Source: Bacteroidales bacterium (GTDB taxonomy: Bacteria; Bacteroidota; Bacteroidia; Bacteroidales; VadinHA17). Taken from it: a stretch of DNA of 64,000 nt. This document shows, in pieces, positions 1 to 64,000 of the stretch. Positions within the stretch are counted from its first letter, which is position 1. The number at the start of each line of letters is the position of its first letter. A program made the translations under genes and the position numbers. The stretch is taken from positions 72,165 through 136,164 of the forward strand of contig JAIVHO010000038.1 in assembly GCA_020201035.1 (NCBI GenBank), read 5' to 3'. The notes under the pieces were generated by a model. The model ran no database searches. It was not told the DNA's origin and was given only the letters and a program-made list of their open reading frames with translations.

Positions 1-593
1 GAACGGGTAGTACGTGCAGTCGCTACTGCAATCTCTGCCAGCTGATTCTCATCCGGATCAGGGTGTACAGCACAATCAGCAAAAACCATAATACCATCTT
101 CACCAAATGATTTATCCGGATGGATCATAATAAATGCACCTGAAACCACTGATATCCCCGGTGCTGTTTTAACAAACTGAAAAGCCGGCCTCAGTACATC
201 TCCCGTTGAATTTGCCGCTCCTGCCACCTCACCGTCAGCATCTCCGTTCTTAATCATCATTACAGACAGATATAACGGATCAAGTATCAGTTTTGCAGCC
301 TCTTCACGGGTAAGCCCCTTGCTTTTTCTTATCTCAACCATCATATCTATATAGTGCTCCCTCTTTGGATTATCAACGGGATCAACAATTTGTGCCTTAC
401 TGATATTGGCTAATCCCTCATCGGCTGCCATCTTTTCTATTACGGCTTTATTGCCTATCAGGATAACAGATGCCAGATTGTCGGCAATAGCTTCATCTGC
501 TGCCCTGAGTGTTCTGGGCTCTGTTCCTTCAGGCAGTACGATACGCTTTTTAACAGATCTTGCATTTTGTTTGATCCTATTAATTAATTCCAT
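1..593 (-). CDS. pta: phosphate acetyltransferase, N-terminal part (3' end lies beyond the left edge of the window)
   Basis: Not in the ORF track because it runs off the edge. Reverse-strand translation from the ATG at 593-591 gives MELINRIKQNARSVKKRIVLPEGTEPRTLRAADEAIADNLASVILIGNKAVIEKMAADEGL...MMIKNGDADGEVAGAANSTGDVLRPAFQFVKT... This is the canonical PTA_PTB-family N-terminal half. Confidence 0.85.
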   Translation of the reverse strand, partial: MELINRIKQNARSVKKRIVLPEGTEPRTLRAADEAIADNLASVILIGNKAVIEKMAADEGLANISKAQIVDPVDNPKREHYIDMMVEIRKSKGLTREEAAKLILDPLYLSVMMIKNGDADGEVAGAANSTGDVLRPAFQFVKTAPGISVVSGAFIMIHPDKSFGEDGIMVFADCAVHPDPDENQLAEIAVATARTTR

Positions 594-766
594 TGTAAAT
601 CAAGTATTTAGTTTATCTGTTTTCAAGTCTTAAAACTAAGAAAAAAAGATCTTTCCATCAAGATCAAAAAACATGATTATTGTCAGGGAAGATGCTATGA
701 ATCAGTAATCATTTTAATTTTGCAGCAGTATCAGTATCTGATGATATTTTTAGCTAATTTTAAATA

Positions 767-3709
767 ATGAGTATAACTGAAACCAATCTCGAAAATCTTG
801 CGGGTCACCTGGAAGGAGAGTTAATGTGGGACAGGGTTGCCAAAGCCCTCTACTCTACAGACGCAAGTATGTACAGGGAATCTCCTGCGGCGGTTGCCAT
901 ACCCCGCCACCGGAAAGATCTGAAAAAACTTCTCGCCTTTGCCTCTGAACAGAATGTGCCACTGATTATGAGAGGAGCAGGCACATCATTGGCCGGACAG
1001 GTGGTGGGAAAGGGTATTGTTGTGGATATCTCAAAATATATGAACCGGATTATTGAAATTAATCCACGGGAGAGATGGATAAGGGTTGAACCGGGAGTAA
1101 TACTTGAAGATCTTAACAGGGCAGTGGCTGAGCACGGACTCTTTTTCGCACCTGAAACATCAACGGCAAACAGATGCACGATCGCAGGAATGGCCGGAAA
1201 TAACGCCTGTGGTCTCCATTCACTAAGATATGGATCAACCAGGGAACATACACTGGAAATTGAAGCGCTCCTTTCTGATGGTACAGAGGTTACCTTCACT
1301 GAGATGACCGGTGAGGAGATTGAAGAGATTAGCAGACAAAATACCCTGGAAGGGAAAATTTACAATTCAATTGTCTCAATACTGAGGAATCCTGGCAACA
1401 GGAGAGATATCATTAATGAGTACCCGGAGAGATCAGTAAAACGACGTAATACCGGTTATGCACTGGATTTGCTTCTTGACATGGATCCCTTTACACCGGG
1501 AGGCCCCCCGTTTAACCTCTCCAAAATGATAACCGGATCTGAGGGCACACTTGTTATTATTACCTCCCTTAAGCTAAACCTTATGCCCCTGCCGCCCAAA
1601 AGCAAGGCGCTGTGCTGTGTTCACCTTGAAAACAGAAATGAGGCCTTCAGAGCCAACCTTATTGCCCTTAAATATGATCCTGATGCCGTTGAGATGATGG
1701 ATGACAAGATTCTGCAGCTGACAAAGGACAATCTTGAGCAGAGCAGAAACAGATTCTTTGTGGAGGGTGATCCTGGGGCTTTGCTTATAGTAGAGTTTTG
1801 CAGGGATACAGAGGAGGAGATCAAAACTTTATGTGCATCAATGACAGATGAGCTCAGGCGGGAAGGCTATGGGTATGCTTTCCCTGTTATCAGAGGAAGC
1901 GATATAGCAAGGGTATGGAATCTGAGGAAGTCGGGACTCGGCGTGCTCAGCAATATGAAAGGTGATGCCAGGCCGGTGAGTCTTATTGAAGATACCACGG
2001 TTTCGGTCAACCTTCTGCCTGATTATATGAAGGATTTTGAGAGTATGCTTGCAACCTATGGCAAGGAGTGTGTATATCATGCACATATAGGAACAGGTGA
2101 ACTGCACCTGAGGCCCGTACTTAACCTGAAGGATACTGATGATGTTGCAATCTTCAGGAAGATGGCCACAGATACTGCACTGCTGGTAAAAAAGTACCGG
2201 GGATCACTCAGCGGGGAGCATGGTGACGGAAGACTGAGGGGGGAGTTTATACCCATTATGCTGGGGAAGAATGTATACTCCCTGCTGGAGGATGTTAAAA
2301 AAGTGTTTGACCCCCACTCAGTTCTGAATCCGGGTAAAATAACAGCCACACCACCGATGGATACCTTTTTGAGGTATACACCGGGGAAGAAAACAGCAGA
2401 TGTGGAAACAATTTTCGATTTCTCCGGTACTGGCGGTTTTATCAGGGCAATTGAGAAGTGCAACGGATCGGGCGACTGTCTCAAATCACACCTGTCGGGT
2501 GGTACCATGTGCCCCAGTTATATGGCCACCAGAGATGAAAAGAACAGCACCAGGGCCAGGGCAAATGCTTTGAGGGAGTTTATTGGCAACGGTAACGGCG
2601 CCGACTGGAACAGCAGGGAGATTTATGAAATTCTCGACCTCTGTCTATCCTGCAAGGGATGCAAAAGCGAATGTCCGTCCAGCGTGGATATTACCAGACT
2701 CAAGGCTGAATATATGCAACACTGGTATGACAAACATCACATCCCATTAAGAAGCTGGTTTATAGCCAATATTAGCTTTTTTAACAGGTTAGGTTCGATA
2801 TTCCCCCCTCTTTTTAATTTGTTCGTTACAAACAGGTATATCTCGGGAATGGTAAAGTACCTTCTCGGATTTGCACGACAGCGTAGAATACCGGTAATCT
2901 ACAGCCACACCCTCCGACGCTGGGCAAAAAAGAACCTTCCGGAAATTAATCCTGAGAAGCCACTTGGAGAACTGCTCTATTTTGCTGATGAGTTTACCAA
3001 CTACAACGACACGATGGTGGGAATAAAGGCCATTAAGCTGCTTACAGCACTTGGCTACAGGGTGATAATCCCTGACCATACCCTTAGCGGACGTGCTTAC
3101 TTCTCAAAAGGCCTTCTGAGGCGCGGAAAATCCCTTGCAGATAAAAACATATCACTTCTATCTAACCTGGTTACAAGGGAGAGGCCTCTTGTTGGCACTG
3201 AACCTTCTGCCATCCTCTCGTTTCGGGATGAGTATCCTGACCTGGCTGTAGCGGAACAGAAGGAGGCCGCCCTGACTCTGGCCTCCAACACCCTGCTGAT
3301 TGAGGAGTTTATCTGCCGGGAGCACAGGGAAGGAAAGATAACAGCCGACAGTTTTACGGATAAAAAACGGGAGATACTCCTGCATGGTCATTGCCAGCAG
3401 AAAGCAATCACCGGAGTCGCATCTACCATTGAGATGCTTTCTATACCTGCAAACTATACAATAAAGGAGATTAAATCAGGTTGCTGCGGCATGGCCGGAT
3501 CCTTCGGATATGAGAAGGAGCACTATGATCTCTCAATGAAGATAGGTGAACTGATTCTATTTCCTGAGGTACGCAGCGCCGGGAACGAGATCACGGTAGC
3601 TGCTCCGGGAACAAGCTGCAGGCATCAGATCATGGATGGTACGGGAAGGACGGCACTGCACCCTGCGGAGATACTTTTTGAAGCTCTTAAAAATCCGGCA
3701 GATAACTGA
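767..3709 (+). CDS. FAD-linked oxidase fused to Fe-S / cysteine-rich (CCG) domains; YdiJ-like D-2-hydroxyacid dehydrogenase
   Basis: 980-aa ORF. It has a GlcD-like FAD-binding N-terminus (RGAGTSLAGQ) and the HGDGRLRG motif of the oxidase C-domain. These are followed by a ferredoxin-like Cys cluster (CLSCKGCKSECP) and C-terminal Cys-rich repeats (GHCQQK, GCCGMAG), as in E. coli YdiJ. Confidence 0.8.
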   Translation: MSITETNLENLAGHLEGELMWDRVAKALYSTDASMYRESPAAVAIPRHRKDLKKLLAFASEQNVPLIMRGAGTSLAGQVVGKGIVVDISKYMNRIIEINPRERWIRVEPGVILEDLNRAVAEHGLFFAPETSTANRCTIAGMAGNNACGLHSLRYGSTREHTLEIEALLSDGTEVTFTEMTGEEIEEISRQNTLEGKIYNSIVSILRNPGNRRDIINEYPERSVKRRNTGYALDLLLDMDPFTPGGPPFNLSKMITGSEGTLVIITSLKLNLMPLPPKSKALCCVHLENRNEAFRANLIALKYDPDAVEMMDDKILQLTKDNLEQSRNRFFVEGDPGALLIVEFCRDTEEEIKTLCASMTDELRREGYGYAFPVIRGSDIARVWNLRKSGLGVLSNMKGDARPVSLIEDTTVSVNLLPDYMKDFESMLATYGKECVYHAHIGTGELHLRPVLNLKDTDDVAIFRKMATDTALLVKKYRGSLSGEHGDGRLRGEFIPIMLGKNVYSLLEDVKKVFDPHSVLNPGKITATPPMDTFLRYTPGKKTADVETIFDFSGTGGFIRAIEKCNGSGDCLKSHLSGGTMCPSYMATRDEKNSTRARANALREFIGNGNGADWNSREIYEILDLCLSCKGCKSECPSSVDITRLKAEYMQHWYDKHHIPLRSWFIANISFFNRLGSIFPPLFNLFVTNRYISGMVKYLLGFARQRRIPVIYSHTLRRWAKKNLPEINPEKPLGELLYFADEFTNYNDTMVGIKAIKLLTALGYRVIIPDHTLSGRAYFSKGLLRRGKSLADKNISLLSNLVTRERPLVGTEPSAILSFRDEYPDLAVAEQKEAALTLASNTLLIEEFICREHREGKITADSFTDKKREILLHGHCQQKAITGVASTIEMLSIPANYTIKEIKSGCCGMAGSFGYEKEHYDLSMKIGELILFPEVRSAGNEITVAAPGTSCRHQIMDGTGRTALHPAEILFEALKNPADN

Positions 3710-3719
3710 TTCTTTCCTG

Positions 3720-3745
3720 AAAACAGGGTAATGATGACCTGTTTT
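3720..3745. terminator. hairpin between convergent genes (possible bidirectional terminator)
   Basis: AAAACAGG (3720-3727) pairs with CCTGTTTT (3738-3745) around a 10-nt loop. It sits 11 nt after the stop of the 767-3709 gene and before the 3' end of the minus-strand 3814-4593 gene. Confidence 0.4.
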
Positions 3746-3813
3746 GCAAACCATTTTGAACCAGTAGCGGTATAAGAGCACTAAAAGGCAGAGGGCCTGC
3801 TCCTGTGCGGCAA

Positions 3814-4593
3814 CTATAGATCATGACCAAGTATGAAACTGTCCTGATCACGCCAGACGGGAAATTTTTCCCTGAACATTTTTAGCGCCTCAATATCTAT
3901 ATCACAGGTTACAATCCCCTCTACAGGCCCTGAAAGATGTTTGATCACTTCACCGCGTGGTGAAACCACCATTGAATCGCCCTGGTGAATATTACCATGA
4001 AGATCTTCCCCTACCCTGTTCACACCTGCCATATAGCATTGATTTTCAATTGCCCTTGCAACGATCAGACTCTTCCATACATTACTTCTGGCTGAAGGCC
4101 AGTTGGCCACGTTTATCATCAGGTCATACTCATTATGTCTGTTTCTGAACCAGACTGGAAAACGGAGATCATAACAGATCTGGAAGGAGATATTCACACC
4201 CATGAAAGAAACAATCAGATGACTGTTTCCCCTCCTGTAAACAAGCTCCTCTCCTCCCGGTGAAAAAAGATGGGCCTTATCATACCACCGGGGGTCACAT
4301 CCCTTTTCAAAAAAATAGAGCCGGTTATAGTACAGACCTTGATCCTCTGTAATAACAGACCCTGCAAGGGCATAACCGGTTTCATCAGAAAGTTTTTGTA
4401 AACGACTGACCGTAACACCGTCAACAGGTTCAGCAAGAGTAGCCGGCTGCATGGTAAATCCGGTTGTAAACATCTCCGGAAAAACCACCAGATCAGCTTC
4501 CGGTTTGTCTTTTAATAGCAAATTCTCTGCCCGTTCAAGATTCAGTATCTTGTTTTCCCAGGCAATATCCATCTGTACAAGAGCTATCCTCAT
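3814..4593 (-). CDS. carbon-nitrogen hydrolase (nitrilase superfamily, omega-amidase YafV-like)
   Basis: 259-aa ORF with the Glu-Lys-Cys triad contexts typical of the nitrilase superfamily (VVFPEMFTTGF, YDKAHLF, ICYDLRFP). Confidence 0.8.
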   Translation of the reverse strand: MRIALVQMDIAWENKILNLERAENLLLKDKPEADLVVFPEMFTTGFTMQPATLAEPVDGVTVSRLQKLSDETGYALAGSVITEDQGLYYNRLYFFEKGCDPRWYDKAHLFSPGGEELVYRRGNSHLIVSFMGVNISFQICYDLRFPVWFRNRHNEYDLMINVANWPSARSNVWKSLIVARAIENQCYMAGVNRVGEDLHGNIHQGDSMVVSPRGEVIKHLSGPVEGIVTCDIDIEALKMFREKFPVWRDQDSFILGHDL

Positions 4594-4604
4594 GGTTGAC
4601 TAAG

Positions 4605-4634
4605 AATAAAAAAACAGGCCTAAGAGCCTGTTTT
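4605..4634 (-). terminator. rho-independent terminator of the 4657-5799 gene
   Basis: AAAACAGGC (4611-4619) pairs with GCCTGTTTT (4626-4634) around a 6-nt loop. On the minus strand the hairpin is followed by a T-run. It lies 23 nt after the stop codon. Confidence 0.65.
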
Positions 4635-4656
4635 AAAGCAATCTAAAAAATCGTCC

Positions 4657-5799
4657 TTACTCAAGTGTGAGGTAATAATCGTTCAGAAGTCCGCTGAGCA
4701 AAGGCTTGTAATAGAGCCAGAAAAAACGTCTCGGATCATTTACCTCATCGCTGTAGAGCAGGCTTGACAAAAATCCCGGTTGCCCGAAACAGGCTGTCCA
4801 GGGTGCCATCTTGCCGGTAGCAAAATCACCGGCCATATAGATATAGTTACCCTCTCCCAGATTTCCTGATACAGCAGGAAAAACATTACTAAGAAAGTGC
4901 CTGTCCAGCAATTCCAGTCCCTCCGGAGTTGTCTCCAGCGAAAATGAGGATAAAACACTGTTCTCTTTGGCATCAATAATATCAAACGGTCCTCTGAAGG
5001 CCACCTTCTCGGGAACGCCATATTTCAGGGCAATATCACTGCTGGTTGTCACGTAGGGTATGGCTGATACCAGATGCGTTTCCTCCTCAAGAATAATAAC
5101 GTCATTCTCTCCTTTAAGAAGGACGATACCCGCATTTGTAAATGACCAGGGCGTCCGGTTTTTTTTCAGGTAGAGAACCGGCAGCCACTCAGGGACATCC
5201 AGTGAATCAAGTGATGGATAGTATTCACCTGACCAGCCTGTACTCTGCATGCCGAATTGCTCCTCCACCTTATACCTCTCATATGCATCTGTAGGGTATC
5301 CAAAGGAGTTATGTTCAAGAATTACAAGCTTGTTTAATTTTCTCATCTCGGCAAGAAGGAGGTAATCATTGTTATTCAGGCCTCCATAAAGCATTCTGGA
5401 TCTCCTGCTCCTGTTTATCCCTTCATACCAGTCATTGAAAAATACCCCATAGGTGTCAGCATAGTAAAGCATATCATTATTAGCCACAATCTCAGGAAGA
5501 TCTGACAGTCTGAAATCATTTCTCCTGAACTGCTTTGAACGTAAGGGCTTTATGGGAAAGAAACCATAATAATCTTTTCTTAGCAGGTACTTCCTGTTAC
5601 TATCCTTTACGAACCTGCCATTTGCAAGGACCCAGTTAAGTGCCCTGTGATGGTTCCTCTCTAATGAATGAACTGTCTTGTCAAGAATAACTATATTCAT
5701 CTGTTTCTTCTCCTTAAGAAACCATCCGGTAAAAGCTATTGCCGGCAGTATAAGGAGAATAACAAGAATAACAACTGTAAACAGGAGAGGTTTTTTCAT
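4657..5799 (-). CDS. hypothetical protein with N-terminal membrane anchor
   Basis: 380-aa ORF with one N-terminal hydrophobic helix (LLFTVVILVILLILPAIAFTGWF). I recognise no motif. The coding call rests on length, lack of overlap and its own terminator. Confidence 0.6.
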   Translation of the reverse strand: MKKPLLFTVVILVILLILPAIAFTGWFLKEKKQMNIVILDKTVHSLERNHHRALNWVLANGRFVKDSNRKYLLRKDYYGFFPIKPLRSKQFRRNDFRLSDLPEIVANNDMLYYADTYGVFFNDWYEGINRSRRSRMLYGGLNNNDYLLLAEMRKLNKLVILEHNSFGYPTDAYERYKVEEQFGMQSTGWSGEYYPSLDSLDVPEWLPVLYLKKNRTPWSFTNAGIVLLKGENDVIILEEETHLVSAIPYVTTSSDIALKYGVPEKVAFRGPFDIIDAKENSVLSSFSLETTPEGLELLDRHFLSNVFPAVSGNLGEGNYIYMAGDFATGKMAPWTACFGQPGFLSSLLYSDEVNDPRRFFWLYYKPLLSGLLNDYYLTLE

Positions 5800-5962
5800 A
5801 TGGACAGATATTTGAACCTATTCAAATAGTTATCTGGAATTTCGGTTTCAATGGATAAAAGTATTAATTTATTTCATTTAATGAAAAAAAAAGCATCTAA
5901 AATGATTGCATGCCGGAGTATTGGTAAATGCCGTGTTCATTAACATGACATACGATATCATC

Positions 5963-7675
5963 CTAAAACCCGGCAGCACAATCATCCCCTCTTTTATCGG
6001 CTCCTCCCTCAAGCATTCCCTGCTCTGTAACTCTTATCCCCTCAACCCTTCCGATTGAGCTTCTTCGTTTAATGGTATGCCCCATCATTTCCAGCCTTCT
6101 TTCCACTTCAGGAGAAAAAGCATCCTCTTCAGCTGCAATTTCATCAGGTAGCCACTGGTGATGGAACCGTGGAGCATCCACAGCCTCCTTAATGGTCATA
6201 CCAAATGCTGTAACATTGAGTATAGTCTGAAAAACAGATGTTATAATTGTTGACCCTCCGGGAGAACCTACAACCATATATAGACTACTGTTTTTCTCCA
6301 CTATGGTTGGAGTCATGGAGCTAAGCATTCTTTTTCCGGGTGCGACCGAGTTTGCCTCCCCTCCCACCAGTCCGTAGATATTGGGATAACCCGGTTTGAC
6401 TGAAAAATCATCCATCTCATTATTTAGCAGAAATCCCGCACCTGAAACCACAATTCCCGAACCATAACTGCTGTTCAGCGTTGTTGTTGCTGAAACGCTG
6501 TTACCATGGCTGTCAACAACTGAATAGTGTGTTGTCTCCTCACTCTCATAAGGGCTTAAATCGCCAGGGTCTATGGCTTCAGAGGGGGTTGCCATTTCAT
6601 CATCAAACAAGAACATTCTGCCGGTCAGGTAATCTTTACTGGTCAGAATGTCTACCGGTATTTCCACAAAATCGGGATCACCAAGATATTCGGCCCTGTC
6701 GGCATACACCCTCCTCTCAGCTTCAACCATCAGGTGCACTGAGGGTACCGAATGAAAGCCCCACTCCTTAACAGGAAAATCCTCAATCATTCCAAACAGC
6801 TGCAAAAGTGCTATTCCTCCGCTTGACGGAGGAGCCATTGAAATAATATCATACTCCCCATAGCTGCCCCTTACAGGATCTCTCCAGACAGCCCTGTACT
6901 CACTCAGGTCATCAAGGGTGATAATACCCCCGCCTATTGACATCTCATTAACTATCATACCGGCAACGGGGCCCGAATAGAATCCGTCAGCTCCATTATC
7001 CCTTATCAGCTTAAGGGTTTCTGCCAGATCCGTCTGAACAAGAGTATCTCCCTCCTTCCATTGGCCATCTCTTCTTACAAAGGCTACAGCAGAGCGGTTT
7101 CTCTCTCTAAAGGTTTTATTCATCCTGTTAAGTGATTCTGCCTGAGCTGCAGTAACCGGGAAACCGTCAGCAGCAAGGTCTATAGCCGGCTGTACAAGTT
7201 CTTCAAATGAGAGTGAGCCATATCTGGTATGTGCCTCAGCCATGCCGGCAACTGTACCGGGAACACCGGAAGCCAGATGCGACCGGGTGGATAATCCCGG
7301 AACAACATTTTCTTCGCCGTCCAGAAAGAGGTCTCTGTGTGCTTTACCAGGTGCCTTCTCACGGTAATCAAGTCCGGCCGCCTGACCATCGTTCAGCCTG
7401 ACAACCATTAATCCTCCTCCTCCAATATTTCCTGCAGCAGGATAACATACTGACAGTGCAAACTCGGTGGCTATAGCCGCATCAACAGCATTTCCGCCTT
7501 TCTTAAGTATACCGGCACCCGCCAGCGAAGCCTGGGGATGTGCAGACACCACAATGGCGCTCTGAACTAAAATAGATTTACCGGTAATAATTTCCTTCTC
7601 TGCTTCCCCTGAACAACCTGCCAAAAGGGGGATCAATAATACAATGGCGGAAGAAATATACAATATTCTATTCAT
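5963..7675 (-). CDS. ggt: gamma-glutamyltransferase (lipoprotein signal)
   Basis: 570-aa ORF. It has a lipobox LLAGC, the GGGG oxyanion region, the autoprocessing/catalytic Thr context (ETTHYSVVD) and the C-terminal GGADKRGD motif typical of GGT. Confidence 0.9.
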   Translation of the reverse strand: MNRILYISSAIVLLIPLLAGCSGEAEKEIITGKSILVQSAIVVSAHPQASLAGAGILKKGGNAVDAAIATEFALSVCYPAAGNIGGGGLMVVRLNDGQAAGLDYREKAPGKAHRDLFLDGEENVVPGLSTRSHLASGVPGTVAGMAEAHTRYGSLSFEELVQPAIDLAADGFPVTAAQAESLNRMNKTFRERNRSAVAFVRRDGQWKEGDTLVQTDLAETLKLIRDNGADGFYSGPVAGMIVNEMSIGGGIITLDDLSEYRAVWRDPVRGSYGEYDIISMAPPSSGGIALLQLFGMIEDFPVKEWGFHSVPSVHLMVEAERRVYADRAEYLGDPDFVEIPVDILTSKDYLTGRMFLFDDEMATPSEAIDPGDLSPYESEETTHYSVVDSHGNSVSATTTLNSSYGSGIVVSGAGFLLNNEMDDFSVKPGYPNIYGLVGGEANSVAPGKRMLSSMTPTIVEKNSSLYMVVGSPGGSTIITSVFQTILNVTAFGMTIKEAVDAPRFHHQWLPDEIAAEEDAFSPEVERRLEMMGHTIKRRSSIGRVEGIRVTEQGMLEGGADKRGDDCAAGF

Positions 7676-7704
7676 CTGTTAATTTTTAAGAGGATTTGTT
7701 TCTA

Positions 7705-8409
7705 TTATCCCAGTTCACATAATATATCAATAAGATCAGGAGCAAGAATTTTAATCCTCCTTCCCTCCATCTCTATCAGCTTGTCGTTGCGAAACTCATT
7801 AAGAGTTCTTATAAGACTCTCTTTTGTTGTTCCGATAAGCTCTGCAAGCTCCTGTCGGGTCAGTGGAACAGTAAAATCATCCGAATTGTAAACATCTTCT
7901 GAAAAATATCTTATCAGATCAGCAACCCTTCCCGGAAGCTGCTTAACAGAAAGGCTTACCAGTTTATCAGAGATTTCAATTATATCTCTGCTCACCCGTT
8001 TAAACAGCTCCCCTGCAAATCTCCCGTTTTCAGCTATCAGTGATATAATGGCATCACTCCTTATCATCAAAGCTTCAGTTGACTCAACCGCAGAGGCAGA
8101 AAAACGATACTCACCCTGATCAATGGCACAGGGTAATGCAACAAACTGACCCGGTCCGGCAAGAGTGATGCAAACGACCCTGCTGCTCCGGCCCGATCGG
8201 TATATTTTTACCATTCCGCTTGTCACGTAAGCAACATGATCAGCAGGCATAAGTTGCCTGAAAATGATATCATGACGTGAAAAATTCATTACGGTTACGG
8301 ATTTCAATATTGAGGCTCTCTCTTCTGTAGAGAGGAGCCGGAAAATACCTTCTTCCGGTATAACGGGAACATTTCCCTTAATTAAATCCCTGTAATTCCT
8401 TTTTGACAT
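7705..8409 (-). CDS. Crp/Fnr family transcriptional regulator
   Basis: 234 aa with a cNMP-binding-like beta-roll N-domain and a C-terminal HTH (LTRQELAELIGTTKESLIRTLNEF). Confidence 0.85.
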   Translation of the reverse strand: MSKRNYRDLIKGNVPVIPEEGIFRLLSTEERASILKSVTVMNFSRHDIIFRQLMPADHVAYVTSGMVKIYRSGRSSRVVCITLAGPGQFVALPCAIDQGEYRFSASAVESTEALMIRSDAIISLIAENGRFAGELFKRVSRDIIEISDKLVSLSVKQLPGRVADLIRYFSEDVYNSDDFTVPLTRQELAELIGTTKESLIRTLNEFRNDKLIEMEGRRIKILAPDLIDILCELG

Positions 8410-8599
8410 ATCACATTTAAAACCTGCTGCTGGTAAAACCCTTCTCCTTTCTACCTATTCTTCGGGGTAAAGGACAAAAATATAATTTTTGCTGACAGAT
8501 TGATCTATATCACCACAAAATGATGATATTTATGGTTTATTAACATATTTTAATTCTTGACCCATTTTCTGAACTTTACATAATATAACTTAATACGGA

Positions 8600-8974
8600 A
8601 TGGATAAAAAACTTATCCTGATAATAGATGATTCAAGCACAAATATTGTTCTGCTTGAGACGGTTCTTAGCAGGAATGGTTACGAGGTTGCTTCTGCAAG
8701 GGGTGCAATGGAAGGCATTGCAAAGATTAAAAAAAGAATTCCTGACCTGATCTATCTTGACCTGATAATGCCCGACGTTGACGGGCTCCGGTTTATGGAG
8801 ATAATACATGACAATATTGAGTGGCAGGATATTCCCGTAGTAATAATTTCAGCAATCAGTGACGGGGACATAAAAAAGAGAAGCCTGAAGATGGGTGTAA
8901 CCAGTTACATAACAAAACCGGTCAATATTGACCGGATAGTTCAGGTCACCCGTGAAATTGTTGAACAAGGGTAA
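8600..8974 (+). CDS. single-domain response regulator (CheY-like receiver)
   Basis: 124 aa with the receiver signature (IIDDS..., DLIYLDLIMPDVDG, ISA, K near the C-terminus). Confidence 0.85.
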   Translation: MDKKLILIIDDSSTNIVLLETVLSRNGYEVASARGAMEGIAKIKKRIPDLIYLDLIMPDVDGLRFMEIIHDNIEWQDIPVVIISAISDGDIKKRSLKMGVTSYITKPVNIDRIVQVTREIVEQG

Positions 8975-9093
8975 CAGGACCCGGAAAAATGATCAGCCGC
9001 TTAACATAAACTTAACATAAACTTAATCAGTGATTCAATTTCCATAAGTATTTTTGACCGGTAATCACAACCCAAAAAGAGATAATTACACTT

Positions 9094-11343
9094 ATGGACC
9101 AGTTTTACATTATTGTTGTAGGCATACTGTTTATACTTGCAATTACAGACCTTATTGTTGGCGTAAGCAATGACGCTGTTAATTTCCTCAACTCAGCCAT
9201 CGGATCAAAGGTAGCCCCTCTCAGGGTCATACTGATTATTGCAACCCTTGGGATTCTGTTTGGTGCCACTTTTTCAAGCGGCATGATGGAGGTAGCCCGA
9301 AAGGGAATTTTCAACCCCGGGGAGTTCTTCTTCTCTGACCTTATGATTATTTTCCTGGCGGTCATGCTGACGGATATTATTCTGCTCGATCTTTTCAATA
9401 CCTTCGGTCTGCCCACCTCCACAACTGTATCAATAGTTTTTGAACTACTTGGTGCATCTGTTGCAATTGCATTTATAAAACTGACCGGTGATCCTGACGG
9501 TGCACATACCCTTGGAACCTACATCAATTCAAGCAAGGCGCTTGCAATTATTGCAGGTATACTGCTGTCAATTATCGTAGCCTTCTCCGTTGGAGCTATT
9601 ATTATGTTCCTTACAAGGGTGATTTTCAGCTTTAACTACACAAAGACACTCAAATATTATGGGTCTGTCTGGGGAGGTATTGCAATAACTGCAATTACCT
9701 ACTTTATGCTGGTTAAAGGTGCAAGTGGAGCCTCATTTATGAGTGAGGAAGTTGTAAACTGGATAACCAATAATACAGGCAGGCTTATGCTTTACAGTTT
9801 TGCCGGATGGACAATACTACTGCAACTTCTGAGTCTTATATTCAAAATAAACATCCTGAAGATCATTGTACTGGTGGGGACATTCTCCCTGGCAATGGCT
9901 TTTGCCGGTAACGATCTTGTTAACTTTATTGGTGTGCCACTTGCCGGTTATGAATCATACAAGGCCTGGCTGGCAAGCGGTATATCTCCGGATGCCCTGC
10001 CTATGACAGCCCTTGCTGCAAAGGTTCAGACACCGACTCTTTTCCTGCTCACGGCCGGCATCGTAATGGCCCTGGCATTATGGCTCTCCAAAAAATCAAG
10101 AACGGTAACCAAAACAGAGATATCACTTGCCAGACAGGATCAGGAGGAGACAGAGATGTTTGAGTCTTCTTCACTGGCACGTTCACTCGTCAGAATGACC
10201 ACCAATATGTCAGGATTCTTCAATGTGCTGGTGCCTGTAAGGGCTGCCAGATGGATTGATTCCAGGTTTGATACATCTGTTGTTAAAAAACCAATCAAGG
10301 GGGAGGATGCATCCTTCGACCTGCTGAGAGCCTCCATTAACCTGGTTATGTCTGGTATTCTGATAGCCTACGGCACATCCCATAAACTCCCCCTTTCAAC
10401 AACATACGTAACCTTTATGGTAGCGATGGGTACCTCGCTTGCCGACAGGGCATGGGGGCGTGAAAGTGCGGTATACCGTATAACGGGGGTAATAGTTGTT
10501 ATCGGGGGATGGTTCTTTACGGCTATAGCAGCATTCTCATCTGCTTTCCTGATAGCAATATTTATTAACTGGGCCGGAGTATGGGCAATAAGCGCCATGG
10601 CGCTGATAGTAATTTATATGCTTATCAGAAGCTACAGAACTCATAATGACCGCGAATTAAAATCAGAGGCCAGGGATAAGTCGATTCATTTTTCTGATAC
10701 AACATCCGGCGACGGAATGATTTCATTATGCAGGGATACTCTTATTACCAATATTTTACAGATATCAACACTGTTTGATAAAACTGTAATTGAGATGGGA
10801 CAAGAGAACAGGAAAGGAGTTAAAAAGGTACTGAAAGAGGTCAGGGAACTCAATTTAGGGGTTAAATTCCGAAAGGATAATGTGCATAGATTTCTGCGTA
10901 AGCTGGATGAGGCAAAGGTTGATGCAGGCCCATATTACGTTCAGATATATGACTTCCTTCGGGAGGCAGCCCACTCACTGAACTTTATCACCGAGCCGGT
11001 ATATAAGCATATTGATAATAACCACTCTCCGCTGAGCAAGGAACAGCATAAAGAACTCAGGGAATATTCAACACAGGTAACAGAGTACTTTAACTTCCTT
11101 ATATATATTCTTAAATCGGGGAATTTTGACAATATGCAAGATGCTGTGGTGAAGCAGCAGGAACTACTCGACAGAAACAATACAATAAGGAAGACCCAGA
11201 TCAAGAGGATTAAGAAGGGATCAAGCGGGACAAAAGCTTCCATGCTTTACCTCAATATCCTGAATGAAGTAAGGAACCTGCTGCTGCATACCGGAAATTC
11301 CGCTAAGGCATACCGGGATTTCCACAATGCAATTACAAAATAG
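9094..11343 (+). CDS. inorganic phosphate transporter, PiT family, long form with cytoplasmic C-terminal domain
   Basis: 749 aa. The PHO4/PiT signature GVSNDAVNFLNSAIGS occurs at the N-terminus and is repeated as GNDLVNFIGVPLAG. There are multiple TM helices. Confidence 0.85.
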   Translation: MDQFYIIVVGILFILAITDLIVGVSNDAVNFLNSAIGSKVAPLRVILIIATLGILFGATFSSGMMEVARKGIFNPGEFFFSDLMIIFLAVMLTDIILLDLFNTFGLPTSTTVSIVFELLGASVAIAFIKLTGDPDGAHTLGTYINSSKALAIIAGILLSIIVAFSVGAIIMFLTRVIFSFNYTKTLKYYGSVWGGIAITAITYFMLVKGASGASFMSEEVVNWITNNTGRLMLYSFAGWTILLQLLSLIFKINILKIIVLVGTFSLAMAFAGNDLVNFIGVPLAGYESYKAWLASGISPDALPMTALAAKVQTPTLFLLTAGIVMALALWLSKKSRTVTKTEISLARQDQEETEMFESSSLARSLVRMTTNMSGFFNVLVPVRAARWIDSRFDTSVVKKPIKGEDASFDLLRASINLVMSGILIAYGTSHKLPLSTTYVTFMVAMGTSLADRAWGRESAVYRITGVIVVIGGWFFTAIAAFSSAFLIAIFINWAGVWAISAMALIVIYMLIRSYRTHNDRELKSEARDKSIHFSDTTSGDGMISLCRDTLITNILQISTLFDKTVIEMGQENRKGVKKVLKEVRELNLGVKFRKDNVHRFLRKLDEAKVDAGPYYVQIYDFLREAAHSLNFITEPVYKHIDNNHSPLSKEQHKELREYSTQVTEYFNFLIYILKSGNFDNMQDAVVKQQELLDRNNTIRKTQIKRIKKGSSGTKASMLYLNILNEVRNLLLHTGNSAKAYRDFHNAITK

Positions 11344-11410
11344 GAGCGGCATCAAAGAGCCACAGTAACCTTCCTGTGCTGTAGCAAAAGCGCAGGGGAA
11401 AACAAAAACT

Positions 11411-11441
11411 AAAAAACCCGGATATATTGTCCGGGTTTTTT
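11411..11441 (+). terminator. rho-independent terminator after the PiT gene
   Basis: CCCGGA (11417-11422) pairs with TCCGGG (11430-11435), flanked by an A-run and a T-run (11436-11441). Confidence 0.7.
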
Positions 11442-11463
11442 AATTTTGCTGAAAACAGATAAT

Positions 11464-12621
11464 ATGTTCTCTAACCAGCCTCTTGCAGAAAGAATGCGCC
11501 CGGTCTCCCTTGATGACTATGTGGGACAGGAACACCTGGCAGGCAGGGAATCTACCTTCAGGAAGAATATCGAATCAGGCAATGTTCCCTCATTTATACT
11601 TTGGGGCCCCCCGGGTGTGGGCAAAACCACACTGGCGCAGGTTATCTCCACCACCCTGGAGCGTCCTTTCTACAGGCTCAGTGCAGTACATTCAGGGGTA
11701 AAGGAAGTGAGGGAGACAATCGAAAAAGCCAGGAAGCAGCAGTTCTTTAACTCTCCCAATCCCATTCTCTTTATAGATGAGATCCACAGATTCAGTAAAT
11801 CGCAACAGGACAGCCTTCTGGGAGCAGTGGAACAGGGAGTTATTACACTTATTGGTGCAACAACGGAAAATCCATCCTTTGAAATAATATCACCTCTTCT
11901 CTCAAGATGTCAGGTATATATTCTTAAACCTATTGAAATTACAGATGAGATGGTTATGCATCATGTTCAGCAGAATCTGGCACTGTATGACAAGGGAGGG
12001 GAAAGACATTATGATATTATTTCCGCCTTTATAAAATCTGTAAGGGGGAGTGATCCCAATGGTGCTGTTTACTGGCTGGCCAGAATGGTTGAGGGAGGGG
12101 AAGATCCTAAGTTTATTGCACGCCGGCTGATTATTCTGGCTGCAGAAGATATCGGACTGGCAAACCCGAATGCACTTTTGCTGGCCAAAAGCTGCTTTGA
12201 TGCGGTAAATATGACCGGATGGCCTGAATCCAGGATAATCCTTTCAGAGACCGCAATATACCTTGCACTGTGTCCCAAAAGCAACTCTGCCTATCTGGCT
12301 ATTGACAAGGCAATTGCCATGGTAAAGGAAACAGGTGACCTGCCTGTCCCACTGCACCTGCGTAATGCTCCAACCAGACTTATGAAAGATATCGGGTATG
12401 GGAAAAACTACAAATATGCCCACAGTTATCCGGGTAGTTTTGCAAGGGAACAGTTTCTCCCGGAAAAACTGGAGGGGAACCTCTTTTATCTTCCCGGGGA
12501 TAATAGCAGGGAGAGGGAGACAGCATTGAAACTCGCGGCAATGTGGAAAGGTATCTATCCCTACAAAACTGATAAGAAAGGAGAACCAACTGATAAAAAC
12601 GGAGAAACAGATAAAGACTAG
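11464..12621 (+). CDS. rarA: replication-associated recombination protein A (AAA+ ATPase RarA/MgsA), apparently lacking the lid subdomain
   Basis: Walker A GPPGVGKTT, Walker B FIDEIHRF, sensor-1 region ATTENPSF...SRCQVY, and the MgsA_C motif YDKGGERHYDIISAFIKSVRGSDP. The track ORF starts at TTG 11446, which sits inside the upstream terminator T-run. The ATG at 11464 (MFSNQPLAERMRP) is more plausible. Confidence 0.85.
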   Translation: MFSNQPLAERMRPVSLDDYVGQEHLAGRESTFRKNIESGNVPSFILWGPPGVGKTTLAQVISTTLERPFYRLSAVHSGVKEVRETIEKARKQQFFNSPNPILFIDEIHRFSKSQQDSLLGAVEQGVITLIGATTENPSFEIISPLLSRCQVYILKPIEITDEMVMHHVQQNLALYDKGGERHYDIISAFIKSVRGSDPNGAVYWLARMVEGGEDPKFIARRLIILAAEDIGLANPNALLLAKSCFDAVNMTGWPESRIILSETAIYLALCPKSNSAYLAIDKAIAMVKETGDLPVPLHLRNAPTRLMKDIGYGKNYKYAHSYPGSFAREQFLPEKLEGNLFYLPGDNSRERETALKLAAMWKGIYPYKTDKKGEPTDKNGETDKD

Positions 12622-12640
12622 GAGAAACAGATAATGACTA
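12580..12640. repeat. three tandem units of 21/20/20 bp straddling the rarA stop codon
   Basis: The units are GGAGAACCAACTGATAAAAAC (12580-12600), GGAGAAACAGATAAAGACTA (12601-12620) and GGAGAAACAGATAATGACTA (12621-12640). The TAG stop is at 12619-12621. Confidence 0.8.
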
Positions 12641-12751
12641 AATAATTGGTAAATTTGACAGGCATATCGATCATCCAGACTGTTACAATATGAACTGTTT
12701 TCCAACAATATTAAGTAACCCAACAAATAAATTAAATCAATAAAATCAGAT

Positions 12752-13582
12752 ATGTCCATACCAGATATTCCGGGCCTCAAATACAGGGAGAGTAATAATT
12801 TTCTGCTCCTGGCCGGTCCGTGCGTAGTTGAATCAGAAGAGCTGGTAAGAGAGGTGGCTGATGAAATATCCCGCCTCTGTAACCGGATGAAGATTCCCTT
12901 CGTTCTTAAAGCATCATACAGGAAAGCTAACCGGTCGCGCCAAAGCTCATTCAGCGGTATCGGCGACACAGCAGCACTTAAGATACTGAAGGAGGCGGGA
13001 GAGGCAGCCGGAGTGCCTGTAGTTACTGATATTCACTCCGCAGCTGAAGCTGAAATGGCAGCCCGGTATGTTGATATCCTGCAAATACCTGCATTCCTTT
13101 GCCGGCAGACAGATATTCTCGAAGCAGCCGGCGAAACAGGTAAGTGGGTAAATATCAAGAAAGGGCAGTTTCTCTCCGGTGCATCAATGATACATGCCGT
13201 TGAAAAAGTAAGAAAAACTGGAAATAACAAAATTATTCTGACTGACCGGGGGAATATGTTCGGCTATTCAGACCTTGTAGTGGATATGAGAAATATTCCT
13301 GAGATGAAGGAGACCGGCGTACCGGTAATAATGGATATTACTCACTCTCTGCAGCAGCCAAACCAGCCTGACGGAGTTTCAGGCGGCAGGCCTGAAATGA
13401 TAGAGACAATAGCTCTTGCTGCTCTGGCAGCGGGTGCTGACGGAATTTTTATTGAGTCGCATCCCGATCCTTCCACAGCACTGTCAGACGGGGCCAATAT
13501 GCTTAAGCTCAGTCAGCTTAAAAAACTGCTTGAAAAGATGATTATATTACGCGAAGCTGTTAACAGGATAAGAACCATTTAG
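12752..13582 (+). CDS. kdsA: 3-deoxy-8-phosphooctulonate (KDO-8-P) synthase
   Basis: 276 aa, with LLAGPCVVESEE, FKASYRKANRSS-like and DITHSLQQP motifs typical of KdsA. Confidence 0.9.
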   Translation: MSIPDIPGLKYRESNNFLLLAGPCVVESEELVREVADEISRLCNRMKIPFVLKASYRKANRSRQSSFSGIGDTAALKILKEAGEAAGVPVVTDIHSAAEAEMAARYVDILQIPAFLCRQTDILEAAGETGKWVNIKKGQFLSGASMIHAVEKVRKTGNNKIILTDRGNMFGYSDLVVDMRNIPEMKETGVPVIMDITHSLQQPNQPDGVSGGRPEMIETIALAALAAGADGIFIESHPDPSTALSDGANMLKLSQLKKLLEKMIILREAVNRIRTI

Positions 13583-13672
13583 CTGAACTCATTAATACTA
13601 CACACAAAAGATTGAAACAGATATGAAGATATTTAATCTTCTACTGCACGTCAGAGGATAATTAAATTTTTC

Positions 13673-13752
13673 ATGCGGGAGTGAAGAGGTTACATTCCTT
13701 ATCGTATATTTAATAATCTAATTGTCAAATAATTAAAAAATTTAAACGTATG
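13673..13752 (+). repeat. diverged third copy of the 140-bp intergenic element, ending on the ATG of the 13750 gene
   Basis: It aligns to 53620-53700 with one 1-nt gap at roughly three-quarters identity by eye. Shared blocks include ATGCGrGAGyGAAGmGGTTmCATTC and AAAATTTmAAACGTATGAAA. Confidence 0.6.
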
Positions 13753-14454
13753 AAAAGAATCATTTTAACACTAACGGTAGCCCTGATAATACCTGCCCTT
13801 GTTTGCGGACAGGATCTGAATGAGGTAATAAAAAAGTACTCTGACGCATCAGGTCTGGCAAAATTGTCAGGTTACAACTCCCTTGTGGTTGAGGGCAATG
13901 TAAACCAGATGGGAATGTCAATGGATATGAGGCTGATGGAAAAGAAGCCAGGCAAGCTCAAGATGGTAACTACTTTCAGCGGAATGGATATTGTTCAGGT
14001 TATAAACGGAAACACAGGTTATACCATTAATCCAATGATGGGATCAACCGAACCCGTTGAACTGCCTGCCGACCAGCTTGCACAGGCCGAAAGCAGTTCA
14101 ATGCTTTCCAATAATATCGAAAAGCTTCTGAAAGAAGGCAGCCTTGAGCTTACAGGGAAAAGTAATTTCGGGGATGAATCAGCATACGAGGTAAAGGCAT
14201 TAACAGATGCCGGTACGGTTTTCTTTTACATATCAGACAAAACCCATCAGCTGATAGGTTCAAAAACAACAGTATCCCAGATGGGGCAACAGTTTGATGT
14301 TGAAACAAGAATGAAAGAGATAAAGGATTTTGAAGGTGTCATGCTGCCGTCTGTGTCAGAAACCTATGTCAACGGTGCGCTGAGTGCCACCATTACCTTT
14401 AACTCAATAAAATTTAATGTTCCGATCCCCGATTCGGAATTTGAGAAAAAATAA
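13750..14454 (+). CDS. secreted LolA-like / outer-membrane lipoprotein-sorting family protein
   Basis: 234 aa with a signal peptide (LTVALIIPALVCGQD). The length and beta-rich pattern resemble LolA-like proteins of Bacteroidota. The assignment is from memory of the family, not from a search. Confidence 0.5.
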   Translation: MKRIILTLTVALIIPALVCGQDLNEVIKKYSDASGLAKLSGYNSLVVEGNVNQMGMSMDMRLMEKKPGKLKMVTTFSGMDIVQVINGNTGYTINPMMGSTEPVELPADQLAQAESSSMLSNNIEKLLKEGSLELTGKSNFGDESAYEVKALTDAGTVFFYISDKTHQLIGSKTTVSQMGQQFDVETRMKEIKDFEGVMLPSVSETYVNGALSATITFNSIKFNVPIPDSEFEKK

Positions 14455-14822
14455 GCAGCAAACCTGTAAGCCGGATTCTGTACCCTGTCCTGCAGCCTTC
14501 ACGAGGCTTTGGACAGGGTTTCTGCCATCTGTCTTGGACCTCCGTCACCGAAGGCCTCTAACGACCTACCCCCCGGCTCGGACGAGCAATCCTCAGTCAC
14601 CGGTATACATGGTCTTTCAACCCATGAAGTGTACGGCTTATGATGTCACCACCATAACCGGTGGGCTCTTACCCCACCTTTTCACCCTTATCCCGACTTG
14701 TCGGGACGGTTATTTTCTGTTACACTGAAATACCCTTGCGGATATCTTCCCGTTAGGAAGCATGGTGCTCTGTGTTGGCCGGACTTTCCTCCGCTTTAAA
14801 CGGCGGCAGAACGGTTTGCTGC
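14455..14822 (-). ncRNA. rnpB: RNase P RNA, bacterial type A
   Basis: The minus strand reads GCAGCAAACC...GGAGGAAAGTCCGGCC...AAGGGTGAAAAGGTGGGGTAAGAGCCCACC...ACAGAATCCGGCTTACAGGTTTGCTGC. This carries the universally conserved P4 strands (GAGGAAAGUCCGG / ACAGAAxCCGGCUUA) and the terminal P1 pairing GCAGCAAACC/GGTTTGCTGC. Length is about 368 nt. End positions are accurate to within a few nt. Confidence 0.9.
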
Positions 14823-14856
14823 TGTACAAAAGTATTACAAATAATCAATAACTATG

Positions 14857-16221
14857 CTAAAAGTGTGTAACACTCTTGATATTTACAAATTCATAGAGTC
14901 CAAGGTCAGACAGTTCACGTCCATATCCCGACTCTTTTATTCCCCCGAAAGGTACCGCAGGATCTGACCTTGTAAAGCCGTTAATGGTTACTGTACCCGA
15001 CTCAATATCCGTGGCAGCCTGCATTGCCAGATCGCTGTTTCCTGTCCATACCGAGGCTCCCAGCCCAAACCTGCTGCTGTTAACCCTACTGATAACCTCA
15101 TTATAATCACTGAAACTGAATAGCGGCACCACCGGCCCAAAAGTCTCCTCGGTTGCAACAGGGGAATCATCAGCTACATCAGCCAGAACGGTAGGACTGA
15201 AAAGTGACCCCTTCTCCTCAGGCCTGCCTTTGCCACACAATAACCTTGCTCCCATCTTTACACTTTTCGTCACCTGCTCAGCCAGCTCTTCGGCTGCTGA
15301 ACGGTTTACCACAGGTCCTATATATACCTCCGGATCCATCGGGTCTCCAACCTTCAGGCTTTTCACCCTTTCTACAAACAGTGATGAAAACTCATTGAAA
15401 ATATCTTTGTGAAGGTAAATACGCTTTGTTGCAATACAACTCTGACCATTATTCTGAAACCTCCCCGTTATGGCTCCTTCAACACTGCTTTTTATATCTG
15501 CATCCGGGAACACAATAAAGGGATCGCTGCCTCCCAGTTCCAATACACACCTCTTTACCGCTGACCCGGCAGCTGAGGCAATGCGTGCCCCTGCAATATT
15601 GCTTCCGGTAAGCGAAACGGAACTTACTTTTCTGTGCTCAATTATACTGCTTACCTGCTCATGTGTAACAAACAGGTTCCGGAACAGAGGCTCAGGAAAT
15701 CCGGCCTCCCTGACAGCCTCTTCAATCGCCAGAGCAGAAGCAGGTACATTGGATGCATGCTTAAGCAATACACCATTACCTGAAACAAGGGCAGGAACAA
15801 TACACCTTATTACCTGCCAGAAGGGAAAGTTCCATGGCATTACTGCCAGCACAATACCAAGTGGATCATACCTTAGCATTGTAACTCCCTGGGATGATTC
15901 GCGTGGCTCTGGCCTGAGAAACCCTGCAGCACCTGACTCATAGTACCGGCAGGCCAGAGCACATTTCTTCACCTCGGCTACGGCCTGCGTGTAGGGCTTT
16001 CCCATCTCTGATGTTATTATTCTGCCATACTCATCGCTCCTGTTCTCAAGTATCTCTGCCAGAGAACCCGCAAATCCGGCCCGTTCCTCCACAGCTCTCT
16101 TTTTCCAGTTCTGCTGCGCTTCGCTGCAACTTTCGATAATCCCTCCAAGCTCATCTCCCGAAATAGTTTCATGGACGATGCCTTTCTCTCCGGAAAAGGG
16201 GTTAATACTCTGATATGCCAT
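14857..16221 (-). CDS. NAD(P)-dependent aldehyde dehydrogenase (succinate-semialdehyde dehydrogenase-like)
   Basis: 454 aa with ALDH motifs: catalytic Glu context LELGGSDP, catalytic Cys context NNGQSCIATKR, and EETFGPV. Confidence 0.85.
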   Translation of the reverse strand: MAYQSINPFSGEKGIVHETISGDELGGIIESCSEAQQNWKKRAVEERAGFAGSLAEILENRSDEYGRIITSEMGKPYTQAVAEVKKCALACRYYESGAAGFLRPEPRESSQGVTMLRYDPLGIVLAVMPWNFPFWQVIRCIVPALVSGNGVLLKHASNVPASALAIEEAVREAGFPEPLFRNLFVTHEQVSSIIEHRKVSSVSLTGSNIAGARIASAAGSAVKRCVLELGGSDPFIVFPDADIKSSVEGAITGRFQNNGQSCIATKRIYLHKDIFNEFSSLFVERVKSLKVGDPMDPEVYIGPVVNRSAAEELAEQVTKSVKMGARLLCGKGRPEEKGSLFSPTVLADVADDSPVATEETFGPVVPLFSFSDYNEVISRVNSSRFGLGASVWTGNSDLAMQAATDIESGTVTINGFTRSDPAVPFGGIKESGYGRELSDLGLYEFVNIKSVTHF

Positions 16222-16225
16222 AATC

Positions 16226-17530
16226 CTACCTCCTGTTCTTTATTATTACAAGTGTGGCACCATAACCATACTCCCTGAAGGAGGCATCCTGGTATGTACA
16301 TGCCTGATACTCCCTGTCAATTATCCTTCTGATCTCATGCTTCAGCTTTCCTGCACCGGTACCGTGAATATAGACCACCGATCTCTCTTTTGAGATAAGT
16401 GCCCCTTCAAGGGATGTCCTGAACCTGGCAAGCTGAATATTAATAATCTCACCGGGGGTCATTTCGTTGCTGTTATCAACTATCTCACCTATATGAAGGT
16501 CTATCTCCCTCGGTAGTTTACCCTTTTCCCTTTTTTCGCCAGACCCTTTCTCCCTGCCCACAACACCACTATCCCCGGCAATCTTAAGTGATGCTTCAGA
16601 ATCAGGATAATCCTGATTACTAACTACACCAGGATTTCTTTCCCTGTTTTCAGTCCTGCCTCCCCTGTCACCTCTCCCTTCTTTAACAGGTTCCCCCTCC
16701 TTCTCAACTTTTAACAAAAAAGCATCCTCATCAAAAAAATCGTTTTCCCTGTACGCACTTCTGGTGGCAAGAAGGTCCCTGCCAGGCTTAACCAGCTGCC
16801 TGAATATTACAGCCCTGCCCTTTATCACTTCTCCCCAGGCAACTATAGTTACCTCAACTCCTCCTGATGCAACGTTCCTTGCACTGCCAAAAAGATCATC
16901 AATATGATAATCGCCGCAGTTTATCTTTATACCGGGCTCAATCACCCCTGCTGATACGGTATGACGGATTTTACCATGCTCAATCACAGCACAATGGTAA
17001 AGAAGTGACCAGTCAGAATCATTGATAATAAATAACGAAACCTCTCCGCCAACCGGCTCATCATAGTCAAAAGGAACAACTGCAATATATATATCTGGTT
17101 CTTTATCAGGAACAGCGGCAACATCAGCTGACCCGAAACCTTTAAAGGAAAATTCACCGCCGGTGACCTGATCAGAAGAGTTTCCTGATCTCCCACCCTG
17201 CCCGGCATATGATTCCAAAGAATTCCGGGATCCACCTTTACTTCCGGATACTGTCTGCCTGTCTGATCCATCCTGTATGTCAGTTTCTCCTCCTCCTGTG
17301 AATCCGGTGTTGCTGCCGGTATCACCGGTTTTATTACCTCCGTCTGACCCCACTACAACTGATCTGAGATCATCACTTCCTCCCTTAAGCAGCTCGGATC
17401 CCAGAACCGGATACTCAAATCCGTCATCGGTTCTCACCATAACCATCTCTCTGTCAATAATTCTGGTCACAGTACCCGACCCCGTATCATTAAGAAATTT
17501 TACCCTGTCACCCCTCTTAAGTTCCACCAT
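16226..17530 (-). CDS. Smr-domain protein (DUF2027-type, Bacteroidota) with N-terminal KOW/SH3-like motif and Gly/Ser-rich linker
   Basis: The C-terminus (EIDLHIGEIV...VVYIHGTGAGKLKHEIRRII...GATLVIIKN) matches the Smr/MutS2 C-terminal nuclease domain. The track start at 17554 is TTG. The ATG at 17530 (MVELKRGDRVKF) is more likely. Confidence 0.75.
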   Translation of the reverse strand: MVELKRGDRVKFLNDTGSGTVTRIIDREMVMVRTDDGFEYPVLGSELLKGGSDDLRSVVVGSDGGNKTGDTGSNTGFTGGGETDIQDGSDRQTVSGSKGGSRNSLESYAGQGGRSGNSSDQVTGGEFSFKGFGSADVAAVPDKEPDIYIAVVPFDYDEPVGGEVSLFIINDSDWSLLYHCAVIEHGKIRHTVSAGVIEPGIKINCGDYHIDDLFGSARNVASGGVEVTIVAWGEVIKGRAVIFRQLVKPGRDLLATRSAYRENDFFDEDAFLLKVEKEGEPVKEGRGDRGGRTENRERNPGVVSNQDYPDSEASLKIAGDSGVVGREKGSGEKREKGKLPREIDLHIGEIVDNSNEMTPGEIINIQLARFRTSLEGALISKERSVVYIHGTGAGKLKHEIRRIIDREYQACTYQDASFREYGYGATLVIIKNRR

Positions 17531-17594
17531 CTTCCTGAATTTTATTATGTTCAATGCAAAATTACTTATTTTTGCGCCACTATCAGATTAAAAC

Positions 17595-17751
17595 GAAGAG
17601 GAATAACAGGAATAGCAGGAACAGGTATGGCAGGAACAGAAATAGCAGGAACAGGAATAGCAGGAACAGGTATGGCAGGAACAGGTATGGCAGGAACAGG
17701 AATAACAGCAACAGGAATAACAGCAACAGGAATAGCCGGAACAGGAATAAC
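17595..17751. repeat. 15-bp tandem repeat array: 9 full units plus degenerate leading units
   Basis: Units of AGGAACAGG(T/A)AT(G/A)GC run from 17617 to 17751 in exact 15-bp register, with variants AGCAACAGGAATAAC and CGGAACAGGAATAAC. Degenerate copies precede from about 17595. Confidence 0.95.
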
Positions 17752-17761
17752 CATTGATGGG

Positions 17762-18982
17762 ATGAGAGAAAATATAGCAAGGAATATAAGGACGGGTGAT
17801 TACCTCTATGATCTACCGGATGAAAAAATAGCCAGATACCCTCTTCAGGAGCGTGATCAATCAAAACTGCTGATCTTCCGTGACGGATTCATTGAAGATG
17901 ATATCTTCAAAAATATTGGAAGGCATCTTGGAAAAGGAACTACCCTGGTATTTAATAATACCCGTGTTATAAGGGCCAGACTTCTATTCAGAAAAGAGAC
18001 AGGAGCCTCGATTGAGATTTTCTGCCTTGAACCCTTTGACCCCTCAGACTACCAGCTCTCACTTACATCCGCTAACAGTTGCAGCTGGATTTGCCTTGTC
18101 GGGAACAGCAAAAAGTGGAAACAGGGAAGTGTCACCATGAATCTGCTGTATAAAGGAGAAATTGTAAAAGTTTCGGCGGAGAGATTAAACGATGTTAATG
18201 ATGGCAACACTATCAGGTTCAGCTGGGAGCATAAAACCCTGACTATGGCGGAGATACTTGAGGGGGGGGGCCATATTCCGGTACCACCGTATCTGGGCAG
18301 GGATGACGAGGCAATTGATACCATAAGGTACCAGACCGTCTATTCAGAAACAGATGGCTCAGTTGCCGCACCTACGGCCGGACTCCATTTCACGGAGAGT
18401 CTGATTGATGATCTGATGGCATCAGGAATAAAAAGAGATTATATTACACTCCATGTTGGAGCGGGCACTTTTGTGCCGGTTAAAACTGAAACCATCGGCG
18501 GACATGAAATGCATACGGAACATTTTTCCGTTACCCGCACCACAATTCAAAACCTTCTTTCAGGCAGAGTGATTGCAGTCGGTACAACAACTGTCAGAAC
18601 TCTGGAATCAATCTACTGGCTTGGTGTTATGCTTCTTGAATCAGATAACCTTCCTGACCAGCTTCCCTCAGTATCCCAATGGATACCATATCAGGAGCAT
18701 AAAAGGGAGTACTCTGTACAGGAAGCAATAGGTGCTCTTGAGAGCTATATGGAGCTAAAGAGGTATGAATCAGCCCATACATCAACATCAGTAATCATTG
18801 TGCCTGGCTACAGATTCAGAATTGTCAAAGGTGTTATTACCAATTACCACATGCCAGGAAGCACTTTGCTGCTGCTGGTTTCTGCCCTCGTTGGAGATTC
18901 ATGGCGATCAGTTTACGATCATGCACTCGACAATAATTACAGATTCCTCAGCTACGGAGACAGCTCCCTGCTGCTACCCTGA
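17762..18982 (+). CDS. queA: S-adenosylmethionine:tRNA ribosyltransferase-isomerase
   Basis: YDLPDEKIARYPLQERDQSKLL, VFNNTRVI, PPY, YQTVY, AAPTAGLHF, VGTTTVRTLES, FLSYGD. The track ORF starts at 17627 inside the repeat array. The ATG at 17762 gives the family-typical N-terminus. Confidence 0.85.
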   Translation: MRENIARNIRTGDYLYDLPDEKIARYPLQERDQSKLLIFRDGFIEDDIFKNIGRHLGKGTTLVFNNTRVIRARLLFRKETGASIEIFCLEPFDPSDYQLSLTSANSCSWICLVGNSKKWKQGSVTMNLLYKGEIVKVSAERLNDVNDGNTIRFSWEHKTLTMAEILEGGGHIPVPPYLGRDDEAIDTIRYQTVYSETDGSVAAPTAGLHFTESLIDDLMASGIKRDYITLHVGAGTFVPVKTETIGGHEMHTEHFSVTRTTIQNLLSGRVIAVGTTTVRTLESIYWLGVMLLESDNLPDQLPSVSQWIPYQEHKREYSVQEAIGALESYMELKRYESAHTSTSVIIVPGYRFRIVKGVITNYHMPGSTLLLLVSALVGDSWRSVYDHALDNNYRFLSYGDSSLLLP

Positions 18983-19093
18983 GAGTCTGCAAGGCATGAT
19001 ATCTCCCTACACAGATATCTGCTTACCTCTATCACAGGTAAAACAGGATGGCGGTCAGTACGGACTGACCCAGATTACCTGGGGTGTCAGGAG

Positions 19094-20140
19094 TTATTTG
19101 AATTCAGCCATTAATTTCTCCAGTAGTCTGGTAAACCCGGTTATATCACTCTCCCTTGTATCCCAGGAAGTCATCAATCGGTATTCTGATGAGGCCTCAT
19201 TCCAGGGATAAAAGAAATAGTGTTCTCTCAGCTTATCAGCAACAGGGTGAGGGATAGTGACAAAAACACCATTTGACTCCACCTGCTGGGTAAGAGCAAT
19301 ACCGGGTATGCCGATTATTTTCTCAGCCAGAATATCTGCCATTGAGTTGGCATGAGCTGCATTTCTCAACCACAGATCATTTCGGAAGTAGGCAATAAAC
19401 TGTGCTGAAATAAACCTCATCTTGGATGCAAGCTGCATTCCCTGCTTTCTTATATACTTAAAATCATCTGTGAGTCCAGGTTTCAGAAAACAGATCGCCT
19501 CGCCATACATCAACCCGTTTTTTGTACCGCCGAAAGAGAGCAGATCAACACCAGCATCGGAAGTGAATTCCCTGAAAGGGACATCCAGTGCCGCCGCTGC
19601 ATTGGCAAGCCTGGCACCGTCCATATGCAGCAGCATATCATTCTTATGTACAAATTCCGCCAGTTCAGATATCTCTGCCGGAGTGTAGAGCGTCCCCATC
19701 TCTGTGACCTGGGTTATTGAAACCACCCTGGGCTGACTGTGATGTTCAAAACCGATACCATGAAGATGCTTTGAAATCATTCCGGCATCTATTTTTCCGT
19801 CTGTAGTATCAACAGTCAGCACCTTGCACCCTGTAAATTTTTCTGCCGCACCACACTCATCCTGCTCTATATGTGCCGAGGAGGCCATTATTACTGAATT
19901 CCACGGACGCATTATCCCCGTAAGACCTATTACATTTGCAGCCGTGCCGTTGAAAACAAAAAATATTTCAGTCTCATGCCCAAGTATTATCCTGAAAAGT
20001 TCCTCTGCCTCCCTTGTATAACGATCAGCCCCATATCCCACAGTATGACCCTCATTAACCCGCTGCATCTCCTTAAGTATATCGGGATGAACACCTGCAT
20101 TGTTGTCGCTTGCAAAACCCCGCTTAGTTTTTAAATCCAT
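19094..20140 (-). CDS. threonine aldolase family / beta-eliminating lyase (PLP-dependent)
   Basis: 348 aa with N-terminal FASDNNAGVHP and the PLP-lysine context SFGGTKNG. Confidence 0.7.
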   Translation of the reverse strand: MDLKTKRGFASDNNAGVHPDILKEMQRVNEGHTVGYGADRYTREAEELFRIILGHETEIFFVFNGTAANVIGLTGIMRPWNSVIMASSAHIEQDECGAAEKFTGCKVLTVDTTDGKIDAGMISKHLHGIGFEHHSQPRVVSITQVTEMGTLYTPAEISELAEFVHKNDMLLHMDGARLANAAAALDVPFREFTSDAGVDLLSFGGTKNGLMYGEAICFLKPGLTDDFKYIRKQGMQLASKMRFISAQFIAYFRNDLWLRNAAHANSMADILAEKIIGIPGIALTQQVESNGVFVTIPHPVADKLREHYFFYPWNEASSEYRLMTSWDTRESDITGFTRLLEKLMAEFK

Positions 20141-20315
20141 ATAAATTGAATTAATAGTGATCAGGTAAAGATATTCTTCTATTTTTCCTCTCCGAAACAG
20201 AACTTATTATTTAGACTGTTTCCAAATATAATCAGAACAAAACAACCTTTTCAATAAATATTAAATTTGCTGGTAAATAAGCCTGTCAGCTTGAACATTT
20301 AAATCCAATAATCCT

Positions 20316-21959
20316 ATGAGCGGAAATTTTGCCACTATTGATTACCTGATATTTGCAATTTATGCTGTAACCATTATCGGGCTTGGACTCTGGGTCTCAA
20401 GAAAAAAGAAGGGTGTGGAACGAAGCGCCGAGGACTACTTTCTGGCCGGTAAGGCACTCCCCTGGTGGGCGATTGGCGCATCCCTGATCGCTGCCAATAT
20501 AAGTGCCGAGCAGATTATAGGCATGTCTGGATCCGGGTTTGCGGGCGGACTGGCAATTGCCACATACGAATGGATGGCAGCGGCAACACTTATTATTGTC
20601 GGGAAATATTTCCTTCCGGTCTTTATAAACAAGGGCATATACACAATTCCCGAATTCGTGGAGAAGCGATATAATACCTCGCTGAAAACGATCCTTGCAG
20701 TATTCTGGATAGCACTATTTGTATTTGTGAACCTAACCTCCGTTATGTTCCTCGGGGCAAAAGCCCTTGATACCATAATAGGTAACGGCGACGGTTCACT
20801 TATCATCTGGATGGTTATTGCACTGGCCTTTGTTGCAGCCGCATATTCACTCTACGGAGGTCTTGGAGCAGTAGCATGGACAGATATTATACAGGTTGTG
20901 CTGCTTGTTATGGGAGGCGTAATAACAACAATGATTGCACTAAACAAAGTAACACCCGAGGGTGGAATAGGCAATGGGATATCCCATCTGTTTGATGCTG
21001 CAGGAGATAAGTTACATATGATTCTTAAAAAGGATAATCCTGAATTCTCCAATCTTCCGGGTATCGGGACCCTGATAGGGGGCATGTGGATTGCCAACCT
21101 CTACTACTGGGGATTCAATCAGTATATTATTCAAAGAACACTGGCAGCCAAATCACTTAAGGAGGCACAGAGGGGAATTGCTTTTGCTGCATTTCTGAAG
21201 CTTATTATTCCTCTTTTCGTGGTTGTTCCGGGGATTCTGGTATACCTTATGTATACCCAGCCTGAAGGAACCGCAATTATACCCGGTGTACAGGAGGTGT
21301 TCCTGAATGCCGATGGCTCAACTAATTATGACAAGGCCTATCCGTGGCTTATAGGAAGTTTTGTACCCACCGGATTAAAAGGACTTGTTGTTGCTGCCCT
21401 TGCCGCTGCAATAGTATCATCGCTTGCATCAATGCTTAATTCAACAGCCACAATATTCACCATGGATATCTATCGTCCCTATTTTAACAGGACAGCCACC
21501 AACAAACAGATTGTAAGGGTAGGACGCATTTCAGCATTTGCAGCTCTTATTATTGCAGTAATATCGACCCGTTTCCTTGACGGACTGCCCCAGGTGTTCC
21601 AGTATATACAGGAGTATACCGGCGTTGTAAGTCCGGGTATACTGGCAATATTCATTATGGGTCTCTTCTGGAAAAAAGCTAATGCAAGGGGAGCAATTAC
21701 AGGGGCAATAGCCTCCATCCCGATAGCTCTGTTTCTCAAACTTTCAATAGTTGACCTTCCCTTTATGGACCAGATGCTTTATACATGTATCATCACAATG
21801 GTTATCATTATGGGAGTTAGCCTTTCAACGGGCAAGGAGGGTGATGATCCCAAAGGGATTGATCTAAACTCATCCATGTTCAGGACGGGCAGGAATTTCA
21901 ATATTTCAGCCTATATTATACTTATAATACTGGCTTTCCTTTATACATTCTTCTGGTAA
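20316..21959 (+). CDS. sodium:solute symporter (SSF/SGLT family)
   Basis: 547 aa and about 13-14 TM helices. Motifs include DYFLAGKALPWWAIGASLIAANISAEQ and the SGLT-like GFNQYIIQR. Confidence 0.85.
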   Translation: MSGNFATIDYLIFAIYAVTIIGLGLWVSRKKKGVERSAEDYFLAGKALPWWAIGASLIAANISAEQIIGMSGSGFAGGLAIATYEWMAAATLIIVGKYFLPVFINKGIYTIPEFVEKRYNTSLKTILAVFWIALFVFVNLTSVMFLGAKALDTIIGNGDGSLIIWMVIALAFVAAAYSLYGGLGAVAWTDIIQVVLLVMGGVITTMIALNKVTPEGGIGNGISHLFDAAGDKLHMILKKDNPEFSNLPGIGTLIGGMWIANLYYWGFNQYIIQRTLAAKSLKEAQRGIAFAAFLKLIIPLFVVVPGILVYLMYTQPEGTAIIPGVQEVFLNADGSTNYDKAYPWLIGSFVPTGLKGLVVAALAAAIVSSLASMLNSTATIFTMDIYRPYFNRTATNKQIVRVGRISAFAALIIAVISTRFLDGLPQVFQYIQEYTGVVSPGILAIFIMGLFWKKANARGAITGAIASIPIALFLKLSIVDLPFMDQMLYTCIITMVIIMGVSLSTGKEGDDPKGIDLNSSMFRTGRNFNISAYIILIILAFLYTFFW

Positions 21960-21962
21960 GAT

Positions 21963-22748
21963 GTGATCATCCATGGCAATGAAATAGAACTTTACAGGTA
22001 CTTTATCTATATATCCTACCTGGGTACAAACTACAGGGGATGGCAGGTACAGCCGGGGAAGCCAACGGTTCAGAGAGTTGTTGAAAATGCGCTCTCTGTC
22101 ATCCTTCAGGAGAGTATCGCCGTTACCGGTGCAGGACGGACTGATACAGGGGTACATGCTGCGAATTTTGTTGCCCATTTTGATTCACGGAAGGATGATC
22201 TTGCCACGAGGCAGAATATCCTTTTCCGTCTGAACAGATTCTTGCCGGCAGATATTGCTGCAGAGAGAATTATTGCGGTTAAACCTGACTCACATGCACG
22301 ATTCGATGCTCTCTCACGTACCTATGAATACACTATTTCAATCAGGAAAGATCCCTTTCTTACCGGAAGAGCGTGGATGCGACACGGAACCCTCGATATT
22401 GAAAAGATGAATCAGGCATGCACCTGTATGATGGAGTACCGCGATTTTACCAGTTTCAGCAAACTACATACCGATGTAAAAACGAATAACTGTGTTATCT
22501 CAGAAGCCGGATGGAGACGTGAAAAGAGCCTGCTGATATTCAGAATAACTGCCGACAGGTTTCTGCGCAATATGGTAAGAGCCATAACGGGCACCATGGT
22601 GGATATAGGAAGCGGATTAATGGAGCCAGAGGGTATAAGGGTAATAATAGAGGCGAAGGATAGATCTAAAGCGGGAAAATCAGCTGTTGCGGACGGACTG
22701 GTGCTCAAATCAATTGAGTATCCTGAATCCCTGTTCACTGCTCATTGA
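21963..22748 (+). CDS. truA: tRNA pseudouridine(38-40) synthase
   Basis: YFIYISYLGTNYRGWQVQ and the catalytic GAGRTDTGVHA. The start is GTG, with no in-frame ATG nearby. Confidence 0.85.
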   Translation: MIIHGNEIELYRYFIYISYLGTNYRGWQVQPGKPTVQRVVENALSVILQESIAVTGAGRTDTGVHAANFVAHFDSRKDDLATRQNILFRLNRFLPADIAAERIIAVKPDSHARFDALSRTYEYTISIRKDPFLTGRAWMRHGTLDIEKMNQACTCMMEYRDFTSFSKLHTDVKTNNCVISEAGWRREKSLLIFRITADRFLRNMVRAITGTMVDIGSGLMEPEGIRVIIEAKDRSKAGKSAVADGLVLKSIEYPESLFTAH

Positions 22749-23484
22749 GTCCGGACCAGATCCCCCACCCTGCCTCTGCCTGCAACAGCAGCATATCCAG
22801 ACCGTTCAGGGTCCGGCACCCGGCCTCCTTACCCCTTTTCAGAAAAAGAGTTTCAGCAGGATTATAGATAAGATCGTAAAGAGTCTGACCCCACCGAAGT
22901 CTCTGATACGGAAATGGCAGTTCAGCATCTGTATCCGGATACATTCCCACAGGTGTACAGTTAACAACCATATCAAAGCCGGCAATATCATAATCCGCAA
23001 GCATCTCCCATCCCAGCTGATCGCCTGACGGATTCCGGGAAACCATCTGCACATGGCAACCTCCTCTTCTTAAAGCGTAACAGACAGCCCTGGCAGATCC
23101 GCCTGTACCAAGGGCAAGGGCCCTGGAAGGCATCCTGACACCATTTTGCACCAGAGAAGCAGCAAAACCGCGATGATCGGTATTATAACCTTTAAGCAGA
23201 ATATCCGTCCCCCCACCTGTGACTGTAACCAGATTGACCGCCCCAATGGCTTCAGCCTCATTATCCAGCTGATCAAGGAAAGGGATAATTGATTCCTTAT
23301 GAGGTATTGTAACGTTAAAACCCGAGAGATCTTCCCCTATTGCAAGTCTCCGTACCTCAGCGGGATCCCTGAGCGGATAGTTACGATAGATTACCTCTAT
23401 CCCTGATGATCTGAATTTATCATTAAACCATCTCTCAGAAAATGAGTGTGAAAGCGGAAACCCTACCAGACCATATCGTCTCAT
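22735..23484 (-). CDS. aroE: shikimate 5-dehydrogenase
   Basis: YGLVGFPLSHSFSERWFNDKF, NVTIPHK, GYNTD and LGTGGSARA are AroE hallmarks. Confidence 0.85.
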   Translation of the reverse strand: MRRYGLVGFPLSHSFSERWFNDKFRSSGIEVIYRNYPLRDPAEVRRLAIGEDLSGFNVTIPHKESIIPFLDQLDNEAEAIGAVNLVTVTGGGTDILLKGYNTDHRGFAASLVQNGVRMPSRALALGTGGSARAVCYALRRGGCHVQMVSRNPSGDQLGWEMLADYDIAGFDMVVNCTPVGMYPDTDAELPFPYQRLRWGQTLYDLIYNPAETLFLKRGKEAGCRTLNGLDMLLLQAEAGWGIWSGLNEQ

Positions 23485-23490
23485 GGCAGA

Positions 23491-24426
23491 TTATTTTTCA
23501 GGGGAAAAACGGTCAAGCACAATGACAAGCATGGCTCCTGCAGCAAACAGCAGCAATGCAGAAAAGAGATGCGGATCATGGCCCGTTAACTCCAGATAAG
23601 ACCCAGGGAAAATATTTCTTTCAACAACCGGAATTACTCCGCCATGAGTGTCATAAACTGCTGAAACCGTCTCTTTCCATGGCCACAGTTTGTTGAGTGA
23701 CCCGATAATAAACCCGGACAGTACTGCAACTGTAACTTCATAATATCTTCTCAGCAACCATGACAGCATATTGGCAAATGAGAGTAGTCCTGTTACCACT
23801 CCTGCACCAAATACCATCAACACCTTAATATCAAAAGAAGAGACTGCCTGCAGAATAAATTGGTATTTTCCAAGAATCAGCAGAATAAATGCTCCTGAGA
23901 TACCCGGCAGAATCATTGCACATATTGCAATGGCGCCCGAAAAAAATATAAACCAGAGGGCTTCAGTAGTCTCTGCAGGGGTTACCATTGTTATGGCAAC
24001 CATTACCACTATTCCCGTCAAAAAGGAAAATATCACCCTTTTGCTCCACCCCCCTGTCCTCTTAAGAACAACAAAACCGGATACCACAACCAATCCGCAG
24101 AAAAATGACCACACCATAATGGGATATTGCTGAAGCAGATACTCCATTAAACGGGCTATGGAAAATATGCTCAGCAGTATACCTGAAAAGAGTATTACAA
24201 GAAAAGTGCCGTTGATTCTTTTCCAGAAACCCCTGATTTCACCCCTGAACAACTCTCTCAGGGCTCCTTTGCTGAATGAACTAAGCGACTCAATCAACTC
24301 AGCGTAGATTCCGGTAATAAAGGCAATTGTACCGCCTGACACTCCGGGAACTACATCGGCAGCACCCATCGCCATGCCTTTAAGGAAAAGAAGTATATAT
24401 GAAAATAATGCTGTCAGACCTCTCAT
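23491..24426 (-). CDS. DUF368 family membrane protein (family recently linked to undecaprenyl-phosphate translocation)
   Basis: 311 aa, polytopic. The motif GVSGGTIAFITGIY is repeated as PGISGAFILLILG, typical of DUF368. Its ATG overlaps the stop of the upstream gene (ATGA at 24423-24426). Confidence 0.8.
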   Translation of the reverse strand: MRGLTALFSYILLFLKGMAMGAADVVPGVSGGTIAFITGIYAELIESLSSFSKGALRELFRGEIRGFWKRINGTFLVILFSGILLSIFSIARLMEYLLQQYPIMVWSFFCGLVVVSGFVVLKRTGGWSKRVIFSFLTGIVVMVAITMVTPAETTEALWFIFFSGAIAICAMILPGISGAFILLILGKYQFILQAVSSFDIKVLMVFGAGVVTGLLSFANMLSWLLRRYYEVTVAVLSGFIIGSLNKLWPWKETVSAVYDTHGGVIPVVERNIFPGSYLELTGHDPHLFSALLLFAAGAMLVIVLDRFSPEK

Positions 24427-25196
24427 TTACCGATGTTTTCAGGCAGAAACTGAAAAAAGGTATCTCCCCTGAGACCGTTTCTGAGAGCCTCGAGTGCGAT
24501 CACCTCTGACGGAGCTATATTTCCCAGATTCACGTTTGCTCCAAACTCCCTGATAAACCATACCTGCTGTGATTTCAGCGGTGCCTCCCATATGACTGAG
24601 TCGAGTCCTATATTACCTGCTATCATACCAATAAGCTCATAATTGGCAGAGCCATCATCATTATAGATACCGGTTGTTCCGCTCTCCCTGGCTTCGGCAA
24701 TCACCTTTACTGATCCCGCCTGCAGTTCAGATTCCATCATTCTTACCCACTCTTCAGGCCTGTATATTACATCCTTCTTTTTGGAGCCAACCTCAGACAA
24801 CACTTTATAACTGACAGACAGTCTTCTTATATAGTCCAGCTTAAGGTCATGGTCAAACTCATAGGAACCATCAGATATCTCAACCATGGCAACTCCAAAC
24901 TTCTCCAGTATCCGGAGGTAGTCATCAAAGGCATTCCGTATAATACATGCTTCAAAGAGTGTACCCCCGAGGTAAACATCAATCCCGGCATTCCTGTAGA
25001 CACCTATTTTCTCCTCCACCCCCGGAGTAAGCAGCGATGTTCCAAAACCCAGCTTTACATAGTCAGCATAATCGCCTGATACAGAAACCAGATCCTCAGC
25101 TTCCCTGATGCTCAAACCCTTATCCATAACCATTGTAATACCACTCATCCGTGGTTTGACAGTGCGTTCCGGCATGTCAGGCAAAGAATAATTCAT
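24423..25196 (-). CDS. (2R)-phospho-3-sulfolactate synthase family protein (ComA-like)
   Basis: 257 aa. PERTVKPRMSGITMVMDKGL...YVKLGFGTS...EISDG matches the ComA (PF02679) family as I recall it. Confidence 0.75.
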   Translation of the reverse strand: MNYSLPDMPERTVKPRMSGITMVMDKGLSIREAEDLVSVSGDYADYVKLGFGTSLLTPGVEEKIGVYRNAGIDVYLGGTLFEACIIRNAFDDYLRILEKFGVAMVEISDGSYEFDHDLKLDYIRRLSVSYKVLSEVGSKKKDVIYRPEEWVRMMESELQAGSVKVIAEARESGTTGIYNDDGSANYELIGMIAGNIGLDSVIWEAPLKSQQVWFIREFGANVNLGNIAPSEVIALEALRNGLRGDTFFQFLPENIGK

Positions 25197-25205
25197 AATC
25201 CTGTC

Positions 25206-26612
25206 TTAAATTGCTTTCTTGTCAATCAATTTCCTGATACTCCCCGTCCGCATTGAAACAGGTATAAGTTCCGAAAAGAAATCCCACTCTTCAGGTGCTG
25301 AATCAAGTGCAGCACTAAGATGCTTTTCAGCCATGCTCCTGTTACCGGACCAGAGATAGGCAGATGCAAGAATAAACTGCAGCCCGTGAACATCTCCAAC
25401 CATTCGCAGTGTCCTGTTGAGCAACGGGATAATTTTAGTGTAATACTTTCCGGCAATAATAATATCTCCAAGGTCTCTCCATGCATCATCGTAGAAGGGA
25501 TCACACCTGAGAGCTTCAATATAGGCCCTTGCTGCATTCAGCGAATCACCGTGCCGGTATTCACTTTTCCCCATAAAGTACCAGTATTCAGGATTTGTTC
25601 CTTCAAGAGATACAGCCCTGGTAAAGTAGTGCAGGGCCTCACTGTTGTTATCAAGGCTCAGTTCCACCATCCCGAGTCCGAACCACGGCTCCGGATACTC
25701 CGTATCCTGCTCTATCGCCAGATTGTAATATTTACGTGCCATATCCTTATCACCAAGCTTATCATAACACTCCGCAGCATAAGCCATGGCTTCAGAACTC
25801 TCCTCCTCCAGTTCAAGATACTCAAGATAGGCATCCAGCGCCTTTTCATACTCTCCCTTGTAACTGTACAGATTTCCCTTGTTGAAAAGGGCAAAAAAGT
25901 TTTCAGGATTAAGTGCGAGCGCAAATTCATAGCACTCCAGAGCCTTATCATTCCTGTCCAGTTTATTATGGATCACGCCAAGGTTATACCATGCCGGATC
26001 AAAGAAGGGATCTCTGTCAAGAAAAAGATTGTAATACTCTATACTCTTGTCATAATTAAGTATCTTCTCATAAGCAAAAGCTATATCATAAAGATGAAAA
26101 GGCACATCTGGTTCCATCTCGCTGAGCCGCATCAGATAAGGAAGCAGTAGGTCATAATGATTGAGATTCTGCAGGATGGAGGTTATGCTTGCCAGAATAT
26201 TGGGCTCATCATCAGGATCCAAGGAGAGGGCAAGATCAAAATTCCGCCGTGTTCCCTGTATATCTCCCATCATGCCAAGTGAAGCTCCCTTGATAATAAA
26301 AACCTCGTAATTATCAGGCTCAATATTTTCCAGGAACCTGACTATACGAAGCGATTCCATTGCACGTCCCCTGTCAATCAACACCTTCGCTTTGCGCAAC
26401 TGAAGGGATACCGATCCCGGATGCTGTCTGGATGCTGTCTCTGCTGCATCAAATGCAAAGGAGACATCATTATTCTCAAGATAGTAATCTATAATTGTCT
26501 CAAATTCGGATACATCAAAAAAATAAGAAGCCTTCTTTTTCTGCATATCTTCAAAGCGCTTCACTATACCTGCTGCCTCCTCCTCCGGATAACCAAACTT
26601 TTCCTCTTCCAT
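25206..26612 (-). CDS. tetratricopeptide (TPR) repeat protein
   Basis: 468 aa with many 34-residue repeats following the W/Y-x-G-x-A-Y pattern (AWYNLGVIHNKL, ALFNKGNLYSYKGEYEKALDAY, and others). Confidence 0.8.
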   Translation of the reverse strand: MEEEKFGYPEEEAAGIVKRFEDMQKKKASYFFDVSEFETIIDYYLENNDVSFAFDAAETASRQHPGSVSLQLRKAKVLIDRGRAMESLRIVRFLENIEPDNYEVFIIKGASLGMMGDIQGTRRNFDLALSLDPDDEPNILASITSILQNLNHYDLLLPYLMRLSEMEPDVPFHLYDIAFAYEKILNYDKSIEYYNLFLDRDPFFDPAWYNLGVIHNKLDRNDKALECYEFALALNPENFFALFNKGNLYSYKGEYEKALDAYLEYLELEEESSEAMAYAAECYDKLGDKDMARKYYNLAIEQDTEYPEPWFGLGMVELSLDNNSEALHYFTRAVSLEGTNPEYWYFMGKSEYRHGDSLNAARAYIEALRCDPFYDDAWRDLGDIIIAGKYYTKIIPLLNRTLRMVGDVHGLQFILASAYLWSGNRSMAEKHLSAALDSAPEEWDFFSELIPVSMRTGSIRKLIDKKAI

Positions 26613-26875
26613 AAATTGGGTATATGGTGCAAAAGTAGGATAAATATCTGTGGATACAATTTACGGGAGCTCAATTTTTCAACACCCCTATCATACTTAT
26701 AAACAATGTATTTAGGTGATATCAGCAGCTGAAAAAATGTAAAAGTTATCAAAAAAACTCTATTCAACGCAACCTTTTTACTCTCCCATACATCTTATGG
26801 GTGTAATTTATCGTTGACCTGAACAAAAGACTCATACCCTAAATTACCCTTATTTAACCTAAATTCTACCTTCAA

Positions 26876-26903
26876 AAGCCGGGATTCCCTCCCGGTTTTT
26901 TTT
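26876..26903 (+). terminator. orphan rho-independent terminator-like hairpin
   Basis: CCGGGA (26879-26884) pairs with TCCCGG (26890-26895) around a 5-nt loop, followed by T8 (26896-26903). There is no plus-strand gene upstream for about 4 kb. Confidence 0.55.
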
Positions 26904-26971
26904 GGCAAAATTTTTGATCTGAAATTGCGTTTACCTTTTATTATATATCAGTAACCAAAATATAAAGAATT

Positions 26972-27973
26972 ATGATCAGCAGGATAACTATTCTATTAAC
27001 TCTGGTATCAGTTCTTCTGATTACCGTTAACAGTGGTTGTATTGATGAAGGGCAGGAGATCAATTACGAGTACGGCACATTCCCAGAACAGGTTATCAAT
27101 CTGGAATCGATTAACACAGAATTTGATGACTATAATATGGATCTGCCGCGCATAAACTCCTCACTTCCATATATCTTCTCATCAAACCGGACCTCAGCAG
27201 GTGAAAATTTCAATCTGGTTTCGGCCAACATCTATTTTGTCTTTGACCAGGTGACTGGTGAGTTCACTGTTGACGGAGAGATGTACAGTGGTAATTTTTT
27301 CAGTGTTCTAATGAACCATTTCAATAATGAATATGACCAGCTGGGGCCCTACCGGTTTTTTAACAGCAAAAACGGGCTTGAATATTTCTTCGTTACTTCA
27401 GAGAACGAAGAGGGAGACCTGGATTTGCTCTTTACGCAGTACACTCCTCCATCCACCGACGGATATTCATTTATTCCTGATCCGGTTCCGGCCACCAGAC
27501 TGAATTCACTTGCTGACGATGCGTATATTTCCATAGACTGGGATGTTAATAATATCTATATCACGTCTGACAGGGATGGTGATTTCGATATTTACACCAT
27601 TGAGATTGACTATTCAACCAGCTTCCAGCAGTGGCTGACAGGTGATCCATCGGAGCTGATGGAAGCGGACAGCGTAAACAGCGACTATGACGACAAATGT
27701 CCCTACATCTTTAATAACTACATGATCTTTGCCTCCGATAAGCCGGGCGGACTTGGCGGTTTTGATCTGTACTACTCACAGTTTAAGGATGGCAAGTGGA
27801 ATAGTCCGGTCAACCTCGGACCCTCTATAAACAGCGAATATAATGAGTATCGCCCGGTAGTTGGCCTGGCAGGAAATTACACCAATAACTTTATGATTTT
27901 CAGCTCTGACAGACCCGGAGGAGAAGGAGGATATGACCTCTACTTTACCGGTATTACTCTGGAACAGGATTAA
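26972..27973 (+). CDS. lipoprotein with PD40/TolB-like beta-propeller repeats
   Basis: Lipobox VNSGC. Repeated blocks FASDKPGGLGGFDLYYS...WNSPVNLGPSINSEYNEYRP and FSSDRPGGEGGYDLYF are typical PD40 repeats. Confidence 0.65.
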   Translation: MISRITILLTLVSVLLITVNSGCIDEGQEINYEYGTFPEQVINLESINTEFDDYNMDLPRINSSLPYIFSSNRTSAGENFNLVSANIYFVFDQVTGEFTVDGEMYSGNFFSVLMNHFNNEYDQLGPYRFFNSKNGLEYFFVTSENEEGDLDLLFTQYTPPSTDGYSFIPDPVPATRLNSLADDAYISIDWDVNNIYITSDRDGDFDIYTIEIDYSTSFQQWLTGDPSELMEADSVNSDYDDKCPYIFNNYMIFASDKPGGLGGFDLYYSQFKDGKWNSPVNLGPSINSEYNEYRPVVGLAGNYTNNFMIFSSDRPGGEGGYDLYFTGITLEQD

Positions 27974-27992
27974 AGAGGATAAAAATCAAGAC

Positions 27993-28074
27993 CCTCTTTT
28001 ACTACAAAAGAGGATTCACAGCAAACTACTTCTCTTACTGAAAAAGAGGGTCAAAAACATTGACCCTCTTTTTT
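27993..28074 (+). terminator. two tandem hairpins after the PD40 gene; the second is a strong intrinsic terminator
   Basis: Hairpin 1: CCTCTTTT (27993-28000) with AAAAGAGG (28006-28013). Hairpin 2: AGAGGGTCA (28045-28053) with TGACCCTCT (28061-28069), followed by TTTTT. Confidence 0.7.
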
Positions 28075-28160
28075 CGGCTTAACGCCTGTTATCTTAACAT
28101 TCAGCCGGTTCAGGTTACATAATAACCTCCGGATGAAACTGTTTACAACTTATCATTTCA

Positions 28161-28272
28161 TTAAAGCCGCCTGCGTCGCATCCTTAATATAAAGCCGCCT
28201 GCGTCACATCCTTCATATAAAGCCGCCTGCGTCACATCCTTCATATAAAGCCGCTTACATATTACCCTTCAG
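28161..28272. repeat. 28-bp tandem repeat, 4 units, with the last unit containing the folD stop codon
   Basis: Unit 1 is at 28161-28188 (3 mismatches). Units 2 and 3 (28189-28216 and 28217-28244) are identical: ATAAAGCCGCCTGCGTCACATCCTTCAT. Unit 4 (28245-28272) is degenerate and covers the last 5 codons plus the stop of folD. Confidence 0.9.
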
Positions 28273-29133
28273 CTTTCCGGCAAGAAGTGTATTGTGCAGG
28301 AGTGAAACAATAGTCATTGGACCTACACCTCCGGGCACGGGAGTGATCCAGGAACATTTTGGTGCCACTGCATCAAAATCAACATCACCCTTCAGTTTCC
28401 ATCCCGACTTTGTTGTGTCAGATTCTACCCTGGTTGTGCCCACATCTATTATTACTGCACCCTCGCTTACCATATCTGCCTTTACGAAACCCGGAATGCC
28501 TATAGCTGCTATTATTATATCAGCACTCCGAACTATTTCAGGAAGATTTTTAGTACGGCTGTGAACTACTGTCACGGTGGCATCTGTCCCTTTTTTTGAC
28601 ATCAGTATACTGACCGGACGGCCAACTATATTACTACGGCCAATCACCACGCAGTTTTTTCCCGATGTCTCTATACCATACCTCCTTATCAGTTCCATTA
28701 TACCAAAAGGTGTGGCGGGAACAAAAGAGGGCAGCCCAATGGTCATCTTGCCAAGATTTACAGGATGAAAGCCATCTACATCCTTTGACGGATCAACAGC
28801 TTCTATTACTTTATTCTCGGAAATATGGTCGGGCAATGGGAGCTGAACAATAAAACCATCGATATCCGGGTTATTATTCAAGGCATCAACCCTATCCAGG
28901 AGCTCTTTTTCAGATACAGACTTATCAAGCCTGACCAGTGTGGATTTAAAACCGACCTCTTCACAGGCTTTAACCTTATGACTGACATAGGTTTCACTTG
29001 CTCCGTCATTACCCACAAGCACCGCAGCCAGGTGTGGTATTTTACCCCCGCTGTTCCTGATTTTAAGAACCTCTTCAGCTATCTCCTTTTTGATATCAGA
29101 GGCTACCTGCTTTCCGTCAATAATTTTGTACAT
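28255..29133 (-). CDS. folD: bifunctional methylenetetrahydrofolate dehydrogenase / methenyl-THF cyclohydrolase
   Basis: 292 aa with [33 protein letters not shown] and [11 protein letters not shown]. Confidence 0.92.
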
Positions 29134-29145
29134 ATCTATCTGATT

Positions 29146-30474
29146 TTAGTTTGGTCGCATCATATTTGCCAGGTTTGCACCACCCTTTTTACTGCTCATC
29201 ATCTTCATCATTCTTCTGGTCTCATCAAACTGTTTTAGAAGCCTGTTTACCTCCTGGATTGAAGTGCCGCTTCCTTCAGCAATCCTTTTCCTTCTGGTGC
29301 CGTTCATAATTGAAGGATTGGTCCTTTCAGCAGGGGTCATACTCAGTATTATGGCTTCAATACCCTTAAAGGCATCATCATCTATATCCATATTTTTTAT
29401 CGCCTTGCCTACGCCGGGTATCATTGACATCAGATCCTTTACATTACCCATCTTTTTAATCTGCCTTATCTGGGCGATAAAATCATTGAAATCAAACTGA
29501 TTGCGGGCAATTTTCTTTTGAAGTCTGGCGGCCTCATCATCATCGTACTGCTCCTGGGCCTTTTCTACAAGGGAGACTATATCACCCATACCAAGTATGC
29601 GGTCTGCCATTCTTCCGGGATGAAACAGATCAAGTGCATCCATTTTCTCTCCCGACCCGATAAATTTCACCGGTTTATTTACAACACCTTTAATTGAGAG
29701 TGCAGCCCCTCCACGGGTATCACCATCCATTTTGGTAAGCACTACACCATCGAAATCGAGCCGGTCATTAAACTCCTTAGCTGTATTGACAGCATCCTGA
29801 CCTGTCATGGCATCAACAACAAAGAGGGTTTCGTGCGGCGTCACAGCCTCCTTAATAGCTGCAATCTCCTTCATCATCTCCTCATCAATTGCCAGTCGGC
29901 CCGCAGTGTCAATAATTACCGTATCAAACCCTCTGTTACGGGCATCACTTATTGCCCTCCTGGCGATCCTTACCGGCTCCATGCTCCCTTCTTCCGTATA
30001 AACAGGAACTTCTATCTGACCGGCAATAACCTTCAGCTGCTCAATAGCAGCAGGCCTGTAAACATCACAGGCCACAAGAATCGGGTTCCTGCCTCTTTTA
30101 TTCTTCAGCATGGAGGCCAGCTTACCCGAAAAGGTTGTTTTACCTGACCCCTGAAGACCCGATACAAGTATTACACACGGATTACCTCTCAGGTTAATAT
30201 CCTCGTTTGTTCCTCCCATCAGGCTGGCCAGTTCATCATGAACTATCTTGACCATCATCTGAGACGGTTTTACCGCCGTTAGTACGTTCTGTCCAAGTGC
30301 CTGCTCCTTAACTGTATCGGTAAACTGCTTGGCAATTTTGAAGTTCACATCCGCATCGAGAAGTGCCCTGCGAACATCCTTAAGTGTTTCAGCGATATTA
30401 ATCTCGGTTATCCTTCCCTCGCCTTTCAAAAGTTTGAAAGAACGTTCCAGCCTGTCACTCAAATTCTCAAACAT
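29146..30474 (-). CDS. ffh: signal recognition particle protein
   Basis: 442 aa with the N domain, the G domain (GLQGSGKTT, DTAGR, TKMDGDTRGG) and the Met-rich M domain. Confidence 0.95.
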   Translation of the reverse strand: MFENLSDRLERSFKLLKGEGRITEINIAETLKDVRRALLDADVNFKIAKQFTDTVKEQALGQNVLTAVKPSQMMVKIVHDELASLMGGTNEDINLRGNPCVILVSGLQGSGKTTFSGKLASMLKNKRGRNPILVACDVYRPAAIEQLKVIAGQIEVPVYTEEGSMEPVRIARRAISDARNRGFDTVIIDTAGRLAIDEEMMKEIAAIKEAVTPHETLFVVDAMTGQDAVNTAKEFNDRLDFDGVVLTKMDGDTRGGAALSIKGVVNKPVKFIGSGEKMDALDLFHPGRMADRILGMGDIVSLVEKAQEQYDDDEAARLQKKIARNQFDFNDFIAQIRQIKKMGNVKDLMSMIPGVGKAIKNMDIDDDAFKGIEAIILSMTPAERTNPSIMNGTRRKRIAEGSGTSIQEVNRLLKQFDETRRMMKMMSSKKGGANLANMMRPN

Positions 30475-30515
30475 CCTTTTTCTGCTTAACTTATATTAAT
30501 ACAAAAATACTAAAA

Positions 30516-32291
30516 CTACATCTTTTCCGGCATCTCTATCCCCAGAAGCCCCATTCCCGTTCCCACTACCTCACCCGTAAGTGCTGAGAGAGCTATCCTG
30601 AAACTACGCAAATCCTGGTTCTCCTCTCCAAGAATAGAGTAGTCATGGTAAAACTGGTTATAGAGCCTGACAAGTTCATAACAGTAATTTGCTATCAGAG
30701 CTGGACTGAGGGTTTCAGCGGCGTCCTTAACCACCTGACTGAAGCGGGCAAGAATTCTTATTATTTCCCTCTCCCTCTCATTTATGCCAGGCTCCTGAGA
30801 AGGCATTGCCGGAATATCACCAGCCTTTCTCAGTATAGATCTGATACGTGCATAGGTATACTGTATAAAAGGACCTGTGTTCCCATTAAAATCAATTGAT
30901 TCTTCAGGATTAAAGAGCATATTTTTCTTGGGATCAACCTTCAGAATAAAGTACTTAAGGGCGCCAAGTCCTATCTTCATATAGATATCTTCCTTCACCT
31001 CATTTGGGAATTCACCCAGTTTCCCGAGCTCTTCAGACATCTCCCTGGCCGTCTCCTTCATCCCTAGAATCAGATCATCAGCATCAACCACAGTTCCCTC
31101 CCTCGACTTCATCTTACCCTCGGGGAGTTCAACCATTCCATATGAGAAGTGATGCAGCGAGTCAGCCCACTCATATCCAAGCTTTTTCAGCAATGCTTTC
31201 AGAACCTGGAAATGGTAGTTCTGCTCATTCCCCACAACATAGATGTGGCGTGAAAACCGGTATTCCTCGTACCTGATAACGGCAGTTCCAAGATCCTGAG
31301 TCATATAAACGGCAGTTCCGTCACCCCGCAGAAGCAGTTTATGATCAAGACCTTCAGCGGTCAGGTCAACCCAGACTGAATTATCCTCTTTCCTGTATAC
31401 TATTCCTCTTTCCAGCGCTTCAAGTACTATCTGCCTTCCCCGCTTATATGTGTCTGATTCATAATATATTTTATCAAACCTGACACCCATATCCCGGTAG
31501 GTCTTGTCAAAGCCGCTGTAAACCCATGAATTCATCTCCTTCCATAAACTGACTGTATCAGGGTCACCGGCTTCCCATTTCCGGAGCATATCCCTGGCAC
31601 GGTCCATCAGTTCCGAACCGGATACGGCCTCCTCTTCCGTTAATCCCTGCATCCTGAGCTTCGCGATCTCCTTCCTGTATTCAGTCTCAAACATTACATA
31701 ATACTTTCCAACCAGCTGGTCTCCCTTCCGGGGAGGATTATCCGGTGTTTCGCCCCCGCCCCACAACTGCCAGGCCAGCATAGACTTGCAAATATGGATA
31801 CCCCTGTCGTTAACAATATTGGTCATTACAACCCTGTTTCCTGCAGCCTCCAGTATCCTGGAGAGAGAGAATCCAACAAGGTTGTTTCGCACATGCCCAA
31901 GGTGGAGTGGCTTGTTTGTATTTGGCGATGAATACTCTATAACCACAGGCGGTGAATCTGTTTGTGCTGATTTGGAATTTAAGTCCTTACCACCTGAGAG
32001 TTGAAGGAAAGACTCATACCATGCCACCGGTGTCAGCGAAAGGTTAAGAAATCCCTTAATTACATTATATCCTGAGAGCAGGTCAAAATTATCAACCAGG
32101 TACTCTCCAATTCTTTTTGCAGTTATATCAGGCGCCTGTCCGGTCAGACTCAGCAGCGGAAATACCACCACCGTAAAATCACCCTCAAATTCCTTCCTTG
32201 TTTCCTGCACCTGTATCCTTGCAGAATCCGGCTTTTTACCGTAAATATGGCCCATCGCTACGGCCACAAACTCCCTAATTAACTTCTCCAT
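30516..32291 (-). CDS. argS: arginine--tRNA ligase
   Basis: HIGH-type motif PNTNKPLHLGHVRN, the anticodon-binding C-terminus and the terminal M. The track start at 32327 adds 12 hydrophobic residues. The ATG at 32291 (MEKLIREF) is more plausible. Confidence 0.92.
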   Translation of the reverse strand: MEKLIREFVAVAMGHIYGKKPDSARIQVQETRKEFEGDFTVVVFPLLSLTGQAPDITAKRIGEYLVDNFDLLSGYNVIKGFLNLSLTPVAWYESFLQLSGGKDLNSKSAQTDSPPVVIEYSSPNTNKPLHLGHVRNNLVGFSLSRILEAAGNRVVMTNIVNDRGIHICKSMLAWQLWGGGETPDNPPRKGDQLVGKYYVMFETEYRKEIAKLRMQGLTEEEAVSGSELMDRARDMLRKWEAGDPDTVSLWKEMNSWVYSGFDKTYRDMGVRFDKIYYESDTYKRGRQIVLEALERGIVYRKEDNSVWVDLTAEGLDHKLLLRGDGTAVYMTQDLGTAVIRYEEYRFSRHIYVVGNEQNYHFQVLKALLKKLGYEWADSLHHFSYGMVELPEGKMKSREGTVVDADDLILGMKETAREMSEELGKLGEFPNEVKEDIYMKIGLGALKYFILKVDPKKNMLFNPEESIDFNGNTGPFIQYTYARIRSILRKAGDIPAMPSQEPGINEREREIIRILARFSQVVKDAAETLSPALIANYCYELVRLYNQFYHDYSILGEENQDLRSFRIALSALTGEVVGTGMGLLGIEMPEKM

Positions 32292-32530
32292 CCCGATTTT
32301 CAGAAAAAATATTCCAATAGTCAGCAAAGATACATTAAATCCGGTAAAGTAAAAGACGGGAAAATGCAGAAACAGGAGCCCTGTTCGGGAGCATATTCCC
32401 CGAACGTTGATATTTATTTGATAGATGGTGAAAACTTTTTGACGAAGGCATATAACAGTGATTAATTAATAGGATAAATTTGTCAGAGTAGATCAATTTA
32501 TATCACCCATATAAAAATCAAACTAAGACA

Positions 32531-32986
32531 ATGAGTCTTAAGAAACTATCAATTAAAGCACTTTATAACACTCCTTCTGTTGATTTTAATCCGGGAAACG
32601 GTAACTTCTTTCTTACAGGAAAATCGATACCAGAGAATGCGATAAAGTTTTATGAACCTATTGCTGAATGGCTTAGCAGATACATAAAAGCTGCAAAAGA
32701 GGAGACAAATTTGCACCTTAATCTGGAGTACTTTAATACAGCATCAGCAATCTGGATTTCCAAAATCATTAAAATCCTTTCGAAAATAGAAAGTATGGAT
32801 AAGTTGCTTATTATCCATATCTATTTAAACGTTGAGGAGTTTAATGAGTTGGAAGATGATGATATTAAGGATGCCATTGCACCGGCAACTGATGTTCTTT
32901 CAGAGGCAACTGTCAGCATAGGTGTAAAGATTTATGGCATTGATGATGCAGGACAGGTTACCAATGAAAAACTGATCCTCTTCTGA
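32531..32986 (+). CDS. DUF1987 (SiaC-like) protein
   Basis: 151 aa. The N-terminus, TPSVDFNPGNGNFFLTGKSIPENAIKFYEPIAEWLSRY...LEYFNTAS, follows the DUF1987/SiaC pattern as I recall it. Confidence 0.6.
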   Translation: MSLKKLSIKALYNTPSVDFNPGNGNFFLTGKSIPENAIKFYEPIAEWLSRYIKAAKEETNLHLNLEYFNTASAIWISKIIKILSKIESMDKLLIIHIYLNVEEFNELEDDDIKDAIAPATDVLSEATVSIGVKIYGIDDAGQVTNEKLILF

Positions 32987-33221
32987 ATCTCTATTAATCA
33001 CCAATTATCATACAGCTCCTTATCTCTGGCAGCTACAGCAATTCTGCGCTTCCAGACTCTAATTACTGCCCCCCTTCAGGCTCTGCCTTTTTCCGTTTTA
33101 AGGCTATGCCTGTTACTCGCTCCTCCATCAGCACTACATCAGATATGGATGCCAGATTATCTCACAAAGGATAATAAATTAATCATTCAGACGGAGCCAG
33201 AGTTGCAAAAAAAATCATAAA

Positions 33222-34775
33222 TTGGAGAGTGTGTGCCGGTTTTTACTGACAATGTTATTAATAGCGTTAAGTGTTATGGGAAATTCATCTACCGGTGAAG
33301 TTTATGACAGGCGGCCTTATGTTGCAGGAAGTTTCTATCCGGACAATCCTGACGAATTAAGATCGATGGTAAATGACCTGATAGCTAAAGCCGGAGAAGC
33401 AGAGATAAAGGAGAATGTACGTGCCATAATTATTCCCCATGCAGGATATATCTTTTCCGGTGAGGTGGCTGCTGCCGGATTTGCAGCAATCGGTGGTTTT
33501 AGGGATTATGAGAATATTTTCCTTATCGGATCAAGCCACAGGTCCACCTTCCCGGGTGCCTCCATCTACCACAGGGGTGACTACATTACCCCTCTCGGTA
33601 AGGTTAAGGTGAACAGGGAGATAGCAAGAATCCTTACAACAAAAAATGAGCATATCAGTTATTACAGGGAGGCCCATGAGGGAGAACACTCCATCGAGGT
33701 ACAGCTTCCTTTTATCCAGACCCTGTTTGGAAATTCAGTATCAATTATTCCGGTAATCATCGGAACAAACAGTATTGCAACCTGCGAGGTTATTGCAAGA
33801 TCACTGGAGCCATGGTTTACTGCTAATAATCTGTTTATTATCAGCAGTGATTTCAGTCACTACCCTGAATACAGGGATGCTGTGAAAGTTGATAAGACCA
33901 CCTCTGAGGCGCTTATTACCGGAAACAGCTCTAAATTCCTTCGTACACTGCGAACAAATATGTCGCTCGGCATTACCGGACTCTCAACCAGTATGTGCGG
34001 CTGGACAGCAGCATTAACACTAATGGAGCTTGCATCAGGAAACGAAAATCTCGGTTTTAAACATATATGTTACCGCAATTCCGGAGATTCACCTTATGGT
34101 GACCGTAGCAGTGTTGTTGGCTATCATGCTATTGCATTGGTAGAAAAGAGTATTCCTGCCACCAAAAAAGCAGCACCCGGAGAGGAACAGGTCACAGAAC
34201 TATTCAACCTTAGCGACAAGGAAAAGAAGACTCTCCTATCCGTTGCACGCCGGAGTATAGAGAACAGGCTGGGCAGTGGAAACCCTGCTCATCCCGGGAT
34301 CAACCTGCTTACGCCCAATCTAAGACAGAACTGCGGGGCTTTTGTTACCCTGTATAGCAACGGCAGTCTGAGAGGATGTATTGGTAAGTTTATGTCAGAC
34401 GAACCTTTATGGAAAGTAGTAGGCAACATGGCTCTCTCCTCTGCATTTCATGACAGCAGGTTCGCTCCTCTGACAAATGAGGAGTATAATTCTGTCTCAG
34501 TTGAGGTATCGGTTCTGACCCCCCTGCGAAGAATTGATAGTATTGATGAGATAACTCCGGGAAAACATGGTGTTTATATCCGTAAAGATTCGTCTTCCGG
34601 AACTTTTCTCCCACAGGTTGCAGAAGGAAAAGAGTGGACAAGGGAGGAGTTGCTGGGATATATTTCCAGAGACAAAGCCAGGCTGGGATGGGATGGATGG
34701 CGTGATTCTGAAATTTATATCTATGAGGCCATAGTCTTTGGTGAACAGGATCAGCTGAACAGGCAGAAGACATAG
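33222..34775 (+). CDS. fusion of Memo-like (AmmeMemoRadiSam system protein B) and AMMECR1 (system protein A) domains
   Basis: The N-half (VAGSFYP...IIPHAGYIFSG...EHSIEVQLPF...SSDFSHY) is the Memo family. The C-half (GAFVTLYSNGSLRGCIG...DSRFAPL...HGVYI...GTFLPQV) is AMMECR1. The start is uncertain: TTG 33222, ATG 33252 or ATG 33276. Confidence 0.8.
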   Translation: MESVCRFLLTMLLIALSVMGNSSTGEVYDRRPYVAGSFYPDNPDELRSMVNDLIAKAGEAEIKENVRAIIIPHAGYIFSGEVAAAGFAAIGGFRDYENIFLIGSSHRSTFPGASIYHRGDYITPLGKVKVNREIARILTTKNEHISYYREAHEGEHSIEVQLPFIQTLFGNSVSIIPVIIGTNSIATCEVIARSLEPWFTANNLFIISSDFSHYPEYRDAVKVDKTTSEALITGNSSKFLRTLRTNMSLGITGLSTSMCGWTAALTLMELASGNENLGFKHICYRNSGDSPYGDRSSVVGYHAIALVEKSIPATKKAAPGEEQVTELFNLSDKEKKTLLSVARRSIENRLGSGNPAHPGINLLTPNLRQNCGAFVTLYSNGSLRGCIGKFMSDEPLWKVVGNMALSSAFHDSRFAPLTNEEYNSVSVEVSVLTPLRRIDSIDEITPGKHGVYIRKDSSSGTFLPQVAEGKEWTREELLGYISRDKARLGWDGWRDSEIYIYEAIVFGEQDQLNRQKT

Positions 34776-35203
34776 AATAGCAGGAAGGGTTAAAGGAGCC
34801 GGAACAGGAGTTTGCCTTGCCCTTGTTACAATTGCTTTTATTAATTTTGTCATCCGGCACTTCTTATCTATTCCAAGGAAATAAGGGAAGGATAAAGGGA
34901 AGTTTCTGAAGAATATGGTATTTACATCAGCAGGAGTAATGATTTTGAGACCTTACATTATTGCATCGATCCCACATGTAAGAAAAAAAATTATGGAGAG
35001 CCATGTGGCAGAGATTCATCAGGCAACAGGGATTGCAATGTAGGAGGGAATGAAGTATGTTTATATCGGTAATAACACCGGAAGTTGAGATCCCGGTGTT
35101 ATCAGCCCGGACTGCGGGATGGAGGCTGTTCAGAGAAAGGGCTAAATAATTACCGGCAACAATATTAAGAGCGGGAGATGCACAGATTGCAATATCCCGG
35201 TAA

Positions 35204-37252
<2,049 letters not shown>

Positions 37253-37293
37253 TACAACTGTTGAAATTACCAAAAATAGATTAGGTTTGCATA

Positions 37294-37845
37294 ATGGAAC
37301 TCTTTAAAGGAATAAGGCTGTTTACCGGAACGAAAATTCTTGCTTCCAGAGCAGGAAGGCTGAAAAGGAAAAAACGCTTTAACAGCCTTCAAAATGCCCA
37401 TAAGATTGCCATAGTATGGTCAGCTGACAGCGAAGGTGATCTTAAAATTATCAACACTTTTTACCATGAGATGCAGAAAAGAGGTATTCATACCGATATC
37501 CTGTGTTACTATCCGGGACCTGTACTTCCCGACAATCTGACTGCACTGAGGCATATTAACTGCTTCAGGAAATCAGATCTCAACTATATTTATATCCCAG
37601 TTTCATCAGAAATTATAGAATTTATTAATACACCTTACGAAATACTTATTGACATCAATTTTGGGAACCACTTTCCCCTGCAATGGATAAGTGCGCTCTC
37701 AATGGCTGAGCTTAAGATTGGCACAGATGACGGTGGTACCAGTCACCTTATGGACATAACAATTAATCTGAACGGGAAAAAGGAAATCGGTTATTTTCTT
37801 GACCAGGTAAAGTACTACCTCGAAATGATCAATACCACTGACTGA
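37294..37845 (+). CDS. hypothetical protein (conserved small protein between ligA and dapA)
   Basis: 183-aa ORF tightly packed between ligA and dapA, with no recognisable motif. Confidence 0.55.
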   Translation: MELFKGIRLFTGTKILASRAGRLKRKKRFNSLQNAHKIAIVWSADSEGDLKIINTFYHEMQKRGIHTDILCYYPGPVLPDNLTALRHINCFRKSDLNYIYIPVSSEIIEFINTPYEILIDINFGNHFPLQWISALSMAELKIGTDDGGTSHLMDITINLNGKKEIGYFLDQVKYYLEMINTTD

Positions 37846-37857
37846 AAAGTATAATCT

Positions 37858-38748
37858 ATGAAGAACAGGCTTAAAGGAACCGGAGTTGCTGTGATCACTC
37901 CTTTTAAAAACGATTCCAGTATAGATTTCAAAGCCCTTGAAAAGGTGATTGAGCATATAATCAGCGGGCGGGTAAATTATCTTGTGCTCCTGGGAACAAC
38001 CAGCGAGGCGGTTACACTTTCACAGGAAGAGAAAGATGCGGTTGTTTCTCATGTGACGGAAATTTGCAACAGAAGGATCCCTGTTGTAATCGGAATAGGA
38101 GGAAACAACACCAGGCAGATCGAAAATGATATACTGCGAACTGATTTCACAGGCATAAGTGCTATTCTCTCAGTAGCTCCATATTATAATAAGCCTGGAC
38201 AGAAAGGCCTCTATAATCATTTTAAGATAATATCGGAAGCCTCTCCTGTTCCGGTAATTGTCTATAATGTACCGGGACGTACATGCAGTAATCTTGAGGC
38301 AGGGACAACCCTTAAGCTTGCATGGGATTGCAAGAATATTGTTGCAATAAAGGAGGCTTCCGGTGACCTGAAGCAGGTGATGGAGATTATCAGGGATGCC
38401 CCGGAAGATTTCCTTGTTATCTCGGGGGACGATCTTATAACCCTCCCTCTTATAGCCCTTGGAGCAGCAGGTGTAATCTCTGTTCTGGGTAACGCCTTTC
38501 CGGCTGAATGGAGTGAAATGGTAAGGCTTGCGCTAAAAGGGAATATCAGGCAGGCGTCAGAGTTGCACTTCAAGTACCTGGAATTAATAGAACTGCTGTT
38601 TGCCGACGGCAATCCGGCCGGGGTAAAGGCTGCTATGAATAATATGAACCTATGCAGTAACAGTGTCAGGCTTCCGCTCACACCGGCCGGGAGAACCACA
38701 ACCGCCAGGATATCAGCTATTATGGCTGACCTGAAGCTGGTACCCTGA
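37858..38748 (+). CDS. dapA: 4-hydroxy-tetrahydrodipicolinate synthase
   Basis: 296 aa with GTGVAVITPF, GTTSEAVTLS, YNVPGRT and the Schiff-base Lys context AIKEASG. Confidence 0.92.
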   Translation: MKNRLKGTGVAVITPFKNDSSIDFKALEKVIEHIISGRVNYLVLLGTTSEAVTLSQEEKDAVVSHVTEICNRRIPVVIGIGGNNTRQIENDILRTDFTGISAILSVAPYYNKPGQKGLYNHFKIISEASPVPVIVYNVPGRTCSNLEAGTTLKLAWDCKNIVAIKEASGDLKQVMEIIRDAPEDFLVISGDDLITLPLIALGAAGVISVLGNAFPAEWSEMVRLALKGNIRQASELHFKYLELIELLFADGNPAGVKAAMNNMNLCSNSVRLPLTPAGRTTTARISAIMADLKLVP

Positions 38749-38752
38749 ACCG

Positions 38753-41700
38753 TTATACCCCTGACTGAATCTGCTCAGCACCCCCGGAGTCGACCCTACC
38801 ATGACACTGCTTATATTTTTTTCCGCTGCCGCATGGACACGGGTCATTTCTTCCTACCTTTTTATCAACACGTACCGGTTCAGCCTTCTGCCCCTGATCC
38901 TGTCGGGGAGCTCCGCCACCCTGACCGCCACCATATGAAGAGTAATCGCTTTTTGAAGTACGGTACCTGCTCAGATCTGTCCGTCTGCGTCTTTCCGCCT
39001 CCCGTACCTTATCAGGGTCTGGAGAATGGATATGCCCCTTCATCAGGGTAGATATTACACTCTTGTTTACCCTGTTGATCATTGTCTTAAAGATCTCAAA
39101 CGATTCAAACTTATATATAAGCAGGGGGTCCTTCTGCTCATAGGTTGCGTTCTGAACCGACTGTTTAAGTTCATCCATTTCCCTTAGATGTTCCTTCCAC
39201 AGTTCATCAATGGTAGAGAGTACTACTGTTTTTTCGTATGAGCGAACCAGTTCCCTTCCTTCCGTTTCGGCTGAGGCCCTTAGATTGGTTATCACCTGAT
39301 AAATCTTTGTACCATCAGATATCGGAACAACAACATTTTCATATGCATGTGCCTGCCGTTCAAAGACATCTTTGATCACGGGGTATGCCTCTCCGGCAAT
39401 AGCTGCCACCTTACGCTTATAGGTATCTATAACGATACTGTTTATCATCCCTGTAAGTTCGTCGGATGATATTTGCAGAAACTCTTTATCGCTCACCGGT
39501 GAATCTATCGAAAAGGAGCGCAGCAGTTCAATCCTGAAATTCTCATAATCGCCGTCAGACAGATATGTTTCCACCAGAGTTTCTGACACATCGTACATAA
39601 TATTGGCGATATCGACACTGAGTCTTTCACCGGAGAGGGCATTCTTCCGGCGACGGTATATAACCTCACGCTGGGAATTCATAACATCATCATACTCCAG
39701 CAGTCTTTTCCTTATACCAAAGTTATTCTCTTCAACTTTTTTCTGGGCCCTCTCTATTGATCTTGTTATCATGGAGTGCTGAATCATCTCTCCCTCCTTC
39801 AGACCCAGTTTGTCCATTATACCGGAGATGCGCTCCGACCCGAATAGCCTCATCAGGTCATCTTCCAGCGATATATAGAAGAGTGAAGAACCCGGATCTC
39901 CCTGTCGGCCCGCACGCCCCCTCAGCTGCCTGTCAACCCGCCTTGATTCATGCCTTTCTGTACCAATAATTGCGAGTCCTCCCGCCTTTTTCACCTCGGG
40001 GGTAAGCTTTATATCGGTACCCCTGCCGGCCATATTGGTAGCAATGGTTACAGCTCCTGTTTTTCCTGCCTCAGCCACAATGTCAGCCTCCCTCTGATGA
40101 AGTTTGGCATTAAGCACATTATGCTTTATACCCTTCATCTTAAGCATCCGGCTAAGAAGTTCTGATATTTCCACCGAGGTTGTGCCCACAAGAACAGGTC
40201 TTCCTACCCTGTTCAGTTCCAGTATTTCATCGGTGACAGCATTATATTTCTCCCTCTTGGTCTTGTATACCACATCCTCTTTATCATCCCTTATAACCTT
40301 CACATTGGTAGGGATAACAACCACATCAAGCTTATAGATATCCCAGAACTCTCCTGCCTCTGTCTCGGCAGTACCTGTCATACCTGCCAGCTTATGATAC
40401 ATCCTGAAATAGTTCTGGAGTGTAATGGTTGCAAAGGTCTGTGTAGCAGCCTCAACCTTTACACGTTCCTTGGCCTCAATAGCCTGATGCAGACCGTCGC
40501 TGTAGCGGCGACCTTCCATTATACGGCCTGTCTGCTCATCAACAATCTTAACCTTGTTATCAATTACCACATACTCAACGTCCTTCTCAAAAATAGTGTA
40601 TGCCTTAAGCAACTGGTTCATTGTGTGAACCCGCTCCGACTTAACCGAGAAGTCCTGCAGCAATGAATCCTTTGCCTTAAGCTTTTCAGTATCATCCATG
40701 TCGGATCTTTCAATCTCGGCAATCTCGGCACCCACATCGGGAAGCACAAAGAAAGAGACATTCTCAACCGAAGTGGATATCAGGTCAAGTCCGTTCTCTG
40801 TTAGTTCGATTGAATTATTTTTTTCGTCTATCACAAAAAAGAGAGGCTCCGTCACCTTAGGCATCTCTTTATTGTTATTCTGCATATAGAAATTCTCGGT
40901 CTTCAGAAGAAGTGACTTTATGCCTTCCTCGCTCAGGAACTTAATGAGGGCACTGTTCTTCGGGAGTCCCTTATAGGCTCTCAGAAGCAGCAGTCCGCCC
41001 TCTTCTGTTTTTCCCTCGCCAATAAGTCTTTTGGCATCAACCAGTATCTGTGTAACGAGCTTTCTCTGTGCTGACACCAGAGTTTCCACTTTGGGCTTCA
41101 GATCATCAAACTGCTGCGAATCGCTCTTTGCCGTAGGGCCTGATATTATTAACGGAGTACGTGCATCATCTATCAGAACAGAGTCTACTTCGTCAACAAT
41201 TGCATAATGGTGCTTTCTCTGCACCAGGTCATCCATTGACACAGCCATATTATCCCTCAGGTAGTCAAAGCCAAACTCATTATTTGTACCGAAGGTGATA
41301 TCAGCCCTGTATGCCTTGCGCCGTGCCGGTGAATTGGGTTCATGCCTGTCGATACAATCAACTGTCAGACCATGAAATTCATAAATGGGTCCCATCCATT
41401 CAGCATCACGCTTTGAGAGGTAGTCATTCACAGTAACTATATGCACGCCTCTCCCGGCCAGTGCGTTCAGGAAGACCGGCAGTGTTGCAACCAGTGTCTT
41501 TCCTTCACCCGTTGCCATCTCTGCTATCTTACCCATATGGAGTGCCACACCTCCTATAAGCTGCACATCATAATGAACCATATCCCAGACTATCTCAGTC
41601 CCTCCCGCTATCCAGTTGTTTTTCCATAGGGCCTTATCACCCTGTATATCAATACTGTCACGAGAGGCAGCAAGATCACGGTCATAGTCAAGGGCAGTTA

Positions 41701-42091
41701 CCTCGATATCCCCTGCTTCCTTGAACCTGCGCGCTGTTTCCCTTACAATTGCAAAGGATTCAGGTAACAGATTCAGTAAAACAGCTTCCAGTTTCTCACT
41801 AATCTGTTTTTCTATCTCATCAATCTCATTGAAGATATCCTCCTTGGCATATACATCATCCTCTTCAGCAGCCTTAATCCGCAGTTCGGCAATGGCACTG
41901 TTCTCACTCTTCATCTCCTCCTCTATCCGGCTTCTGACTGAGGCACTTCGCTCTCTCAGTTCATCATTGGAGATATTATGAAGTTTTGCGTACTCCTCAA
42001 TTGTTTTGTTAACGTAAGGGGTAATCTCTTTTATGTCCCTGACATATTTATCTCCGAGGAAAAGCCCCAATACTCTGGTAATTATGCTCAT
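38753..42091 (-). CDS. secA: preprotein translocase ATPase subunit
   Basis: 1112 aa with DEAD-like motor motifs ([25 protein letters not shown]) and the C-terminal zinc motif [14 protein letters not shown]. Confidence 0.95.
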
Positions 42092-42274
42092 TTTAAGAAA
42101 TATTTTCTGCTAATACAATAATATAAAATCTGTCTGTACGGGTCAATTTTGATATCTCTGACTACACTGGTTTCCCGGATTGAGTAAAGCCCGCTGACAG
42201 CACAATCCTATGATCCGCAGGAGAGATTACACCCTCCCTGTGATCATACAAAATTAGCCCGATTTTCCGGATTA

Positions 42275-42317
42275 AAAAAGTATAACAAAAATAAGATGCC
42301 GGGCTAATCAGCCCGGC
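42275..42317 (-). terminator. rho-independent terminator of the ferritin gene
   Basis: GCCGGGCT (42298-42305) pairs with AGCCCGGC (42310-42317) around a 4-nt loop. On the minus strand it is followed by a T-rich tract (ATCTTATTTTTGTT). Confidence 0.6.
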
Positions 42318-42358
42318 AACAGTTCATATAGACAGATATACAGAAAAAGTATAGTTAT

Positions 42359-42868
42359 CTACCCTTCGGCTTCTGGCTCACCTTCTGCACGCAGTGACAG
42401 AATATCCCTGTCAAACATGTACATATTGTGAGTACCCACCAGTCTGAGCTTGTCAATTATTTCCTGCACAGCGGCCTCTTCCTCAACCTGCTCTGAGACA
42501 AACCACTGTATCCAGTTGAGTGTGGCAAAATCCTTCTCCTTGCTAACCATGGCCACTATCTCATTTATACTTTCAGTAATGTACTGCTCATGCTCAAGCA
42601 CCTGATCAAACAGAGTCGGAATATCGCTGAATGTTGACGGGGGCTGCTCAAAGGCAGGTAGTATAGCATGGCCTCCTCTTTCATTAATGTAGGATACAAA
42701 CTTCAGCATATGCATCTTCTCCTCTTCGGCCTGCTGATACAACCATGCGGCTATACCGCTGTATCCCTTTGTTTCAGCCCATGAGGCCATTGCAAGGTAG
42801 AGAATAGACGAGTAACCTTCACGTTGAATCTGCCTGTTGCAGATATCTTCTACAGATTTTTTAATCAT
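42359..42868 (-). CDS. ftnA: non-heme ferritin
   Basis: 169 aa with the ferroxidase-centre residue pattern (QIQREGYSS...EEEKMHMLKF...EQVLEHEQ). Confidence 0.88.
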   Translation of the reverse strand: MIKKSVEDICNRQIQREGYSSILYLAMASWAETKGYSGIAAWLYQQAEEEKMHMLKFVSYINERGGHAILPAFEQPPSTFSDIPTLFDQVLEHEQYITESINEIVAMVSKEKDFATLNWIQWFVSEQVEEEAAVQEIIDKLRLVGTHNMYMFDRDILSLRAEGEPEAEG

Positions 42869-42940
42869 ATAATTGGTTTTTAGTATAAAAGTAAAAATAT
42901 ATAATCCTTTACTCTAATGACAAAACCGGAGCCTGTTTGT

Positions 42941-43306
42941 TCACTCCAGAACTTCAGCCACTTTATCAAGGAACTGGTTCAGATTAAAAGGCTTTGCAAA
43001 GACTGCGTCAGCTCCCAGTGTCTCTGCAATACTCAGGTAATTGGCAGGCCCGGCCTTACCTCCTCCCGATATGGCTATGACCCGTATTTCTGGTTTTACC
43101 TTTTTAAGTTCCATAATCAGGCCTATCCCGTCCTGTTCAGGCATCAGCAGGTCGGTTATCACCAGATCTACCAGAAGAGGTTTGAATTTTTTAAGAGCTT
43201 CCCTTCCGTCAGAAGCCTCAATAACAATATATCTGCGCTTCTCCAGTGAGCTTTTAAGCATTGCCCTGAGGTCACTGTTGTCTTCAACAAGGAGTATTGA
43301 TGTCAT
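42941..43306 (-). CDS. single-domain response regulator (CheY-like)
   Basis: Receiver motifs are ILLVEDN, DLVITDLLMPEQDG, AISG and AKPF. The track start at 43327 is TTG. The ATG at 43306 (MTSILLVEDN) fits the family N-terminus. Confidence 0.85.
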   Translation of the reverse strand: MTSILLVEDNSDLRAMLKSSLEKRRYIVIEASDGREALKKFKPLLVDLVITDLLMPEQDGIGLIMELKKVKPEIRVIAISGGGKAGPANYLSIAETLGADAVFAKPFNLNQFLDKVAEVLE

Positions 43307-43320
43307 TTTTTTTAAGCTTT

Positions 43321-45564
43321 TTAACAATTTTCATTGATTGCATTGAGTATATCGCGCAGTGAAACCGGTTCGGCTGCAAAAGCAACACGCTTTTTCTCCT
43401 CCGTGTTCAGCAGACGTAAATGATCAATCCCACTATGCGCTATAAGAACCATGGGTGCCTGACCTGTAGCTGCAAGTATATGACGCATCAGCTCTCCTGT
43501 GTCAGAATCCCTGCCGGATCTAAGTATTGATATACTTATATCCTCCCTGTAGCTGTCGGTCATAAGTGTAATATCCTCAGGTGTTGTTGCCATCAGAACC
43601 CTGAATCCAACCTTCTCAAGAGCAAGGGAAAGCGTTCGGCTGAAATAGATATCGGTGTCGGCATAGAGCACTGTCCGATGTTCATCACCGGGGTACTGTA
43701 TTTTCCCATCCTTATCTGTCTCAACCAGCGGAAGGAGAATTGTAAATCTTGTGCCGGTACCCGGTTTACTCTCTACCTCCATTTCACCGCCAAGAGAAGT
43801 TATAATCCCGTGTGCAACCGACAGTCCCATTCCTGTACCTTTGCCCACATCCTTTGTTGTAAAGAAAGGTTCAAAGATATGGTCAATAACAGAACTCTCT
43901 ATCCCGCTTCCCGTATCTGATACAACGATTCTGGCATTCTGCCGGTTATCTGTTGTATCTCTCTCTGCTGTCACATTCAGGAATCCGCCAGAATGCTCCA
44001 TTGACTGAACACCATTTGTCATAATATTAAGAAAAACCCTGAATAGCTGGGTAGGGTCTGCCAAAACTATCAGGTCATCAGCTGACAGGTCGGTCTGCAG
44101 CAAAACATTTTCAGGTGATGCAGAACTGACAAAATCACATGCTTCCCGGATAATACCGACAATACCAACCGCCACTCTTTCCTGATCTACCTGACGACTA
44201 AAAGTAAGCATCTGATTAATAACCGCTTCAGCTTTTCTTACAGCTCCTGAAATACGCATCATATAATTATATATCTCCGTATCAGGGCCTGTCTCCTCCC
44301 TGGTGAGCTCAGCGTATCCGGAGATTGTTGTAAGTATGGTATTAAAATCATGCGCTATACCACCAGCCAGTGTACCAAGAGTCTCCATCCTGTGAATTGA
44401 GCTGAGCTTCCTTTCCAGAGTCACCTCCCTTGTTGTCTCCTCAAGTACGGAATTTACAACAACGCCATGTTCCGGATCGGGGCGTGCATGACTTGTTATC
44501 CTGACAAATATGTCTGTTCCGTCGGATCGGCGCATCGTCACCTGTCCAAATGTTGAGGACTCTCCTTTAACTACACCAGAGAGATAATCAGTAAATCTCT
44601 TATCGGCCGGAAATAGTGATTCAACATAGAGTCCTGTATCATCTTTTGCCTCACTGATTCCTGCTATATTAAAGAAGGTGCGGTTTGCAAACAGAATTTT
44701 CCCTGTGCGATCACAATCAAACAGTCCGAAGGGCAGATACTTTTCAAGATAATTGCTCCTGAGTCCGGTGCTCACTGCACTCTTTCTTTCTTCTTCATAT
44801 TGCGTTATCTCACGGGTCTCAACCACTGAAAGATTTTTATCGGTCCCTTCCGGTTGCCAGGGTCTGTAAATAACCTCAAAACTTCTGCCTTCAAATTCCA
44901 CTCCGGAAAACCTTGCCTTATATTTTATCACTTCCCCCTTAAGGCATCTTTTCAGATTGTTTTGAATTACATTACTGAATACATCCTTCCCCCACAATTC
45001 TGACGGATACCTTCCGATTACCTGTTTTGGAGTCACTGACATTGCCTGGCAAAAAGCACTGTTTATCCCCCGGTATCTCAAGTCAGAACCGATTACCGAA
45101 ATCATGCTTTCAGTGGTATCGGGAATATAACCCCGTTGAATCAATGATGACAATACCTCAGAAGGGTCATCCCTTCTGTTCCGGAAAACAAAGACTGAAA
45201 TATGATAGAGGAGCATACGCAGGTCATTTCCACCCACAATACCCGCGAGATCCAATGATGCAATTTCCTTAAGCATATCTGCCGGTGCGTCATCGGGAAT
45301 AACCAGTAACAGTAACGAGTCAGGGTTACGTTCCTTTATTTGATTTGCCAGTAGCAGGGCTTCCTCAGAGGAGTCAGCCGCTGTGACTATCACAGGCCTT
45401 CTTACCAGCTTTGGAATGTCATCCGGTGATTCTGCAAAAACGATTTTACAACAGTCGTCCGAAAGCATTTTATGAGCAAGATAATCAAGCTCCTGTTTAT
45501 CAATATCTAAACCTGTAATATAGACAGGGTTTAAAATAATATCCTGAATCTTCTTCTCTTTCAC
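43321..45564 (-). CDS. PAS-domain sensor histidine kinase with receiver-like domains at both termini
   Basis: 747 aa with H-box GGIAHDFNTILTTISGYAEL, the HATPase N/G boxes (NIMTNGVQSM, DTGSGI, GKGTGMGLS) and two PAS-like segments. The flanking CheY-like folds have degenerate acidic pockets. Confidence 0.85.
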   Translation of the reverse strand: MKEKKIQDIILNPVYITGLDIDKQELDYLAHKMLSDDCCKIVFAESPDDIPKLVRRPVIVTAADSSEEALLLANQIKERNPDSLLLLVIPDDAPADMLKEIASLDLAGIVGGNDLRMLLYHISVFVFRNRRDDPSEVLSSLIQRGYIPDTTESMISVIGSDLRYRGINSAFCQAMSVTPKQVIGRYPSELWGKDVFSNVIQNNLKRCLKGEVIKYKARFSGVEFEGRSFEVIYRPWQPEGTDKNLSVVETREITQYEEERKSAVSTGLRSNYLEKYLPFGLFDCDRTGKILFANRTFFNIAGISEAKDDTGLYVESLFPADKRFTDYLSGVVKGESSTFGQVTMRRSDGTDIFVRITSHARPDPEHGVVVNSVLEETTREVTLERKLSSIHRMETLGTLAGGIAHDFNTILTTISGYAELTREETGPDTEIYNYMMRISGAVRKAEAVINQMLTFSRQVDQERVAVGIVGIIREACDFVSSASPENVLLQTDLSADDLIVLADPTQLFRVFLNIMTNGVQSMEHSGGFLNVTAERDTTDNRQNARIVVSDTGSGIESSVIDHIFEPFFTTKDVGKGTGMGLSVAHGIITSLGGEMEVESKPGTGTRFTILLPLVETDKDGKIQYPGDEHRTVLYADTDIYFSRTLSLALEKVGFRVLMATTPEDITLMTDSYREDISISILRSGRDSDTGELMRHILAATGQAPMVLIAHSGIDHLRLLNTEEKKRVAFAAEPVSLRDILNAINENC

Positions 45565-45657
45565 CGGATAGTGATTGTTAATTAACGGTTTCCCGGGCTT
45601 ACTGTTCTTAATAGCGGTGATAATTCACAATTGCACTCAGACATTGATTTGTTAAGC

Positions 45658-47490
45658 CTATTCCAGCTCAAGACCAAGCTCACGCTTCAGGTCATCAATA
45701 GCTGGATTCTTCGTCTTCAGGTAGTTGTATTTCTCCTCATCGGTATAGGGAATATTACTTCCCTCTGACTCACTTACGATACTCTCTACCTTCACACTGC
45801 TGTTTTTAAGTTCTTTCCTGAAATGCCTGATAACATTCTGTTTAAAGTTGTGATCAAAAAACTCTTTCTGAGCCTCTGTGCTCAATTCAACTACTATGCC
45901 GCCCTCATCGCTGAGAGATGGACTGGTTCCCTTAACAATACTGTACATCCGCGGGTGCTCTCCTCCGAGACTTTCGCCAAAAGCAACCCAGCTTTTCAGA
46001 ACCATATCACTATCAAACTGACTCTCGGCCTTAATATTATCATCTGTTTCAGCCTTGCCCTGACCACCGTCATCAACCCTGGCGGGGTTTTCTCCTCCGT
46101 TCTGCAGTTTTTCCCGAATTGAAAAACTGCGCGTCGGCTCCTGATATGCGACCTTCCTGTCAGACTGTACACTACTATCCGGTGGTATGCCGGCATCCTT
46201 TTCGCCGGGGACATTACGGTCTGTTCTCTCCAAGGTTCCGGGAGCTTCCTTTGGCCGGCTTACCGGCTGAGGTACCGCCTTTGACTGCTCACTTCCGGGA
46301 ATATGATTGCCGGTGTTATCTGATTTTACCGGCTCAGACTCCTTTACAGTCGGATTATCTTTTTCAGCATCCTGAGATTTTTCCGCCCGGCCCGCTTCCT
46401 GATTAAGTGCGGCAAGTCTTACCATAGCAATCTCAACATGCAGCCTTGGATTGCGGCTCAGGCGGTAGCCGGCATCACAGTTTCCGAGTATTTCAAGAGC
46501 CTTGTAAATATATGGGAGAGGTGTGCGGGCCGACTGCTCCCTGTAACGGTCTTTGATTGAAGATCCCACCTCAAGCAGGGGTAGTGTCTTTTCACTTTTG
46601 CTCACCAGCAGGTTCCGGTAGTGGGATGAGAGTCCCGACACAAAGTTATGACCATCAAATCCCTTTTCCAGAATCTCACTGAAAATCAAAAGGGAAGTAA
46701 CAAGGTCTCCCTTTGAAAAAGCATCTGCAATCCGCAGGTAGTATTCATAATCGAGCACGTTAAGGTTTTCTATTACGCCTGCATAGGTTATCATTCCTCC
46801 GGAGAAACTGACTATCTGGTCGAAAATAGAGAGGGCATCCCTCATGGCCCCGTCAGCTTTCTGTGCAATTATGTGAAGAGCTTCAGGCTCAGCATCAATA
46901 CCTTCGGATGAAGCAACAAACTCCAGCCGTTTAACAATATCCTCAACTGTTATCCTGTTGAAATCAAAAATCTGACATCGTGACAATATTGTTGGAATGA
47001 TCTTCTGTTTCTCCGTGGTTGCCAGTATAAATATGGCATGCGCAGGCGGCTCCTCAAGCGTTTTAAGAAAAGCATTGAAAGCAGATGTGCTCAGCATATG
47101 AACCTCATCTATTATATATATGCTGTATCTGCCTACCTGCGGAGGAATCCTGACCAGCTCGGTAAGCGTACGTATATCATCCACCTTGTTGTTGGAGGCG
47201 GCATCCAGTTCATGAATGTTAAATGATCTTGATGTATTGAATGCCCGGCACGACTCACACTCATCGCATGCCTCAATACTTTCGGTCAGGTTCAAACAGT
47301 TGATAGTCTTGGCAAGAATGCGGGCACATGTTGTTTTACCCACCCCCCGGGGACCGCAAAACAGGTATGACTGAGCCAGATGACTCGTCCTGATAGCATT
47401 TTTAAGTGTGGAGGTAATCGACTCCTGTCCCACAACAGTGTCGAAAGTTGAGGGTCTGTATTTACGTGCTGAGACAATAAAATTATTCAT
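45658..47490 (-). CDS. dnaX: DNA polymerase III subunits gamma/tau
   Basis: 610 aa with YRPSTFDTVVGQ, GPRGVGKTT, the Zn module CxxCxxC, DEVHMLS and SRCQ. Confidence 0.92.
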   Translation of the reverse strand: MNNFIVSARKYRPSTFDTVVGQESITSTLKNAIRTSHLAQSYLFCGPRGVGKTTCARILAKTINCLNLTESIEACDECESCRAFNTSRSFNIHELDAASNNKVDDIRTLTELVRIPPQVGRYSIYIIDEVHMLSTSAFNAFLKTLEEPPAHAIFILATTEKQKIIPTILSRCQIFDFNRITVEDIVKRLEFVASSEGIDAEPEALHIIAQKADGAMRDALSIFDQIVSFSGGMITYAGVIENLNVLDYEYYLRIADAFSKGDLVTSLLIFSEILEKGFDGHNFVSGLSSHYRNLLVSKSEKTLPLLEVGSSIKDRYREQSARTPLPYIYKALEILGNCDAGYRLSRNPRLHVEIAMVRLAALNQEAGRAEKSQDAEKDNPTVKESEPVKSDNTGNHIPGSEQSKAVPQPVSRPKEAPGTLERTDRNVPGEKDAGIPPDSSVQSDRKVAYQEPTRSFSIREKLQNGGENPARVDDGGQGKAETDDNIKAESQFDSDMVLKSWVAFGESLGGEHPRMYSIVKGTSPSLSDEGGIVVELSTEAQKEFFDHNFKQNVIRHFRKELKNSSVKVESIVSESEGSNIPYTDEEKYNYLKTKNPAIDDLKRELGLELE

Positions 47491-47594
47491 TATATAAATA
47501 GCTGATGTAATTCAATATATATTTAACCCTGACAAATATAAAAAAAAAGAGGGTGAACAGGGAGGTTCATTTCGATTTTAAATCACTGCTACAA

Positions 47595-47625
47595 TTTGTT
47601 TTTAGAATAAAAATATTTACTTTTG
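47595..47625 (+). promoter_or_regulatory. Bacteroidota-type promoter of the rpsF operon (-33 TTTG, -7 TAnnTTTG)
   Basis: TTTG at 47595-47598, a 19-nt spacer, then TACTTTTG at 47618-47625, about 38 nt upstream of the rpsF ATG. This matches the published Bacteroides sigma-A consensus. Confidence 0.5.
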
Positions 47626-47662
47626 CGAGCTATTAAATAAATCAATTAATACAAGTTAACTT

Positions 47663-48016
47663 ATGTTTAATCAGTACGAAACCGTTTTCATTGCAACTCC
47701 CGTTTTATCTGAGATTCAGATGAAGGAAGCGGTACAAAAATTTAAGAAGGTGATCACCGAGAATGAAGGTGAGATCGTTCACGAGGAGAACTGGGGCCTC
47801 AAAAAGCTGACCTATCCCATTCAGAAGAAGTCGACCGGATTCTATTACCTGATTGAGTTCAGAGGACCCGGCGAACTGATTGAAAAGCTTGAGCTACAGT
47901 ACAGAAGGGATGAAAGAATTATCAGATTCCTGACATTCCGGATGGATAAATTTGCTGTAGAGTACGCAGAGAAGAAGAGAAAGCAGAAAGAAACCGAAAA
48001 AGTGAAGGAGGATTAA
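47663..48016 (+). CDS. rpsF: 30S ribosomal protein S6
   Basis: 117 aa. YETVFIATP...[10 protein letters not shown] is characteristic of bS6. Confidence 0.95.
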
Positions 48017-48019
48017 GCC

Positions 48020-48289
48020 ATGGCACAGAACGAATCAGAAATCAGATATCTTACCCCCCCAACGGTAGAGATAAAAAAGAAGAAGTATTGCCGTTTCAAG
48101 AAAAACAAGATCAGGTATATTGATTACAAGGATCCTGAATTTCTGAAGAAATTTCTCAATGAGCAGGGCAAGATTCTTCCCCGCAGAATTACCGGTACAT
48201 CTCTGAAATACCAGAGAAAGGTTGCAAAATCGATCAAAAGGGCCCGCCACCTGGCGCTACTGCCTTATGTAACAGATCTTTTAAAATAA
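48020..48289 (+). CDS. rpsR: 30S ribosomal protein S18
   Basis: 89 aa. [15 protein letters not shown]...[42 protein letters not shown]. Confidence 0.95.
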
Positions 48290-48300
48290 AAGGGTAAAAA

Positions 48301-48747
48301 ATGGAAATTATACTTAAACAGGATATGCCGGGACTCGGCCATAAGGATGATATTGTCACAGTTAAAGACGGATATGGTCGTAACTTCCTTATACCTAAAA
48401 GCATGGCGATACTGGCCACTCCCACATCAAGAAAAATTCATTCAGAGAACCTTAAGCAGAGAGCCCATAAGGAGGCTAATATAAGGGAAGAGGCTGAAGA
48501 GCTGGCCAAAAAAATGGAAGAGGTTAAAATTACAATTGGGGCCAAAACCAGTACCTCAGGTAAGATATTCGGGTCAATCAACACGGTACAGATTGCAGAG
48601 GCTCTGCAGCTGCAGGGATTTGATGTTGACAGGAAGAATATTACACTGCCAGGTGATATCGTCAAGGAAGTTGGTAAATACGTGGCTATTGTAAAGCTCC
48701 ACAGAGATATAAAGGCTGAGGTTCAGTTCGAAATAGTTGCTGAATAG
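48301..48747 (+). CDS. rplI: 50S ribosomal protein L9
   Basis: 148 aa. MEIILKQDMPGLGHKDDIVTVKDGYGRNFLIP. Confidence 0.95.
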   Translation: MEIILKQDMPGLGHKDDIVTVKDGYGRNFLIPKSMAILATPTSRKIHSENLKQRAHKEANIREEAEELAKKMEEVKITIGAKTSTSGKIFGSINTVQIAEALQLQGFDVDRKNITLPGDIVKEVGKYVAIVKLHRDIKAEVQFEIVAE

Positions 48748-48769
48748 GTTATCGCCTTATAATAAAATA

Positions 48770-48806
48770 AAGAAGAGGAGTTGCAGTGCAACTCCTCTTC
48801 TTTTAT
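48770..48806. terminator. bidirectional rho-independent terminator shared by rplI (+) and ridA (-)
   Basis: A near-perfect 15-bp palindrome, AGAAGAGGAGTTGCA / TGCAACTCCTCTTCT, is flanked by an A-rich tract on the left and a T-rich tract on the right. It abuts the ridA stop at 48803-48805. Confidence 0.75.
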
Positions 48807-49180
48807 TTTGCTGCAATGGTTTCAATCTCGATCATTGCTCCCAGTGGTAGGCCCTTAACCGCAAAGGCAGCCCTGGCAGGAGGGTCTTTCTGGTAGAATG
48901 ATCCGTAAACCCTGTTCATCTCTGCGAAATTATCCATATCAGTAAGCAGGCAGGTTGATTTTACAACATCAGCAAACGTGTATCCGGCAGCCAGCAAAAC
49001 AGCTTCAATATTTTTCATTACCTGCATTGTCTGTTCAGCAATATCACCCTGCACAATTATGCCTGTCTCAGGATCAATTGGAATCTGACCGGCAATATAG
49101 AGGGTGCCGTTTATCTCTGCGGCCTGACTATAGGGCCCTACAGCGGCAGGAGCCTTTTCTGTGTTTATTATTCGTTTCAT
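48803..49180 (-). CDS. ridA: RidA family reactive-intermediate (enamine/imine) deaminase
   Basis: 125 aa with the typical YjgF/RidA pattern: KAPAAVGPYSQA...GQIPIDP...VKSTCLLTDM...ARAAFAVKGLPLGAMIEIE. Confidence 0.9.
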   Translation of the reverse strand: MKRIINTEKAPAAVGPYSQAAEINGTLYIAGQIPIDPETGIIVQGDIAEQTMQVMKNIEAVLLAAGYTFADVVKSTCLLTDMDNFAEMNRVYGSFYQKDPPARAAFAVKGLPLGAMIEIETIAAK

Positions 49181-49317
49181 ACGTTTAAAATTTTGTAATT
49201 ATATAACAATAAGTTAATTAAAAATTTGAGAACGAATGTAACCGTTTCGCTCTCGCATAATCTTTTTTAAACATATTCTTTTGTGATATTTATGCTTAAA
49301 AACCATCATGCTCGTTT
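49178..49317 (-). repeat. 140-bp intergenic element, copy A (ends on the ridA ATG)
   Basis: The reverse complement aligns gap-free to 53561-53700 with 12 mismatches in 140 (manual count). It contains the hairpin GAGAGCGAA/TTCGTTCTC at 49228-49254. Confidence 0.9.
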
Positions 49318-49406
49318 CATACGTTTATTTATTTATGATTACTTTCTATTTATTGGCAGACGGCGACAGATCCTGAATTCGATCATCCGAAGGGCCACTG
49401 AGATGG

Positions 49407-52361
49407 CTACCTCTGGTTGTCATGAAAATCCTTTCGCCTCTCATATTTCAAGTCCTGAAGCACACTCGCCTTGACCCTTATTGTAAAGTTCCATTGCTGC
49501 AGGTAACCAATAGGAACCCAGTTAAAACTCATATCCCAGCAGTGCAGGTCACGGGTGATACCGATATTACTCATGGTAATCTTCTTCTGAGTGAGATCAT
49601 AACCTGTCTGGTAGGTGATGGCAAGATTATCTGTAAGCTTCAGATCACCATTTATTGAAAATTGCTGCTGTATCGTTGATTCATCCCTCGGTTTGGAATA
49701 GAAGAAGGTATAGGAGAAGCGCAGCGACCAGGGTGCATCGAAAAGGGCATATCCGTATTTATCAAACATACTGTTATCTGAAGCAGCTGCTGGCCCCTCC
49801 TCACGTCCCGGGATACCCTCCATGGCTCCTCCATTTTCACCGGGTCCTGCCTCCTGCAACGCTCCGGTGTCCGGTGGCCGGTTTCCTGTATTACCCGTAA
49901 GGTTATCTATTATTCTTCCCAGGTCAAATCCCACACTTACATTAAACGATGTGAGTCGGGCCGGAACCCTGTTCACACTCCATGAGGAGCGATTGATCCT
50001 TCTGAACAGAGAGTCCTGGGCATATGGATCGAACGATCCGTTTGCAGATATATCAATCTCCTTCATCAGGCGGGTACGCATTGTCATCCTGACAGGAGAC
50101 CAGCCCAGTGAATCGGCAAAAATATTATAAGATGTATTAAACCCGAGGTTATCAATGATTTTGACCTTTTCACCCTGACCGGTAGTGTCATTACGGCTTC
50201 TGACTTTTGCTTCTATAATATTGGTGAGTGAAAAACTGAGGTTTCCGCTGCGGTTCGAGAGTGATGGGGTACCGTAAATATTACCGCTATAGATTGAATA
50301 CTCCTGCATAGTGCCAAGAGTATCTGTCTGGACGCTACGGTACATATCCGATGAGAGCCCCTCTATCGCAGGCACCATCGAAAAGCTTACGGAGGGTTTA
50401 ACTACATGACGAATAGCAATAATCCGTGACTGCGGTCTTGTAAAACTGTACATACCAAAAATCTGGGGCGAATAGGATGCTGATATCTGAGGGTTTATAG
50501 CCTGCCCGTAGAAGAGTCCGGAGAGCTGATTCTCCACTACCCTGCTTATTGTATCATTGGTCAGAGGGTCATAAAACTCTTCAACCCACTCCCTTTCGAT
50601 CTTTCTGGTATACATTACACCAGAATAACGTACCTGCGGCGAGATTGTAAAGTTATTGAAGGGGCGTATGGGTATTGAGACGGGAATCTCATGTTTGAAT
50701 CCGTTGTCCATATTGTTCCAAACCTCATTTGTAAAGAGCAGGGAATCAGTAGTATTGATCCTGTTATCCAGGCTTGCTGTGTATTGCAGCTGCAGCTCCT
50801 GCCACCATTTTGTTGATCCTCCGCTTTTGGGTTTCAGCGGGTAGAGTCTGCTTGCACTGAATGTCATCTTCGGAAGATTAACCGTAACAGACTTGTTTGC
50901 GGTATTCTGGCTGTGATTAAAACTGGCTGCGAAATTGAACGGGGTTCCTGCCCAGGTCTTTGAGTAACTGATGCTGGAACTTTTGGTTGTGGTAACATGT
51001 TCATTAACGGTATAACTGTTCTCCCTGTCAAAACCACTCGAGCTCATATTTACGCTTGCCGAGAGTCTTGATCCTGGTCTGGCCTTGGCATCCTGAGAAT
51101 GACTCCACCTTATTGAATAGTTAGGATTCCTTGAATAGTTCTCCAGACCCTTGTAGCCTGTGACATTACTGGCATAGGTAAATCCAAAGTTGCCACTGAA
51201 TTTATAACGCTTCCTGTAGTTTGTGGCGATAGCCGAACGCCATGATCCGTTGGTATAGATATCACCTGTAAGCCTGAGATCAAAATAATCACTTATGGCA
51301 AAGTAGTATCCACCCTCTTTCAGGAAGAACCCGCGGTTACGCTCCTCACCGTATTTTGGCATTACAATTCCTGATGCCACCTTCTGCTGTACGGGAAAAA
51401 AGCCAAACGGCAATATCAGCGGCAGAGGGATATCCTCAAGCACAAGATATGCAGGGCCGGATATTATCTTCTCACCGGGGATCACTTTTGCCTTGTTAAG
51501 ACTGACATAGAAATGGGGATGCTCTGCATCACATGTGGTGTATTTGCTCCCTCCTGCATGAAGGGAACCGTCATTGTGCATCTTTGTTATGCCGCTGTGA
51601 AGATAGCCACCCTCCTGCTCTGTCCTTATATTTTTAATAATGGCCTGTCGGGTCTTGAAGTTATATACCAGTTCACGCGACTCAAACTCCTGGCTCCCCT
51701 CCCTGAAGACAGGCGTGTCAACCCAGTTGCCGGCTGAATCCTGCCTGCCCCTTGCAAAGACCTCACCTGTTGCAAGGTCAATATCCATATAATAGGCATT
51801 CAGAAATATATCACCATATGTAGCTGTAGCATTGTTAACAAGATAAACCTTCTGTGTGGCCAGATCGCTGTGGATAGTATCAGTTGCATTGTATACTATT
51901 GGAATGTCAATGGCATCATCAGAAAGAAGCAAAGTACCTGTTGTAAGGGTGTCCTGACTCAGCAGGGTGTCCTGACTCAGCAGGGTGTCCCTCCCATGGA
52001 TATCCTGCAGTAGCAGGGAATCCCTTCTCAGTGTGTCCTGTAGAAAAACAGCATCATATGTTATCAGTTCATTAGACTGCGGAATAAGAGCCGGTTTATC
52101 AACGGGCAAAAAGGCCTTTAGCAAAAATGGAGCATCGGTAGCAGGCAGAGTTTTACGATGCGGGTAATTAAACAACTCTTTATCCCCACCTGATACTTCT
52201 AACCCGTAATTTATCAAATCTGCATCACGGGCCGGTACGATTGTTGATAAAAAGAGAAATATGATTAAAAGATCTGTTTTGTATGCTAATTTATAATGCA
52301 ACTTAATACTATTTTTGTACTGTTTCCGTACCGTATAAAAAGATCGGATAAAACTAATCAA
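49407..52361 (-). CDS. large outer-membrane protein, LptD-like (Bacteroidota-type putative LPS assembly protein)
   Basis: 984 aa with an N-terminal hydrophobic signal-like region, an OstA-like segment and a long beta-rich region with aromatic-terminated strands. Synteny with an amidase and an MlaD-like gene is common in Bacteroidota, from memory. The start is uncertain; an in-frame TTG about 25 codons downstream is possible. Confidence 0.65.
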   Translation of the reverse strand: MISFIRSFYTVRKQYKNSIKLHYKLAYKTDLLIIFLFLSTIVPARDADLINYGLEVSGGDKELFNYPHRKTLPATDAPFLLKAFLPVDKPALIPQSNELITYDAVFLQDTLRRDSLLLQDIHGRDTLLSQDTLLSQDTLTTGTLLLSDDAIDIPIVYNATDTIHSDLATQKVYLVNNATATYGDIFLNAYYMDIDLATGEVFARGRQDSAGNWVDTPVFREGSQEFESRELVYNFKTRQAIIKNIRTEQEGGYLHSGITKMHNDGSLHAGGSKYTTCDAEHPHFYVSLNKAKVIPGEKIISGPAYLVLEDIPLPLILPFGFFPVQQKVASGIVMPKYGEERNRGFFLKEGGYYFAISDYFDLRLTGDIYTNGSWRSAIATNYRKRYKFSGNFGFTYASNVTGYKGLENYSRNPNYSIRWSHSQDAKARPGSRLSASVNMSSSGFDRENSYTVNEHVTTTKSSSISYSKTWAGTPFNFAASFNHSQNTANKSVTVNLPKMTFSASRLYPLKPKSGGSTKWWQELQLQYTASLDNRINTTDSLLFTNEVWNNMDNGFKHEIPVSIPIRPFNNFTISPQVRYSGVMYTRKIEREWVEEFYDPLTNDTISRVVENQLSGLFYGQAINPQISASYSPQIFGMYSFTRPQSRIIAIRHVVKPSVSFSMVPAIEGLSSDMYRSVQTDTLGTMQEYSIYSGNIYGTPSLSNRSGNLSFSLTNIIEAKVRSRNDTTGQGEKVKIIDNLGFNTSYNIFADSLGWSPVRMTMRTRLMKEIDISANGSFDPYAQDSLFRRINRSSWSVNRVPARLTSFNVSVGFDLGRIIDNLTGNTGNRPPDTGALQEAGPGENGGAMEGIPGREEGPAAASDNSMFDKYGYALFDAPWSLRFSYTFFYSKPRDESTIQQQFSINGDLKLTDNLAITYQTGYDLTQKKITMSNIGITRDLHCWDMSFNWVPIGYLQQWNFTIRVKASVLQDLKYERRKDFHDNQR

Positions 52362-52377
52362 AAATCATGATCATTGC

Positions 52378-53517
52378 ATGAAGAGCAGGATCAAAAATAA
52401 CAAAGAGTATGCCATTCGTGCCCTTATAATAAAGGCTGGAGTTGCGCTGCTGCTTTTTATTGCTCCATTTCTGATTGCTACGGCACAGGATGGGAATGGC
52501 AGCAATGGTGACGGCTGGGTTGTTGTAATTGATCCGGGACATGGTGGGAAAGATCCCGGAACAGTTGGCCGCCGCAGCAGGGAAAAGGATATTGTGCTGG
52601 CAATTGCCCTAAAAACGGGAAACTATATTGAGGAGCTGTTACCCGGTGTAAAGGTTATATATACCCGTAAAACCGATGTTTTCATTGAACTCGACAAAAG
52701 AGCAGATATTGCAAACAAGGCAAAGGCTGATCTTTTTATCTCAATACATGTTAATGCCATATCAGACAGTAGGATAAGGGGGAGTGAGACATTTGCAATG
52801 GGCCTGCATAAAAATGAAGGAAACCTGCAGGTGGCAATGAAGGAAAACTCAGTAATCACACTCGAAAAAGATTATACGACAAAATATCAGGGGTATGACC
52901 CCAACTCCTCTGAGTCTTATATTGCCTTTTCCCTTATGCAGAATATCTATCTGGAGCAGAGTCTCTATTTTGCATCCTTTATCCAGAACCAGTTCAGAGA
53001 AAGAGTTGGGCTGCGCGACAGGGGAGTTAAGCAGGCAGGATTCGTAGTACTTTCTATGACTACCATGCCCAGTGTCCTGGTTGAAGCGGGATTTTCATCA
53101 AACTCTGAGGAAGAGAGGCTGCTGTTGTCGGAACAGGGACAGGATTATATTGCATCTGCAATCTTCCGGGCTTTCAGGGATTATAAGGACGCAGTAGATA
53201 AAAAGAGCGGATTTACGCCGCTAAGAGATGATTTTGGTTTAGCTGACCAGTCACAGATAGACTTCAGGGTTCAGATAGCCACTTCTTCAACCAGGCAGGA
53301 ATTGAAATCAGAAAATTTCGGATCCCTAAGGGAGCTGAGTGAGCTGGTTTCCGGAAAATATTATAAATATGCCAGCGGACATTTTAAGACATACCCGGAA
53401 GCATCAGACTACAGGCGATCAATCTTATCACAATTTCCAGACGCATTTGTTATAGCTGTCAGAAACAGTGAAATAATGCCACTACAGGAGGCCATTGAAG
53501 AGACCGGAAGCAGATAA
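52378..53517 (+). CDS. N-acetylmuramoyl-L-alanine amidase (Amidase_3) with C-terminal SPOR-like domain
   Basis: VVIDPGHGGKDPG, SIHVNA and ETFAMG are Amidase_3 zinc-site contexts. The C-terminal roughly 90 aa (FRVQIATSS...YKYASGHFKTYPEASDYRRSI) resembles SPOR. Confidence 0.88.
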   Translation: MKSRIKNNKEYAIRALIIKAGVALLLFIAPFLIATAQDGNGSNGDGWVVVIDPGHGGKDPGTVGRRSREKDIVLAIALKTGNYIEELLPGVKVIYTRKTDVFIELDKRADIANKAKADLFISIHVNAISDSRIRGSETFAMGLHKNEGNLQVAMKENSVITLEKDYTTKYQGYDPNSSESYIAFSLMQNIYLEQSLYFASFIQNQFRERVGLRDRGVKQAGFVVLSMTTMPSVLVEAGFSSNSEEERLLLSEQGQDYIASAIFRAFRDYKDAVDKKSGFTPLRDDFGLADQSQIDFRVQIATSSTRQELKSENFGSLRELSELVSGKYYKYASGHFKTYPEASDYRRSILSQFPDAFVIAVRNSEIMPLQEAIEETGSR

Positions 53518-53560
53518 CACATAACTGTACCAATCTCTAAAACATAAAAATATAATAATA

Positions 53561-53700
53561 AAACGAACATGATATTTTTTAAGCTTAAATATCACAAAAG
53601 AATATGTTTAAAAAATATTATGCGAGAGCGAAGCGGTTCCATTCGTTCTCAAATTTTTAATTAACTTCTTGTCAGGTAATTACAAAATTTCAAACGTATG
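53561..53700 (+). repeat. 140-bp intergenic element, copy B (ends on the ATG of the MlaD-like gene)
   Basis: See copy A. The hairpin is at 53624-53650 (9-bp stem including one G-U pair, 9-nt loop). Confidence 0.9.
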
Positions 53701-54648
53701 AAAAAAATATCCCCGGAAGTCAAAACAGGTGTAATTGCCATTTTAACAATAGCGGCCTTCATATGGCTTTACAGTTTCCTGAAAGGTCATAACCTGTTCA
53801 GCAGAACAGACAGCTACACTGTTATATATGAAAACATTGCCGGACTGGAAGGATCGAGTCCGGTAGAGATAAATGGCTTTAAAGCCGGAGTGGTCAATAA
53901 CGTAAAACTTATGAATGACGGTTCCGGAAGAATAGCTGTTGGCTTCAGTATACTGAAAGACTTCCGGATACCGGAAGGGTCAGTTGCAGAAATTACCACT
54001 GCAACCCTGATTGCCGGTATGAAGATAAGAATGGTAATGGCAGACAACAGCACCGGATACTACCAAAGGGGAGATACAATCCCGGGCAGGGTTGCTGTTT
54101 CCATTCTGGACAAGGCGGAGCAGCAGTTTGAGCCGGTAATGATGAAGGTAGACTCACTTTTATACCATCTGTCGATTGCAATGGAGAGAATTAACTCCAT
54201 CATGACGGAAGAATTTGCATCTGACCTCGCCGAAACAAACAGCAACATTGCTTCAGCAACAGGGTCACTTGAAGTGATGCTCGCAGGTACAGAGGAGTCC
54301 TTTCCCTCTCTTATTGAGGGAATAGACCGATTCACGGCAATGCTCAATAACAACAGCAACAATATAGACGAAACTATCAGCAACCTGAAATCAATCAGTG
54401 ACACCATTGCCGCTGCCGATATTTACGGTGCAGTAATCAATCTCAGAAATAATCTTGATCAGACAAACAGTTTGCTTACGAAAATTAATAATGGCGAAGG
54501 AAGTGCAGGGATGGTATTTAATGATGACTCCCTTTACCTAAATCTTTCAGCAAGCCTTGAAAGCCTGAACAGTTTGCTTAACGACCTCCGGGAGAACCCC
54601 GGAAATTATGTCCACTTTTCACTTTTCGGCCGAAAAACAGAGAAGTAA
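53698..54648 (+). CDS. MlaD/MCE-domain protein
   Basis: 316 aa with an N-terminal TM helix, then the MCE domain (YTVIYENIAGLEGSSPVEINGFKAGVVNNVKL) and a coiled-coil-like C-terminus. Confidence 0.8.
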   Translation: MKKISPEVKTGVIAILTIAAFIWLYSFLKGHNLFSRTDSYTVIYENIAGLEGSSPVEINGFKAGVVNNVKLMNDGSGRIAVGFSILKDFRIPEGSVAEITTATLIAGMKIRMVMADNSTGYYQRGDTIPGRVAVSILDKAEQQFEPVMMKVDSLLYHLSIAMERINSIMTEEFASDLAETNSNIASATGSLEVMLAGTEESFPSLIEGIDRFTAMLNNNSNNIDETISNLKSISDTIAAADIYGAVINLRNNLDQTNSLLTKINNGEGSAGMVFNDDSLYLNLSASLESLNSLLNDLRENPGNYVHFSLFGRKTEK

Positions 54649-54900
54649 CCACAAACTGAAGAACTGCAGAGCTGCAATCTGTTGTCTATCAAACCACACA
54701 ATCGTAACGCTCTGTATTCGTGATTATTACGCTCATAATGTTTTTTCATGCCGATAAGAGGCTGAACCATAACACCATAAAATGTTTTCTTAAAAATCAA
54801 GGAAAAAAAATTTTTTTTTTACAGTTTTTTTTTACAAATATTGTGACTGATTTAAGAATCAGGCCCAGATTGCCGAACAACATTTTAATCAACTACCTAC

Positions 54901-56331
54901 ATGAATAAGACTCATCATGAAGTATGGAATAACTGTCTCAACATCATCCGGGACATTATTCCATCTATCAGTTTTAAGACCTGGTTTGAGCCCATTATAC
55001 CTTTAAAACTGCACAATAACATCCTTACCATTCAGGTTCCCAGCCCTTTCTTTTATGAATACCTGGAAGAGCAGTATATAGATATATTAAGGAAGACCAT
55101 CAGGCGTGAACTGGGAAATGATGCAAAGCTTGAATACAATGTTGTAATGGAAAATACTCAGTTCAGTGACGGGAAACCATATACTGTAAAATATCCTTCA
55201 CGCAACAAGGCTGAACTGACAAATATGCCAGTCTCAGTACCCTATGAGGCAGCACAGTCTTCAATAAAAAATCCGTTCGTTATTCCGGGCATTAAAAAGG
55301 TTCACTTTGATCCGCGGCTCAATCCCGATTACTCTTTCCAGAACTATATAGAGGGTGATTGTAACCGTCTGGCACGTTCGGCAGGAATAGCCGTTGGAAA
55401 CAACCCCGGGGGTACAGCCTTCAATCCGCTGATGATCTATGGTGACTCAGGACTGGGGAAGACGCACCTTGCCCAGGCGATAGGTATCCAGGTAAAAGAA
55501 CAGCTCCCTGACAAGATCGTCCTTTATGTTAATGCAAATAAATTCCAGACCCAGTTCGTTGAGTCAATCCGCAACAACAACCGTAATGATTTCCTTCACT
55601 TCTACCAGATGATTGATGTGCTTATACTGGATGATGTACAGGAGTTTGCAGGCAAGGAGAAGACCCAGGACACCTTCTTCCACATATTCAACCATCTTCA
55701 CCAGAGCGGAAAACAGCTGATACTCACCTGCGACAGGCCACCCGTTGAACTTCAGGGCATGGAACAAAGGCTTCTTTCCAGATTTAAATGGGGACTGCTG
55801 GCAGATCTCCAGAAGCCAGACTACGAAACCCGACTGGCAATTCTGAAAAAGAAGGCCTACAATGATGGTATTGAGCTCGATGAGGATATTTTCGAGTACC
55901 TGGCAACAAATGTTACAAACAACATCAGAGAGCTGGAGGCTGTACTCATCTCACTCTATGCACAGTCAACACTTAACAGAAAAGAGATAACTCTCGAGCT
56001 TGCAAGGCAGATGATTGACAAGCTTGTTAAGCATACTGCCAGAGAGATAACCATTGACTATATACAGAAAATTGTATGCGAATATTACCGCATACCTGTT
56101 GACCTGATGCAGAGTAAAACCAGAAAGAGGGAGATTGTGCAGGCCAGACAGGTTTCAATGTTCTTCAGTAAAAACCTCACCAAGTCATCACTTGCCAGTA
56201 TAGGATCTCAGATAGGTGGCAAGGATCACGCTACGGTGCTTCACGCCTGCAAGACAGTCAATAATCTTATTGATACTGACAAGCATTTCAGGCACCAGAT
56301 AGCTGAAATTGAAAAAAAGATAAAAGTATAG
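54901..56331 (+). CDS. dnaA: chromosomal replication initiator protein
   Basis: 476 aa with AAA+ motifs (GDSGLGKTHL, LILDDVQ), box VII, and the C-terminal DNA-binding domain (RKREIVQARQVSMFFSKNLT...IGGKDHATVLHACK). Confidence 0.95.
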   Translation: MNKTHHEVWNNCLNIIRDIIPSISFKTWFEPIIPLKLHNNILTIQVPSPFFYEYLEEQYIDILRKTIRRELGNDAKLEYNVVMENTQFSDGKPYTVKYPSRNKAELTNMPVSVPYEAAQSSIKNPFVIPGIKKVHFDPRLNPDYSFQNYIEGDCNRLARSAGIAVGNNPGGTAFNPLMIYGDSGLGKTHLAQAIGIQVKEQLPDKIVLYVNANKFQTQFVESIRNNNRNDFLHFYQMIDVLILDDVQEFAGKEKTQDTFFHIFNHLHQSGKQLILTCDRPPVELQGMEQRLLSRFKWGLLADLQKPDYETRLAILKKKAYNDGIELDEDIFEYLATNVTNNIRELEAVLISLYAQSTLNRKEITLELARQMIDKLVKHTAREITIDYIQKIVCEYYRIPVDLMQSKTRKREIVQARQVSMFFSKNLTKSSLASIGSQIGGKDHATVLHACKTVNNLIDTDKHFRHQIAEIEKKIKV

Positions 56332-56333
56332 GG

Positions 56334-57497
56334 ATGGATCTGAAAAAACTCAAAGAGCAATTCAGGAGCATCTACATTAACAGGACCGAAGAGGCTCCTG
56401 TTTTTTTCTCCCCCGGCAGGGTAAACCTGATAGGGGAACACACAGATTATAATGATGGATTTGTTCTCCCCTGTGCCTTGAACTACGGTACCTATCTTCT
56501 GGCACTTCCAAACGGGGAGGGTAAACTGAGGCTCCGTACCCTTAATTTTGATTATCACCAGGAGTCGGATACAGCAAATTTTGAGCGCAATATGGAGAGT
56601 GAATGGGTAAACTACCCACTTGGTGTTGCAGATCAGTTCAGGCAGAAAGGAATCTCCCTACCGGGTCTTGATATGCTCTTCTGGGGTGATATACCCAACG
56701 GGGCCGGACTCTCCTCTTCAGCATCCATCGAGATGGTAACGGCAGTTGCACTTAACCATTTCAGCCAGGCAGAAATCTCCACGCTTGAGCTGGTAAAATT
56801 GAGTCAGCGGGCTGAGCATGAGTTCGCGGGTATGAATTGCGGTATAATGGATCAGTTTGCCGTTGGTTTCGGTGAGAAGGATAAGGCGCTTTTCCTCAAT
56901 TGCGGAAACCTGAAATATGACACTGTTCCCCTGGTGCTGGAGGGATATGACCTGATTATTGTAAACTCGAACAAGAGGCGGGGACTTACAGACTCAAAAT
57001 ATAATGAACGAAGGAGAGAGTGTGAGGAAGCGTTAAGAATTCTTCATCCGGTGACAGGAGTGAAATCTCTCTCGGAGCTGGGACCCGACTCTCTTGAACT
57101 GGTTGAGAAAAGCATAGCCAGCGATGTCATTAAGCGCAGAGCTATCCATGTGATTACGGAAAATGCACGGGTAATGGAGGCAGTTGGACTGCTTTACAAG
57201 GGTGATATTGAAGGTGTGGGAAGGCTTATGTACCAGTCGCACGACTCTCTCAGGGATAATTACGAGGTAACAGGCATAGAGCTTGATACACTTGCCCGGG
57301 GTGCAAGGGAAACTGAGGGAGTTGTGGGAGCACGTATGACCGGGGCAGGATTTGGCGGATGTACCGTCAATATTGTGAAAAAAGATGCTACTGCTGACTT
57401 TATCACCTCTCTTGGAAAAATCTATCAGGAGGCGACCGGACTGGAAGCCACATTTTACATGCCATCCACTGAAGGCGGAGCAAGAAGGATTTCCTGA
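56334..57497 (+). CDS. galK: galactokinase
   Basis: 387 aa with the galactokinase signature GRVNLIGEHTDYNDGFVLP and the GHMP ATP motif PNGAGLSSSAS. Confidence 0.93.
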   Translation: MDLKKLKEQFRSIYINRTEEAPVFFSPGRVNLIGEHTDYNDGFVLPCALNYGTYLLALPNGEGKLRLRTLNFDYHQESDTANFERNMESEWVNYPLGVADQFRQKGISLPGLDMLFWGDIPNGAGLSSSASIEMVTAVALNHFSQAEISTLELVKLSQRAEHEFAGMNCGIMDQFAVGFGEKDKALFLNCGNLKYDTVPLVLEGYDLIIVNSNKRRGLTDSKYNERRRECEEALRILHPVTGVKSLSELGPDSLELVEKSIASDVIKRRAIHVITENARVMEAVGLLYKGDIEGVGRLMYQSHDSLRDNYEVTGIELDTLARGARETEGVVGARMTGAGFGGCTVNIVKKDATADFITSLGKIYQEATGLEATFYMPSTEGGARRIS

Positions 57498-57565
57498 TTG
57501 CCTGCACCCTGCAAATCAGCCGGGAGAGGTATCACCAGATTCCAGTCAACTGATTACTTTTTACC

Positions 57566-57613
57566 AATACTGATCAGCGATTCCCTGCCAGCAATTACTG
57601 ATCAGCGATTCCC
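57566..57613. repeat. tandem duplication (period about 27 bp) of the 3' end and stop codon of the 57602-60433 gene
   Basis: AATACTGATCAGCGATTCCC (57566-57585) and AATTACTGATCAGCGATTCCC (57593-57613). The second copy holds the real TGA stop (57602-57604, minus strand) and the last three codons. Confidence 0.7.
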
Positions 57614-60433
57614 GTAACTGCCTGCAGAGTAATCCTTTACACATCTGAAACCCACCGTTGAGGAGCGGTCAAAACCGGGTGATACAAGCTGAAGCATTTG
57701 TGTCTTGTTAAGGGGTTGTGGTCCACCCTGGACATACCACCATGATGAATCAGGCCTGTAGTGACTCCCTCCCCTGATAATAACGAAATAGTAAGAGCCG
57801 TTAAAATATACATCATCGGTTAACTGCCACACATTTCCCACAAGATCGGCAGCACCATAAATGCTCTCCCCTTTTGAAAACGCATCAACAGGTGTTGGCC
57901 TGTCAAAACTGTTGTTGCATTTAGTTCCGTGAAACTCATTTCCCCAGGGCCACAGCCTGCCATCATTCCCCTGTGCAGCCAGTTGCCATTCTGCCTCCAG
58001 CGGCAATCTTTTACCGGCCCATTCAGCGTAGGCCCTTGCATCTTCCAGACTTACCCACACAACCGGATAGCGTTCCTGACCCTGGCGGTATACCCCGTTA
58101 ACCCAGTGTTTTAAATAATTTACCGTATCAACAGGAAAATAACCTGACTCTGTTATAAAGCGAAAGTATTGCTGATTTGTAACCGGGTAGCGGTCAATAA
58201 GAAAAGTATCAACCTCAACCCCTGAGGAGTCATATTCAGGATAGGGAATAAAATTATCGTTGGGAGTGAGATTCATCTTCACACGGGTGCCGGGTACAAT
58301 CACCATATCAGAAGGTACACTCCTGGTTGTGGCTGTCTTATGCCGTTCAGTGATCAACCACGGTATATCACCCTTAAGGGTAATAACTACCATATCTGCC
58401 AGTTCGTCACCATCAAACAACTGAATCACAGCATCACCCTGATAACTGCCAAAAAGGAATGATCTGTCAAGCAGGGTATCTCCACGGAGAGTAAATTCGG
58501 TCTTTTCCTTTCCATAGCCGGGTGTTCCCTTCCATACAACAATCTTTCCGGCCATATCTGTCGAAATTTCAAACTCACTGCCTATGTCAGTAACATGCAA
58601 CAGCTCAGGCAGCATGGCGATACAATCAACAGTGCCCTCTCTTCTGCCACCTTCAAATGATTTATTATAGGGATCGGCTGAGACCTCTACAAAATAACCG
58701 TCATCCATTTTCACAGGTTCAAGAGACCTGTTATGCCATAGGGATAACCAGTGATATCCCTGGCGGTAATCTACGGGAAGCAGATTGCCCTCAGCCCCTG
58801 ACGGATTCATATTCAGTAATGTGTAAACTGTTTTACCGGCTGATTTAAACCGGTTCACGTGCAAACCATCTTTCTGAACATCAATCAGTGGTGTCCAGTC
58901 ATTATCCAGAAATGCATCACTGTTCTCCCTGAGTATCTTCGTTGTTCTGGCAAGAAAACTGTAATCATCTGCTGTATCAAAATGCCTTCCAGGTCTGAAC
59001 ATATTAAGTTCAGAACCATAACCGTTAAAGAAAGCAACAGCAATCTCGCGATGAAGAGGAGCCTCTCCCACATCAAGCACTCTGAATATCCCGAACTCAG
59101 ATTTAATCACCTTGTTAAGGTTAAGCTCAGGGGCCATAAAAATTGCATTATGAACCCTTCCTGAAACAATACCCGGCATATCCCTGATTATTGCCATTCC
59201 CTCGGAATACATAACTACCCCTGCCCTTACGCTGTCTGCAGCTTCCTGAAGTTCATAGCTGGAACTGCCCCGGGTATCCAGAACAACACCATCTGCCTCA
59301 ATCTCAGCTATCAGGGCGGCCATACCACTTAAGGGATCTTCTGTTCTGGTACTCATATCCCAGGGATTATAGGCAATAAAAAATCTGGTTCCGTATTGCC
59401 TTGATAGTCTGGCGAAGCTTCTCAGCTGGTCAGTACCTCCCGGCAAATCACGGTAGAGATCCCACTGGTTTCTTGAGTCAACACCCAGCCTGGGCCATGT
59501 TGGCCAGATACCGTAAACATCCAGGAAGCCAAACTGCCTGTTCGACTCTCTTATCAGCTCCCCATAGTTATACTTTCTATCAAAACGATCATAAAATTCA
59601 CGGTCCCATGCAAACTGAAGCATCACCAGGTAACTCTTCCTGATCCATTTAAGGTCATCCCGCTCATAGAGGCTGTTATCAAAATCATAGATATCATAAA
59701 GATATCTGTCCCGGAACATCAGTTTAAGACCCTCATGCCACTCCCCGGCATGAATATCTCCAAAAAGTTCATAGGTAAGGGTACTTCCGGGCGGAAGAAG
59801 GGTATTGTACCTTCCCGTCACTGCTCCGTTGTTATCGCTTCTGCGGGCAATTGCTGTCACACCCATATTTTCCGAAACAGGAATGGATGAAAAGCCCGTT
59901 TCCCATGCATTATCAGGCAGTATAACCCTGACCGGACTCTTTCCGGGCCTGTGAAGCCATGCCCTTGCAAGGTTCCAGGGCCCCTTGCCTGTTATATAGA
60001 CAAAATCCTTATTCTCACCAAAAGGAATAATATTTTCTATTTGCAGGGTGTCAAATCCACCGTTCACAAATGTTATCTGTCCCTTCCATCCAGGATGTCC
60101 TCCGCCATATGATGCAAAAGTGACCCTGAGAGATTCTTCGTAATTGAGAATAAAACGGTTACCGGACAGAGTGGCGCCAACATCATCTGAGTTACGCAAC
60201 CTGCCGTTCAGCTCAAAACTGAACACCGGCACCGACTCTGCCGGGTCTATGGTTGTTGAATCCGATAAAAGGAATCTTTCAACACGTAAGCCGCCTGATA
60301 CTGAAAGCCCCAGGTTCTCGAGATTCTGCGCGGTGGTTACTGAAAACGTGAACATGGTCATCATTAAACAAAAGACAGCCGCTATGCTGAGTTTCCCTTT
60401 TGATAACATTTCGGATATATCTGCTTTTATCAT
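57602..60433 (-). CDS. secreted multidomain protein: unknown N-terminal beta-rich and TIM-barrel-like region fused to a C-terminal formylglycine-generating-enzyme (FGE-sulfatase/SUMF1) domain
   Basis: 943 aa with a signal peptide (AAVFCLMMTMFTFSVTTAQ). The C-terminal roughly 270 aa (FLIDRYPVTNQQYFRF...VSLEDARAYAEWAGKRLPLEAEWQLAAQG...WPWGN...GNVWQLT...RGGSHY...GFRCV) match the FGE-sulfatase fold. An alternative start is ATG 60409 (MLSKGKL). Confidence 0.75.
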   Translation of the reverse strand: MIKADISEMLSKGKLSIAAVFCLMMTMFTFSVTTAQNLENLGLSVSGGLRVERFLLSDSTTIDPAESVPVFSFELNGRLRNSDDVGATLSGNRFILNYEESLRVTFASYGGGHPGWKGQITFVNGGFDTLQIENIIPFGENKDFVYITGKGPWNLARAWLHRPGKSPVRVILPDNAWETGFSSIPVSENMGVTAIARRSDNNGAVTGRYNTLLPPGSTLTYELFGDIHAGEWHEGLKLMFRDRYLYDIYDFDNSLYERDDLKWIRKSYLVMLQFAWDREFYDRFDRKYNYGELIRESNRQFGFLDVYGIWPTWPRLGVDSRNQWDLYRDLPGGTDQLRSFARLSRQYGTRFFIAYNPWDMSTRTEDPLSGMAALIAEIEADGVVLDTRGSSSYELQEAADSVRAGVVMYSEGMAIIRDMPGIVSGRVHNAIFMAPELNLNKVIKSEFGIFRVLDVGEAPLHREIAVAFFNGYGSELNMFRPGRHFDTADDYSFLARTTKILRENSDAFLDNDWTPLIDVQKDGLHVNRFKSAGKTVYTLLNMNPSGAEGNLLPVDYRQGYHWLSLWHNRSLEPVKMDDGYFVEVSADPYNKSFEGGRREGTVDCIAMLPELLHVTDIGSEFEISTDMAGKIVVWKGTPGYGKEKTEFTLRGDTLLDRSFLFGSYQGDAVIQLFDGDELADMVVITLKGDIPWLITERHKTATTRSVPSDMVIVPGTRVKMNLTPNDNFIPYPEYDSSGVEVDTFLIDRYPVTNQQYFRFITESGYFPVDTVNYLKHWVNGVYRQGQERYPVVWVSLEDARAYAEWAGKRLPLEAEWQLAAQGNDGRLWPWGNEFHGTKCNNSFDRPTPVDAFSKGESIYGAADLVGNVWQLTDDVYFNGSYYFVIIRGGSHYRPDSSWWYVQGGPQPLNKTQMLQLVSPGFDRSSTVGFRCVKDYSAGSYGNR

Positions 60434-60615
60434 GGTTCCGTACCTTCTATATATTTCCGTACCTTCTATATAATATCTTAGTTTCTATATATTTCCGCAA
60501 CTTCTATATTTCCGCAACTTCCATATTTCCGCAACTTCCATATTTCCGCAACTTCCATATTTCCGCAGCTTCTATATTTCCGCAACTTCCATATATTTTC
60601 CCTGGCTTCTATATA
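60434..60615. repeat. 17-19-bp tandem repeat array, about 10 units, abutting the start codon of the FGE-domain gene
   Basis: Three 19-bp units (TTTCCGTACCTTCTATATA type, 60434-60491) are followed by six 17-bp units, TTTCCGCAACTTC(C/T)ATA (60492-60593), and a degenerate terminal unit (60594-60615). Confidence 0.95.
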
Positions 60616-60946
60616 TTCATATGGCAGGTGCTTATTCCCCCCACTGCATCGACGCAATTTACACCATACCAGCAACCCGGACAAATCATTAATTAATTTA
60701 AATATAATCCGGACTCTCAAAATCCGGTTTCCTATACAAAATTAATGCCCCGGCAGTGTCTGGAGTAATACAAAAATAATACCCTGTCAGTGGCTGAATA
60801 AACTTAACAGATATTGCTGCTTTTATTACTTTGTAACATCCCGGATTTGTGTACGTATAACTAATCAGTTTATCAACTCTTTTATTTGGTTAAAATATTC
60901 TGTACTTTTAACAACCCAGTATGGTTTCAAATTTGCTGAAAAACTG

Positions 60947-61144
60947 ATGAAACACCTTAAGTACCTCTTAATATTAATACTGATAATAGTAATGGCAGGA
61001 TGTGCATCATCCCGAAAAAATCCCTATGCCCATAAAAAAAGACACTCCTATATTAACGCAACTCAGCTTGGCCGCAACAAATATTTCTTCTCCAGGGAGT
61101 ATCAGAAGAAACTAAAGAAAACCTACAGGAAGAGGCAGGATTAA
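60947..61144 (+). CDS. small basic lipoprotein (hypothetical)
   Basis: 65-aa ORF with a classical lipoprotein signal (LILILIIVMAGC) followed by a Lys/Arg-rich tail. The short length limits confidence. Confidence 0.45.
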   Translation: MKHLKYLLILILIIVMAGCASSRKNPYAHKKRHSYINATQLGRNKYFFSREYQKKLKKTYRKRQD

Positions 61145-61152
61145 CAGGGTCG

Positions 61153-61923
61153 CTATTCACATTCAAAAGTAAGACCATCATATGCCAGTGAAACTCCCCG
61201 GGGCAATATTTTTTCAACCTCGCTGAAAAGTCCCATCTGATGACCAACATGAGTCAGAAATGCCTGTTCGGGTGATATCTGCTCAATTATCGCAACAGCC
61301 TCATCCAGATTAAGGTGTGAAATATGCGCCTCCCTCCTCAGAGCATTAATTATCAGATACCTGACTCCTGCCAGTTTTTCCATACTCTCAGGACTCACTG
61401 ATTTGGCATCTGTAATATAGGCCATCTCACCAATCCTGAATCCGAATACGGGAAGCCAGAAATGAGAAACTTCAACCGGCATAATATCTATTGATCCAAC
61501 ACTGAACGTATTACTATCAATGGTATTGAGATTCATAGATGGTGCTCCGGGATACTTATCCACAGCAAAGACATATGGATATTCCCTGATTATTGTCTCC
61601 CTCACCCTCTCGTCACAATAGATATCAACGGCCTTTCTTGTTCTGAAGTTGAAAGCCCTGACATCATCTATCCCCCCGATGTGATCCTTATGCTCATGAG
61701 TAAGCAGGATTGCATCAAGTCTTTTAACCCCATGTGCAAGCATCTGCTGCCTGAAATCGGGACCGGCATCAATAGCTATCTTAAAATCATTATTTTCAAC
61801 AAGAAGAGCTGTTCTTAACCGCCTGTCCCTATGATCTGCAGATCTGCATACCCTGCAGTCACATGCAATTACGGGTACGCCCTGTGATGTCCCTGTTCCT
61901 AAAAAAGTTATCTTCAAATCCAA
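61153..61923 (-). CDS. MBL-fold metallo-hydrolase (PhnP-like)
   Basis: 256 aa with FLGTGTSQGVP, a Cys cluster CDCRVC, and the HxHxDH motif (THEHKDHIGG). Confidence 0.8.
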   Translation of the reverse strand: MDLKITFLGTGTSQGVPVIACDCRVCRSADHRDRRLRTALLVENNDFKIAIDAGPDFRQQMLAHGVKRLDAILLTHEHKDHIGGIDDVRAFNFRTRKAVDIYCDERVRETIIREYPYVFAVDKYPGAPSMNLNTIDSNTFSVGSIDIMPVEVSHFWLPVFGFRIGEMAYITDAKSVSPESMEKLAGVRYLIINALRREAHISHLNLDEAVAIIEQISPEQAFLTHVGHQMGLFSEVEKILPRGVSLAYDGLTFECE

Positions 61924-62019
61924 TAATATTTATACTTCAAAATAAACAAAAAAATTAGTGCAACACCATGATATTTCCGCGCCTTAAGGTAATAATTACT
62001 ATTTTTACAAAAAAGCAAA

Positions 62020-62739
62020 ATGGAGCGTGGAATACTGTACCTGATTCCTGTTACACTTGGATCGGAATTATTCAGGGAGGTTCTTCCTGATGGTCTTCTT
62101 TCAGTTGCAGGGAGACTGAGATCATTTATTGTCGAGGATATAAGAAGTGCCCGCAGGTTTTTGCGGCTGATTGATCCCACCTTCCCAATTGATGAGACGC
62201 ATTTTATGATCCTGAATGAGCATACAAAAGAGGATGAGATACCGCTCCTTCTGGAACCGGTTATCTCGGGCCGCGATACTGGTATTTTAAGTGAAGCCGG
62301 TGTTCCTGGTGTTGCGGATCCGGGCTCCCGCATTGTGGCACTTGCCCACAGAAAAGGTATAACTGTAAAGCCCATGTCAGGGCCCTCATCCCTCCTGCTG
62401 GCACTTATGGCTTCCGGAATGAACGGCCAGAACTTCACCTTCCATGGTTACCTGCCCGTTAAACCTGCAGAGCGGCAGGAAGCACTGAGAATCATCGACA
62501 GACAGGCAGGGTCAGGAACTTCGCAGCTTTTTATTGAGACCCCTTACAGAAACCATAAGCTCCTTGCAGATATACTGAAGTACTGTGATAATAATACCAG
62601 CCTGTGCATTGCTGCTGATCTGACACTGGAAACAGAATATGTGGTTACCAGAAGAATAAAGGAGTGGAAGGGTAATATGCCCGATATTAACAAACATCCT
62701 GCAGTGTTTATTCTTGGCAGAGAGGAAAACCATAATTAA
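62020..62739 (+). CDS. SAM-dependent methyltransferase of the tetrapyrrole-methylase fold (RsmI-like)
   Basis: 239 aa. LYLIPVTLG...VEDIRSARRFL...SEAGVPGVADPG...SGPSSLLLALMASG...FHGYLP...ETPYR is colinear with RsmI-family proteins as I recall them. Confidence 0.7.
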   Translation: MERGILYLIPVTLGSELFREVLPDGLLSVAGRLRSFIVEDIRSARRFLRLIDPTFPIDETHFMILNEHTKEDEIPLLLEPVISGRDTGILSEAGVPGVADPGSRIVALAHRKGITVKPMSGPSSLLLALMASGMNGQNFTFHGYLPVKPAERQEALRIIDRQAGSGTSQLFIETPYRNHKLLADILKYCDNNTSLCIAADLTLETEYVVTRRIKEWKGNMPDINKHPAVFILGREENHN

Positions 62740-62940
62740 CATATTATTAAACACACTTGCTATCCTGTTCTGATAGCATAGTTTTGTTTAAATTGCCGGT
62801 AATCATGAAGGGAAGTTTATATTTCGGCTGAGTGGTTGAGGATTGCAATTCAATAATTTTAAATGAAACGAGCATGAATATACTTATCACCTGTTTGCTG
62901 CTGATGTTTCATCAGACCTGAAACCATAAATTATATACAG

Positions 62941-64000
62941 ATGAAGAAATCACTACTATTTGGCGCTGTAATTGGCCTGATTATGTCATCCTTTCAATCA
63001 CCTGCACAGACAGTGGATATGGATCTCTTTCATGGCATGCAACCCCGGAATGTGGGTCCGGCCGGAATGAGCGGCAGGGTTACTGCCATTGCGGTTGAAC
63101 CGGTAAACACCGAAGTATTTTATATCGGTACAGCATCAGGAGGACTATGGAAAACCACCTCGGGGGGCATTCAGTTTGAGCCCGTCTTTGATAAAGAGGC
63201 AGTTGCTTCAATAGGGGCGCTTGCCATCGACCCATTACGCCCTGATGTTGTCTGGGCCGGTACAGGAGAAGGTAATCCCAGAAACAGCCTTACAGGCGGA
63301 TACGGAATCTACCGGTCACCGGATGGCGGACTTTCATGGGAGTTGAAAGGTCTGGAGGAGACAAGGCATATCCACAGGATACTTGTTAACCCCGTTAACA
63401 GTGATATTGTATTTGCAGGAGCAATAGGATCACCCTGGGCACCCAACAGCGAAAGGGGTGTTTTCAAGACATCCGATGGCGGAAAAACCTGGAAGCAGGT
63501 GCTCTATACAAATGAGAGATCAGGGGTGGCAGATATGGTAATGGATCCATCAAACCCGGATAAGATTCTCGTAGCCATGTGGGATCACCAGAGATGGCCA
63601 TGGTTCTTCACATCAGGCAGTGAGGGTTCAGGAATCTACATGTCGCTTGACGGTGGTGAAACTTTTTCCAGACTGGAAAAGGGACTGCCGGAGAAGATAG
63701 GCAGGGTTGGGCTGGCAATTGCAGCAGGAAGACCTGACTACATTTATGCATATGTTGAATCGGAAAACAATGCTATCTACCGCTCAACGGACGGAGGGTT
63801 CACCTGGGAGAAGCGTGGAACAGAGAGAATTGGAACAAGACCATTCTATTATGCTGAGATACACGTTGATCCATCCAATGAGAACAGGTTATTCACTCTT
63901 TTTTCAGGAATCAATATGAGCGAAGATGGTGGCCTCACATTCCCCTACTCCATCGCCCAGACCGTTCACCTTGATCATCATGCATGGTGGATGAACCCGA
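62941..64000 (+). CDS. BNR/sortilin-Vps10-like repeat protein (secreted), N-terminal part; continues past the right edge
   Basis: Not in the ORF track because there is no stop in the window. I translated 62941 to 64000 by hand without hitting a stop. It has a signal peptide (MKKSLLFGAVIGLIMSSFQSPAQT) and repeated S-x-D-x-G-x-T-W blocks (SPDGGLSWE, TSDGGKTWK, SLDGGETF, STDGGFTWE, SEDGGLTF). Confidence 0.8.
   Translation, partial: MKKSLLFGAVIGLIMSSFQSPAQTVDMDLFHGMQPRNVGPAGMSGRVTAIAVEPVNTEVFYIGTASGGLWKTTSGGIQFEPVFDKEAVASIGALAIDPLRPDVVWAGTGEGNPRNSLTGGYGIYRSPDGGLSWELKGLEETRHIHRILVNPVNSDIVFAGAIGSPWAPNSERGVFKTSDGGKTWKQVLYTNERSGVADMVMDPSNPDKILVAMWDHQRWPWFFTSGSEGSGIYMSLDGGETFSRLEKGLPEKIGRVGLAIAAGRPDYIYAYVESENNAIYRSTDGGFTWEKRGTERIGTRPFYYAEIHVDPSNENRLFTLFSGINMSEDGGLTFPYSIAQTVHLDHHAWWMNP

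Follow-up and report, generated by a model that had tools for sequence, protein, structure and literature searches.

The window that we have analyzed is a stretch of 64,000 nucleotides from a Bacteroidales bacterium of the VadinHA17 lineage (contig JAIVHO010000038.1, positions 72,165 to 136,164). At the locus of interest two pairs of genes point away from each other. On the minus strand a gene of the LptD_2 family (49407..52361) is the cistron upstream of ridA (Ribonuc_L-PSP; 48803..49180), and on the plus strand an N-acetylmuramoyl-L-alanine amidase gene (Amidase_3; 52378..53517) is the cistron upstream of a MlaD-family gene, mlaD (53698..54648); all four were identified by domain annotation. 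The original prediction placed an inverted repeat around the two inner genes, and this pair is real. When 49178-49317 is reverse-complemented it aligns with 53561-53700 without gaps, 128 of 140 positions being identical. A repeat finder extends the pair to 49169-49330 and 53548-53709 (162 nt, 143/162 identical, 88%), and a BLASTN search of the window with one copy as query yields E = 1.5e-56, far beyond chance. The copies lie ~4.2 kb apart.

The repeated unit proper occupies 49175..49320 on the minus strand (copy A; nhmmer E = 2e-41) and 53558..53703 on the plus strand (copy B; E = 2.7e-42), and the two are identical at 133 of 146 positions. Just upstream of copy A there is a remnant that resembles the 3' tail of an older unit (49321..49345, minus strand), recognized by the repeat finder and by reading of the sequence. 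It accounts both for the part of the inverted repeat that exceeds 146 nt and for a 16-nt direct repeat TCGTTTCATACGTTTA at 49172-49187 and 49312-49327. Each copy ends in ATGAAA, which is the start of the outward-pointing gene as had been predicted, i.e. ridA for copy A (49180-49175, with the ATG at 49180 on the minus strand) and mlaD for copy B (53698-53703, plus strand). The left edge is also ATGAAA in copy A (49320-49315, minus strand), and has decayed to ATAAAA in copy B (53558-53563). The copies were further described as lying directly downstream of the inner genes; that is so for copy B, 40 nt past the amidase stop codon, and is only approximate for copy A, which is 86 nt past that of the LptD_2 gene.

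There are four units of a dispersed repeat superfamily in the window, and the inverted pair comprises two of these. The other two, both on the plus strand, were absent from the original prediction. Copy C (13612..13755, nhmmer E = 7.8e-37) is a third full-length copy that is more diverged; by alignment its 5' hexamer is TTGAAA and its 3' ATGAAA (13750-13755) is the start of a LolA-like gene (13750-14454). Unit D (62863..62946) belongs to a short family with the layout ATGAAACGAG ... TTTCATCAGACC ... ACAG ATGAAG, and sits where a sortilin/BNR-like gene begins, a gene that extends past the end of the window. Three of the four genes in the window that begin with ATGAAA carry a unit, compared with none of ~11 intergenic and none of 39 intragenic ATGAAA sites.

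The same units are found widely. Besides the window, a single pattern scan picked up 65 loci, spread over genomes of Marinilabilia, Marinilabiliaceae, Salinivirgaceae and other Bacteroidales; M. salmonicolor MSL42 accounts for 31 of these, compared with five copies in JCM 21150. A scan of metagenomes added 37 more loci; viral contigs gave no match to the element. Applied to the pattern-scan loci, nhmmer returned 69 matches, nearly all full length. The copies were gathered with exact-pattern scans, so that their apparent conservation is inflated. The units are AT-rich, contain multiple hairpins and are 70-147 nt long, falling into three length classes of ~145 nt (family 1, to which copies A, B and C belong), ~100 nt and ~70 nt. 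Homology starts at ATGAAACGAG and stops at ...AAACGA ATGAAA, with unrelated flanking sequence, and ATGAAA bounds the ~145-nt unit on both sides. At the 5' edge of family 1 the ATG, presumably the old start codon, either opens a four-codon mini-ORF (MKRA-stop) or decays. Related families are stacked as tandem arrays of 2-4 units in a single orientation, and in two loci (L003 and L014) hairpin modules have been swapped or nested.

Units are always in the sense orientation before a gene. Of 98 copies, 61 have as their 3' ATGAAA the Met-Lys codons with which an ORF of 80 amino acids or more begins; a further 11 adjoin another unit and eight have a gene start no more than 150 nt away. The tie to the downstream ATG is thus real and general, and the units are not the generic, context-free REP or MITE-type repeat that had been offered as an alternative. 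The predicted association with gene starts is borne out by the copy-number and context search, but it is not confined to this locus, since well over 60 unrelated genes of diverse function are preceded by units. The same search bears on the suggestion that the genes concerned share a theme of the cell envelope. Several of the host and neighboring genes in the window do have envelope functions, but RidA is not an envelope protein and the hosts elsewhere are diverse. A Met-Lys (ATG-AAA) start is typical of signal peptides, and the envelope theme would most simply be a by-product of that target.

Comparison with sister genomes at 86-92% protein identity reveals empty sites for all three full-length copies of the window. 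Site B is empty in five relatives (L066-L070), site A in one of these (L070) and site C in three others (L072, L073 and L075). Every empty site retains a single intact ATGAA(A/G), precisely where the unit would join, and in the relatives the neighboring cistrons are 31-57 nt apart at sites A, B and C. In L066-L069 site A is occupied by a different unit of ~65% identity, arranged as ATGAAG|unit...ATGAAA|AGA, the 5' hexamer of which equals the host hexamer of L070. At the position of unit D three relatives (L066-L068) have a decayed remnant. Against the Marinilabilia consensus, copy A is identical at 134 and copy B at 136 of the 146 positions (92-93%). This exceeds the identity of KdsA and other housekeeping proteins with those of Marinilabilia, which is only 52-62%, suggesting that the spread of the units has been recent or horizontal. 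The recent copying that was originally proposed is upheld in the sense that copies A and B appear to be young insertions, missing at the orthologous sites of sister genomes, with the dispersed family as their source.

Very probably, then, the inverted repeat arose when a small, non-autonomous mobile element with a fixed orientation and ATGAAA as its target inserted twice, independently and recently. The inverted geometry of the arms is incidental, because the genes that were hit, ridA and mlaD, point in opposite directions. An identity of 133/146 between inverted copies only 4.2 kb apart might otherwise have been ascribed to local duplication of one intergenic region or its conversion by the other, or to a programmed invertible segment. 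Yet other genera have the unit at 92-93% identity, the window has two more, and a dispersed family can be explained without any conversion of one locus by the other. Inversion of 49318-53560 likewise finds no support, though it may conceivably happen on rare occasions. The lptD(-)/amidase(+) orientation is shared by relatives without the repeat and by a second, 99.945% identical assembly of the same species, and there is no recombinase gene next to the pair. We consider an origin of this local kind extremely improbable.

Each ~145-nt unit is predicted to fold into three hairpins (z = -4.4 as RNA and -3.0 as DNA). Stem-loop 1 begins 4 nt from the left boundary and has compensatory changes at six pairs across 64 copies; in copy B it has a 17-bp stem formed by CATGATATTTTTTAAGC and GTTTAAAAAATATTATG (53568..53622). 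Stem-loop 2 (53624..53650) is the 9-bp hairpin of the original prediction; its arms GAGAGCGAA and TTCGTTCTC are the same in copies A and B and its loop contains two of the mismatches. Stem-loop 3 is formed by AAATTTTTAATTA and TAATTACAAAATTT (53651..53690) and is followed by an unpaired tail and ATGAAA, and the 3' hairpin domain ends at or near this terminal hexamer. An internal GTTCCAT box is kept in all three families. In copy B its TTCCAT (53637..53642), complementary to ATGRAA, may be regarded as an anti-start box; by alignment the counterpart in copy A is TTACAT (49241-49236, minus strand).

The box can pair with the 3' start codon in a longer helix, in which the three bases that follow the box covary with the three that precede the ATG. 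Four Watson-Crick combinations are found (TCG/CGA, CAG/CTG, CCG/CGG and TAG/CTA), and pairing is complete in 71 of 99 distinct sequences, compared with a mean of 39 and a maximum of 52 in shuffles. The start codon is sequestered in the fold predicted for units of other genomes, where the median P(unpaired AUG) is 0.135. The units of the window lineage share a T at position -1 before the start codon.

A strong structure held in the sense orientation before genes, with predicted sequestration of the start codon, is what might be seen if the repeat were a conserved cis-regulatory module (terminator, promoter and 5' leader) maintained by selection at both loci. Such a module was proposed originally, with conservation in related genomes as its test. 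Relatives do not conserve the units at these sites, so the idea of a locus-specific module fails. Nor do its parts appear in the sequence. By motif the sense strand of the units contains neither a sigma-70-like nor a Bacteroidetes-type (TAnnTTTG) promoter, no intrinsic terminator was found in the unit, and a promoter is not needed at sites A, B and C given that in the relatives these are intercistronic gaps. An Rfam search for the repeat, made with gathering and permissive thresholds, gave no match: only RNase P passed the gathering threshold, and the matches around copy A were at chance level. Taken with the multitude of unrelated genes that carry units, these results make a selected module distinctly improbable, although exaptation of individual units as leaders is possible because the predicted fold sequesters the start codon. 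Two other readings were discarded. A leader peptide was considered for the 30-31-amino-acid ORF of copies A and B; this ORF is absent from copy C, and all of its differences between A and B are non-synonymous. The motifs of a hammerhead-like reading (CTGATG/GAAAC) lie on opposite strands.

How would such an element insert? The ATGAAA on both sides fits equally well a 6-bp target-site duplication and a target plus a terminal hexamer belonging to the element. Site A of L066, where the 5' and 3' hexamers differ (ATGAAG and ATGAAA), is alone in favoring the latter, and later mutation could also give this. Duplication of such a highly specific 6-bp target on insertion would make the units a classical DDE-transposase MITE, which would also account for the size, the copy number and the filled and empty sites. 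The units, however, have no terminal inverted repeats; the ends ATGAAACGAG... and ...AAACGAATGAAA are not complementary and only internal hairpins were found. The strict orientation relative to an asymmetric target and the unequal hexamers of L066 point away from a DDE mechanism too, which we regard as very improbable.

Alternatively the units might be cassettes with an attC-like folded site that move through strand exchange by a tyrosine recombinase in the shared ATGAAA core. Integron cassettes are recognized by R''/R' boxes (RYYYAAC / GTTRRRY), and are captured by IntI at a single attI platform. The resemblance lies in a repeated core that bounds each unit, an inverse core (GTTCCAT) that pairs and covaries with it in an imperfect hairpin, and arrays of one orientation. 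But the core ATGAAA(C)/GTTCCAT is unlike the attC consensus, insertion takes place at scattered genomic sites instead of one attI, the units contain no cassette ORF, and no integrase was seen beside any array. This mode of movement is improbable.

The element shares more with the IS200/IS605 group, the left end of which joins, in a single orientation, the 3' side of a specific tetra- or pentanucleotide (PMC5027513). Like these elements and PATEs it lacks terminal inverted repeats, and has subterminal hairpins near both ends and a fixed orientation. As in IS200/IS605, insertion is 3' of a short specific sequence that is retained at the left flank, here directly after ATGAA(A/G), and an internal sequence is complementary to the target. 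We therefore suggest, tentatively, that the units may be mobilized as single-stranded DNA by an HUH/Y1 enzyme acting in trans (IS200/IS605- or RAYT-like), with the GTTCCAT box base-pairing with the ATGAAA of the cleavage and target sites. Several properties fit less well. The target is a hexamer rather than the typical tetra- or pentanucleotide, the same hexamer is present at the right end of the element, and in our reading the 4 nt beside the hairpin feet break the IS608 guide rule.

A search for the enzyme covered ~1 Mb of DNA around the loci, in which no TnpA, TnpB or other transposase-bearing copy with the ends of the element was found. Autonomous copies were sought through partial nhmmer matches, a regular expression for distant pairs of left and right ends, and a metagenome scan with the left end; the candidates were only truncations, chimeras, copies with a nested TIR-MITE and a chance match in a histidine-kinase gene (L034). 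A tblastn search with an IS200 TnpA query led only to RAYT-like genes, which occur in two element-bearing genomes. These Y1_Tnp genes (in L018, at 1469-1924, and in L064) are flanked by their own GC-rich REPs and not by the units. A GC-skew proxy for a bias of the top strand toward the lagging-strand template, as in IS200/IS605 elements, gives 41:18 for units and 136:76 for ORFs, which is not separable from gene orientation.

We envisage that the element would integrate immediately 3' of ATGAA(A/G), a hexamer that in practice would usually be a Met-Lys gene start. Insertions are found mostly at gene starts because hits on an internal ATGAAA would break genes. The former start codon would stay at the 5' edge of the element, while the host ORF would keep a start codon and an unchanged protein since the last six bases of the element are its own ATGAAA. 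As every unit regenerates the target, tandem arrays could build up. Once inserted the unit would be read as part of the mRNA, where it could mask the start codon.

Among known repeats Neisseria REP2 is, by analogy, the closest functional analogue. REP2 units are 120-150 bp long and present in tens of copies, lack terminal inverted repeats and contain internal stem-loops (Delihas 2011, PMC3184786). They sit immediately upstream of ORFs, their ATG becoming the gene start, and carry a promoter and a ribosome-binding site; how they spread is stated to be unexplained (PMC3184786). Both are therefore units without terminal inverted repeats that have internal stem-loops and lie directly before ORFs to which they supply the ATG. 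Borrelia IR-A and IR-B have been grouped with REP2 as start-codon-bearing repeats (PMC3184786), and our literature search for bacterial repeats that target start codons gave no direct match besides these two. In contrast to REP2, motif search reveals no promoter in the Bacteroidota units, which come from another phylum and have no known sequence relation to REP2, the comparison being one of descriptions. For the Bacteroidota units the ATGAAA target is defined, insertion sites are seen both filled and empty, related families are stacked in tandem, and the helix between box and start codon covaries.

Bacterial MITEs (Correia/CREE, Nezha) and pneumococcal BOX elements are also small, non-autonomous, multicopy and modular, with stable folds, filled and empty sites and effects on neighboring genes. 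MITEs carry terminal inverted repeats, unlike the ATGAAA units, and their target duplications are short and unspecific; BOX has no defined target, whereas these units have one. To our knowledge start-codon homing has been reported for none of Correia/CREE, Nezha and BOX. REP/BIME (RAYT) sequences resemble the units in that they too are repeated hairpins and share their genomes with genes for Y1_Tnp proteins. A REP, however, is a single GC-rich hairpin of 20-40 nt flanking a RAYT gene, while our units are AT-rich with multiple hairpins. At its most speculative, and in our view unlikely, the interpretation would be of an undescribed class of 'start-codon-homing' single-strand elements. GTTCCAT would then guide DNA cleavage and integration at ATGAAA and also mask the replacement AUG on the mRNA, so that dozens of unrelated genes per genome would share a portable translational control from which the -1 T would be an escape.

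Repeats that carry a start codon, such as Neisseria REP2 and Borrelia IR, have been known for decades with their spread unexplained. The clean filled and empty sites, the 6-nt Met-Lys target, the tandem arrays and the covarying box-start helix make the mechanism directly testable in these bacteria. The units also matter for annotation, since the sequence at the 5' side of many genes is changed by them, and they give rise to spurious small ORFs and misplaced start calls. As near-identical long inverted or direct repeats they are open to confusion with inversion switches or regulatory modules, and can also interrupt assemblies. If the pairing of box and start codon works in RNA, the element would be a natural, portable cassette for the control of translation in organisms where initiation is not led by Shine-Dalgarno sequences.

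The inverted repeat that was originally predicted at 49178-53700 is real, with 128 of 140 positions identical. A repeat finder extends it to 49169-49330 against 53548-53709 (143/162 identical), and BLASTN within the window gives E = 1.5e-56. The arms bracket an LptD_2-family gene and an Amidase_3 gene. Each arm finishes on an ATGAAA whose ATG, as had been claimed, starts an outward-facing gene, ridA (48803-49180, minus strand) for copy A (49175-49320, minus) and a MlaD-family gene (53698-54648, plus) for copy B (53558-53703, plus). The 9-bp hairpin with two loop mismatches also agrees with the earlier description. Since dnaA (54901-56331, plus) lies directly 3' of mlaD, the repeats adjoin the dnaA region; cumulative GC skew flattens at about 46-58 kb, with no clear sign switch within the window. 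The same searches returned a third, full-length but more diverged copy, C (13612-13755, plus), whose 3' end holds the ATG of a LolA-like gene lying 3' of kdsA. The stop codon of this LolA-like gene lies directly against a bacterial RNase P class A RNA (14451-14822, minus; 249.7 bits). A fourth, shorter relative, unit D of a short family (62863-62946, plus), sits on the start of a sortilin/BNR-like gene (ATGAAG at 62941). Rfam has no family for any of the four units.

The nature of these units is seen on comparison with syntenic loci from sister genomes (82-92% protein identity), reached through the MlaD and LolA-like proteins and designated by L numbers. Site B is empty in L070 (...AAAATA ATGAAA AAAATATCC) and in L066-L069 (...CAGAATG ATGAAA AAAATATCT), and filled in the window (...TAATA ATAAAA [CGAAC...AAACGT ATGAAA] AAAATATCC, unit in brackets). 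Site C reads ...TTCACAA ATGAAA AGAATC when empty in L075, and ...AAAAGA TTGAAA [CAGAT...AAACGT ATGAAA] AGAATC in the window. Site A is empty in L070 (...CCAATTT ATGAAG AGAATT) and filled in the window (ATGAAA [CGAGC...ATGAAA] CGAATA). About 140 nt have therefore been placed exactly between the Met-Lys codons of the host and its third codon, leaving the protein unchanged. We consider it probable that the unit is a mobile element with a specific target, and that on insertion it replaces the start codon of the host gene. The proposed inverted-repeat module came about incidentally, through two insertions at genes that point away from each other. It had also been viewed as a substrate for inversion, but there is no sign of this; the segment has the same orientation in the relatives that lack the repeats and in L113, another assembly of the window's species (99.945% identical across 9074 nt).

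These comparisons place the origin of the three full-length window copies after the divergence from relatives whose intergenic sequence already aligns poorly. The insertion of unit D looks older, because in L066-L068 no more than a decayed trace of its 3' part survives. At site A, a different unit, about 65% identical, is present in L066-L069 (ATGAAG [CGAAC...ACGG ATGAAA] AGAATA). In this one informative case the 5' hexamer would be that of the host and the 3' hexamer that of the element, which argues slightly against a true duplication of the target. More than one insertion may have struck site A; this different unit is also there, and a stretch of about 25 nt just 5' of copy A (49321-49345, minus) resembles the 3' tail of another unit, giving rise to a 16-nt direct repeat (TCGTTTCATACGTTTA, 49172-49187 and 49312-49327). 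The former start hexamer of the host, now at the 5' edge of the unit, has lost its ATG in copies B (ATAAAA, 53558-53563) and C (TTGAAA, 13612-13617), where relatives with empty sites read ATGAAA. Copy A retains ATGAAA, which opens a four-codon ORF (MKRA-stop). Family-wide, it is chiefly the first three bases of this hexamer that vary. The window contains 55 ATGAAA sites, 39 intragenic, 12 intergenic (about 11 once the 5' hexamer of copy A itself is removed) and four at called gene starts. Three of these four starts are occupied by units; the sole exception, the gene at 4657-5799 (minus), is a natural unoccupied target for comparison.

The element belongs to a dispersed family. A 25-nt pattern from the central hairpin, scanned against one genome per species, returned 65 loci, with 31 in Marinilabilia salmonicolor MSL42, five in strain JCM 21150, two in M. 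rubra and the remainder in Marinilabiliaceae, Salinivirgaceae and other Bacteroidales MAGs. With a profile made of the three window copies, 69 units were detected in these loci, nearly all of them full length (144-147 nt). A left-end pattern gave 37 more loci in metagenomes, and no unit was present in the viral contigs scanned. Mean column identity is 91% across 64 copies, a value inflated by exact-pattern sampling. Copies A and B match the consensus of the Marinilabilia 145-nt unit (family 1) at 134/146 and 136/146 positions respectively, whereas identity is only 52-62% for orthologous proteins, KdsA among them, of the window organism and M. salmonicolor, a contrast that argues for recent or horizontal spread. 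Homology begins at ATGAAACGAG and ends at ...TTACAAAATTTTAAACGA ATGAAA, with unrelated flanks. Among 98 evaluable copies, 61 have a terminal ATG that starts an ORF of 80 aa or more, with products beginning MK; another unit follows directly 3' in 11, a gene starts within 150 nt in eight, and 18 have none of these. An envelope theme had been suggested for the genes inside and beside the inverted repeat. The host genes across the family are functionally diverse, with a hydrophobic, signal-like N-terminus in 23 of 40; such a bias is consistent with the Met-Lys target and explains the envelope theme.

In Marinilabilia, units of about 100 nt (family 2) or about 70 nt (family 3) often stand in front of the family-1 unit. 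All of them open with ATGAAACGAG; their 3' ends run ...TTCCATC(A/C)GACC, AT-rich sequence, then ATAC(T/G)G ATGAAA. They build arrays of two to four units with a single ATGAAA at each junction, and modules are swapped or nested in some copies (L003, L014, L038). Two family-1 units (L108 2105-2480; L038 about 1760-1870, minus) hold, within the loop of stem-loop 1, a nested element of another kind, a conventional MITE that has terminal inverted repeats (CAATAGTCNGTTA...TAACTAACTATTG). In L003 a small GC hairpin (GTCCCGATTATTCGGGA) like that of family 3 lies at the same place. Head-to-tail family-1 dimers share one ATGAAA (L006 5177-5461; L107 4963-5247); this junction is the same as that of a circular excision product, and would confound PCR for circles.

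The anatomy of the unit matches best the logic of IS200/IS605 elements, which lack terminal inverted repeats, have hairpins at both ends and a fixed orientation, insert 3' of a short specific sequence that stays at the left flank, and carry an internal sequence complementary to the target (PMC5027513, PMC5934647). An HUH single-strand mechanism is a tentative suggestion, somewhat short of an even chance, and its main rival is an attC-like recombination site. No autonomous partner was found among long or partial copies, which are truncations, chimeras or hosts of the nested MITE. Two element-bearing genomes have RAYT-like Y1_Tnp genes, at L018 1469-1924 (M. salmonicolor MSL42; PF01797, E = 2e-24) and, a homologue, at L064 349-792, showing that the start-codon units occur alongside HUH Y1 enzymes and REP systems. 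Each gene lies amid arrays of its own GC-rich REP hairpins (GGGCTTTCAGCCC; GGTCCCGGAGGGACC; L018 1000-2460 and L064 1-1130), so these are mobilizing candidates at most. In function, the nearest counterparts described so far are Neisseria REP2 and Borrelia IR-A/IR-B. REP2 is 120-150 bp long with two stem-loops and no terminal inverted repeats, its ATG is fused to downstream ORFs, and its spreading mechanism is unknown (Delihas 2011, PMC3184786). Unlike these, the start-codon unit is found in a different phylum and has no recognizable promoter, and it has a documented target, empty sites, arrays and a covarying anti-start helix.

The original prediction also offered a terminator/promoter/5'-leader module. 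The sense strand of the unit has neither a sigma-70-like nor a Bacteroidetes TAnnTTTG promoter motif, and there is no intrinsic terminator, which counts against that reading. The gaps at sites A, B and C measure 31-57 nt in relatives and lie within apparent operons; the likeliest role of the unit is therefore as transcribed intercistronic RNA, not as a driver of transcription. Three hairpins are predicted per unit. Copy B has a minimum free energy of -31.3 kcal/mol as RNA (z = -4.4) and -19 kcal/mol as DNA (z = -3.0), and six pairs of stem-loop 1 have compensatory changes. Across families the three bases 3' of the conserved TTCCAT box complement the three bases 5' of the terminal ATG, in four Watson-Crick versions (TCG/CGA, CAG/CTG, CCG/CGG and TAG/CTA) plus a wobble version. 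Pairing is complete in 71 of 99 distinct right ends; 2000 shuffles gave 39 on average and never more than 52. When the family consensus sequences are folded, the minimum-energy structures include this CAT-NNN/N'N'N'-ATG helix. They also have a second helix, in the left domain, that joins AAC from the 5' hexamer to GTT from that box, across CGAG...CGAG. Both copies of the target hexamer thus have a complement in the central GTTCCAT box; in unit D the box is TTTCAT, the perfect complement of ATGAAA.

The start codon of the mRNA is predicted to be sequestered in the Marinilabilia consensus, with a predicted median P(AUG unpaired) of 0.135 over 62 copies in that context. Copies from other genomes all have AAACG(A/G) ATG, whereas the three family-1 copies of the window have AAACGT ATG, with T rather than A at position -1 (13749, 49181 and 53697), and the predicted start-codon helix is weakened. 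Predicted P(AUG unpaired) reaches 0.84 in copy A and 0.57 in copy B, falling to 0.26 and 0.36 respectively when the T is reverted. A master copy specific to this lineage, or selection for expression, could account for the -1 T.

Follow-up and report, generated by a model that had tools for sequence, protein, structure and literature searches.

The window (the whole stretch of DNA that was analyzed, 64,000 nucleotides; C62:72165–136164) comes from a draft genome of 2.83 Mb in 76 contigs, with 44.8% GC and 94% completeness, which is the sole representative of its genus among the genomes we compared. The locus holds genes for an FGE-domain protein, a small lipoprotein, an MBL-fold hydrolase, an RsmI-like methylase, GalK, and DnaA, together with a tandem repeat array that lies directly before the first of these genes and 4.1 kb from dnaA. 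The FGE-domain gene (57602–60433, minus strand) encodes a secreted protein of 943 aa with a signal peptide and a C-terminal FGE-sulfatase (SUMF1-like) domain; Pfam PF03781 covers residues 709 to 933 (E 2e-36), the NCBIfam and PDB matches of the protein are confined to the FGE fold, and its N-terminal 700 aa matched no family. A second in-frame ATG is present at 60409, where the start context (TCCGAA-ATG) matches that of the closest relatives (TTCCTGAA-ATG) and from which a more typical signal peptide would be made than from the start at 60433. Should translation in fact begin at 60409, 24 nt would separate this ATG from the array, and the overall picture would be unchanged.

On the opposite side of the array, the plus strand carries a gene for a small basic lipoprotein of 65 aa (60947–61144; MKHLKYLLILILIIVMAGC...), an ORF with a lipobox. 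The original prediction overlooked this gene and took the MBL-fold gene at 61153 as the next one. Because the gene at 60947–61144 is real and on the plus strand, the array sits in a divergent promoter region and not between two minus-strand genes.

Anatomy of the array

On the minus strand, the sense strand for the FGE-domain gene, ten contiguous units without spacers make up the array (window 60434–60610). The outermost unit, U1 (60610–60591), is a degenerate 20-mer, AGAAGCCAGGGAAAATATAT. It is followed by five 17-mers, U2 to U6 (60590–60506; GGAAGTTGCGGAAATAT), four of which (U2, U4, U5, and U6) have the same sequence while U3 differs by two changes. Three units of 19 nt come next, namely U7 (60505–60487), U8 (60486–60468), which is degenerate, and U9 (60467–60449), and the array closes with the 15-nt U10 (60448–60434), directly after which comes the ATG at 60433. 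At the outer margin, ATAT-rich sequence extends to ∼60617, giving periodicity across 60434–60617. TRF reported the array at 60489–60594 with a period of 17, 6.2 copies, 94% matches, and a score of 191, along with a sub-period of 8/9 nt; each 17-mer is in fact made of two GGAA-headed half-units of 9 + 8 nt. A second repeat search of the window returned the same register as TRF and found no inverted repeats bracketing the array. Purines make up 70% of the array's sense strand. In 30 dinucleotide-preserving shuffles of the window, the top TRF score was 63, with 2 copies, versus 191 for the real sequence, and the array is far above chance expectation.

Both the unit-by-unit dissection and TRF bear out the ∼10 direct repeats of 17 to 19 bp that had been described here from inspection of the letters; the three 19-mers, six 17-mers, and one degenerate unit counted then are the same array in another register. 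Two ORFs that cross the region, 60400–60696 (plus) and 60478–60720 (minus), had been set aside as artefacts. This proved right: both encode repeat peptides, and neither gave a family match above the cut-off.

The distribution of sequence variation within the array is that of a minisatellite, with homogenized central units and with U1, U8, and U10 degenerate or truncated. No more than three identical units follow one another, and only ∼6 units are near-identical. These features also bear on whether the array could be an assembly artefact of a metagenome-assembled genome (MAG), that is, a collapsed, expanded, or chimeric repeat, as a draft in 76 contigs with 94% completeness might contain. We consider this highly improbable, because the near-identical core spans only ∼100 bp and its register is fixed by the variants U3 and U7 to U10, the sequence on either side is collinear with the gene order conserved among relatives, ∼94 analogous arrays are found across many contigs of the same genome, and relatives assembled into long contigs have comparable array densities.

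Candidate promoter elements and the predicted leader

Promoters in Bacteroidetes have the geometry TTTG-N19–21-TAnnTTTG. The genome analyzed here uses this −7 motif; there are 278 TAnnTTTG matches across 857 upstream regions, and they peak 20 to 60 nt before start codons. On the strand of the FGE-domain gene, we found a −7-like box, TAAATTGC (60661–60654), of a type that is conserved upstream of the orthologous genes, and a TTTG that is a candidate −33 element 20 nt upstream of it (60685–60682). Two canonical −7 boxes, both exact TAnnTTTG matches, lie farther out at 60744–60737 (TAATTTTG) and 60778–60771 (TATTTTTG), one per copy of a 34-bp tandem duplication (60734–60796). A terminator-like hairpin, CCGGATTTTGAGAGTCCGG (60727–60709, minus strand), is followed by an AT-rich tail. 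The AT-rich stretch at 60690–60715, to which attention had been drawn in connection with a possible origin, falls between this hairpin and the TTTG at 60685–60682, and it fits better as promoter-upstream DNA than as an unwinding element. The assignment of promoters here draws on motif matches together with conservation.

On the gene's strand, the array itself and the sequence from there to the ATG contain neither TAnnTTTG nor a TAAATTGC-type box, and every candidate −7 box is upstream of the array. The promoter had been expected inside or beyond the array, and the candidate boxes are all beyond it. Since all the promoter-like boxes are upstream, we infer that transcripts of the FGE-domain gene carry the array in their 5′ leader. 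This position does not fit the classic phase-variation geometry proposed in the original prediction: the array lies neither between the −33 and −7 elements nor in the ORF of the gene; 15 nt before the ATG there is an in-frame stop. With the array downstream of all −7 boxes, gain or loss of units would alter the length of the leader and not the spacing of the promoter, which predicts at most a graded effect and no on/off switch. The units, at 17 to 19 nt, also fall outside the format of simple sequence repeat (SSR) phase variation, which calls for units of 1 to 9 nt in many perfect copies.

The predicted leader has little about it that suggests a structured regulatory RNA. The 256-nt leader folded no better than its shuffles (z = −0.52), the plus strand is essentially structureless as DNA, and Rfam gave no relevant match. 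What the array does introduce is start codons. Four units with ATATGG create AUGs in an A-rich context, opening upstream ORFs (uORFs) of 6, 26, 18, and 6 codons (MEVAEI...), all of which terminate before the main start, and an AUG is lacking from the four units closest to the real start, which have ATATAG instead. Translation initiation in Bacteroidetes proceeds without a Shine-Dalgarno sequence, and decoy AUGs in an A-rich context could therefore, hypothetically, lower translation of the main ORF.

These features raise the question of whether the locus might be a contingency locus acting as a rheostat, in which frequent gain and loss of units would tune the amount of the secreted FGE-domain protein through leader length and decoy AUGs. 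Several observations would suit such a role: the array stands directly before the ATG in the putative leader, the AUG-bearing units open only short uORFs that end ahead of the main start while the nearest units carry none, and the product of the gene has a signal peptide. There is also precedent, in that expression of hmw1A in Haemophilus influenzae is inversely proportional to the length of an SSR in its transcribed 5′ UTR (PMC12721329). This tract and the uspA2 AGAT tract are the closest known systems in working principle. The hmw1A/hmw2A heptamer tract, (ATCTTTC)n (PMC12721329, PMC8262952), lies between promoter and start codon as the array appears to do, and for both it is leader length and not promoter spacing that would change with the number of units, with a graded effect expected. 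The two differ in that the hmw unit is 7 nt, present in many copies with demonstrated high slippage, whereas the units here are 17 to 19 nt; in that the hmw leader folds into a long hairpin that RNase III cleaves, whereas no structure is predicted for the leader here; and in that the array is one of ∼94 unrelated arrays in its genome. As summarized in PMC4679880, copy number of the AGAT repeats in the 5′ UTR of uspA2 of Moraxella catarrhalis modulates expression. The uspA2 tract shares with the array a repeat in the 5′ untranslated region of a gene for a secreted or surface protein, but it is a tetranucleotide with 6 to 23 copies varying among strains, and the array has units of 17 to 19 nt in one genome.

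On balance, we regard frequent tuning by unit number as possible but unlikely. With a 17-nt unit and only ∼6 near-identical copies, slippage should be far rarer than in SSRs of 1 to 7 nt; the leader has no hmw-like RNA hairpin; similar arrays precede housekeeping genes; and most arrays in the genome adjoin stop codons (see below). We favor instead that the array is part of a transcribed leader and that its effects on expression, if any, would be modest and graded.

A different role for the array would be as a source of transcription in the other direction. On the plus strand, several units read TATATTTC, which agrees with five of the six specified positions of the −7 consensus TAnnTTTG, and such weak −7-like boxes could in principle drive antisense or lipoprotein-directed transcription. 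This would parallel BrickBuilt, a 23-nt minisatellite MITE of Porphyromonas gingivalis whose segments have bidirectional promoter activity (PMC4596501). BrickBuilt is the closest known system in taxon and form, as both are spacer-less intergenic tandem repeats of ∼20 nt in Bacteroidales near gene ends. However, BrickBuilt is mobile, occurs in 19 genomic copies, and has leader and tail subunits as well as inverted-repeat ends (PMC4596501), whereas the array has a unique unit and no flanking inverted repeats, and each array in the present genome has its own unit; the array is not such a MITE. A promoter-bearing array is also hard to reconcile with the complete lack of exact plus-strand TAnnTTTG matches in 60400–61160, with the presence of a separate conserved promoter-like block for the lipoprotein gene, ∼50 nt from the start of that gene and 330 nt beyond the array, and with the array being a single-copy locus. 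We therefore judge transcription initiated by promoters within the array to be very unlikely.

Comparison with relatives and the binding-site and origin readings

To place the array in an evolutionary setting, we turned to 80 orthologous loci, all of which come from MAGs of uncultured Bacteroidales/Bacteroidota. The order dnaA-(galK)-FGE-lipoprotein-MBL is conserved in 70 to 75 of the 80 relatives, and the FGE-domain gene is paired with the divergent gene for the 65-aa lipoprotein in 75 of them. Against this conserved background, the array was absent from 40 related genomes searched at the DNA level and from the 80 orthologous loci, and no array of any kind adjoins the start codon among the relatives' orthologous loci. 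The spacer between the lipoprotein and FGE-domain genes measures 90 to 332 bp in the 75 relatives (median, 185 bp) versus 513 bp here, the longest of all. Without the array and the 34-bp duplication, ∼297 bp would remain; this is still at the upper end of the family range, which indicates that other insertions occurred too.

The position of the −7-like box points the same way. Across ∼50 orthologous loci, a TAAATTGC-type box, TA(A/T/C)(A/C)TTGC, lies 31 to 62 nt before the ATG, mostly at 40 to 52 nt. Here the TAAATTGC box is 228 nt from the ATG, and subtracting the 182 bp of the array leaves 46. The closest relatives carry another box, TATATTTA, ∼95 nt upstream of the ATG, and the overall distance from −7 box to ATG in the relatives is only ∼30 to 95 nt. 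In local alignments evaluated with 200 shuffles, the only significant conserved block of the spacer was at ∼60879–60914, next to the lipoprotein gene. Judged by these comparisons, the array is lineage-specific at an otherwise conserved locus.

Two possible sources of the unit were considered and rejected. Derivation from a block of the closest relatives, ATATATTTACGGATGCGGAAGCAAAAAGTT, with which it has TACGGA and TGCGGAA in common, did not hold up, as the alignment to the array was not significant against 200 shuffles. The resemblance of the units to the real start context (ATCCGAAATG versus GCGGAAATATG) is too weak for them to be a copy of it.

The unit is also without counterpart elsewhere. 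The 17-mer does not occur again in the genome, and the sole 13-mer match, on contig C3, is inside a signal-peptide coding region and was taken as chance and not as a second copy. The unit had no match in plasmids (blastn) or viral contigs, metagenome contigs matched neither a two-unit pattern nor a degenerate signal-peptide pattern, and no conspecific sequence was found via exact matches to the FGE-domain protein and GalK.

These results bear on the proposal that the array is a set of binding sites for a regulator or initiator protein, be it of the FGE-domain gene, the lipoprotein gene, or local replication. An array of ten direct repeats in a divergent promoter region, with units of an iteron-like length (17 to 19 bp), is what such a proposal would expect, and GGAA-headed half-units of 9 + 8 nt could suit a protein that reads repeats. 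In plasmid iterons (RepA/pi/TrfA-type) and the DnaA-box arrays of oriC, direct repeats of 17 to 22 bp likewise lie in noncoding DNA. The array differs from these in having no initiator gene, no DnaA boxes, no helical phasing, no conservation in relatives, and no similarity to plasmid DNA. The uniqueness of the unit in the genome and the absence of any regulator or Rep-like gene adjoining the array speak against binding sites, as does the absence of the array from at least 75 relatives that keep both flanking genes and their arrangement. A period of 17 bp corresponds to 1.6 helical turns and not to the ∼11 or 22 bp of helical phase, and it would set successive sites on different faces of the helix. 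Finally, plasmid and viral DNA offered no similarity, and a homogenized center with decayed edges is the signature of slippage turnover and not of individually selected sites. We conclude that an iteron or operator array, as put forward in the original prediction, has only a slim chance of being correct.

Still less can be said for the array as part of the chromosomal origin, with weak DnaA sites next to dnaA. The proximity of dnaA, only 4.1 kb off, and a minimum of the contig's cumulative GC skew at about window position 61.8 kb are compatible with an origin nearby. However, the contig ends just 4 kb past this minimum, and rises of similar size occur elsewhere on it. The unit had been credited with two mismatches to a relaxed DnaA box, which is arithmetically correct; measured against TTATCCACA, each unit has three mismatches, and no site in the array comes within two mismatches of it. 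DnaA boxes are at background density in the 719-bp gap between the FGE-domain and MBL-fold genes (60434–61152). The window as a whole contains one perfect box, at 61556 inside the MBL gene, and 22 near matches versus 19.4 expected, which is chance level, and no cluster of DnaA boxes was found anywhere in the assembly. The relatives also speak against an origin here: their conserved dnaA-linked loci lack the array, and across 636 kb the 80 orthologous loci contain only three perfect boxes. The skew switch of origin type in relative G015 lies ∼560 kb away from the dnaA-FGE locus, and in relative G012 this locus is not at a skew extremum. An array absent from every relative cannot be a conserved component of an origin. 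An origin role, already called unlikely when the array was first described, is in our view extremely unlikely. An alternative oriC candidate elsewhere in the window (51789–52377), with three near-consensus DnaA boxes, was rejected as coding sequence of a 984-aa ORF.

Tandem arrays across the genome and the origin of the array

The array is not an isolated curiosity in its genome. Merged TRF arrays number 315, or 111 per Mb, and 94 intergenic arrays spread over many contigs have a period of at least 7 and at least 3 copies. Their units, of 10 to 60 bp, are unrelated and different in each array. No core motif is common to the 94 units; the best 4-mer is in 42 of 94 (1.9-fold) and the best 5-mers in at most 17 of 94, an excess attributable to the higher GC content of the units. 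By rough ATG-to-stop gene calls, 52 of 100 stop-codon flanks are within 30 nt of an array (median distance, 29 nt), as are 18 of 83 start-codon flanks (median distance, 116 nt). Among 19 start-proximal arrays, a −7 box was detectable in six, and in all six it is upstream of the array. Ten start-proximal arrays precede housekeeping genes, including those for AdoHcyase, UvrB, UvrC, TyrRS, TrpF, and dNK, and the class as a whole thus does not seem to be linked to surface or contingency genes. Its arrays occupy untranslated spacers, which tolerate insertions. A 14-bp × 3.1 tandem repeat found by TRF across the stop codon of the FGE-domain gene itself (57568–57610) belongs to this genome-wide class and is separate from the ten-unit array.

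Related genomes have comparable arrays of their own. Two relatives of the same family have densities of 40 to 58 per Mb, mostly with units of 7, 8, and 12 nt, and heptamer and octamer arrays are numerous in the family; the present genome has no heptamer arrays, and its period mode is 15 to 18 nt. In ∼24 of 80 related genomes, arrays have grown independently after the stop codon of the FGE-domain gene. That arrays are so abundant in the genome and family could mean that they have a selected function and are not simply tolerated. The TAACTGA heptamers of Beggiatoaceae, cyanobacteria, and a few Bacteroidetes (PMC4679880) and the cyanobacterial STRR resemble the present genome in being abundant intergenic repeats, many of them before start codons. 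They differ in that one heptamer is used genome-wide, suggesting a shared binding factor, whereas here each array has a different unit.

Taken together, the sequence evidence leads us to think that the array is probably a lineage-specific minisatellite, generated by slippage, inside the transcribed leader of the FGE-domain gene, and that it is most likely neither a set of iterons nor a replication origin nor a classic on/off switch. A piece of ∼19 bp from an ancestral short 5′ leader may have been tandemly duplicated by replication slippage, after which the copies would have diverged and a 17-bp variant would have been re-amplified; such a history of divergence and re-amplification fits the identical central and degenerate edge units. 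The resulting transcribed leader would be long, purine-rich, and unstructured, at ∼215 to 345 nt depending on the promoter used, and the array would have no sequence-specific protein-binding role. Its only likely effect would be a modest, graded change in expression arising from the four upstream AUGs and the 17 nt of leader added per unit, and gain or loss of units would at best make for a weak rheostat. The array would then be one of the ∼94 unrelated intergenic arrays tolerated in untranslated spacers.

A broader idea, which we consider doubtful, is that this genome and, with other unit periods, its whole family use or actively generate unit-variable arrays in untranslated spacers at gene boundaries as a general means of expression control. 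If this were true, the present array would be a translational rheostat of decoy starts, with its four units GGAAAUAUGG opening short uORFs, and the commoner arrays that abut stop codons would be 3′-end or terminator-like modules. Such a system would call either for a dedicated process by which duplications are seeded at gene boundaries or for selection that favors these duplications.

By itself, the array carries little weight, being a leader minisatellite from a single genome and of a kind known from VNTR loci and 5′-UTR repeat tracts. What it offers is a clean case that can be dated. With 75 relatives showing what the ancestral state was, the insertion can be placed to the nucleotide between the conserved −7 box and the start codon. 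The more interesting lead is the family-wide growth of arrays at gene ends, which is relevant to the evolution of untranslated spacers in Bacteroidales and to the effects that such arrays may have on termination or translation.

Candidate promoters and neighbors of the FGE-domain gene

Farther upstream of the FGE-domain gene, beyond the ten-unit array that directly precedes its start codon, we identified a 34-bp tandem duplication (window 60734-60796, 83% identity) which doubles a canonical -7 box, the Bacteroidetes promoter motif TAnnTTTG. Both copies lie on the minus strand (TAATTTTG at 60744 and TATTTTTG at 60778), and, as judged from these motifs, the duplication thereby provides the FGE-domain gene with two or three stacked candidate promoters. 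On another contig of the source draft genome (G000), a 24-bp x 7 array (C61:108124-108291) carries the -7-like box TTAAATTG in every unit; these would be repeated promoter-like elements 5' of a histidine-phosphatase-like gene.

We also noted an unannotated gene at window 60947-61144 (plus strand), encoding a small basic lipoprotein of 65 aa with the lipobox MAGC. In 75 of 80 relatives, it and the FGE-domain gene form a divergent pair; the pair adjoins dnaA in 70 of the 80.

dnaA and the replication origin

We found no canonical DnaA-box cluster in any part of G000. On the 2.15-Mb contig of a family relative (G015:C1, L114-L163), an origin-type GC-skew switch from negative to positive occurs at ~115 kb, far from the dnaA-FGE locus at ~673-680 kb, so that in this family the position of dnaA may not indicate that of oriC.

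Intergenic arrays in the source genome and its relatives

Using cut-offs of period >=7 and >=3 copies, we counted 94 intergenic tandem arrays in G000, whose units are unrelated (for example, C62:100321-100435, which is window 28157-28271; C36:129205-129322; and C28:3674-3798). An array lay within 30 nt of 52 of 100 stop-codon flanks versus 18 of 83 start-codon flanks, and 25 of the arrays sit in convergent spacers. Array units have a higher GC content (47%) than the remaining intergenic DNA (39%). The window also holds a large 15-bp x 9.7 array (17605-17749; unit AACAGGAATAGCAGG, 88% matches), whose period is a multiple of 3.

In the regions compared from two family relatives (G012:C1:1-400000 and G015:C1:1-400000; L094-L133), tandem-repeat density was similar (40-58 per Mb), but the period spectrum differed: heptamers predominate in G012 and G015 has 7-, 8-, and 12-mers, whereas G000 has no heptamer arrays and a modal period of 15-18 bp.

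Arrays after the FGE-domain stop codon

The FGE-domain gene of the window is itself followed by a 14 bp x 3.1 array (57568-57610). In ~24 of the 80 orthologous loci, a tandem array with a period of 7, 8, 12, or 14 bp likewise starts within ~150 nt 3' of the stop codon, just past the match end (L023, L029, L037, L045, L047, L049, L051, L057, L058, L060, L066-L068, L070, L073-L076, L084, L085, L087, L089, L091, and L093). The units differ from genome to genome, with no sequence relation. Independent arrays at one shared position point either to 3' ends as a mutational hotspot or to a role under selection.
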